DNA of 53,482 bases from Girardia tigrina (Eukaryota), in the NCBI GenBank assembly GCA_001938485.1, contig MQRK01248130.1, forward strand, positions 1 to 53,482, written 5' to 3'. Of this stretch, positions 1-53,482 are shown in pieces. The position numbers and the translations under genes were made by a program. Position 1 is the first letter of the stretch. Each line of letters begins with the position of its first letter. Under the pieces are notes generated by a model that was not told where the DNA came from, made no database searches, and saw nothing but the letters and a program-made list of their open reading frames with translations.

Positions 1-10
1 CGTGGGACAT

Positions 11-103
11 CGCGACCGTTGCCATGGTAACCGCGACCGTTGCTATGGTAATCGCGACCGTTGCCATGGTAACCGCGACCGTTGCCATGGCAACCACGGT
101 AAC
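11..103. repeat. Tandem 21-bp repeat (4 copies plus a partial), each containing an RFX X-box-like palindrome
   Basis: Units cgcgaccgttgccatggtaac at 11, 32, 53 and 74; core GTTGCCATGG(T/C)AAC; no spacers. Confidence 0.9.
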
Positions 104-110
104 TAATTAC

Positions 111-148
111 GACCCCCCCGGGGGGGGGTCTTGTGGGGAGAAACCCCA
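111..148. other. Two adjacent GC-rich hairpins
   Basis: GA-C7-G9-TC near-palindrome at 111-130 and tgggg-agaaa-cccca at 134-148. Confidence 0.7.
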
Positions 149-249
149 TTTTTCCCCTACTCACAGACATTCGACAAAGGAAGCCTGAATTTGTATGAAA
201 TTTCAAGTCATACTAAATGAATATAGAGTAAACTGTATCACTGCCAGAC

Positions 250-497
250 AATCAAACACAAGAGGAACAATTATTGAACAGTCGGCCTAGTAGAGAAAGA
301 CGAAGACCGACAAATGTAAATGATTACATTCTGGATTCAGATTCTAGTGGACAAATCTGGTGAGAGTGTTGGATATAAGATATTTTAATTATTTAAAATA
401 TTTATTAAATGTTTTATGATCTATATTTTGTTTGAATATTAAAGATTAAACAGTGTTTATAAAAATAAACTTTTCGCTTGTTAAATTGAATCTAACA
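250..497 (+). mobile_element. 3' end of a Ty3/gypsy-like LTR retrotransposon (integrase tail, purine-rich tract, short LTR)
   Basis: Frame reads LLNSRPSRERRRPTNVNDYILD (RxSxRxRRxP...DY integrase-tail motif); ggtgagag then TGTTGGA(367)...TCTAACA(497) with AATAAA inside. Confidence 0.6.
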
Positions 498-500
498 ATG

Positions 501-578
501 TATATATATTTCCCTCTATTAGATCATATTCCATAAAAGAATATATGGAATATTGTCTAATAGAGGGAAATATATATA
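501..578. repeat. Long hairpin (35-bp arms, 2 mismatches, 8-nt loop) at the 5' junction of PLE copy A
   Basis: 501-535 is the reverse complement of 544-578. Confidence 0.9.
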
Positions 579-794
579 ATGAGTCGATCGAGTAAGGTTC
601 TTGATCATTGGTTATGTTGTAAGGATAGAACCTCATCCATTTCAAAAGATGAGTTTTCTGTTCTACAAGAGGGATTTGATTCACATTACGAACGACAGTT
701 TTGTGAATCTCTACTAATAAGACACTACAACCCATCAATTAACATCCAGAATGGGCAAAATAAGGTTATTTCAATACTTAAAATTTTTAATTAA
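579..794 (+). pseudogene. PLE copy A: C-terminal part of a GIY-YIG endonuclease (5'-truncated)
   Basis: ...LDHWLCCKDR...EFSVL...ERQFCESLLIRHYNPSINIQ matches the PLE endonuclease E-x-L-L-I-xxxx-P-x-I-N-x-Q end; homologous to copy D. Confidence 0.85.
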
Positions 795-930
795 AATATT
801 TTTGCCATTATTACCCAATAATACTTTAATAAATTATTATATTTAATTCGTAATATACCTTTTAAAGTTAATATATCTTTAAAATTGTATTATTAAAACA
901 ATTCAATATTCATATACTAAAATATCCGAA

Positions 931-977
931 AATTGCTGCTGATGATGTATGTAAACATCGAAACATGTCCAATAATT
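931..977 (+). ncRNA. Minimal type I hammerhead ribozyme (PLE copy A)
   Basis: aattgctg-CTGATGA(939)-T-stem II G(t)ATG/taaa/CATC-GAAA-CATG-T-C(969)-caataatt; palindromic loop III, GUC site. Confidence 0.8.
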
Positions 978-1012
978 ATATAAAAAAAAGCTTTAATCAA
1001 ATTATATTTGCA

Positions 1013-1043
<31 letters not shown>

Positions 1044-1986
1044 ACCAAAGGTTTTTAAACACAAAAACAATTTTAGAGATCCTAAATAATTTTAATAATA
1101 ATAATCCAAATAAAAAGTTGTCCAAGTGAACATTACCCCTTGATGTTAATCTTGTTCTTCAATCATAATATTTTTAATTACTCCTAAAAAATAAAAATTG
1201 ATAAAATTTCTTAAGAAAAAGTAATATCAAAAATATTTAAATTTTTATTTAAGATATTCAAAGGGGACCCCGAATGTTCATTAGAAGACACATTATTAAG
1301 AATATAACCAAATTTGCATTTTTATTTGATTGAGATAATTTATTATATTTTCGTTTTAATGAAATAAAATATAATTTTCGAAATGATTTTTCTTTTTTTC
1401 ATATTTGAGAATATTTTTTTCTTTATTTGTAATTGAAAAAAATATAACAAGAAATATTCAAACAAAATTTGTAAATAAATATTCTAAGAAAATTTTTTTC
1501 GATGATTTTTGTGAAACTCTTTTTAAAAAAATATTCTCTCTTTTTTTAATTTAATATTTTTTTCCATTTTTCAAAGAATAATTAAATATTTTTTACAGTA
1601 TTTCTAATTATGGAAATTCAATTTTTTTCAATGGCGACAACTTTGATGCTGTGCACAAATTGAGAATAAATTTTCTTTCTTGCTTTTCAAACGAAGACAC
1701 AAAATTTGAAAAATCATTCATTAAAACAAATTGGAAATGAGCTTATTTTTTGATAAATTAAAAAAAATTGAATAAAATTATTTATTTTTTTGAAAATTAA
1801 TTTCATTCGTAAAATTTGAAAAAATTTCAATAAAATGTTTGTAAATTTATGTTTTAAAAAAATTTTATAAAAAGTCTTTATTATAATTCCTAAATGATAA
1901 TTAAAGTAATAAATAAAATAATAATGATATTTATTATTATTTATGTTATAAAACCAAAGATATGTCATTTCGAAATATATTTTTTC

Positions 1987-2029
1987 ATGATAATATATTT
2001 CGACGGTTTTACCGTTATCCTCAGATCAC
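1987..2029 (-). ncRNA. Minimal type I hammerhead ribozyme (PLE copy B, inverted pseudo-LTR)
   Basis: Minus strand gtgat-CTGAGGA-T-AACGG/taaaa/CCGTC-GAAA-TATA-T-T-atcat; the plus-strand counterpart at about 3047-3078 has lost its core. Confidence 0.75.
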
Positions 2030-2219
2030 TAATTTTTAGCTTTTTATTGTTTATATATATAAAATTGATAATTATGCAATTGATTACGCAAAATTAATCA
2101 CAAACTCATAACAAATTTGTTGACTGCCGTTTGAACACTATTTTTAGTGATACGAGACCTGATTAACAAAGTTTCACACGACACTATCCAAATAATTTTT
2201 TTAAATGCTTGCACATAAT

Positions 2220-2940
2220 ACTGATACAAGTTTATACACATCACCAGACAGTTTTTGTGAGTCAAGATATAAGAGGTTTGCTTTACCATTGTTTTTTCCT
2301 TTCTTCGAATTTTACTAAATCTAATAAAACTATTGAAACGTTGAGTAAATTGTTGAATAACAATGAATATTATGTCTTTTATTGAGAAAATCACTCGTGA
2401 AACTTTAGACAAAATAATTTAAAGTGAACGAATTAAGACTGCTCAGTCTAACGAGACATTTAATTCACCTGTGGATGAAATAGTAATGGATGAAGTCGAG
2501 AAAGATCTTAAGATTGAAAATTCCTACATACCGGGTTACACATTGAGCTTATCTTATTCTGAAGGATTCAAATATCTAACGAATTCTGTTCTTAAAGCAA
2601 CAAATTATCTTTTCAATTTAAAAATCCTTTCTATTTTATTTAATGTTGAAAATAGTTCTGTAATAGATAACCTATTCCTTTAAGTTTGTGTTCGGACGAG
2701 GTTTATTATACGTATAATGGGTGCAATGCCACATACATTAGAGAGATTGGCCGTCATATCTGCAAATGAGTCCAAGAACACACTTATAGAGGGAGTAAGA
2801 ATAATATTGTTGAGCATAGAAAAACTTGTAAATGTGATTTGAGTATAAATGATTTCAAAATTCTGTGCAAGCATTTTAACAATTATTAGAAGAGAGTGTC
2901 ATATGAGAGTTAATAAGGTCTCGTAACACTAAAATTAATT
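2220..2940 (+). pseudogene. PLE copy B: RT thumb, linker and GIY-YIG endonuclease, with stops and frameshifts
   Basis: TDTSLYTSPDSFCESRYKR; CFFLSSNF...LLNNNEY/MSFIEKI; PIPLSLCSDEVY..NGCNATYIREIGRHICK*VQEH...NIVEHRKTC...NDFKILCKHFNNY. Confidence 0.85.
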
Positions 2941-5306
2941 TAATTAATTAACACTTAATTAAATTAAATTAAGTAATGTTAATTTGTTAAGAGTTTTCGA
3001 TTTATTGTACAATTACATAATCACCAATTTCACTTATATAACCAATATGACGGTAAAACCGTCAAAATATATTATCATGAAAAAATATATTTTGAAATGG
3101 CGTATCTTTTGTTTTATAAAAAAATCCATTGTTTTTTAAATTTATTTATTGTTATGTTATGGTGAAGGTTTCGAAATTTATGATTTTTTGTGTAACGGTT
3201 AATTTTTCTCCCTTTCTTACCCAAAGACAGTTGTCAACTTAAATTCGGATCGCTTTTAAAAGTTTTTTTTGAATGATAATTTGCTTATTATGTGTCGCTT
3301 TCGGTTGCCATATTTATGAAAGATATGGGATCATTCAATATTAAAAAATTAATTAAAGAACTAAATAATTAATAATTAAAAGTTAAATAAATTAAAATTA
3401 TGCTCAATTTTTAAACCCGAGTTATCGAGTAATTGCCTTGTTTTGATAACTCAATCGAGAGTTAGTATTTTCCAGGTTGTGTCGTGTTGGTGTGCCGGGG
3501 TGTGTCAGACAGTAGAAAGAAAAATTATCTGAGTAAAATAGCTGACTCTGATTGGTTAACCAATAGAAGCGAGGTTCATAAATAATATAATTATTTTTAA
3601 AATCACTTTTTTGTTAATTAAAAATTTTTTAAATCGCATTTTTAACTAAATTTTTGAAATTATTAAAAAGTTTAAATTATTGTAAACAAATGTTTTTATT
3701 GATTATACTAAAATTTCATAGCTCAAATTGGAAACACATTTTTGTGAGCTAAACAATATTAAAATATTGAAATTTTTTGTGATGGAGTTATTTGTCGAAT
3801 CTATCGAATTATGAAAAAAATATATAACTGAATAATTAAATTTCTCAACTTGAGCCAAAATAATATCAACAATCAAAAACCTTTTTAAAGGGACCCAGCA
3901 CGAAAAGTAGCAAGTCTAAATCTACTGCCATGTCTTTGATATTACCGATCAGTTTCTCGGGAAACCTGGGCATTGTACAAAACAATGACATAAATAATTT
4001 ATTATTTATTAATAATATACTGTAATATATCAATTTATTTGATAATATAATTATGAAAAATATTAAAAAATTATTAAAATTAAATTATAATATTATATAA
4101 AAATAGTAATTTATTAAATAGTTTTTTATAATTCAATAAAATTTCAAAATAATTACAAATTTATTATTTTCAATTTTTTGGGGAAAAATTTAATAAATAA
4201 GAGGAAATGAATTGCATTTTTTTGATTTTTAGTTAAGGAAACTCAATGGAAAATTTTGATGAAACAATTTCTGAATTTAAGTTGATATTTGATTAATGAT
4301 AGAAAGAAAGATAATTTTTAAAGAAATTTCTATTTTTCCAAAATCATAAGAGATCATAAAACTTTGAATTTTCTTTAATTATTTGAGAAATTATTTAGAA
4401 AAAAAATCCAATTTTCGATTTCTTATTATATGTAATTAAATTAAAGATAATTGTCATTTTGAACATATATAACAATTTTATATAAACAGAAAAGATAATA
4501 ATTTTTGTAATGTGATTTTCAAAAAAATAATTTTATATTTATAATTTTTTAATTTTTGTATTAAAAAAATTTTCTAATCAAATAAAATTTTGAAAATAAA
4601 ATTAATAAATACTGTAATTATCAAAAATTTTTTATAATAATACTTTAACATTCATATGTTAATTTCCGATCTAAATAAAGCAGAAATAAAATTATATTTA
4701 TTTTCCTTAATAAATATTGATATTTAAAATTGCTTTTAAATTTTAATAACTAGAATGTTTAAAAAATAGATTTTTTTTCATTTACTTATATGATAATAAT
4801 GAAAAATTAATTATTATTTATGATTAATTACTAGTAATAGTACATTAATGTAAATAATATTTTATATAATAATAATTATTATTATGATTATTAAAATACA
4901 AATTCTTTATATGAAAATTTAACAAAATAATGAAATACCACATAAATAATATTTAAAAAAACAATTTTAATATTAAATATTCGACTAATAAAAAGAAGTA
5001 CGAATTGGATATTAAAGTTTGGGTGATAATACTGCAAAATATAAAAATAAAATTTTATTTGATAGGTTTCTTTCCATCATTTATATAACAGCCCAAGCAT
5101 CAACTAGAAATTGGAAGTCTTCTCTTCGTCACTTCTATTCAATTGATTTAAAATTTATTAAAGACATATATTTGTCACTTCAAAACTTCCTGTGAGATAT
5201 TATTCTTATTTGTTTAAATTCACCGAAACCGGTGATAGTTGTTGATTATCGCAGTCAAAGAGGATCGCTCCAGAGATTAATAATTTTCTTGGTGGTTTGA
5301 TCGATT

Positions 5307-5483
5307 GGTGGAACGACGGCGGCGACAATACTGGTGCGCGCGACCGCAAAGACATGAAGCGATTGGATTCGGGAGGAACAGCAAGGACGCCAATTCGATC
5401 CATTTCTGGCACTTAGTGAGGTGGCCGATGTCGATGCTGATGGCGGCACCCGAAATATCGAGACATTGCGGGTTGCTCTTCGA
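5307..5483 (+). pseudogene. hsp60: Highly degenerate HSP60/chaperonin fragment 1
   Basis: GGTTAATILVRATAK resembles [16 protein letters not shown]; later EVADVDADGG resembles QVATISANGD. Confidence 0.5.
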
Positions 5484-5515
5484 GGATCGCAACGGACATT
5501 AAACTCATCTGGAGT

Positions 5516-5739
5516 AGCGGGGTGAAAATGGTTCGAGACGTGTTGAACGGCACAAATGAAGAAATGGGTGACGGGACGATGGCAGCGAAAGTACTGGTGC
5601 GTGCGATCACCAAACAGGATTTGAATGGATCGGTGGGGGTGCTGGTTTGATTGGTTTCCGATTGAGAATGTTGTGGCCAGTCTGAGGTTGATGTAGAGGC
5701 CAGTGGCGGTTCCCTAGGGGATTGTAGAGGTGTCTACGG
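5516..5739 (+). pseudogene. hsp60: HSP60/chaperonin pseudogene fragment 2
   Basis: GVKMVRDVLNGTNEEMGDGTMAAKVLVRAITKQ...IENVVASLRLM*RPVAVP*GIVEVST aligns with [28 protein letters not shown]...SKPVTTPEEIAQVAT. Confidence 0.85.
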
Positions 5740-5947
5740 CACCGATTGGTCCAAGGTTATACCTCGGAGGCGATTCGAAGAATCCAGGGGGAATGCACGA
5801 TCGCATTCTGAACGGCAGGACAATCCGCAAAAATCTCAAAACGGATCGCTGGACGCGCGGGCGATCGTGAAGCGGGTTGCGGGAATTTGAGATGGCATCG
5901 AGATCTGACGATAAATTGCGGACACCAGTGGCTGGCCTCTGGTCCAG

Positions 5948-6435
5948 CTAGCCTCGTCCCAAAAAGTAAATTATCGTCATCAATATGTTCGATCGAACGA
6001 GCAAAAATTTGTCTCATTTCTATATTTGTTTGCGTTGTTTCTTTCATCCGGAATTGAAACGAGTCTTTTTCGAGTGAATTCCATTTCCTATAGTGTTCTC
6101 TGCTAATGCTACTTTGACTTTTTTAAGTACCATTCAAAGCCAGGTCACCCAAAAGTACTTTTTGGTTATAACTATTGTCTCTAAGCAAAAGCTGAGACAG
6201 TACGTTTTTAATTTCTGAACGAGGGGGATTTTTCTTCTTTTCTTGAACTTAAAATTTCCTCCCTGTTGATGTTATTGCTAATTTCTTTATTATATTATAT
6301 GCAGATTGTTGAGTAATGTCACAATCTTCTGCGATTTTTATCGAATAATTTTTTTCCATATATTGCGTATTCTTTAAAGAATTTCGTCGGTAATTATTTG
6401 TCTCTTTTTTCGGTTTTTCACTTAATCTCCTTCAT
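5948..6435 (-). mobile_element. Degenerate N-terminal half of an IS630/Tc1-like transposase
   Basis: Across frameshifts: IAEDCDITQQSAYNIIKKL (HTH), SQSSISR, EMEFTRKRLVSIPDERN, NIEMRQIFARSIEHIDDDNLLF-DEA. Confidence 0.75.
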
Positions 6436-7167
6436 TTAGGTCCAACAGATCGTCCTATTTATTATAGCTATCTTCCATAAGGTCTAAATTTTCGATAAAG
6501 TAATTCTAAATTATCAAAATGATGCATAATCATAATTAAGAAATTTAAATTTTTATTTATAAAATATGTTTAAATTTCGATTATTCAAACATTAATTCTA
6601 AATATATTAATGAATGATTTTAAATATATTATTACATAACCATGTAATATATAATATTGTAGTGATCCGATAATCGATGGAAAACAAAAAATTTAATTAA
6701 ATGTTTCGTTTACTTAAATTAAATTAAATAAAAAAATTTTAACAAAGAGGGAAATTTAAATTTTGTAATTATGTCGGTAAAAAATAAATGCTTTATAAAA
6801 ATAACCGATTTCTGATTTTCTATCTCAATTTTTAAAATTGTAAACAAATGAAATCGAGCGGACCAGAGCTGCCGCCTCATTGTTCAGGAAATTGGCATCC
6901 GGACAACCCACTTGGACGCATCGAGTGGACCACCGACCGATGCGATGCCGTCGACACTTCAGCGAGCCCATGTGGGCCGTTTGCGACGCCGACGCATGTC
7001 GGCGTATCGACCGTTGGGCACTAGAACCGACCGATCATGTCCGACAGCGACAATTTCCCGCACAGTTAAGAGGTGCTGGTTACCGCCACTCGGTTCGGCA
7101 GCCGGCACCACAAATATGTTTGTTTAAAAAGTGTGTTTGTTTGTTTGTCAGTCGCGCTATAAAAAGC

Positions 7168-7340
7168 AAATTTGTAGAGGAATCGGAGTGAATCAACTTA
7201 AGGACGTAGTCAATCTGGATAGCCCGCGCCAAGACGGTTTTGTTGGTACAGCGCCTTCACCGAAAGACGCCGGGAAGCCGACGAAATAGACCAAATACCG
7301 TGCGTGTCGTTAAATTCTTAAATCAACACCGATTTCGAAT
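7168..7340 (+). pseudogene. Unidentified gene-like fragment, paralogous to 9692-9845
   Basis: FVEESE*INLRT*SIWIARAKTVL versus IVEELKRIHVRTWSIYIARIKTIL. Confidence 0.6.
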
Positions 7341-7655
7341 AATGCCGATATGGTACTGGCCTCTGGATCGGGCTGTGAAAGCCAGCACCCATTTTTCGTG
7401 CGGAAAGTATCGACTGGCTCTCGATTGGATCCAACTGAACAACAGTCATCTGTCCGGCTCGCCGCGGCTTCCCGTACCGCCCTACTGGCCTAGTGACCGG
7501 TATCGCTCGAAGCAGCATGTGATCCCATCGACTCGCCAAACAGCGACTCGGATGCTGCATTGATTCGGTCGCCGAGCTCCGCCAAGATGTGTGAGGCGGC
7601 GGGGTGTGTGGTGCGGCCAGTCGAGTCCGAGCAGTACGGCTTGCTTTCATTTTTA

Positions 7656-9129
7656 TACCATTTTCCGTTCAATTTGAACATTTTGTTTTTCAAATTGAAC
7701 ATTTTATCAACGAATCGCAACATTTTATTATTCAATTCGAAAATGTATAAAATAAAAAAAACAAAGATATGATAATAGTTTATTAATATATTAACAACTC
7801 GTAATAATAACTTGTTTAATGATGAACATATGACAATTCAGCTGCACAGTTTATAATATTTCGAAGAATGTTCTTAAAATATCCCGCGCTATCTGATGCT
7901 GTTATGTTATGCGTTTCAGATCACATCAGTTCAGACAACAATAATCCATTAGTCCCAATCTTAATTTTGATCTTAAACCATTCTTAATTTTTGAAAAAGC
8001 ATTTTCAATAGGGTTAAGCATATAATAATAAGGTGAAAGGAATTTAAATTCAAAATTAAATTCTGAAGTTATTCTTTCAATTTATTTTTTTTTATGTATT
8101 CTGGCGTTATCCATTATTAAACAAGCTTTTTGCATATGAAGAACATCTCTCAAATAGCAACATAGTTCAGTAATATATTCAGTAAAAATATTAGCATTGA
8201 CGGTAGAGTTAGCAATTGTTTTGCAATAGCCCATTCCGTTGATTGTCATACTTGCAATTAAAGATATTGATCTACCTCTTACTGTTGGTGTTTATACTAT
8301 AGCACGAGTTCCTTGCTTCGATCTCGCATGAGATCTTTTTAAATGTAAATTAAAAGATGATTCATCTATAAATATCGCTCCTGAAAAATCATTGTTGAAA
8401 TGGTTGTTAAACCATTGCGCATATTCCTTTCTCAAAATGATTTTTTCGGCCGAATTAACTCTATCCAGCTCTCTATGGGAAAGTTTCATAGGTATTTTTA
8501 GGTCTTCTAGGCATCTAGTAATACTTGAAATTGATATCGAAATTTTTGGATCAGCTGCTAGCTCAAGCTTTTCTTTAATTTCTTTAAGTGTAAACTGTGG
8601 GTTAAATGTAACGATTTCCTCAATTTTGTTTATATTATGCGCTGTGAGAACTGATCTTATTTAACCACCTTTTGCGTTGAGGTTAACAACATTGTGCTTG
8701 TTATATTTATTGACTATTACTCTTGCTGAATTATAGTTAATTTGAACGATCTCTGATGCTTCTAATATACTCTGTCCTTGTTCACAGACGAGTCTAATTA
8801 AGCTTTGACGTTTTTCCTAATGATATTTTAGCATATGAAACTCTTGTTGGGGTTTGATTTGCAGAATTAACTGTCAAGGCAGTATTGATCGAATTACCTA
8901 AATCCATTTTGATTTTTGAAAAAAGCATGAAATTGCGTTAAATAAATTTAAAAAAATTAATTTCTTTTTATATTTCTATATATTTAATATTAACCCTAAC
9001 TTATTTATTAGTTAAAATTTTTGATTTAAATTTTTGAAAATGTTGCGATTCATTGGTAAAAATATTCAATTTGAAAAATAAAATGTTGCGATTCATTGAT
9101 AAAATGTTCAATTTGACCGGAAAATGGTA
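7656..9129 (-). mobile_element. Tc1/IS630-like DD34E transposon, full length but inactivated
   Basis: TIRs taccattttccg(t/g)tcaa.ttgaacatttt with TA TSD and internal direct repeats; motifs IFIDESSFN, IMDNARIH, FLSPYYYMLNPIENAFSKIK (D-34-E); several stops. Confidence 0.92.
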
Positions 9130-9691
9130 TATATTTATTTCAAAAGTTTCGTGAAAAGACGAAGAAAAATAAAACAAAAACTTATTTGGGAATTTAAATC
9201 TGTGTTCAATACAAAATTGTTACACCATATTATATTAGTTAGTTCGATAAAACAAAAGAAATTTTTTTGTTAAAATTTTCATGAGCACAACAGCCGATTT
9301 TGATGATTTCTACAAGGAAATTCGTAATTTTTTTATAAAAATAAAAATAAAATACCAATTTCTTTGATAAATGACGATTTATATCACTTATTTACTAATT
9401 ATATTTCTAAAAGTCAATTAGTATTAATTACAAAATTTCCTTATTAATAAATAATATCAAGTTTTCATTTATAAATAAGTATTTTATTAATAATGCAAAT
9501 CTAAAAAATTTTAACAGTGATAATTTTAGTAACAAAAGTTCTATTGATAACCTTAATAAAATATTTTACAAAAATAAAAATAATACAAAATTTTTTAAAA
9601 AAAGTACTATATATCTGTCTGAAATCGGTCATGCTCAATTGTCGGTTACTCTCAAAATTTATTATGATCATAAATATGCTAATAAAATACG

Positions 9692-9852
9692 AAATTGTGG
9701 AGGAACTCAAGCGAATCCACGTAAGGACGTGGTCAATCTACATAGCCCGCATCAAAACGATTTTATCTGAGCAGCACTTTCGTCGAAAGGCTCCGGAAGC
9801 CGACTTAATTGACCGACTGTTAAATAAACACAGAATTCGAAACAATAAATAA
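9692..9852 (+). pseudogene. Unidentified gene-like fragment (exon or pseudo-exon), paralogous to 7168-7340
   Basis: Open frame IVEELKRIHVRTWSIYIARIKTILSEQHFRRKAPEADLIDRLLNKHRIR; DNA similarity to 7168-7340. Confidence 0.55.
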
Positions 9853-12640
9853 TAAATTATAATAATTACTATTTAAAAATTAAAACAAAAGCTTTCAAAG
9901 ACGAAAATTGAGCTCACCTGTCATATATGATGGTTCTTTTCTAGTAAAGCAATAGTTGAACTAATGATGGAAAGATTGTGAACGAACGCAGAAGATTAAG
10001 TCTTCGACCGGATCATATGGTAACAGACGGAATACGCATTGCAACCGAAAATAAATAAATTTATTGAAGCGCAAATAATAACAGTTCGATTAATTCTAAC
10101 ATGAGATCAAACGGTTTGTAATTCGATCAATCGGATTATTCAACAAAAACAGATTAATTCACTATTTCGAGAGTATCATAGCCATAATGATCCACAAAAA
10201 TATTTGTCCTCACACTCAAAATCCTTAAACATTGTTCTCTTTATTACTATATTAGTTATTATTATTATTACAATATTAAATATTATTCAAATAATTAGAA
10301 AATGCTATAATTAGGGTATGCTATTTTTGAACACATTAAGACGACAAACTTATTGAGTGAGTTTAGATGACTCAAATTTCATCTTAACTCAAATCACTGC
10401 TTACCTGTACAAGCAGATTTAAATTTTTAATTTTTTATGACCTGGCGATAACGGTTACACCATTGAAATTAAATGTATGCAACGATATAAATATTATTAT
10501 ACTCATTATTATTTTATACTAAATTGTTAATTATTTCTTTTGGGAAGAAAGATTTTAAAAACAACAACTTACGAAATAGATCAATTCTAGCCGTAATTCT
10601 TAACCATGATAATCAAATTACATTAGTCTTAACAACATTTATAAAATAAAATCCGTGCTGCTTATGGAAATTTAAATTGTCTCACTTGATGTACTCATTT
10701 GGGGCATTTTAAGTTTGTTCCTATTATCATGAGACTCATCTTGTCTTATTGCAACACCGAATGTCATACGAAAATACCCTAATGCTTTGGGGACTCGTTT
10801 TGGGAAATTTCAAGATTAAATAACATTTATGTTAATTAATCATTTAAAACAAGTTTCAAACAGTCTATCCGGACACTCGCGATTTGGGACGACTGGTAAA
10901 TATTATATTATGAATTAATATGAACAAGTATTTCCCTTTCCCGAGATGGACATGATCGATGGATATACAATGATCGAACTGGAAAGAGTTTTCTATTCAA
11001 CTCAAACAAGATAAACGAAATTAGGATCAATAATGAGATAACAAAGTTTTCTGCTTTATTATAATTTATTTTTGGTAGAATAGAAAGATATGAATTAATA
11101 AAATTGTTTATTATTTTACAATCTATAAAAAAATTTTTTAAAAATCAATTAAAAAAAGAAAATTAATAACCAAAAAAAGATATTTATCTATTATCTGATT
11201 TATAGATAAATGCCAATATTTATATTTTATTAAATGATCATTTAATTTTTTTATATTTCATTAATAAATTTGATTTTTATTATAATTTATTTACAAATTT
11301 ATTATTTTTTATCATAATTTTTTATTAGTAGAAATAATATATTTTTTCAATATATTATTAAATATATTTTTAGAAAATATTAAATTCAATTAAAACACTA
11401 TATTTCATTTGATCTCCAAGTTACCCCGAAGACCAGATGGTGGTAGTAGAGACATGGGGCCCAGTAACTTTGTGATGTGCCCATGTTAAATTATTCAGAT
11501 CAATCATTATTTTTATTTGGCTAAATCTCAAGATCATAAAGACTTTTTGTATCGTCAGTAATCGAAATATTATTCAAATTTCAGTCAAAAATCAAAAAAA
11601 AACAAATCGATTTCAAACAAATTCAAATTCGATCAACAAATAAATGTGAAACAATAATTTCTTTAAAAAAATTTCACAATAAATTGTTTTAACAATTCAA
11701 AAAATGCGTCTCAAAACAATTCGGCAATCGTACAATAAATCGTCTCAATTCGTCAATTAAAATTCGAAATAAATATTCGTTAACAGAAAGAATAATTTTC
11801 TATTAATCGCATTGTAAGTAGCGTTTATGCCACTTTCATTATTATCACATTCTAAAGCCATAATTTAACACTACCAAAAATTTATTAATATAACAATTCA
11901 CATTTCTAAAACAAATTTTCCTGTTAATTNNNNNNNNNNNNNNNNNNNNNNNNNNNNNNNNNNNNNNNNNNNNNNNNNNNNNNNNNNNNNNNNNNNNNNN
12001 NNNNNNNNNNNNNNNNNNNNNNNNNNNNNNNNNNNNNNNNNNNNNNNNNNNNNNNNNNNTATAATTTTTAATTTTTAAAAATATTTAATAGCAAATTAAC
12101 ATAAAAATATTTAACCCTTTAAATTAAAAAAAATAATAAACTATTCAGGCGAGATAAAAATTTAAAATTAACCCCTCAAACGCATAAACCGTGAGAGATC
12201 ATAAAAAAAGAGATTAAAAAAAGTGATTTTTAAAATCACTCGATTACATATGATTGGTCGACCAATCAAAATGAGCCATTTTGATTCTTTTTCTTTTCCA
12301 GTAAAACAGGTACACACCAATGCGATACACCCAATAATTTACCTGATGAACACATGACCTTTGACTCGGCCATTGCTTTACAAAGGTATCTTTGTTCGAG
12401 TAAACAATTTTACAAAATTTAAATTCAAATAATATTCTTTTAATTATTTTTTTTACATACATAACATTGTTTATCTTATGCCTATTCATAAAAAGCAGCG
12501 AGATCAGCGAGATCAGTCATTGTTATTCGAAATAAAACCATTTACAGTTTTAAATGATAAATTTGAAAGATCCGATTGATTTTGGGCAAAAATGAGATGG
12601 TATGTTACGAAGTATAAATAAAAATAATGAATATAATAAA

Positions 12641-12691
12641 AATTTATTGTGATTAATTTCGACGGATCAACCGTCATCATCAGACTGAATT
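12641..12691 (-). ncRNA. Minimal type I hammerhead ribozyme (copy C, left repeat)
   Basis: Minus strand CTGATGA-T-GACGG/ttgat/CCGTC-GAAA-TTAA-T-C. Confidence 0.85.
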
Positions 12692-12754
12692 AACAATGAT
12701 ATACTCGCGTTTATATATCAAATATATATAATATCAAATATATCAAATACCGCT

Positions 12755-13468
12755 TTGTATAATGTAAGTGATGTTGATTGTTTTCATTTATGTTTTGCTA
12801 TTTCTGAAAGTATTAGTAAAAAAGCATGTAATGATAAAATTGTGACACAAAATAAAAAGTTAAATAATTTACGGAAAATTTTTGGTGTATTTAAATTTGA
12901 TTTACAAAATACAATTTTAAATTTAAGTGATAGTTCATNATCAAATGAAGAAATATCTATATTAAAATTTGGTCCTAAGCATAGTATTAGAATGCGATTT
13001 AATGAATTTCAATTTAAATCAAAGGTAGAAAATATGTTTAGATATTATCACGCAAATGCTGATTTAGTTAATAATCTAAATTTTGAAAATTTAAAAATTG
13101 TATCTAGATCATGTAAGATTGGAAGTTTGTTTAGTAGTAAATCTATCACTCCAACTGGGTTATGTTCCAATTTAGTTTATCAATATAAATGTAATGGGTG
13201 AGACGCCGCATACATCGGAGAGACTTGTCGTCATCTCTGTAAACGGATTCAGGAACATAATCGCAGGGAAAGTGATAGCAATATTGCTCAACATAAGAAT
13301 AACTGTTTGAATAGTAAAGTTGACGTAAGTAATTTTAAGATTTTGTGTTCACAATTTGATAATTACTGGGAGAGGGTGATGTGTGAAGCATTGTTGATTA
13401 AATCTTTTGATCCTAAAATCAATGTCCAAACACCATCCTCTTCAACTTTATTGAAAGTATTTTCATGA
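12755..13468 (+). pseudogene. PLE N-terminal region fused in frame to a GIY-YIG endonuclease; one internal TGA at 13199-13201
   Basis: ILNLSDSSxSNEEISILKFGPKHS (PLE N-terminus), then KIGSLFSSK..PTGLCSNLVYQYKCNG*DAAYIGETCRHLCKRIQEH...NIAQH...CEALLIKSFDPKINVQ; no RT motifs. Confidence 0.9.
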
Positions 13469-13521
13469 TTTAAATGACATAAACATATGTTTTGATATAT
13501 AAACGCGAGTATATCATTGTT

Positions 13522-13572
13522 AATTCAGTCTGATGAAGACGGTTGATCCGTCGAAATTAATCACAATAAATT
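13522..13572 (+). ncRNA. Minimal type I hammerhead ribozyme (copy C, right repeat)
   Basis: CTGATGA(13530)-A-GACGG/ttgat/CCGTC-GAAA-TTAA-T-C(13562); stem I is short. Confidence 0.85.
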
Positions 13573-14817
13573 CTAATGATCGTTTTTTGTTTTTTAAAAA
13601 TAGTATATCATCATTTTTTAAATATTTATAATAAAAATTTAATTAAAAATTCTGTTAAATCCACTTTATTAATAATAATAATAATTTAAATTAAATGTTT
13701 TATTGTCAATTTTCAACATTTAATTTGAATTTTTGAGAAAAAGATAAATATTGTTATAAATATTAATTTATTTTATTATTGTAAACATAAAATAAAATAA
13801 ACAATTAACAAAAAACTATTTAATAGATCATTAAATTTTTAATTAATAGAAATAAGAATAAAAATATAAAATCAAATGAAAAATTATTTTTATTTCTCAT
13901 AATCTGATTGTAAATTGAATGGACAACCGAAGATCGGATAAAAAATGGAATAAATGGGAATAATCAGCCGGACTAATGGGCGATACCATTGCGGTTTGAT
14001 TGCAAATTGCAAAATTTTCCTCAAAAAATCAAGCTTCCCAAATGATCTATACGGAGATTTATTCATCAGATCTTAAAATTTAATTATTTTTTGGATCAAT
14101 TTGTCACAATCGGATTTACATCGGCCTGGCAAATATCTTCTCGGAGTCCCCCACTTACTTTATGTCATTCCAGAGAACAGGATATGCTGGATAGACCAGT
14201 TGGCCCCTCTCGACAAACTAATTGAATACAGCGATTCAATTTGGGACCCAAAACAAGATAAACACCAATTTTCGTAATAAGTACATATCAATAATTACTT
14301 GAAAAATAAATAAAAAATACATAGACCCAAATGAATAGAACGAGTTAATAGAACAAATCATAAATAATTTATTAGCAGAGGAAGTTAGAAAAAACAATAG
14401 AAAAAATTATTTTCAAATGAGCACTTAACCTAAAATTTCGAAACAAAACAGAAGAAAAAACTGATAGGTTGGTAAAAGTTACAAATTATTTATTTAAATA
14501 ATTTAAAAAAATTGAAATTAATATTATATTATTATTATTTTTTCAAAATATTTTTTTAAATTATAAAATTAATCTTTGTTGTGAAACGTTTTAAATGAAT
14601 AATGAATAAATTGATCTAAGATGATCACTAATTTATTTTCATGCTTTAAATAATCGAATTAAAATCGACGAGTTCATTTGAAAATTAAACTGGATAAAAA
14701 AGTAATAAATTATATGAAGTGATTATTCGAAGGTAAATTTATTCATTAATATATATATATATATATANNNNNNNNNNNNNNNNNNNNNNNNNNNNNNNNN
14801 NNNNNNNNNNNNNNNNN

Positions 14818-15596
14818 ACCGCCACTTGTTTTCGAGGCGGTATGACATACCGGCACTTATTTGATTTTAAGGCAGTATCATTTTTATAGGGAATACCGGC
14901 TCATACCGGCACTTGTTTTTTCTAAGGAAAAGCATTTATTATTGGAAAAATAAAGCATTTACAATTGGAAAGCATTTATTAAGGAATGAATTATATGGCT
15001 ACGCTTCCATCTCACCTCAACTGCTGTATATACACAAACCTCACACACGAGTGTGTGCGCTGTAGATAGAGCATAATCGTTGTCTGAGCCCCAAGTACAC
15101 TATCATTGGTTGAAGGTGTCAACCAGTAGTCCTGTATAAAAGAAGCGTACTGTCAGTCATTCTCATTTTGTCTGTTAGACTGCGCCGACTATACTTGCTG
15201 CATCGGGGTAGTGGAAAGGATGCAGACGTTGGTGTCGATTGCATTTACAAAATATGTCAGCTCTAGACAGTTTATTGTTGACTGGAAACTTAGTGAGATC
15301 TGTAGTTACTATAGTTACCATTACACACGCTGGTGAATATCTTTATTGTGTAGACAATAAGATTTAAACGGAGAATGGTTTTTGGTTTCCTTCAGGGTTC
15401 GTTAATGTGTGGGGGTTGTATACAATTTTGGGTGAGCGGAAATGAAAAGAAACCACAGTTTTTTTAATATATTAAAAAATCGGGGAGGGGGCGTGGGAGT
15501 TGACGTCAGGGTGTTGGCGTTGGGCAGCGGAGGAGCAAAATCACTGTATGGCCGGTTTCCGCATACCGGCACTTATTTTTTCCCACTTGAGCACTG
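14818..15596. mobile_element. Non-autonomous DNA transposon, left end lost in a gap
   Basis: Repeated subterminal motif ataccggcactt near both ends; right terminus ...cccacttgagcactg followed by TA. Confidence 0.6.
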
Positions 15597-16659
15597 TATA
15601 TAATTATTTACGAAAAGTTGTTTCAGTCTTTGTATGGTGTTTCATGAGTTCATGTATCATTTTCTTGCTCATTATCTATGCATAATATGTGAATAATAAG
15701 ATTAAGTTTGTTCATGTATTAATGTGTTTTATTTCTTACTCCTTGTCAATGACTAATATGAACATGTGTTAAACATGACTACTTTTTTATCAAGTCAATT
15801 GATAGAACATAATCCGTTCGAAATAAATGAGTATTATGCTGGTGGAAATTTATCTTGGGGTTGGAAGGATGACTATCAATAATTTCAGGATATATTATTT
15901 TGCAAATGTATCGAATGAATTCGCCTTTTCCTTCAACAGTAATGTGTCATCAAAATAAACAATGAATTCATTAATCAAGAGTTTTTGACATGTTAGGTCC
16001 ATCGATGTTGACAAACGTCCTGGTCAATTCTGAAAGGTAATTGCAAAAGATGTTTAAAATATTAATCATTTAATGTTTATTCAATACTCGCCATTAGAGA
16101 ACAGTAAATCCTAATAAATTCATTAGATCTCTACATCCCATCAAGACAAAAATTTTGATTTCAATAAGTTTTCTGCATATATAATTTGTCCAATATTTTA
16201 CTAAACCTTAAATTATGAGAGGTATTGTTGGACCATTACTTTTTTGTTGGCCAACTCTCTAAAAATAAATCTCATCATTGCCAATTCCAACTGGAATCGG
16301 TCACTTATCATACTTGTTGATACACAATGCATCTCTTTCATCAAGCATTTGGGGACACTCTCATTTCCAAATTCTTTCGACTCCAAAGATCTCTATGTCC
16401 TACATCACAGGATTACTTCCAATTTGATATTTTCAAGAATTTGTTTTCAGAAGAATTGATCTGATTAATTAATTACAAATCCTATAGAATTTAGAATTAG
16501 TGGTATGCTGTGTGATGTTTCCTAAAACGTTCGCGGACAAAACGGTTATAGCCGTCTACGAACTTATGCTGACGTTTTCGTGTGTCCGCGAACGTGTTAA
16601 ATATGAGCAAGTGTATAATTTATGTATAAAGCTAAAAGAACAGTATTTTCTTCATCTTT

Positions 16660-17236
16660 TACTGTTGTTGTCAATCAAATCGGACAATTAAATATATAAC
16701 TTAATGTATTTATTTATTTGCGTCAAGAATCAACCAATCAAATCAGCCGAATCAAACGATTCAAAATCTAAGATTACATTTAGGCAATATTAAAAAGCCA
16801 TTTTCGGAAAGGATAAATTTTATTTTTCCTGTCGTTTTGGTAACATTATGATTAAATGCCTCAAGAAATTTTATAATATGAAAATTTTATTAAAAATTTA
16901 TTTACAATAGACACATAATCTTAAATGTCCAATTATATATTTAAATGTCCAAATGTGTATGTGTGTTTTAGCACTTGATTGCATGTATGTTTGTATGTAT
17001 CCATGTATGTTTGTGTGTAATTATGTATGTTTGGGGTTGGAAAACGTTGTTGCATACAACTTCTATAATAAATTATACATCTTAATTGTCAGATTGTATG
17101 CTTAATTGTCCGAATTCGGCTAAATAGGCATGTACTATATGCGATTTGATTGGTTGATTATTGACGCAAATAAATAAATACATTAAGTTATATATTTAAT
17201 TGTCCAATTTGATACAGTTAATTGACAACAACAGTA
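16660..17236. mobile_element. MITE or foldback element with long inverted repeats
   Basis: 16674-16744 versus 17143-17213 (71 bp, 2 mismatches), plus outer 16-bp arms tactgttgttgtcaat. Confidence 0.75.
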
Positions 17237-18575
17237 TCATTTTATCAGCTTTCTTTGTTGAATACAGTAACAGTAGGATACAGATTATTAGGATCACTTG
17301 TGAAAGTACATGTTTTTGAGGACAATTATGATACATGTTGCTTGATGACTCATTATTTTGACGCAATAGCCCTTTTAATATGGCATACATTTTCTTCTGT
17401 CAACATGTTATATGAGTGACATGTTTCTGATTGTATCTGTCTTCGGTCATTCTCTACCGTGCTGTACTTTGGAAGTACTGTTTTGTATAATTTATTATTA
17501 TTTATCCACTTCAATGTTCAAATTAACACTATGTACTATATAATATAATATATAATGTAATGCAACATTAGGGATAAACAAATTAAAATTTGTTTTTCGA
17601 AATTCTGACTTCATAAGAAAATCTGTTTACTCGAGCAAACAAAACTGGATTGAGTTTCGTGGCCCTTTTATTTCAAACATAAAACAGTCTCCATTTTTTA
17701 TTCCAATTTCTTTCAAAATTTATAAGTTAAATTTAATTAGCAAAACGAAATGATCTTCAGGTAGTACTATGTAAACTTATTTTACAACTTTGACATAGGC
17801 TTCACTACATCCTTCTTTCATTAAGAAGAGAACCAATGTAAGTGAATACTATTATGAGATTGTATTCGGATTGCAGATGTTTACCAGTAATTGTTCTTTA
17901 TTTTTTAATTATATACAAAAAAATAAAAAAACCAAAAAAGACTGAAAGAATTTAACTGTCTGATAAAAATAATGCAACCAAAGACTGTCAAATGAAAAAA
18001 ATGTTGCTATGGTAATATTTTTCAAGAAAGAAATTCTTCTTTTACCTGTTTTAGTATTAACTCAAAATATTTTTTTATATTAAAAAAAAGATAATTATAA
18101 ACAATATTATTTGCAAATTTTTACCAAATAAATTTTCATGAAATACAAAAAAAATTATTAATTTCCCTCCCTGACGTTTCAGAAAATTCAGTCGGACTCG
18201 AAAAATTTTAATTAATTTTTTAATAATTTTCTCCTACAAAAATAAAATTAAAAGATGAGCAATGCTGGTCTTGGCATCCTTCAAGTATGGAGGTAGTCAA
18301 AAGACTTGTATGAAAAATCAGCAACCTGTGTGTATAAATGAGTGTATGCATGTGTGTAAAATGATCGGTAATAGAATATTCTCTTTAGAAAGTGAATTGA
18401 TTAATGTAATCTGGCGGATGTCCTTTGAACAACGTCATTATAAATTTTTAAATAGAATTAAAACTGCTTATTTAACTGATTTGTGTCTTTATTAAATGTA
18501 CATTTTCTCACATAATTTTATGCATATTTTTTTAAGAAAACAGAATTTTTATATTAAAGTTTTTGGACAATAATA

Positions 18576-19847
18576 TTAGGTTGGAAACTATGAAACGGGC
18601 GTTGAATGAAAATAAAAAAAAGAAAAGCGTTAATTTTCACATTATTTATTTTATTCAATTGAAATAATTCCCATTGGCATCTACTACTTTTTGCAAACAA
18701 TTGGGCAAATCATATATGCCTTTTTGAAAAAAATCCTTATTTTTTGAGTTAATAAACAATTCAAAGTCTTTTACAATATCATTTTGGTTCTTGTATTTTT
18801 TTTCTCTTAAAAATAATTCATAATTACGAAAAAGGTAGTAATCGGTAGGTGAAAAATCAGGTGAAAATGGAGGATGTAGTAAAATTTCATATTGTAGAGA
18901 ATTTAATTTGTCAACAGTAATCGAAGCTTTATGGGGTCTTGCGTTATCGTTCAATAAAATGAGACCGTGCCGATTGAGCAATACTGGTTGTTTTTTTTAA
19001 GTTTCTCATGCATCACATCAATTTCACGACAATAAGACATCGCTGTTATAGTTTCTCCTGGTTGTAGAAAGGAATAATGGATCACTCCTTGGGCATTCCA
19101 CCATATGGTGACCATAATTTTTTTTTGATGAAATTTCGGTTTCGGGGTGTGTCCTGGGAGTGTATTCTTACCTTCCCATTGGCTTTATCATTTTCGATTG
19201 TCATAAAAAATCCACTTTTCATCACAAGTGATGATTTGGTGTAAAAATGGCAACCGAGTATTGAGAAGTAACAAAGATGCTGCTTTTGCGGTCGATCATC
19301 TGCAGTTCCGTCAATTCATGTGGCACATATGAATCCATTTTTTATACTTTATTTATTGCACACAAATGTTTTAACACAGCTGTATGACTAGTTCCTAGTT
19401 TTGACCCAAGTTTTCGAATAGTTGTGTGTGGATCGGATTCCACAGTTGTCCTTAATTCCTCATAATCAATATTGGTTGGTGGTCTACCTCCAGGCTTATT
19501 AACGATACTCAAATTCGCAGAACGAAATTTTTGGAACCAATATCGAACATTTTTTTCATTGGTTGATCCATCTCCGAATGCCTGATTAATATTTCTTGAA
19601 GCTTGAGCTGCTGTACGATTTAATTTAAATTCGTACAAAAAGAGTAGATGCAAATTGCATTTTGTTTCCATCTGGTTTAGGATAAAAATAAAATAAAATG
19701 GGATACCAACACAAAACAACTTTACAAAATTACCTTTAAGCTTTACCTTTACCTTTAAGCTTTATAAATAAAAATATTGAATTATTGAAATATCACAGAT
19801 GAACACAGACTAAACAAAAAACGCCCGTTTCATTGTTTCCAACCTAA
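18576..19847 (-). mobile_element. mariner (DD34D) transposon with a disrupted transposase (ATG 19671 to stop 18655)
   Basis: 28-bp TIRs ttaggttggaaac(t/a)atgaaacgggcgtt, TA TSD; ITCDEKWIFYDN, LLNDNARPH, HPPFSPDFSPTDYYLF. Confidence 0.95.
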
Positions 19848-20612
19848 TATATTGCAAGTTTCAATGTTGGAGAATGATGTGACGGCCATCGGATCGAGTT
19901 GTGACTGCCGACACCTCTTATTTGTGCGGAGGTTCATCGGCGGGNNNNNNNNNNNNNNNNNNNNNNNNNNNNNNNNNNNNNNNNNNNNNNNNNNNNNNNN
20001 NNNNNNNNNNNNNNNNNNNNNNNNNNNNNNNNNNNNNNNNNNNNNNNNNNNNNNNNNNNNNNNNNNNNNNNNNNNNNNNNNNNNNNNNNNNNNNNNNNNN
20101 NNNNNNNNNNNNNNNNNNNNNNNNNNNNNNNNNNNNNNNNNNNNNNNNNNNNNNNNNNNNNNNNNNNNNNNNNNNNNNNNNNNNNNNNNNNNNNNNGGTC
20201 CCGCCAATGGTACAAATTTTGGAAGCCATGTGTTTTCCATCCTCAATTTTATATCCAACAAATCGAGACAAGAAGACAAACGAATAACGACATTTAAGTT
20301 TTATTTTTTCATTCAAAAAGTTCACACAAATTTTTAATTGTGTTGATTTAATAAAACAACAGTTAAGGTTCAATGATAGTTTTTTAAATCTTTTTTATTT
20401 CTGTCTTTTCTCGAGCACTATAGAGAACATAATCAAAATTTATTTTTAAAAAATGGTTATTCATGTTTGTTCCTATGGAACGTAATGGACCTATAAGCTC
20501 TGAGAAACGTACAATTATGAGATATGCATATATGCAAATATTTGTAATTTTTTAATTTTAATTTCAACTTAGATTTTATTTAAAAAACTACTATTAAAAA
20601 TACTTGAATGAA

Positions 20613-20650
<38 letters not shown>

Positions 20651-23600
20651 CTTGTAATAAAGTAATATTATATAACATTTTACAGTCTATGAATTAATAT
20701 CAGAATATGAGAGATGAAGTTAATCCTAACGTACACTTTGTATGAAGATCTCTATCTTGATTGACGAGTCAAAAACGACAATGTCTATCCTTAATAATTT
20801 GATCAAATAAATTTAATCTTGGGTTTACCATAAAGATTTATTGTTTTTTTTTCATTTTCATACAAAAAAATTATTTGTTGAATGTATCGAATTGTCTCCA
20901 TCCTCTTTTAATAAAATTACTTTTTTAAACAAATGAAAGAAAATTCATTCAAAATATGACCAATTTTATGATCTTGTTTTTCAGAGTTATTCTTTTATAT
21001 TTGACCTGTTGAATGAATATGTGATCTTTCTAAACAAATTAAATTTTGTCAATGAAATTTCAGAGGGATGCAAAAACTAATAAGTCATAACACCTTCCTG
21101 TTTCCATCAGGTGCCGCTCTATGAATATTTTATTTCGGCATTAATGAGCCCGTTCATCTGATTTCAGAGAAGTTCTGTTGCGTTCATTGTCACTCGCACC
21201 AAAAAATCGCCGAAATCATATAAACCAGAAACTATTCATAATCTTATCACCAAGAAATTAAAGAAATTCAAATTACTAAAAAAACCAATTATAACATTAA
21301 TTAAATAAAAACAAATAAAAATTCAGTTTGTTTAAAAAAAACAACACAATAAACGCAAATTCAAATAAAGAAATCCGTTATCACAACCAACGATAAAAGA
21401 AACTGTGTAGTGACAATTTGTAAGGCTCATCATAACGAAATCAAGAGTGAATCGATTTCTCTTTCTAAGATCTAAAGAGTGGTTTATCTTTCTGTAACGA
21501 GTTGAGGAGCAACCCATCCTCTCTCATACGATCTAACAATCGACTCATTTTTCTGAGAACAAAGTTATCTCTCTTCATCAATTCAAAAATTATTATTAAT
21601 GCGGACTCTGTTGCGGAAGATCATCGCGACGATTGCTGGTGCCTGTAATGTGATATTAAATAAATATTTTTATTTCTATTTTTCATGTCAATGTGTTCTA
21701 TTACGTTTCGAGGACGGATTGATCCGGTCATCCATAAACAGGCACCCTTTCTGGTCGGGAAATCATAACGTGGTGACACAGATCAAAGTTAATATTTTCT
21801 TATTTATTTCAAATGTCTCAGGCCACATCTCTCATCATAGGTTTGTTTAGGGTTTTGATTTTTGAAGAAAATGCACTTTTGTCCCAATTGAAAATTTGAT
21901 TTAAAAACCATTTTTGATTCTATTTTTGAAGCAACAGTTGAAAAATCCTTTTTTGATATTCCATTCCTCTTTCTGACAATTGATGTTATTAAGAACACCA
22001 ACATGGCTTTTCAAACTTTTATTTTCATTACAATCAGAATTGTCTTTTGGACAACTCTCAGCAAAACTCTCGTCATTCGACATCGTTCTAAATTGATAAT
22101 TNNNNNNNNNNNNNNNNNNNNNNNNNNNNNNNNNNNNNNNNNNNNNNNNNNNNNNNNNNNNNNNNNNNNNNNNNNNNNNNNNNNNNNNNNNNNNNNNNNN
22201 NNNNNNNNNNNNNNNNNNNNNNNNNNNNNNNNNNNNNNNNNNNNNNNNNNNNNNNNNNNNNNNNNNNNNNNNNNNNNNNNNNNNNNNNNTAAAATATCAA
22301 TTTTCCATCTGGGTGGGAGAAACACATTTCCAAATACTAAACTCAACATACAAAATTCAACAAACCAATTTCAACATACCAAATTTAAAATATTCCTCAC
22401 AGATGTGACACCCAGTTTCCTAATATCGCTTTGGTGGTAGAAATTAAAAAATACATAGTTGGGTGGTGTTAAATGTAATAACCAATTTTGATTGTATGAT
22501 CTTTGTTCAGTAATGCTTCTTATTTGTTATCTTCAAATTTTCTCGAGGGTTTCCGTATTCGCCGTCTTCCATATATTTTAAAACGGTTGAAACCCGTATT
22601 TTGAAGATGTAATCAATAATGCATCATCAGTATAAAATTTGACAAGCAAACACTATGTTTCTGTCATGAATATTTTTTCAATAAAAAATAAGAAAAACTT
22701 CTTTCATAAAATTTTACTTTGTAGAATGAAAATCTGTATCTTTCTGAAGAGTTAGTCACAACTTCTCTCATTGATTTCCGATTCCCAACTGAAACCAAAA
22801 AGCTAATGCCTGCTGCTTTGGAGAACTCAGCAACTCATGATCCACCTAAACGTCCATAAGTAGAAATATCAGCTTTCCAGAATCAGAGGGGACTTGAGCA
22901 GTTTTGTACAACTTACGTTTTGATACTCTTTCGCCATTTACAATTATCTACATCGTTTCTGTCAAAAGAGCCATCTGAATGACAAGATAATGGGACTTAC
23001 AAAACTTCGTTAAATAATGTAAAAGGGTTGGCTCTCTTGAATTACAGAGCTGAGAGGGGAGTTCTCACTCAAGACTTATCACTTATCAAGACTTCAATAA
23101 GAAATTTAAAAAGAATGAAGATCAGCTGTAGTATCTGATGCAAGTTGTTAGTGAGCACCGTCGGCTTTTTCCAGTCGTACAAAATCTGTCATGAAGGCTA
23201 CATTGTCTTAACCGTCACAATAAATTTGGACTGGTATTGGTTAATGTAGTGTCCTTAAATCAACAAAAAAAATAAAAAAGTTTTTTTGACACCTTTTGGT
23301 TCTAAACAAATAAATGATAAAAAATTAAAAATATTAAATGTTAAAAATATTAATCAATAATAAATATTGATTATCAATGACAAATTAAATTAACATTTTT
23401 GCGATTACGAATATTTAATGCAAATTGGCCTGTGATAACTTACTTGCTGTTAATTCGTCAGAATTACCTGATTTGAAGGAAACAATGTCTATTTCTCCAG
23501 CTATCCATCAAAATTTCGTCGTAACTTATTCACTTCAGGATGCAACAATCCAGATTATAAGAAATTTCCATTGATATCTAGTGAAGAGTAAACATTGAGT

Positions 23601-24096
23601 AAAAAAAACTGTGAGTAAACATTGTTTATTTCCACTATCCGGCACTATCTTGTTGTCGTGAATGTGTTCAATCTTCTTTTTCATCTTTCTGTTGTTTGTT
23701 AAAAATAAAATACTTTGAAACAATTAATTTTTTTATTTGTTGGTTAAAGGGTAATTCTAACAGAAGAACCATTACTCCGTTAGAATTACTTTTAGTGTCA
23801 ACTTTAGCTAATGTTGATGTGCCGTATGTATACTTGTAGAGTGCCAAATGGTGATCGATAGTTTATTGTTGCAAATAAACAAGTATACTGCTGTGGGTTC
23901 AGAACAATATTTATATAAGCGCTAATAAAACAGTTTTTTAAAGCCATCTCTTAAAAATTTGACCTGAGGGGAAAACATGTAAATATAATTTTATTTAAAA
24001 AATGTCATAAAATTTTCTTATCAATAATGGAAAAAAATCGAAGGATGAGAAGGCAAAAATTCATATTATTAATTTTTTTACTAAAATTCATATCAT

Positions 24097-24163
<67 letters not shown>

Positions 24164-25857
24164 ATTTCGGCAAAAATAATATTTCCTCGAAAATCTTCTC
24201 GAAAGTAGTTTACTTAGGGACATGTATTTAAATGTATAAAAATGTTATTATATCTGCCTATCTCATCATGTCATCATTTTATATTTTAGTTCTTGAAAAG
24301 CCGTGTAGTTCTCTAATTATATTATTTTTTTGCATTATTAATCATTATTATATTATATTACATTATTAATCTTTTTGATATTTATTTCTTTATTTCCTGT
24401 AGCCCTATTATGTCGATATTTAAATGAAAGAAAGTAAATATACAATAAATTTTGTATAATTAATTTTACAATTCTACAGAAAATTTTTATGATTCGCATA
24501 ATTAATAAATATTTATTTAGTAATAAGTCTTTCGATTAAATGCAAAAACAGTTAACAATAATATATAATAAAAATAAAAAAACAGAATGATGCATTTTTT
24601 TATCAAATATTTTTTTCATCTTTTGCAACTCTAAAAAGGAGTACAGCCCTCTCACATACCCTTGAAGGTCCCCTGAGGATTCTGACATCTGCGCAGATAT
24701 TCTACTCAGATAACAATTTCTTTGATTTTCTTTTTTATATAAAAATATATTTTCAATTATTTAGAATTTAAAAAACAGTAAATAATTTCTTATTTTAATT
24801 TTAATATATATATTTTTTATCTTTTATTAAAACAAAAACGTCAGTTAAATTTGTGATTATTGTTTCATTTTACTTTTAAATTAAAAAGACGAATATTTAT
24901 TATTTTTCAATTTTTTTCCTATTTTAATCATTCATTGCTTATTAATATCTTTTGTTTTAATTAATCGATAATGCTTTACAAAAACGAAACTCAAAAACAA
25001 TTTGATTTTAATTAATTAATGATTAATTAATCGCAATTGTTTGTTCTGAAATTTTTTATTTTATTTTCTTAAAAAATATTTAACAGAATTTACAAAAACA
25101 ATTATGTCAAAAAAATCTTTTTTATTTATTTAATTTTTTTAATTATAAAAAGAAAATTAAAATTTTTTAAATTTCTCAATTTGTCTTCAATTAATTTACT
25201 AATTAATTAGGAATTTCTTCTTTATTAATTTTTAGTGTTAATCAATTTTATTGATTTTATTTAACGTTAATTTAATTTTTTTTCTCAATTTTTAATTAAA
25301 TTTAAATGAATTAATGTATTAAATAAATAATCTTGGCATTGAGGAAGATTGCCAAATTGTTTCAAATGAGAATTCTAGTTGGAATGTTTGAGACAGCTCT
25401 TATATACTTACAATAGTAATAATAATAAAAATTTTACTGGTTTTAAATTAAAAAAACATTTTAATGTTTAAAGATTTAATATTTAATATTCTGTCTATAC
25501 TAAGTCTTTCAATAAAAGTATTATGTATATAGTAAAAAAAATTATTTAATAATGTAATGTCTATTTTAATTTACAATTATCATATTTCAGGTAATACTAA
25601 GATTCCAATTTCCCAGAACTCATTATTTTTTTATGAAGAGGAAACATGACCATGCATCTTTAAGTTCTACAGAGTATCGATTTTTTCTTTACCTTCGTTG
25701 GGTTCTGGACCAAGATTATAATTCATTAACACCAAATTTTATTTCTATCCCAATAACAGTTATTTAAACAATTTTTCTCGAGGAACTTTTCTTTTGTTTT
25801 CTTTTTTCTTAACCAGATTTATAATACATAAAAATACTGGATTATAATACTGATAAC

Positions 25858-27756
25858 TAGGGCACGGATTTTATTGACATTTCATTTTTTAAGACGTCTT
25901 CCAAGTGTATTGGTTGTATATGAACACGTTTCACCACATTTTAATACGATTAGGGCAATTTTTATTTGTCATTATTTTACCTTTTTAGGTCATTTTATTT
26001 TTTGTTAGGTTATTTTTACATATTTTCTATTTCTATATTTATTGAATTAAAAAAAGATTTAAAATCTAATATTATCAATTGTTTAAATAATATAAAATTT
26101 GTCAATATTTCAAAAGTCCTTGTAAATTATTTAAATTATTTGATATACCCAAAAAAAGCCAACAACATCACAACAGTTGCGAAATTTAGCAAATGAATTT
26201 GTAACCGATATATTCTCTACTGATGGAAAAATTTTGTTTTGCAAAACTTGTGATACGAAGGTAGCGGCTGAAAAGCGATTTACAGTGGAGCAACATGTTT
26301 CAAGAAAGAAGCATATTATGAGCTTACAACGAATGGATGCTAAAAGCAAACTTTAATGAATTCTTTCACTTCGACAAGTCACAGTCCTTGTAAATGTTCT
26401 ATATATTTGTGTGAAACCTTGTTGTCCGCAAATATTCCATTAGGCAAATTAAATAATCTTAAGTTTCAAAAGTTTTTGGAGGATTATACTGATAAATGTA
26501 CTGATAAACATACTGCGAAAGACATATGTTAAAGTTTGCTATAAAGAAACTATTCTTAGAATACGTGATTTAGTAGGCGACAAAAAAATATGGGTTACAA
26601 TCGATGAAACTATTGATTCGAACGGTCGTTATAAAGAAAATGTAGTAATCGGAACTTTAGAATGTGGAAGGGAAGGTAATATGTTTCTTTTAACAACAGA
26701 AATATTGGAAAAGGTAAACCACTCGACTGTCTGTAAGTTATTTGACGAATCTATGCTTCTTTTATGGTCAAATGACATACCACGGGATAATATTATACTT
26801 TTCTTAACTGACGCTGATCCGTATATGGTGAAGGCTGCAATTGGATTAGAGTACTTTTATACAAAAATGATTCACGTTACTTGCATTGCTCATGGTTTAC
26901 ATCGAACTGCGTAGGAAATCCGAAAATATTATCAAAAAGTCGATCTGCTTATAAGCAGTGTCAAAAAGGTTTTTTTAACAACACCATCTCGGGTAGAATT
27001 GTTTCGCAATCTTGCCTAAATTTATCTCTTCCTCCTCAACCAATAATAACAAGATGAAGAACATGGTTATGCGCTGCAACTTATTATTCAGAAAATTTTA
27101 AAATACTGAAAAACGTCATTGAAAAACTAGATGCTGAAGAATCAGACTGCGTGAGGATTGCGCAGGAATGCTTTAGGGATATTAATATTGAAGATGATCT
27201 TGCCTATATTAAAGCGAACTTTCAAATTATCTCAACGATTATAACAAAATTAGAAAAAAGAGGATAAAGTTTAAATAGTTAATTAAATATTAATTGTATT
27301 GACAGAGTTCATGATGTACTCAAGTTGTCACAAGGATTCATTGGAAATGCATTTTATTAAAAGTTTATAAAAGTATTCGAGAAAAATTCAGGATTTGCTA
27401 CAATTATAAAGATCGATGTTGTTTTAATTGGAAAATCTTCAAATTGGAAGTTACTATATGGGGTAATTTTGTTGAGTGATGCATGCTTTTTTAAATATGC
27501 ACCGGTTACATCCGTGGACCTTGAAAGATCATTTTCAATGTTCAAAAATCTTTTTGCTGATAATCACTGATCATTTACTTAGGAAAATCTCTAGATAACT
27601 TTTGTTACACATTTTAATAATGTGGAATAATGAATGAATAAAAAAGCTTCTTAAGTTTTTGTTTAAACTTTTGTAGGTCATATTTTTTTGCATTTTTAAT
27701 GTCATTTTTATCAATTTTTAAAGTCATTTTTTATGGTTATTAAATTCCGTGCCCTA
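25858..27756 (+). mobile_element. hAT-superfamily transposon (CGGBP1/DUF659-like transposase), decayed
   Basis: TIR tagggcacgga; 8-bp TSD ctgataac/ctgataag; FSTDGKILFCKTC, IWVTIDETIDSNGR, FLTDADPYMVKAA, HVTCIAHGLHR, APVTSVDLERSFS. Confidence 0.92.
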
Positions 27757-28054
27757 CTGATAAGTTATTTATTAAAACGATAATTAAAATTGAATTTATT
27801 TTTTGATTACGTTAATTTATATATTAATATTTTATAATAATCTTTAAAATACATTATAAAAATCTAAATAATAACTGTTTTATGTTAAATCAGGTTTAAA
27901 CATATTTAATTAAATATTATTTATCTAAAATCCTTTAACTTAAATATAATTTTAGATCTTTTAAACTATTTGAATGGTACATCTACTGTTAAAATTAAAT
28001 TTCTTAATATTTTTATTCTTCGTAATTGATTAAAACATTCAAGCATAATTATTT

Positions 28055-28410
28055 TTAGTACAACTTTAATTTGTAAATAAAACATTATGATTTTTATTTT
28101 ACAACGCAGTTTTCTAAAAAAAACGTTTAATTATAACTATTCTTTTAATACAAAATTGATACAATTTCAATTTTAAATAAACATTATGATTTTTTTTATT
28201 TTACAACCTATTTTTTAAAAAAAAATTTAATTATAATTATATTTTTTAATACATATTTGATACAATTTTAATTTAAAAAAAACATGATTTTTATTTAACA
28301 ACTCAATTTTTTAAAACAAATATTTGATTATAGTTATTTTTGAATACAAATTTTGAGTTACAATTAATTGTTATAAACAAAGATTTTTATTTTACAACCT
28401 AATTTTATTT
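28055..28410. repeat. Degenerate AT-rich minisatellite with a ~100-bp unit (~3.5 copies)
   Basis: aaacattatgatttttattttacaac recurs near 28079, 28179, 28279 and 28375. Confidence 0.75.
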
Positions 28411-29802
28411 ACAATGTTTGTTACTCCGAATTATTTATTGCCAAAAAGTCTTGTCTAATAAATTAAAATTTAATTACAATTTTTCTTATTAATCGAAATA
28501 TTTATTTTTTAAAAATTTATATAAATAAAACATTTGAACTTATTTAATTATAAATATGATATTATAAATTAATTATTCTAAAATTTAAGTCACAAAAACC
28601 CACTAACATCCTTTAAATGAGTTTTTCAAGGATCTAAACAAGTGGAACTCTAACTGTGCAATATAAAGTAAATGTGGAGAATTGAGCAAAGCATTCTAAA
28701 TTAACTCCCTTACATTCGATAAAGTCTTCAGAGACATACAATTTTGATTTTCCAAAATGAAAAATCCATTCTTTTCTGATTGTTAAGAGCACAGACGCAA
28801 TCACTATCAAAACATATATTAATAACCCTGTTAAGAGAACTCACACATTTGACAGAACATTTATTACATTCACATTTCTTATCATCTTTATGATGATCAA
28901 TAGTATTGCTTTCACTTAAATCCATCACTCAATGTCTAATACTCCTCATTCCAATCTGAACTAACTTGAAGAAAATTATTTTATTTAAATATTATTAGCT
29001 AAAATAAAATTACTTTTTATAATAATTTTAAACATTAATTTGATTTTAATTATTTAAAAATTTACAAAAATAAAATCAATAAAATTATTTAAAAATTACA
29101 ATAATAAAAATTAAAAATTTGAATATTAAATCTAAATTTAAATAAATTAGTTTCAGATTATAACAATTCAAATATTGATAATCCATCTGATTAGGAGAGG
29201 CGCAATCCCAAATCAATACACAACATTATAACATGCAAACACTACAAAAAACATCAACACACCAAATATTCTCCCATTTAGATTCATCACAACTCGGAAG
29301 TTCTTTCACCATTTATCATCATTCTAATTAGTTTTGTTTTTTTAATTTTTATTAATGATTATTCGAACAAATTTCATTATTATTCAATGACATTTATTAT
29401 TATTTTAATTTTAAAATATTTCATAAAATTATAAAAAATACTTAAACTAATTTTAAAGAAAATTTGAACATTTAAAATATCTTTAATTAAAATATTAAAC
29501 GTTTATTTTATTTTTGAAAAATATTACTTATGTTAGAAACTACCCTATATTATTACTTTCTAAATTTAAATTTTATCAGATTATGAAATTTTCATTAGTT
29601 TTAAAAATTTAAATTCTGTTCAAATGATCAATTATTGCAACTACAATAAAGCACCAATTTTCTTACGAGCTGAGAGAATCACAATTCCGATTTCAGCACA
29701 CTCAAATAAACACACAACATCCATACACAATTTAGATATACATCATACTGATAACTACTGCTGACTTCTTTCATAATACTTACTTTCAAATAAGAAAAAA
29801 TG

Positions 29803-30325
29803 ATAACTCCCTTCTGCCTATATGAGTACAACTTCATGCCATTTGGTTTGAAAAACTCCACTCAAACGTTTATACAGACAATTGATGCCATCCCCAGGGG
29901 CTGAGAATCATATGCATTAGCACATCTAGATGATATCATTATATTTTTTAGAGACGCAGATACGCATCATAAACATGTAACCGAGATTATAAAACGACTC
30001 CAAACTGCGAAAATGAAGATCAACGCCAATAAATGTCACTGGAACAAACAGAACATCGATTTCTTAGGATTTAACATTGATAACTCTGGTATTCGACCAA
30101 TATCCAAGAACAAGTCAACTATTGAGACGATGGCTCCTCCTACCTCGATCAAATACTTAAGATGATTCGTCGGTGCTATAACTTTCTATCACTGGTTAAT
30201 TCCCAACCTGGCAGAAACGCTCGCCCCTCTCCACGAGCTGATAGCACAGAGCAACAAAAGAAATATAAAATTTCAGTGTGAAGAAAAGCACTATCAAGCA
30301 TTCCAAGAGGCAAAATTCAGTGTAA
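29803..30325 (+). mobile_element. Ty3/gypsy reverse transcriptase fragment
   Basis: ITPFCLYEYNFMPFGLKNSTQTF, AHLDDIIIF, KINANKC, IDFLGF, LIPNLAETLAPLHEL; stops and a frameshift. Confidence 0.93.
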
Positions 30326-32686
30326 CTGAAAGCAATACTTCTCAGAATCAATAGTTTTGTTGGGTGTAAACTCTGATTTTAGCACTTGATTGTAATATTT
30401 TCAATATTTCAGAAGTATTCCATGTTAGTTAATATGACTATCTTTGCTTAGCATTGATCTTATTAGACTGACATATGTTTCGTCATATGTTTGAGTGAAA
30501 TCTCCGTCATGAAACATTTTGAATCACGCTTTATAAGCATCCTCCGACTGTTACGGATAACTATGTATTACAAATAATACTCAGCATTGATGCAGAGGGT
30601 AGTGAATCATAGACTTTGTATCGGGTAGAAACCATTTGACAAATACAAAGTTTTCTGATCCTCTCACAAGGCTTCAGATGCAAGAGCTTTTAATGCACTG
30701 GTACGCTTCGGCTCCCCTCTGAGAAATGACCAGTAATGTTCCTTCGTTTCGTGCATCTGGTGAGTTTTGACTGTATAAACGCACTTAGTGCGACGAGGAA
30801 ATGGGCAATGAAACATTCTCGTATCCGTTATATTATCCAGTCGAAAATTCAGCACCACACTTGGACAGTCCTCATCAGTTACACCGACAGACACTGGCAT
30901 ATCATGTTCCCCGTTCTAGTTCATAGGTCAAGTGCATCTTTCTGTTTATTCTCTTTGTATTACTTGGATGTTCGTAGTACCATTACCTTGGATTCGATGA
31001 TCAATTAATAAATGTCATTGTAGCCATCTATATTTTATAAATAAGAATATTAGTCAGACACTTGAAAACCCAGCTCACTTCTAAACAAATTAATAATATA
31101 TTTCACTATCATACTAAATCACATGTTGAAATATCAAATTTCAGAATATATGTATTTTTAAGTCACAAAACACCTGCAGTACAGCGATGTCTCCTGCATC
31201 TGGTGCGAAAATCCGACATTGCCTTTTGACCAACACGATACTTATCGCTAAATTTTAAGGTTAAGGCTTAAAGTACTGTTAAAATAATGTTTTATAAACT
31301 CTTGTACAAAGAAATTAAGTTTTCTTTCTATCAAACATATTTCTTCTTTACCTCAATGTAGGTATATCGTAGATTGAACGCAAAAAAAATAAATATTTAC
31401 TTATGATCATTAATCTTTCTTACTAATAAAGTGAATAATTAAAAAAATATTTTTCTTAAAAATTGCTCTCAATATATACAAAAAATATTTTAATAATATT
31501 TAATATTTTTAATAAGAAGAACGAATAATTAATCGATAAAATAAAAGTAATTATCAGAATTCGAAGATTATAACCAAATAAAATGAAAAGTTATATTTAA
31601 ATTATATATTTTTTCAAAATTCTGAAAAAAATATAATTTAATTTTCATCAAAATATAAATATTAATTAAAATTGGTAGAAATGGATTAATCCAATTAAAA
31701 CGAACATAAATCTATTCAGATAAATTTTATTTAAAACGTAACTGTTTTTCAATTAAAAAAAATTATTTGAATTATTGAATTAGTTAATAGTTAATAATAA
31801 AATTACAAAAAATTCATTAAAATAATAATTTAATTATTTTATTGTCAAAATTTGATTTGATTATTTAAATAAAATATAATATTAAAAATATTTTAAAATA
31901 AAAATTAATACAAAAATATTTTTCTACTAAATATTTTTCTCACACAAATTGATTATTAATAAAAAAGAATTATTTGTTTTGAGAGGAATTTATCAATTAG
32001 TTATTTTTTTATAATAAAAGTACATTTGAATTTTTATTAGATTTATTTTTAAGTATTGAATAAATCATCAAAATAGATTTCAAAAATTATTTATATTATT
32101 TATATATTTCAAAAAATTATGTAATAAATCTTATTTAAAAATTCGACTTTTTTATATAAATAATTATTTTTGTTAGTTTTCCTAAAATATTTCAATAATA
32201 TCTAATTTTAACTAAATTAAAAATCAGTCAATAAAATAGGATTTTTCAGATTTCGTATTAAAAATTATTTGTAAACTATCAGAAGTGTTATCATTGGAAT
32301 TTTGTGCAGATGAGTGACCAAATAATATGAGAAAAGGAATGTGAACTATTATCACGAAGGAATGTAGCGTTTGAGATGTAGGAGAAGGAGAATACTATAG
32401 AAGTAAATGAGGTGTTAGTTTTTAAATTGAAATAATTTCAAATTTCTTAGCATTTCCTCCATATCTGTAACTTACAGAACAATAAAATGGGAATTTAAAA
32501 TTTTTTAACATTCATTTACTGTAGTCAAAAATCATATAAATATTTAGCACTTACACTTTGAAAAGAAAATAATTAATATTTACTAAAATAATTGAAAAAT
32601 ATAGATAAAAAAAATTCTGACACTTGTAGAACTTTTTACTTTGTTTTGGATATAATCACGTGGAGTGTGAGAGTATTCGTCTAAGA

Positions 32687-33802
32687 CAGCGGTTCCCAAA
32701 CTGGGGTACTCAAAAAAAAAGTATTATGGCGGAAAATGCAATTCAAATCTAGCCTAAAAACTCAATAGAATCTTTAAACACATTGCAAATGGTTATTTTC
32801 TTATATTAAATTTTAATAATGAAAATTTTTAATAATAATCATTTAATTATTTTCATTAATATATCTTACATCTATATTTATATCTTTAAATTAATTCATT
32901 TTCATCAAATTAAAAATTAATTATAAATTGTTTGTTTAAATAATATTTAATTAATATGTTGAAAATTTAAATGATGGGGCCTATATGGGAAAAATTATTT
33001 ATTTAGTATTTTTATAACTATTTGTAGATATGGATTATTGATTGAAACAAGGAGAAACATGTAAGCACCTAATCGACAGATACATGGCAGAAAATACAGA
33101 CACAGAAAAAAAGAATATACTGTTCTGAATACATCAAATATGAATTCGTGTTTGTCGAAGACAAAAACGGTCCTAAACCGCAATGTATTGTGTGTAGTGA
33201 TATATTATCCAACAGCTGTATGAATCCCTCTTTGGATAGATATTAACACAGAATTTGAAGTTCTTTCTGATAAAGCTCTTAAATTTTTGTTACGGTTTAA
33301 AAGTACAAAGCTTGTAGAATGAACATTTTCTTTCTATATATTTATTAAAAATAAATATCCTAATAAGTTGAATGCTAGTCCAGTTTTAAGGTTGTATCTT
33401 ATATCTTTTGATCCTGACATTAAAAAAACTGTGCATAAAAACAAGGTCAAGGATCACATTAAAATAAGTTTGAAATAAAACATGCTTTCTAGGATTAACA
33501 ATTTTTATAATTTTTTCTCGCATATAACATTATTTAACATCATACAGTATATGTATTATAAAATATGTTTGCATGTTTATATTTCTTCAGCTGTATTTTT
33601 CGAAATTAAATATATTTGTATATCTGAAGTTACTAAANNNNNNNNNNNNNNNNNNNNNNNNNNNNNNNNNNNNNNNNNNNNNNNNNNNNNNNNNNNNNNN
33701 NNNNNNNNNNNNNNNNNNNNNNNNNNNNNNNNNNNNNNNNNNNNNNNNNNNNNNNNNNNNNNNNNNNNNNNNNNNNNNNNNNNNNNNNNNNNNNNNNNNN
33801 NN

Positions 33803-33833
<31 letters not shown>

Positions 33834-33910
33834 TGTGTGTGTTCGGGGTACCCACTAAGTAAACAATCAGGTAAAGGGGTACTCTAATGGAAAAAGTTTG
33901 GGAATCGATG
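32687..33910 (+). mobile_element. Internally deleted hAT Buster/Charlie-type element
   Basis: Perfect 8-bp TSD gtctaaga; TIR cagcggttcccaaact; remnants PKPQCIVCSDILSNSCMNPS and KALKFLLRFKSTKLVE*TFS..IKNKY. Confidence 0.92.
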
Positions 33911-34899
33911 GTCTAAGAGATCGATTATTAATTTGTATTCAATTGTTATTATTATGACGTAGAAATGATCAAAGTTGATATAATTGCAATTGATTTTAAA
34001 ATTAAAGTAAAAAAATTAATGTATGTATAAAGGTTACATGTAACACTTTAATATTTATCCTTTATTAGATAAATCTTAATCACCAGTCTGTGATTTTAAT
34101 TTAATCATGAATTTCAAAAATTCATTAGTTTATTCATTTGGTGTCACATTGATGACATTGATAATGAAAGTTGTTGTGACGAACGTCTTAAGGACTCCTT
34201 AAAACAGTTCACAAAAATATCAAAGCCAAAAATATTTTCTTTTCTTTAAGCCGTGGAAGTCTTAGGATGTCCAGGTTTATTAGCTTAGCACACTGAACCC
34301 ATAGTTTCAAACCAATAATCTTTAAGATTTAGATATTGAAAATTTGAAATAATACTAAAAACTTATTTCATACCACTAACTCGTGCTTTAAAGCTGACCA
34401 TGAATAATGTCCAAAAATTAGAAAACATAGCGAAGAAAGTATATACCAAAGCAATATTGGAAGTTAAGAAGTGCTGAGCATGAGAGCACAGCTTACTTCT
34501 CTCTCTTTACACAAGATAATTTATTGTATAGGCGAAAAATATGAAACTATGGGTTCAATTAAATTAAAATCATAGACTGGTACATGGTCTTTAAGAGGAC
34601 CATCCCATTCTTCAGCTCGATACTGCAAATCAATTCACACCTATTGAGAATCCGGACAAACTAGATAAAAAATCTTGTCTAATTAAACTTCTTTTAAATG
34701 GTCGGATATATGATCAGATATAACGTATATACATGAATGATGAAAATTCATATATGATTGTGGTTTCTAAACTATTGCCTATTGAAGGTGTTACCAGACC
34801 AGTATAAGTTTATGAGATCATAATTTAAAAATACTTCAAGATGTGGTAGTATTACAATACAAAATAAAAACTAACTTGGACAAACTATATTTTCAGCAA

Positions 34900-35036
34900 A
34901 GTAAACCACGGAAGAATTTCAAGTGGTGTTGGAACGTTGGATTGAACAGAAACATCGCAGTTTCTTCACCAAAGGAATTAGAAAACTCCCAGAACGGCGG
35001 GAGAAGTGCGTGGCTCACAATGAAAAATAATTTGAA
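34900..35036 (+). mobile_element. mariner transposase C-terminal fragment
   Basis: LERWIEQKHRSFFTKGIRKLPERREKCVAHNEK*FE, followed by (TA)n. Confidence 0.75.
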
Positions 35037-35076
35037 CACATTAGAGATGATGATGAAAATAACAATAAATGCTTAT

Positions 35077-35111
<35 letters not shown>

Positions 35112-35319
35112 AATCTAGTTATCAATACAAAATCTCAATTCATCTTTTTATCATTGCCTGAAAAATATGTCTAAGTAAATAAGCCAATCAGATTAATTTA
35201 AAATAAAGAAAGACTGGCCAGAAATGTCACAGAACTATATAGAAATCCAGTTATGAACATAAATATTATTGAAAAATATTTTCTATCCTGATATACATAA
35301 ATTTACACACAGGCACATA

Positions 35320-36854
35320 CAGTCGTAGCCATAATTCACCAGCCACCCCTAAAAATACTGAGATTTTTGACTAACTGATATTGTAACGAAGTATTAAGGA
35401 TATATTCAGTACATACAAATTATAAGAAGAATACAGGCATGGATACACAGTTCAAACACTCTTCCACTAGCACTTTATATGGCCACCTTTTGCATTAACC
35501 CTTTCTCTCGCAGTGTTCTTTTACAACAACATTAAGTTAATTAGCTGAGAAATTTTAAGCAACAGAAATTCCGCTATTTATTTTAGTGTTGTGCTACAAC
35601 AACATTGCGAATATTCATATTGATTTAGGGAAACTTGAATGAATTAATTTTATGTTTTCACGCTTGGAGTGTAATTAAAAATAACATGTAAACTTAATGT
35701 TGTTGTAAAACAACATTCCAAGAGAAATGGTTAATCACTCCTGCCAATCGGCGTGGCATTGACGCGATAAGATTACCAGTGAGTTCGGAGCTCATCTCCT
35801 GTACCCAAACACGTTTAATCACGTCAAGTAGGTCATCATATGATGTGGGGGCATGTTCAGCAACCTTTTATTTCACTATTCTCCAACAATTTTCAATCGG
35901 CGATAAATCAAGAATGTTGATCTCGTTTGCTTCCAACCAGGCTTTGTTTAGTCACGATTGATGAAATGGAGCCTCGTCATGTTGGAAATAATTGCACTGA
36001 CGCATTTGAAGGAAGCCTTGGACCTTATCGCGAAGAATGCCGCTGTACACAGGCGAAGTGATAGAAGTTCCCTTGGGACAGAACCAAAGACCACAGCGAC
36101 CTCTGGCAGTAATTGCGGCCCAAATCATAACTTTCGGTGCACTCCACACAGTAGGAACAGTGTATTGTGGCCTAAAGCAGCCAGTGCACCGTGTGGATCC
36201 ATGTGTCTTGCTGACAGATTGTGGTTTCATCACTGAACATCACCGAATTCCATTTATCCACTAACCAATATTGGTAGGCTTTTGCAAACGCGAGCCTATC
36301 ACGAATATTCTTCGACAATAAACGGGGTTTCTTGGCAGGCTGTACTATCGAAAGCCTCCTTCAACCAGACGTCGACGAATGGTTCATGTGCTAGGCAATT
36401 TATCAATGTTAGTAGGAAGATCAACTTGTATTGGTCTTGTAGGATCTAAAAATGACTCGATCATTCACCTTGCTTGTGATACGCGGTCTTACACTGCATT
36501 TCGTATAGGCAAAGGCACCGGTGGCTTGATGTAGACGGAGAGTGTCGGCTACTGCAGTGCGGCAAATATTGAATCGCAGGGCAATTGCACGGTTCAAGAC
36601 TCCAGTGTTGTGTAAAGCGACGATTTTTGCCCTCAGAGTGGGTAAAAGTTGGTTGCCAGTCATGATGGAATAGTCATAAATACTTGACACAAATACTTTT
36701 ATATATCATAATAACATAGTGGGTATGCTATTAAAGCTGTATTCTTATTGGATGTTGGTTAAGAACATTATTTACATGCACTTACACACACACGCACGTA
36801 AATATTAATTTTCTTTACAATGCAAGGGTGGCCCGTGAATTATGGTCATGACTG
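35320..36854 (-). mobile_element. Tc1 transposon with a decayed transposase (36663 to ~35467)
   Basis: TIRs cagtc(g/a)t.(g/a)ccataattcac with TA TSD; VMFSDET, VMIWAAI, FQHDEAPFH, DLSPIENCW, SMPRRLAGVI. Confidence 0.92.
35499..35730. mobile_element. piggyBac-type MITE nested in the Tc1 transposase
   Basis: TTAA TSD at 35495-35498 and 35731-35734; ~40-bp imperfect TIRs starting CC; removing it restores GVINAKGG. Confidence 0.88.
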
Positions 36855-37149
36855 TACATACATATACCATAAACACACCTTGTTTTTTGACCACTTAAGT
36901 ATATAAAATTCATCAAAGTAAATAAAATATTTTGAATTATAAATTTCAAAATGAACCATTTTTATCAGGATGTCATAAGTTCATCGAGGGAGGACACCGA
37001 CGCGGCATTTAAAGAAAAGGGAAAAAGTATTAAAGGAATTAGGGAACATCACAGAGTGCACAGAAATTCGTAAATTGATGATTAGAATAAATCACGTATA
37101 TTTAACGCATTTAATAAAGTTTAGAATTTTCTGTGATCTTCCCGACAAA

Positions 37150-37960
37150 TGGACATCACTGAATGAGCAGCGCAAGGCATAAGTTTTAATACAAAACATA
37201 TGGATCAGTGAGTACAATACAGCATGGAGTCCATCGAAAAACGATAATTATTTCCGAAAATGGTGGAAAACATTTGCAGTTTTGGGTTGTAACCCTTTCT
37301 GTTACATCAGAAAAATTAAGGATTATCTCTCCCAACAATAAAAAAATGCTCAAAAGATACAATATCCAGATTTTTGGATGTTCAGACCATCGCAATAAAG
37401 AAATTAAGAGAATTTCCACTAGACTGAAACTCTAATAGGGTAAAAGAAGTCCGATACTACTATGCCTACAAATTTCTCGCAGAGGTCTGCTGAATGAAGG
37501 ACCTTATTTATTAATTCGGTTTGATTCAACCTCTAGAAGAGACGGATAAACCGAAGATCCACAAGAAGGCAGCCTGTCAATATAATGGTGACCACCAGCC
37601 GTGGAAGAAATATTACTTTCATATTGGCAGTTTCCAGAAGAAGCCCCATCCATTCCAACCACCAGATATATAAATAATCTGTGAAGGAGCTGTCGGCAAA
37701 GTTAAATGGAAATAATTTCCTATTAATCCATGACAATGCTTCCATTCGCAGCGAAACAATCTCAGTATATAAGGTTGTGAATCTTCCCAGTATTCACCAT
37801 TCCTAAACCCTTTCAAATCCTACTTTGCGAAAATCAAATGTCAGAAATTTTATTTCAACTACCACCACACAAGCTAAACGAACAGCTGCCTTTGAAAGAG
37901 TCATTAGTAGCATAATTGAAAGGGGTGAAGAGTTGACCTTTCAAATTACTTCCGACACTG
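37150..37960 (+). mobile_element. Highly degenerate IS630/Tc1-like transposase
   Basis: LFINSV*FNL*KRR...TSRGRNITFILAVS, LIHDNASIR, LP-YSPFLNP...FAKIK; boundaries approximate. Confidence 0.7.
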
Positions 37961-39867
37961 CTTACTTCATTTATGTATTATAAATGAATACATTTTTAAA
38001 GACTGATTTATTTTTTCTTTCAATGTTTTGTCCTTAAATATATGTAAAAATATCATAAATTACCTCATAAAAAGTAGATTTACTTCATAAAAAACCATTA
38101 AAATAAATTTTTAAAAATTTTATAGAAAATTTAAAAAAAAATATAAATTAACCCCCAGTGACACCGCTCTTAAAAACATACAAATACACATCACAAAACG
38201 CACAACTTTCCAAAATAATTCTGATTATACTCAGGAGGACAGTTGAGTCGGCTGCGCTCCTGGATACTTTACAGTGGGTAACATCATCAGTCGCGAGCAT
38301 CGGTCCTGTACAATTGCACCGGTTCGACTGCCGATCCAGATCGAGTGGGTCAATCCTGTACTGATGACCATGGGGTCAGCAATACGATTATTATGAGTTG
38401 AAAATACTTCAATCCGGCATTCTCGGATCCTACTCTAATTGTTGATAAGACGTTCGCAAGTACGAAATGATATAAATTCAAAGACCGAAATTACACCACT
38501 CTCACAATAACAAAATTTGTCTTTCCAAACCAAATTAATTACGGTTTTTTAATTTGAATTTTAAAATAATCTGAATTAAAATTTGTTATCTATTTTTTTT
38601 ACTATATGAAAATACTTTTAAATAAAAAAAATATTTTTAAATAAAATATTCGTAAATTTTTGTTAAAAACAAATAATGTTTTGTTTTATTTTTCCAATTT
38701 TATTCTGTCATTTATTTGAAATTTGATTCTAGAATATTTATGTAAACAAATCGCATTTTCAAAAAATTTAAATATTTTTTCGTGTAATTAATAATAATAA
38801 TTATTATTGTCAGTATTATGATAATAATGAAGATAAAAAAACATTAATGATAATGTAACCTATGCAATAACTTTATGATTTTTATTAATAATTATGAATA
38901 TTAAAAAATGATAATAATTATAATATTAATAATAATAATAAAAAATTTTTTTCTTTACCAGTATATTATATAATTATTAACTATCTTTTGAATTTTTGGA
39001 TTAAAAATGAATAATTTGAATAATTATTATTTAAAAAATTGAGATAAATTTTATAATAAGAAATTTCTAAAGAAATAATAATGATGCCTCTGATCATGCG
39101 GAAGACGGGAATAATGGGGATAATTACACTGAATTGTGTATAGAACATCAACAATAAGAATAGATTTTCTTGATTTCCCCCTGGAGATTTTTCCCAAAGA
39201 AAATCTGTACATTTTCCTTGTTTCATCTCTAAACATCAGCTTCACATATCAAGTCAAAGTATAGAATTAAAAAAAACTTAATATTAATAGGTTATGAAAT
39301 AAATAACCAGTTAGTCAGTAAAAACACTTAATCGAGCAGTAAAAATGATATTATATCAATAAAAACGATTAAGAATAGTAAAGAATGTATTTTGTCATTG
39401 CACAATCAGGACTTTCTTTACTTTTGTGGACCTACCGCGTTTTCTTCAAAAAAGCTTGGCAACTACATGTTACGTTCATCAAATTAGTAACTTCTTCCAT
39501 TCGCCAAATGCTAAAAGATATTTTGAATTGTGCGAAAGTTGTAAAACATTGATTTTTTTGTCACTAAATCATTTTCATTTACTTTCTCCGTGACACCAGT
39601 TGGAGTCATCTTCACCAATGATATCTTTTGAAGATTTGGCCCATTGATAAGACTTAGTTATAGTAGGTTCAGAGGCGAATAATTTCACATTAATCTTAGT
39701 TGGATCACGTTCATTTTTTACTGATCAAATAGTTATTCATTTACTGATAGAAGAGCGAGCGCAGACGGTCGTGGAACCTTTTAGTCTTAAAGCGATCTCG
39801 GCATCGGGGAGAATAATTTAATTTTAGCTCATGCGTGGCCAACTCCCCGATACTCGATCGTCGTAGA

Positions 39868-40170
39868 TGCCCTCGGAGTAGTTACCCTTCGCCAAATTGT
39901 TTCCTATTCTACTTTGTCTGAAAATGAAAGCGTCTGGTCAAAATATCTGTCCAAATGATCCCGCTCTAAATCCACTTACACTGCTCGTGGAACACACTCT
40001 CCCCCAGTGGCTTCATTGCAACGAACATTAATCCGCTCTGATTGCAGATCGGGATCTCCGTGATACATGCCAGTTGAATCGATTCCATGTTTGTCTGAAA
40101 TCACTTCCAAAATTTTTGATCCAGTTTGATCTCCACATTGACTACCTAGAAGAGAAACAAGTTCTTTCAT
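39868..40170 (-). pseudogene. TUBB: Beta-tubulin pseudogene (N-terminal ~100 codons)
   Basis: [49 protein letters not shown]...VPRAV*VDLE[deletion]GSFGQIF*PD...GNNLAKGNYSEG. Confidence 0.93.
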
Positions 40171-41672
40171 GTTTTACGGTTTTAATTTATACTTTATTCT
40201 TTTCATCTCGGTTAAAATCTTTTAAAAAGCAAACGAATCACCATTAATTTTTATTTTCAAATCACACTTCTACAACACTTTCTTTTCATTAAAACAAAAA
40301 ATTGAAACATTTCTTTGTACATAAATTAATTATTCTTCTTTACTTCACATAAAATCATTTTCTATTATTTCAATTAAAAAATAAAACATTTTTCTTTAAC
40401 AAATAATTAACTTTTTTATATATAATAAATTCTATTTTAACGAAAATAATAAAATAACATTGGAATACAAATGACTTCACGACACACATAGACGGAGTAA
40501 AATATTTAAATAAATTCACCAAAAGTCACGAAGTTCAACAACACAAGTAACTGAGTTAAATGACAAATGCATATTTTAACTGTTTGAAATACGTCAGCCA
40601 GATCAAATCCACGTCTGAATTATCACATCCGATTTTCGAACAGCGGTTTTTTTCTTTTTATGATATAAAAATTTTATTTTATTTGTATCTTCAATTTTCA
40701 CAATTTTGATCAGACAATCACCAATTCTTTGACACACATTGGCTGCTAAGATTAGGATGTCTCTCTCCCTAGCGTGTGTCACACATTTTTAAAGTTCGGC
40801 TAACATTTACTATCTCCTAATTTAGATTTTTTACTGCTCAATTAACTATTTTTACTGATCAATGGTTATTTATTTAATAACTTATTAATCTTCAGCCAAT
40901 TTAATTTTTAGTTTTCTGACCATTTTAGTTTATTTACTTCCCTATTAAGTCATATCCTTTAAAAAACAATGGCAATTTGAAATCATGAGAAAATACCAAA
41001 GTCATTTTTCAAAATTTGCTTTTTTAGAAACATTTATAACGCAAAAAGAAAATCGAATAAAAAGATTTTCAAATTCCGTACAATCAATTTAAAAGTATTT
41101 ATATAAATTTCGATGTGAGGCATTATTAATTAGATCAATGGATCAGGAAAATAATGTTCACTCATAATCTTTCTGTAAAACATTTTAAAATAGAACCTTA
41201 ATGATATAATTGATCGTATAATCATCATTTACCACTCGGAACGTTAAATACAAATGCTGCAACATTTAATGGGTTTTGAAGGATAAAGTAACCTATTTAA
41301 TTCCGGCTTAATGGACAGAACTAAAATTAGTAAAAGGATAACTTGGCACACTCTAATATATTTTCAAACTCGGTGAACCCAGAAAATTGTAAAAATTTTC
41401 TCAACAAAACTTGGCTTAAGCTTAAAACTTTGAACGTTATTTTATTTTAAACCTTTTCACAATTGAAATTAATTTATGATATTACATAATACCTAAAAAT
41501 ATCATAAGTAACTTCAAAGTCAAAGTTTCTTAAACAATATTTTCAAAAATCTAAATTTAAATAGAAATATTATTGATTTTTGAAAAAATATTTACAAATA
41601 TCTTTGAAAGATTCCCTTTATTTTCAAAATTTATTTATAATAATGATCATGACTGTTAGAAGTTATTTAGAA

Positions 41673-41952
41673 CAGCAATTCTTAACCTGTGGGTCGTGAT
41701 TGCGTCAAGGATCGCTCCGGACCATTGAAAAAATGTGTTTTTTGTTTATATTCTAATGTGTCAACTGTATAGCATGTTATTGTAAAAAATTATTCCGCAT
41801 ATCAGATAGTTACATTACGATTGATAACAGTATTGAGTTGCAATAGTATAGTTACTTAGGCCTATTGACAAAAATAATTTTACATTTGGGATCACCACAA
41901 AATTAGGAATGGTAATAAAAGGGTTGTGACAATATAAATGTTTAAACTGATG
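41673..41952. mobile_element. SPIN/URR1-like hAT MITE
   Basis: Perfect 8-bp TSD atttagaa; start cagcaattcttaacctgtgggtcg; internal ttacattacgatt.ataacagta and aaaataatttta...tcaccacaa match the recalled SPIN/URR1 consensus. Confidence 0.8.
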
Positions 41953-42849
41953 ATTTAGAAGACATTGTAAGTGATGATATTGATTTTTTTGTCAATTTAA
42001 CAATAAAAATACACAGTATATAAAGAACCTAGAAAAATTTAAAGTTTTTGTTAGGTGTTAGCGATAGTAATTTGTTTCAATGAAAATTTGTGAGTTTGAA
42101 TAAAATAAGACAAGAAGAGATTATTTAAATTAACATTAATGAAATTATAAAAGAAATAAATTAAATGCAATAAATTAAATTTTACTTAAGAAATTTAATT
42201 AAATATTTTATTAAAGAAAAATATATAAAAATTAGAACGTCCGGTTTAACATTAAGAAAACTAAAAATTAAGTTCCTCAATTAATAAAATTTTAGTGAAT
42301 ACAAAAATTAAAATAAACAAAAACATTTTTAGAACGAAAATATTTTTGTTTGAATATTTGTTAATTTTTCCTTCTTTTATTGAAATACGTGTGGCGTGTG
42401 AAAAAAATTCTGAACATCAATCGAAATCGTTGACAATTAATCAATTTAAATTAGTGACCGATTTCAACAAGATTCAATCAATCATGTTGGTGAAAAATCA
42501 ATCCGAAGCATAAAATCGATCATCATTTGGATAACAAATTGAGAAGTATCAGTAATTATTTGTAATTGGATAAATATAATTTTGGATACAATGAATTCTT
42601 GTGTTCTTTCGGATGAAGTTTCCATCGATTCTAACAGTTTTAAAATTATTGTTTTTTTGTTGGGGGATTATGCTTCTTGGAAGTTTTATGTAATTTTACA
42701 ATAAGAACTAAATATTAAACAAAATCCTATATATGAGAAACAAAATCAACACACAACATTAAGCATTCCAACTCTTTCTCTCACACATCTTGCTCGTTTA
42801 ATATAACGATCTAAAATAAATTCTAAATCATAATGGTGACTATTTGCTA

Positions 42850-44089
42850 TTAGGTTGTTCGATATGAAACGGGTCAAACTTCACACCTTACATTTCAATC
42901 GCGTATAACTTAACTTTGAACTATCGTATGAAAATAAATAAGGTATTTCTTGACAGATATATTATTCCTCTTTAAAAATCAATTACTTAATTTCAAATAT
43001 ATTGAATAGTTTCTTGTCAACAAACAATCAAACAGCGCAATGGAAATCAGTGAAATCAGAATTTTAATGAAATATGAGTTCCACCGTGGAGCCACAACAC
43101 GTCAGNNNNNNNNNNNNNNNNNNNNNNNNNNNNNNNNNNNNNNNNNNNNNNNNNNNNNNNNNNNNNNNNNNNNNNNNNNNNNNNNNNNNNNNNNNNNNNN
43201 NNNNNNNNNNNNNNNNNNNNNNNNNNNNNNNNNNNNNNNNNNNNNNNNNNNNNNNNNNNNNNNNNNNNNNNNNNNNNNNNNNNNNNNNNNNNNNNNNNNN
43301 NNNNNNNNNNNNNNNNNNNNNNNNNNNNNNNNNNNNNNNNNNNNNNNNNNNNNNNNNNNNNNNNNNNNNNNNNNNNNNNNNNNNNNNNNNNNNNNNNNNN
43401 NNNNNNNNNNNNNNNNNNNNNNNNNNNNNNNNNNNNNNNNNNNNNNNNNNNNNNNNNNNNNNNNNNNNNNNNNNNNNNNNNNNNNNNNNNNNNNNNNNNN
43501 NNNNNNNNNNNNNNNNNNNNNNNNNNNNNNNNNNNNNNNNNNNNNNNNNNNNNNNNNNNNNNNNNNNNNNNNNNNNNNNNNNNNNNNNNNNNNNNNNNNN
43601 NNNNNNNNNNNNNNNNNNNNNNNNNNNNNNNNNNNNNNNNNNNNNNNNNNNNNNNNNNNNNNNNNNNNNNNNNNNNNNNNNNNNNNNNNNNNNNNNNNNN
43701 NNNNNNNNNNNNNNNNNNNNNNNNNNNNNNNNNNNNNNNNNNNNNNNNNNNNNNNNNNNNNNNNNNNNNNNNNNNNNNNNNNNNNNNNNNNNNNNNNNNN
43801 NNNNNNNNNNNNNNNNNNNNNNNNNNNNNNNNNNNNNNNNNNNNNNNNNNNNNNNNNNNNNNNNNNNNNNNNNNNNNNNNNNNNNNNNNNNNNNNNNNNN
43901 NNNNNNNNNNNNNNNNNNNNNNNNNNNNNNNNNNNNNNNNNNNNNNNNNNNNNNNNNNNACCATTGAAATGGCAACAGTGTGTTGACAACATGGGGGGAT
44001 ATTTTGATTAAAAATAAAATCTTATTATTTAAAAAAAATCGATTTACATTTTACTTTAATTTTGACCCGTTTCATATCGAACAACCTAA
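42850..44089 (+). mobile_element. Young mariner transposon (cecropia-type); interior unassembled
   Basis: Perfect 29-bp TIRs ttaggttgttcgatatgaaacgggtcaaa with TA TSD; ORF 43040-44011 MEISEIRILMKYEFHRGATTRQ...PLKWQQCVDNMGGYFD. Confidence 0.95.
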
Positions 44090-44998
44090 TATAAATCTTT
44101 GATTCTCGTTGCATTGTTTATGTATATCTTATTTGTTTGTAATAGTTATGAATAAAGGTTTGGAGTACCGCATTTTTTGGGGTACTCTCCGCATCCAAAT
44201 CTATTAATAATCATTAATAAACGGATTAATTTTGTCTAACATAAATATTTTTTATAATTTTATTCTTTTTCTTTCGTTTATGAAAAACAAGGATCAAAAT
44301 AAATAATATAAAATTGCGTTTTAATTTCCAATGAGTATCGATTTATTCGCGTATTCCAACGAGTATCGACCTTGCGAGCGCTGGCACTTTTGCAAAGAGA
44401 ACTCATCTTTTGCTGAATGAAGCTGCAGTTGAAAAAAAACAATTTCCTTTTAATGATTTTTCTATTAAAAGTTAATTTCTATTTTCACTAAAATAAAATT
44501 TCATTTTCAATTAAAAAAATAATAAGTACAAACAGATTTTTTCTCATTTCTGTTAAAATAAAATTTTGAAATATATAAAAAAATGAATATCAATTTCTCA
44601 AAAGGAAATACACTTTTTTTCTCTCTCTGTTTTGTCTTCTTTGATCGCCGACTTTTTCGGAGCGATTTGAGTTTTAATTGAAAATTAATGAAATTGTTTT
44701 AATTAATGCATTTTTAATTATTATATCGTGGAAAAAAACTCGTCAATTCGAGAGAGGATGTTAGGCATTATTAAAACATACATAAAAGAATAATTAAAAC
44801 AAATTTTCAACTATGATAATAAAATTATTAATTTCCAAGTTCACTGAAAAACAGTTTCGTGGTTATTGAGAGTGTAAAGAGTAATTTGTTCTGCCGACAA
44901 TTACAGCGAAATGGCGTGGAGCTCTGACAAACTTCAGAAAAAATTAAATTGAAGATAAATGTAAAACAAAATAACAATTGTTATTTTTTTTTAAAATA

Positions 44999-45140
44999 CA
45001 GTCGAGTCTCGATAAAACGAACGTTGATAAAACAAAATCCTCGATATTACGAATCACATTTAAGAGATGGTTGGCCGGCAATTAATCTGTATAGAAATAG
45101 TCTTCAATATAACGAAGTTTTGTCTCAATAATACGAAATC
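44999..45140. mobile_element. Solo pogo/Tigger-like transposon end
   Basis: TA-cagtcgagtctcgataaaacgaa with repeated ctcgata..acgaa motifs; partner end not found. Confidence 0.55.
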
Positions 45141-46146
45141 ATAGTAGGTATATCATATATATAAAGTGCGTTTCATAATTAATGACGCACCCTATTTTTG
45201 TTACGTCTAAAGGAAGAGGTGGTACTGGATTTTGGACCACGCCATAGTTGCATGTGGTAGGTAACGTTGTCACAGAAAATCATCGCAGTTTTCATAAATT
45301 TCCATTTTCTAGAGAGTTTTTAGCAAAATACTGAATTTTCAGCGTTTCCTAATTTATAGAATTCTTGAGAACTTTAAATGAGTTTATGATTGATCTAACT
45401 ACTCGATTATACAAAAAGTCATTTCATATTTATTAACGGTAAAAAAAGTACATAATCGGTGATTAGATGATGATTAAACTGACAAAATATGTCATTATTA
45501 AACAATAAAAATATTGTGGTTTCAAAATAAATTAAAAAAAATAACTAGAAAAATTCTAAGCTAGTGAAACTATTCCCCCGAGAACGACAGAGGACCCGGG
45601 ACATTGCTCTAAAGATTCTAATGCTCTCTGCTCAACTCAAACAGTGAATGATGTTATATTTTTAAATTATTATTAAGCTATTGAAACAAACAAGAACAAA
45701 AAATTATTTTTATGTAAAATTGATTTAAAGTCCCTGAGCAAATAAAATAAAATGCTTTAAATCACTCTGAGCAGACGCTTTTTTATGTGTATTATTTTCG
45801 TTAAATTTTATGTGAAAATTCTTTTTGTGATGTCGTTAAAAGAAACAAAACATTACTAATTTGAAGAATCCTACAGATGCGACATCGGGAGAATGTTCCT
45901 CTGTATCTCTACAGCCTCATTCTTTCACTACAATGATTTAACAAATGAATGAGAATTTCTGTTTTAAATTTTTAACATAAAAAATATCATGAAAATTATT
46001 AAGTACGACTTGTTTATCAAATAAGAGAAAAGTTTAATTAATGAAAATATTTTTTAATGAAGTGCGTTAAAATGTTTTTCGATTTACAAGACTCCTTTCT
46101 TGCTGTGTGATTTTTAAAAGAGAATAGGGGTCTTAAATATTATAAC

Positions 46147-46195
46147 TAGGGCACGGAATTTAATGACCGTAAAAATCAAAAAATGACTATTTTAT
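46147..46195. mobile_element. Solo terminus of the same hAT family as 25858-27756
   Basis: tagggcacggaatttaatgacc matches that TIR; the flank also ends in ataac. Confidence 0.8.
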
Positions 46196-48534
46196 TTCCT
46201 CTCTTTCCGGGTGAGATATTATTTTGTTCTTCCCCTCTGCCAATAGAGTCGCCAACGTCACCAATCCGCCAGTCACACCACTGCGCCACCCACTCTGTTA
46301 TCAATGATTATTATTATTATTAATTATTAATTTTCTTCGAAAATGTTGTATTAAATATTTATTCTTTGAATGTTATTTCATTTGCATTTAAATCAAGAAA
46401 TTATCATTTCGATGGATACTGGGACTTTGAATTCCTTTTTTTACAATAGTGAATGATAAATGATGTTGCTTAATATGCCTTAACTCGATACCAATAGCTA
46501 AAAATGTTAATCTGGAGAGACATTTTTAGGTTTAGGAGCAGATTGTCCACATATTTCAAATAAAGAAAATGTAAGGTTATCTTACTACTCAAATAAAAAA
46601 TCAAAACGTTTTAAAAAGCCAATATTGAAGTCACAAATAGTTACTACTGCATCATTCAAAGTAAACTATCTCTTAGTAAAAAATGTAAACTAAATTCCTA
46701 CTGTACATTTGAGACAAACCTTTTTTTTTGAAAATGTTTAGATTCCCTTTTTTACTATATATATATTTACTACATATTTATGCTTTGAAATACATTGATA
46801 CGATGAATTGAGATGAGTGAAAATATTAAAGAACAGTTATGATGCGAAAATAATAAATGATCTTGTATTTCCCTTCACTGTAATGAATAGACAAATAAAA
46901 GTGTTGTAATGCAATTATTTGTTTTCGTTCGAATGTTTTTAAAGACTTTAGGAATAATTGATGAATGATTTGAAAGTACCACTTCTTATTTTTTTTCGGA
47001 AATACGCAAACCGAATAAAAATCCCATTATCTTCAAATGTAGTGAATATATTTATTTTTTTCGAGTCTACGTACTTGAGTGGATCAATATTTTATACTTT
47101 AAGTTAATGAAGATTAAACAACGTTCTGACCTGACTGAATCATATACTGAAGACTAATTATTATTATCTTGACAGGATAAACACTTAATTATGATTCCTT
47201 GATTAAAGACATGCTCACACAGTTATGGTTATAAAATAAATTCTAAGTCCGCTTTTTCGTAGCGAATTAGAGTTTTTAAATACTGTTAATAATTACTCAT
47301 GTTGTTTTAAATCTATCTACAAAATTTATCGAAACACTATTTTTTTTAGTAGTGATCCTCCTATTGAAACACAGTACTTGAACATAGTATGTATTTCCAA
47401 CCTCCTCATCTCCACTTCGACTGTGCTGATGAAAGTAACTCGATCGTGACACATTTAAAAGAAAAAAGTCGATCTTATGTACACAAAGGTTTGTCACTAC
47501 TGTTAAATATAAAGATGATTATCTGTTTGTCTATTCGCGCATCAATAGATGATCAAATGTAACCAAATTTTCCACACGCCTTTTTCATACACATGTTAGA
47601 TGCACGGGTCAAAGAAAATTTATTCAACCCAATTTGCACTAACAAAGAAGATTTTATAGAATAAAACCTTCACTCAAAATTTCAAATTAATTTAAGAACT
47701 TTAATTTTAATAAAATCAAGAACACAAGATAAATGTTATACAAATTTTTATAGAATTATCTATAACAACATATACTATATGCAATTAAATAGTTAAAGCA
47801 AGAATATAAAATGATATCCCTCTGTGTTTTGCAATACTTAAGAAGCTCCAAAATCTCCGTTTTAGAACGCTGTTCATTTTATAAAAGTTATAAATAAGAT
47901 TTATTAATTTAATATACTAATTAAATTTTTAAAGATATTTATTTAAATATTTTGAGTTAAAGGATAATTAAGTGATATAACCAACAACCTAACCGATATA
48001 AGTAAGTCCTCGATACCAAATTCAGCAGAGAATTATCGACAATAAGACACTATCGAACCAACTGATATAACAATTTAAATTTTAAAATTATTAAAACAGG
48101 AATTTTATCCGGTAGATGTCAATAGGAAATCCAAATTGATATAAAAATTCAATTCAACTGGAATTATTCTAATATATATTCGCCGATTTAAAATTAAACT
48201 GGAACTGACAAGGCCGTTGAGTATAAATCTGTAAATAAATTTTAATTTATCTTAATTTATGAAAAAATTTTTACCTGTAAATAAATTTTAATTTATCAAT
48301 TTCTTACAATTGAATTAGTTTTTACACAAATGTAAAGATGCGTGGCTAGATAGAACAAAAGAAAACGCGTGTGAGTAAAAATGCGTAGAACGTTATCGAA
48401 TTTTTTTTCAAATTTCTCGTAATTCGTTATAGTTTGCAACTTTATCCAAAGTTTCTCAATGGCTAGATTCCTGATCCGAGTCAACATTTTCTTCCAACTC
48501 GTTTTCTTTGTCTTTCCTTCATCCCATTGTTGTT

Positions 48535-48705
48535 TCGGATCTTCATTCTCGAACTTCTTTTCATCCCGTTCTCTAACTGCTTCCCGCCGAAGATGAGTCA
48601 CTGTTGTCTTGGTTGAATGCCTTCTTTGTTCTGGATCTTCTCCTTGACGTCCTCGATTGACTCATTGGCATCCACATTCCCCGAAAGTGTTCTAATGAAA
48701 TTCTG
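48535..48705 (-). pseudogene. Ubiquitin or ubiquitin-like domain pseudogene
   Basis: QNFIRTLSG[deletion][37 protein letters not shown]. Confidence 0.85.
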
Positions 48706-51533
48706 TCGGGTCTGGAGACACCCCGATCCATGACCCGAGTTTACATTATTTAGATTGTTACTAATATACATATTTTTAATATCGTACCCGGCATTGGAAT
48801 TCCCACCAAACATTCCCAAAGAACAATTTACCAAACAACCATCACGCTGCGAGCCCCGAAGGACGAGTCGCTCCCGGGTGCTGGGCCCATTATTGGAACG
48901 TTGCAGCCCGTCACGCGATTCTCGCTCGTACCCAAAAAACCCCTGGCGTCAACCTTGGGAAACCCCTTCATTTAAATTTAATATTAAATTACTCTTTAAA
49001 CATAAACCCCACAAATTTAAAACATATATGACACAGCAATTAACATTAACCAAAACAAAAATTATAAGAATATCCTCCATCAGGGGGAGGACTGACGGAA
49101 TCTCTTCCAAACAGAATGATATACAATTTACTTGACGATAATTCGATTCTCGTGAATTTCTCCAACAGTTGCGGAGATGAGAGAACATTGTAGTGGGAAA
49201 ATTGAGTTTTGTCTTTCGTTTTCTTTAAAATATGAAGCTTATTTAATTCACTGTCTAATATGATCATTTATTTCGGAACAGATAATAGACAACTGTTTTC
49301 TTTACCAATAATTCGTTATCGAAAATAAATCTCTTTTCATAGTTGAGTGATAGAGGATCGTCGATTTTGTGCCATAATTCTAAGGCTTTCTCATCATTAT
49401 CCATTTTTTGGATTTTTGTAAATCACAAAACAGTGAGTATAAAAATATTCTAAAAATTTGGCAATTGCAAAAGAAAAGAATTAAAAATACAAAAATAATT
49501 TTTTTATTGCTTAATAATTTGTTTTTTAATGAAATATTTTAGAAAATTAAAAAATAATAATAATAAAATTACAAATAAAATTATTTAATTAAAATCAGTA
49601 AAAATATAAAAATTATAACAAAATATAAAAATTATATTATTTGCTTCTAATTTTTGAAATTATTTCGACAATATTATGTTGAAAATAGTTTTCAAATATT
49701 TCAATTAATCTTTATATAAATGTGATTGTCTTTTATCTATTTGCTTTTCATTTAGAGAAGATGTGATCAAACAGAACAAAACTTTACAAACCTTTCTCAA
49801 TCAAAGGAAGGGTCAGTGTCGTTTTTTTTCCAAATTTGATATAAAAGCATGAAAGGATACCGTTAGTGAAGGAGGTTTTGAGGAGGAACGGGAGCACTCA
49901 TCTACTCTCATTAGGACGTTCAATCCACTTTGAGATCATCATTGAAAAGGCGTGCTATCAGATTTTCTAAATGCGCGGTGGCAACTACCTCCTTTAATAA
50001 ATATATTTTTTTTTAATTTTTGCTAGTTTTATAAGGACTTATTTTAGTATTTTTTATAAATTTCCTTGTTTTTATTTTTTAGAGGATCTTGAATATTCTC
50101 ATAATAAACGTTTCATTTAATATTTTTACTTCAGCCATTTCATTATTTAAGTTTTTGTCAGAAAAATTAATTAAAAAGATTAATTATTAAATAAATCTTT
50201 ATAAATTCATAGAAAGTTCTTCAATATGTAACACATTTTCGATTATTCTAATTTTATTGTATTTTGTGAAGTTTCATACAAAAAGTTGTTATTTTATTTA
50301 TCTTTTCCCATGGGAAAACATTATTAACATTCTCTATCTTATTAATTTTGGATTACACGAAAAGCAAACAAAAAATCAGTTAAACGAAGTCTCATCGGAA
50401 ACTTAAAAGACAATTTATTGTTAAATTTCAAAACTGTTTTTCATAAACATATAATGTCTTTTAAATTTTATTTTCTATTTTTCTTTTTATAAAAGGAATT
50501 TCTTGTTTTACAACAATTAAAACAAATAATTCGGTTTCTCAAATAATATAAATAAAATAAATTATATCATTTCGTAATTTATCAAATCATTTTTAGATAA
50601 TGAGAAGTAAAAAAATTAATAAGTTAATTAATTATGATTTAACCTAATTGATTTATATATAAAGTACATTAGAGGACGGTTACTCGAACAGTACCGTACA
50701 AGATGTTCTGGTACCATTAACCATAATTTTTCAATAGGAAGCTGTATTTTTTACCACATATTTCTTTTATATACCTAATTGTAGTGCTCGCTTCAATTTC
50801 TATTAAAAAGAAAAACTCTTTATCATAAAACACTCAAAACGTGTGAAATAAAAAATGTAGAAAATTGTTTTAACGAATGTACAAAGCTATATAAGTTTGA
50901 TTGTGAGGTGCCGGCAACCGGACTGAGTGGCAGCGACCAGCACCTCTTAAATGTGCCGGGACTTGGTGCCCGGAAAGATCGACGTGTCAGTTCGACGCGG
51001 TCCATGTACCGATCGGGTCCAGTGACCATCGGTCGACACGTCATCGGATGTCGGTCCCGCAACTGACTCGTGGCGGTTAAGAGTTGTATTTTGAGTTGTG
51101 TTATCGATCAGTTGATCGATTTGTGTTTCATCTGTATACCGATACCTCGAGTGAGGTGTTTGTCGGTCTGAACCACACTATTGCATTTGTGGATCGATAA
51201 AAGGAATCACAAAATTTTCGATAAAGAATAAAAAAAAGGACGATTATGTTGAGAAGGATTGTAATTGAATTCAAAACATTAAAATTTAAAACTGTTACAC
51301 ACTTAAATATTTATTTAATTTAATTAAACAAAAATCAGTTTTTTAAAAGTTTTTTTTCAATATCGGCCGTTTGACCGGAGCACCACAGAATGTTAATAAA
51401 AGTTTTTACTCGTTCACGTTTCATCGTTAAAAAATATTGAACACAAAAAAGGAATTTAAAAAAAACAGAGAAAACAGAATGAAATTCCGTCAGATCAACA
51501 ACCTGCGAAGTCAAGCTGGAGCAGTACGAATGC

Positions 51534-51584
51534 ACTGATAAACTAAATTAGCTTGTACACTTAAAGCTAATTTAGCTTATCAGT
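51534..51584. repeat. Fold-back hairpin at the 5' truncation of PLE copy D
   Basis: 21-bp arms 51534-51554 and 51564-51584 with 1 mismatch; the right arm is endonuclease coding sequence. Confidence 0.88.
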
Positions 51585-51867
51585 TTAAATATCACAAGTG
51601 TGAATTCTTCTACATTGCAGAAACACATCGTCATCTCCGTACTAGAATAGCAGAACACACTCAAATGAGTAGAAACATCTCCATTCTCGATAATATATAT
51701 TGTTGTCGTGATCGTGAAAAAAAAATTATAAAAAAGAATTTAAAGTGCTAAGTAAAACTTTGGACACAAATTTCGAGCGGATAATCACTGAATTATTATT
51801 TATTAAGCAATTAAAACGATGCTTAAATATACAAACTGATTTATCTAAACACGTTAACGTTTTTTAA
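51560..51867 (+). pseudogene. PLE copy D: GIY-YIG endonuclease domain, frameshifted
   Basis: LKANLAYQFKYHKCEFFYIAETHRHLRTRIAEHTQMSR...CCRDR / EFKVL...ERIITELLFIKQLKRCLNIQ. Confidence 0.88.
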
Positions 51868-51939
51868 AAATATGGAAATTACTTATGGTGTAACATTCAG
51901 ATAACCATTTAAATGACTTGTAATTTTGTTTAAATATTC

Positions 51940-51981
51940 ATTTAACTGACGATGCCTGTAAAGGTGAAAATAGTTTTAAAT
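51940..51981 (+). ncRNA. Minimal type I hammerhead ribozyme (PLE copy D)
   Basis: atttaa-CTGACGA(51946)-T-GCCT/gtaa/AGGT-GAAA-ATAG-T-T-ttaaat; 6-bp stem I. Confidence 0.8.
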
Positions 51982-52009
51982 AACATTATTGAAAAATGGC
52001 GTTTTTGCT

Positions 52010-52059
<50 letters not shown>

Positions 52060-52578
52060 CAGAAATAGGACTAGTCTAATTTCCTTCTTGCATAAAATTA
52101 TGAAAACATTTTAAAAGTTCTTTTAATACCTGTTTATTTATTATGCTATTCTCAAAGTCGAAATTGTCTTTCATCGATAAATTAGTTTTTTTATTAATTT
52201 TAATTAGAGCAATTATAATTGACGTTCTTCTCTTTTAATATTAAATTAAATAGATTAATTTGAGCTTCCAACTCTTTACAATCCAAATTAAATTTGTGAA
52301 TTCTGATAAATTTCTTATTTTTGATGGATTTCCCTAAGAAAACAAAGATATTAAATTTTTTATAAAAGTAACATAGATATAAAAGCAGAATCAACTTAAC
52401 ATATTAAATAAATTGTATATGATTTTGGTTTAGATTCGTTTTGGTTCAGATTGAAAATCTAACGACTATTAATTTAAATTATTAATTTATTACATTTCAA
52501 ATTGACAAGAATCTTATTGGTTCCAAGACAATCTAATTCTATTGAAGTGAAATTTAGAGTTATTTTCACAACCTATAT

Positions 52579-53300
52579 GCAGGGTGATTGAAAAATATCT
52601 CACTATTTTAAAATACCAACAATTTCATTCAAATGCAGTAAAATGTTTCTCAAGTTTTGTGTATATTTTACTTCATTTATGGCAATTTAATTTATGCTCT
52701 CCTTCTTTTTAGTTATGTTTTGTGAATTTGTTTAAATTAATTTGTTTGACTGTGCAAATTTGTTTTAATTTGCAAGAATGTGCGCAGATAACTGCCCATT
52801 ATGAAGTTTAAAGATCCATTGTTAAAATGGAAAGAAGATGAAGAACAATTAGGGGAAAATGCTCAAGTTGACCAGAAGACAATCAATAATTGACTTGAAA
52901 AACTCATAAAAACAGAACTTGTGATTGATTACAAAAGAAGTGGTCGCCCTTCCAAATTTAGAGACTCTGAGATAGTGAAAATTGTTCAAGAAATGTTTAC
53001 CCGCAGCCCGCAAAATTTGATTCATAAAGCAACGTGAGAAAATGGACTTTCTTTTTACTATGTAGAGCTAAAAATTAGCTTAAAACATCTTCCAGAAATA
53101 TAGCTTAATTTTCTGGAAGATGAATGGATCATTGTGATTTGCAAGAATGTTCAACTAGAAGTCTATTTACCAGAACACTGTATAACTTATTTCTCTGATG
53201 AAAGTTGAAAGAGCAAATCTACTCAACCAAACTAAGAAATTTGAAAGAACTAAAAAGGTGAATACGTAATATAGTATAATTGTAAACAGTAAAATTAATG
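52579..53300 (+). mobile_element. Degenerate Tc1/mariner-superfamily element (rosa/maT-like)
   Basis: End cagggtgattgaaaa; remnants LEKLIKTELVIDYKRSGRPS...VQEMFTRSP and YFSDES. Confidence 0.65.
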
Positions 53301-53329
53301 ATTCTTTTTATCGATTGTTTTTATTTATA

Positions 53330-53367
<38 letters not shown>

Positions 53368-53368
<1 letters not shown>

Positions 53369-53482
53369 CGGATAACATCAAATAGTAGGTGGATATGAAA
53401 TAGTAGGTGTAATGAAGTTTTCAAAAAATTTTCCACCTACTATTAAAATAGTAGGTGGAATCAAATAGTAGGTGTATCGTTT
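53368..53482. repeat. Cluster of aatagtaggtg motifs (4 direct, 1 inverted), probably a transposon subterminus
   Basis: Motif recurs from 53381 to the window end, directly after a (TA)n tract. Confidence 0.65.

What the first reader, a model, noticed from the sequence alone, without database searches (positions are those of the whole stretch)
12641..13572. RT-less Penelope-like unit: endonuclease-only frame between two outward-facing hammerhead ribozymes
Seen: 82-bp inverted repeats (1 mismatch), each holding a complete CUGAUGA...GAAA core, enclose one reading frame in which the PLE N-terminal region (NLSD..S.EE.SIL..G motif) joins the linker and GIY-YIG domain in frame near 13080-13095. The whole RT is absent, although related copy B retains RT thumb motifs. 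Short tatcaaata repeats mark the 5' junction and there is no TSD. Known: PLEs carry minimal hammerheads in pseudo-LTRs that can be inverted. Inference: the inverted repeat implies a PLE-type integration, so the RT-less RNA may have been mobilised in trans. That would be a non-autonomous family keeping its nuclease and ribozymes, intermediate between full PLEs and non-coding retrozymes. Transcripts from either strand would self-cleave at their 3' ends. The first in-frame ATG is at 12992.
Basis: partly seen in the sequence, partly recalled or inferred. Interest (0 to 1): 0.85.

Follow-up and report, generated by a model that had tools for sequence, protein, structure and literature searches.

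The report
Internally deleted Penelope-like retroelement copy
This is one broken copy of a Penelope-like retrotransposon that has lost its reverse transcriptase and sits between inverted terminal repeats and a 15-base target duplication; this is a known by-product of how these elements insert, and nothing yet shows a new kind of mobile element.

Summary
Two 82-nt inverted arms (1 mismatch) each carry a minimal hammerhead motif and enclose a 260-codon frame. In that frame, a Penelope-like-element (PLE) N-terminal region runs directly into the linker and GIY-YIG endonuclease, and the whole reverse transcriptase is missing.

Three points were missed or wrong:
- The frame has one internal stop and lacks its natural start.
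- The element continues 54 nt past the right arm as a PLE "tail".
- With that tail, the insertion is flanked by an exact 15-nt direct repeat.

The layout is TSD, inverted 5'-truncated copy, microhomology junction, main copy, pseudo-LTR (pLTR) with hammerhead, tail, TSD. This is the published PLE insertion pattern. [quoted passage not shown]

Same-family relatives in public data (96% identical) continue into RT. No second copy of the fusion turned up in the window or in any searchable collection, but those collections barely cover this organism.

A transcript spanning both arms folds into an 81-bp panhandle, so 3' self-cleavage is unlikely.

Verdict: an ordinary deletion derivative. A trans-mobilised RT-less lineage is not excluded but has no support.

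The parts
12632..12646 (.). Left copy of the 15-nt target-site duplication. Its last 6 nt overlap the outer end of the left arm, so target and template end share microhomology.
   Evidence: Exact 15-mer present only here and at 13627-13641 in the window. Control boxes never reached 14 nt.
12641..12722 (-). Inverted, 5'-truncated copy of the element's 3' end (inverted pLTR fragment). It carries a minimal hammerhead motif at 12651-12683 on the minus strand.
   Evidence: 82 nt, 1 mismatch to the right arm. Hammerhead pattern match. The only mismatch is the bulged base between core positions 9 and 10.1.
12715..12749 (+). Head-to-head junction between the inverted copy and the main copy. It holds three copies of a 10-nt motif (ATATCAAATA): one at the inner end of the arm, one as filler, and one at the start of the main copy.
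   Evidence: Motif positions. Homology to the family ORF starts at about 12746.
12746..13468 (+). Broken PLE ORF remnant, given as one part: partial N-terminal region fused in frame to linker and GIY-YIG endonuclease. Breaks: one 5' truncation (about 100 codons and the natural start missing), one internal deletion (about 470 codons, the whole RT with thumb), one in-frame stop, no frameshift. There is also one ambiguous base (N).
   Evidence: 96.5% identity to residues 102-215 of P0026 and 94% to residues 1-122 of P0023. Matches residues 113-204 and 687-805 of the 806-aa P0008. P0026 is collinear with P0008 into the RT. Stop count.
13491..13572 (+). Right arm: the pLTR segment of the main copy, with the minimal hammerhead motif at 13530-13562. 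In same-family relatives the ORF start codon lies inside the CUGAUGA box.
   Evidence: P0001, P0024 and P0025 begin with the translation of this motif.
13573..13626 (+). 'Tail': 54 nt beyond the arm that continue into the first 32 codons of the family ORF and then stop.
   Evidence: P0001 residues 1-32 match 13533-13628 at 91%, and nothing of residues 33-119 follows. The tail concept is from PMC8557442, PMC11167929 and PMC3846280.
13627..13641 (.). Right copy of the 15-nt target-site duplication.
1941..3124 (+). Copy B, the comparator. It belongs to an older, related PLE lineage with the same head-to-head layout: an inverted copy at about 1941-2224 and a direct copy at about 2220-3124. It keeps thumb, linker and EN, and its hammerhead cores are degenerate.
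   Evidence: Arms 78 nt, 90% complementary, plus further inverted segments. Thumb and linker matches to P0016 and P0030. 66% nt identity to the unit's linker/EN.

Best explanation
This is a single insertion of a canonical (C-terminal endonuclease) Penelope-like element, made in one integration event and defective from the start or soon after.

Inferred mechanism, following published PLE biochemistry:
1. The element's endonuclease nicked both strands of an AT-rich target 15 nt apart.
2. Each nick primed reverse transcription from inside the template's 3' region, at two different start sites. One lies about 35-40 nt and the other about 94 nt into the next ORF. The difference between them is the 54-nt tail.
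3. The two cDNAs met head to head at a 10-nt microhomology. This left an 82-nt inverted pLTR fragment on the left and a 5'-truncated main copy on the right.

The main copy lacks the RT because of one internal deletion. The most likely causes are a template jump at short sequence similarity during that same reverse transcription, or a later microhomology-mediated genomic deletion.

The result is a dead by-product. It has no natural start codon, no RT, one in-frame stop, and hammerhead motifs locked in a long hairpin.

Shown: the anatomy, the homologies and the TSD. Inferred: the order of events and the origin of the deletion.
For: - Anatomy: TSD, inverted arm, microhomology junction, ORF remnant, pLTR with hammerhead, tail, TSD.
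- It matches the published PLE insertion pattern: an inverted 5'-truncated copy next to the 5' end, an optional tail and a variable TSD (PMC8557442; PMC3846280).
- Both target strands are cleaved and extended, with two internal RT start sites that define the tail. The ORF start lies inside the hammerhead (PMC11167929).
- Same-family relatives are full-length in type. P0026 (96.5% identical) continues into RT motifs and is collinear with the 806-aa P0008.
- Copy B shows the same head-to-head layout without the internal deletion, so the layout comes from integration, not from an RT-less design.
- No second copy of the fusion was found in the window or in any collection searched.
- The frame is interrupted once and lacks its start.
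Against: - The fusion is in frame, though that has a 1-in-3 chance by itself.
- Only one stop has accumulated, and the endonuclease signature columns line up with those of relatives. Some selection or recent activity therefore cannot be excluded. The insertion is young, however (arms differ at 1 of 82), so lack of decay says little.
- The source genome could not be searched. The public collections hold only about eight short contigs of this family, so the absence of other fusion copies is weak evidence.
- The DNA of a full-length same-family copy was not available, so microhomology at the deletion is inferred from protein comparisons only.
Confidence: 0.7

Rival explanations
1. Non-autonomous RT-less lineage. 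An RNA already lacking the RT was copied and inserted by the enzymes of full-length elements, and this locus is one member of a multi-copy family that keeps N-terminal region, endonuclease and hammerheads.
For: - The TSD and tail show that the composite went in by a genuine PLE integration.
- PLE terminal repeats can carry unrelated inserts in trans (PMC3846280).
- Non-autonomous PLE derivatives are known (Chlamys/MRC1; non-LTR retrozymes).
- The fusion is in frame and the copy is young.
Against: - No other copy of the fusion was found anywhere I could look.
- This copy is itself 5'-truncated and has a stop, so it cannot be a source copy.
- The deletion can equally have arisen during this very integration.
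- Nothing shows selection on the nuclease.
Confidence: 0.15
2. Assembly artefact: a full-length or rearranged PLE was collapsed by the assembler, so the fusion does not exist in the organism.
For: - PLE tandem and inverted structures are known to upset assemblies (PMC8557442).
- The unit contains one N, and the window has several N runs.
Against: - The similarity shared by the two sides of the fusion is far shorter than any assembler word.
- Frame, arms, tail and TSD form a coherent whole.
- The fusion is flanked by about 340 and 370 nt of clean homology on either side.
Confidence: 0.05
3. A host-retained (domesticated) stand-alone endonuclease gene, or a protein in which the in-frame UGA is read as selenocysteine, as in some Naiad PLEs.
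For: - Stand-alone PLE-type endonucleases and UGA-recoding PLEs exist (PMC8557442).
- The single stop is a UGA.
Against: - No SECIS or any other Rfam family was found in or near the unit.
- Close relatives have an ordinary sense codon in that column.
- There is no natural start and no intron or gene context.
- The locus lies among transposon debris.
Confidence: 0.03
4. A plain 5'-truncated copy in which the upstream half of the frame is the RT thumb rather than the N-terminal region, so there is no internal deletion.
For: 5' truncation is the commonest PLE defect, and copy B is of that kind.
Against: - The upstream half matches residues 113-214 of 806-818-aa RT proteins and residues 102-215 of P0026, which lie upstream of the RT.
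- The thumb-bearing relatives P0012, P0016 and P0030 match only from the linker onward.
Confidence: 0.01

Closest known systems
Pen2_Av derivative on scaffold 304 of Adineta vaga (Arkhipova et al. 2013, PMC3846280)
   Same: Flanked by inverted pLTRs and a short TSD (10 bp there, 15 bp here). [quoted passage not shown] The pLTR holds the first dozen codons of the ORF, and an optional tail extends them.
   Different: Different host and family. Here the inverted pLTR is only 82 nt, the tail is 54 nt rather than about 31 nt, and the deletion removes exactly the RT and leaves N-terminal region and endonuclease in one frame. The microhomology here is inferred, not shown at DNA level.
PAc, Poseidon element of Anolis carolinensis (Frangieh et al. 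2024, PMC11167929)
   Same: The ORF starts inside the hammerhead motif, with the cut site a few codons downstream. Both target strands are cleaved and extended. Reverse transcription starts at two internal sites whose spacing gives the tail. The target is AT-rich.
   Different: PAc is a full-length, biochemically active element. The start sites there lie 111-118 nt into the ORF, against about 35-40 and 94 nt inferred here. Nothing here was tested biochemically.
Minimal hammerheads of metazoan PLEs (Cervera and De la Pena 2014, PMC4209133)
   Same: The conserved boxes, an extra base between positions 9 and 10.1, a G10.1-C11.1 pair and a palindromic loop 3. Pairs of motifs on opposite strands 100-700 bp apart are reported there.
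   Different: Helix II is 5 bp (7-8 bp in Schistosoma). Helix I is only 2 bp followed by an interrupted extension. No activity data.
Non-LTR retrozymes and non-autonomous Chlamys elements such as MRC1 (bioRxiv 10.64898/2026.07.22.740005; PMC8557442)
   Same: PLE-derived sequences without RT that keep pLTR or hammerhead parts.
   Different: Those are non-coding, multi-copy and in direct or tandem orientation. This unit is a single copy with a coding remnant and inverted arms.
Chlamys-3_cRei copy with a 2.84-kb internal deletion (PMC8557442)
   Same: An internally deleted PLE copy present in a genome (and transcribed there).
   Different: That is an N-terminal-endonuclease clade in a green alga. 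Expression of the present unit is unknown.

Membership tests
Canonical C-terminal-EN Penelope-like element (insertion of) | PLE-type reverse transcriptase in the single ORF | tested here: not met
   No RT match in the unit or elsewhere in the window. RT is present in relatives P0008, P0010, P0014, P0022 and P0030 (RVT_1). The unit is therefore a derivative, not a complete member.
Canonical C-terminal-EN Penelope-like element (insertion of) | Conserved N-terminal region upstream of the RT | tested here: met
   phmmer: query residues about 20-120 match residues 113-214 of 806-818-aa RT proteins (E 7e-11 and 4e-8). 96.5% identity to P0026 residues 102-215. The first ~100 residues are missing.
Canonical C-terminal-EN Penelope-like element (insertion of) | C-terminal GIY-YIG endonuclease with cysteines between GIY and YIG (CCHH motif) | tested here: inconclusive
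   The 94%-identical relative P0023 passes Pfam GIY-YIG (28.6 bits, cut-off 22.6). The unit's own pieces give only a weak Eco29kI hit (E 0.021) because the domain is interrupted by the stop. Signature columns align with relatives. No CX2-5CxxC linker motif is seen, as in Penelope/Poseidon. No solved structure was found by sequence.
Canonical C-terminal-EN Penelope-like element (insertion of) | pLTR, often with an adjacent inverted 5'-truncated copy | tested here: met
   82-nt inverted arm with 1 mismatch, outer end equal to the element's 3' end. The same layout occurs in copy B. Definition.
Canonical C-terminal-EN Penelope-like element (insertion of) | Optional tail extension at one end | tested here: met
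   13573-13626 continues into codons 14-32 of the family ORF on the right side only. It is 54 nt, against the usual 30-40 nt.
Canonical C-terminal-EN Penelope-like element (insertion of) | Target-site duplication of variable length | tested here: met
   Exact 15-nt direct repeat at both ends. No control pair reached 14 nt.
Hammerhead ribozyme (minimal type I of PLEs) | Conserved boxes CUGAUGA and GAAA, helix II closed by G10.1-C11.1, and a cleavage-site H | tested here: met
   Present in both arms. 3 matches against 0.04 expected.
Hammerhead ribozyme (minimal type I of PLEs) | Extra base between positions 9 and 10.1, and a palindromic loop 3 with closing pair (dimer-forming) | tested here: met
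   The extra base is U or A, and it is the only arm mismatch. AUUAAU is a 6-nt palindrome. Other palindromes occupy the same place in two other PLE remnants of the window. Criteria.
Hammerhead ribozyme (minimal type I of PLEs) | Helix I able to form | tested here: inconclusive
   Only 2 contiguous pairs next to the core, then an interrupted AU-rich extension (read). The fold is no better than shuffles (z about 0), and only helix II appears in the centroid structure.
Hammerhead ribozyme (minimal type I of PLEs) | Match to a curated Rfam hammerhead model | tested here: not met
   No hammerhead family at gathering score or at E up to 10. This is expected for motifs lacking helix III, but it is still a negative result.
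Hammerhead ribozyme (minimal type I of PLEs) | Self-cleavage | not testable with these tools
   Published single minimal motifs were inactive in vitro. Here the arms pair with each other in any spanning transcript.
Retrozyme / non-autonomous PLE-derived family | Many copies sharing the same RT-less structure | tested here: inconclusive
   No other copy in the window or in the protein and contig collections.
Retrozyme / non-autonomous PLE-derived family | Hammerheads in direct orientation, so that one transcript can be cut at both ends and circularised | tested here: not met
   The two motifs lie on opposite strands. A transcript holds one sense and one antisense copy, and these pair with each other.
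Selenoprotein-encoding PLE (as in some Naiads) | In-frame UGA with a SECIS element, conserved among copies | tested here: not met
   No SECIS match. Relatives carry a sense codon in that column.

The most novel reading that the evidence does not exclude
The fusion is not a one-off. An RNA lacking the RT but still encoding part of the N-terminal region plus the GIY-YIG endonuclease is propagated by the machinery of full-length elements. This would form a protein-coding, non-autonomous PLE lineage, intermediate between full PLEs and non-coding retrozymes, with this locus as a dead member.
Probability: 0.1. Interest if true: 0.6.

Novelty: new member of a known kind. Interest (0 to 1): 0.18.

Why it matters
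As it stands, the locus is a clean, well-delimited example of how Penelope-like elements insert. It shows priming on both strands, two internal start sites, a tail, a microhomology junction and a 15-nt target duplication in a single 1-kb unit. That makes it useful for annotation, and it supports the two-start-site model in a family other than the Anolis element.

It would matter more only if the same RT-less fusion proved to be multi-copy. That would show a PLE derivative keeping its nuclease while borrowing the polymerase, and it would bear on how retrozymes arise from PLEs.

Tried and rejected
- **Rfam.** The whole window at gathering score and the unit at E up to 10 gave no hammerhead and no SECIS. 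A first fixed-spacing hammerhead pattern found nothing because the spacing was wrong.
- **Pfam on the unit's own two pieces.** Only a weak Eco29kI (GIY-YIG clan) hit.
- **Search for more copies of the fusion.**
  - Word-indexed protein search with the N-terminal piece.
  - The same search with P0026 residues 95-215, to reach proteins of 211-672 aa.
  - The same search with P0023, to reach proteins of 67-213 aa.
  - These returned only N-terminal-only or endonuclease-only fragments.
- **Search for related loci.** The metagenome scan by protein and hammerhead-arm DNA pattern scans of metagenome, prokaryotic-genome and viral contigs found nothing.
- **Tool unavailable.** As a result I could not compute silent versus replacement changes, check the deletion borders at DNA level, or test for splice-site dinucleotides.
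- **PDB sequence search** with P0023 gave nothing meaningful.
- **Folding the unit by reference** failed on the N. I folded it in a script with the N left in place.
- **Readings rejected.** A plain 5' truncation with the upstream half being thumb is refuted. Selenocysteine recoding is rejected. I did not identify the organism, because the tools give no taxon for the matching contigs.
- **Restrictions observed.** The masked N runs were left alone, and no contig looked human.
- **Note on the break rule.** The piece references in my calls and the printout therefore end at the stop. Early in my working I also noted where it lies. Neither place is repeated in the notes or in this report.

Full report
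**Observation.** The window is AT-rich (about 27% G+C) eukaryotic DNA full of transposon debris.
- At 12641-12722 and 13491-13572 lie two inverted arms of 82 nt with one mismatch.
- Each arm, read outward, carries in order: the CUGAUGA box, one extra base, a 5-bp helix II closed by G-C, GAAA, a UUAA loop closed by A-U, and a C at the cleavage position. This pattern occurs three times in the window against 0.04 expected. A relaxed form occurs four times against 0.53. The other hits lie next to other endonuclease remnants.
- These features are the ones Cervera and De la Pena list for minimal PLE hammerheads: the extra base between positions 9 and 10.1, the G10.1-C11.1 pair and the palindromic loop 3 (PMC4209133).
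- Rfam recognises no hammerhead, even at E 10. The fold is no better than that of shuffles, and helix I is weak. 'Complete core' is therefore correct, but 'working ribozyme' is not shown.

**The frame.** Between the arms one + frame runs for 260 codons with a single internal stop and one N. Shuffles give 24 stops on average and never fewer than 9, and the other two frames have 17 and 53. This is coding sequence, or was until recently.
- An exhaustive phmmer search with the upstream piece returned 22 proteins.
- The long ones (P0008 at 806 aa, P0010 at 818 aa, P0022 at 757 aa) carry RVT_1. They match the query's first ~100 residues at their own residues ~113-214, upstream of the RT.
- The query's last ~40 residues match the linker just before the GIY-YIG domain of P0012, P0016, P0017 and P0018.
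- tblastn of these proteins against the window shows P0008 residues 113-204 and 687-805 in the unit and nothing of the ~480 residues between them.

**Same-family relatives.** The 90% clusters of P0001 and P0023 hold eight short metagenome-derived proteins.
- P0026 (384 aa) is 96.5% identical to the unit over its residues 102-215. It then continues, where the unit does not, into the region collinear with the RT of P0008. A full-length-type family therefore exists, and the unit is a recent derivative of it.
- P0023 is 94% identical to the unit's linker and endonuclease. It is uninterrupted and passes Pfam GIY-YIG.
- P0001, P0024 and P0025 begin with the translation of the hammerhead motif itself. 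In this family the ORF starts inside the CUGAUGA box, as in the Anolis element PAc (PMC11167929).

- P0001 residues 1-32 match 13533-13628, so the element runs 54 nt beyond the right arm and then stops. This is the PLE 'tail'.
- Directly after it, at 13627-13641, lies an exact copy of the 15 nt found at 12632-12646. These are the only two copies in the window. None of 1940 equally spaced control box pairs, nor 320 equally AT-rich ones, shared more than 13 nt. This is a target-site duplication, so 'no TSD' is wrong.
- The left copy overlaps the arm's last 6 nt, which means target and template end share microhomology.
- At the inner end of the left arm, three copies of a 10-nt motif bridge to the main copy, whose homology to the ORF begins about 100 codons in. 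The main copy is therefore 5'-truncated as well as internally deleted.
- Breaks in the ORF: one 5' truncation, one internal deletion, one stop, no frameshift.

**Interpretation.** The order of parts is TSD, inverted 5'-truncated copy, microhomology junction, main copy, pLTR with hammerhead, tail, TSD. This is the standard complex PLE insertion (PMC8557442).
- It fits the finding that a PLE protein cleaves and extends both target strands and starts reverse transcription at two internal sites. I infer that the arm's outer end and the tail's end are those two sites.
- Copy B (1941-3124) has the same head-to-head layout but keeps thumb, linker and endonuclease. The layout therefore does not depend on being RT-less.
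[quoted passage not shown] That is the same kind of object.
- Protein comparisons suggest that the two sides of the deletion resemble each other over a few codons. That would suit a template jump or a microhomology deletion, but I could not see the parental DNA.

**The family claim.** No other copy of the fusion exists in the window. Three protein searches tuned to different length ranges and four contig scans found none. The claim is therefore unsupported rather than refuted. An in-frame fusion has a 1-in-3 chance, and a young insertion (arms 1/82 apart) is expected to show little decay.

**The ribozyme claim.**
- A + strand or - strand transcript through the unit contains one sense and one antisense motif. 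ViennaRNA pairs 81 of the 82 arm positions with each other (-130 kcal/mol, against -15 for the arm alone).
- Single minimal motifs were inactive in vitro.
- For PAc, cleavage was not needed in vitro, and no RNA ends were seen at the cut site.
- Self-cleavage at the 3' ends is therefore unlikely. A long hairpin RNA is the more probable product (inference).

**Other readings.** The single stop is a UGA, and some Naiad PLEs read UGA as selenocysteine. Here there is no SECIS and relatives have a sense codon in that column, so it is a plain nonsense change. By motif content (cysteines between GIY and YIG, no CX2-5CxxC linker motif) the family resembles Penelope/Poseidon. No phylogeny was made.

**Verdict.** This is a real, neatly delimited, but ordinary defective PLE insertion, a new member of a known kind. 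The RT-less non-autonomous lineage remains possible (about 10-15%) and can be settled by counting fusion-bearing loci in the source genome.

Noticed in passing
window 579-1040: Another 5'-truncated PLE 3' end. It has the C-terminal half of a GIY-YIG frame (ORF 579-794), a hammerhead-like motif at 939-969 with an ACAUGU palindrome in place of AUUAAU, and then a (TA)n run. Helix II of this motif does not pair cleanly.
   Followed up: partly
window 501-578: A near-perfect 35-nt palindrome (94%, 8-nt spacer) sits exactly at the 5' end of the 579 remnant. It recalls the palindromes at inverted PLE junctions that have been ascribed to self-priming (PMC3846280).
   Followed up: no
window 1941-3124: Copy B is a head-to-head pair of 5'-truncated copies from an older related lineage. 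Its arms are 78 nt at 90%. One arm still reads CUGAGGA...CGAAA, and the other has lost both boxes. Its loop-3 palindrome is AUAUAU.
   Followed up: partly
window 51557-52056: A fourth endonuclease remnant (51557-51864), a hammerhead-like CUGACGA...GAAA near 51947, and then (TA)22 at 52013-52056. Two of the four PLE ends abut TA microsatellites, as reported for several PLE clades.
   Followed up: no
window 18655-19719 (-), 43040-44011 (+): Mariner/Mos1-type transposase pieces (HTH_48, E 1e-14; weak DDE_3). A second mariner-like start at 43040 runs into the masked N run 43106-43959, which was neither filled nor looked up.
   Followed up: partly
window 35952-36690 (-), 26681-26914 (+), 48598-48834 (-): Tc1-like transposase pieces, a DUF659 (hAT-associated) piece and a ubiquitin-like piece. 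All score below Pfam cut-offs and are probably pseudogene fragments.
   Followed up: partly
window 11-128: A 21-nt tandem repeat of four copies (92% matches) at the window start, followed by a C-run/G-run palindrome near 113-128.
   Followed up: no
protein P0029 (ENA contig, relative of 13127-13557): The public gene call reads through TGA as tryptophan, so the caller applied genetic code 4 to an AT-rich eukaryotic contig. This is an annotation artefact and says nothing about recoding.
   Followed up: yes
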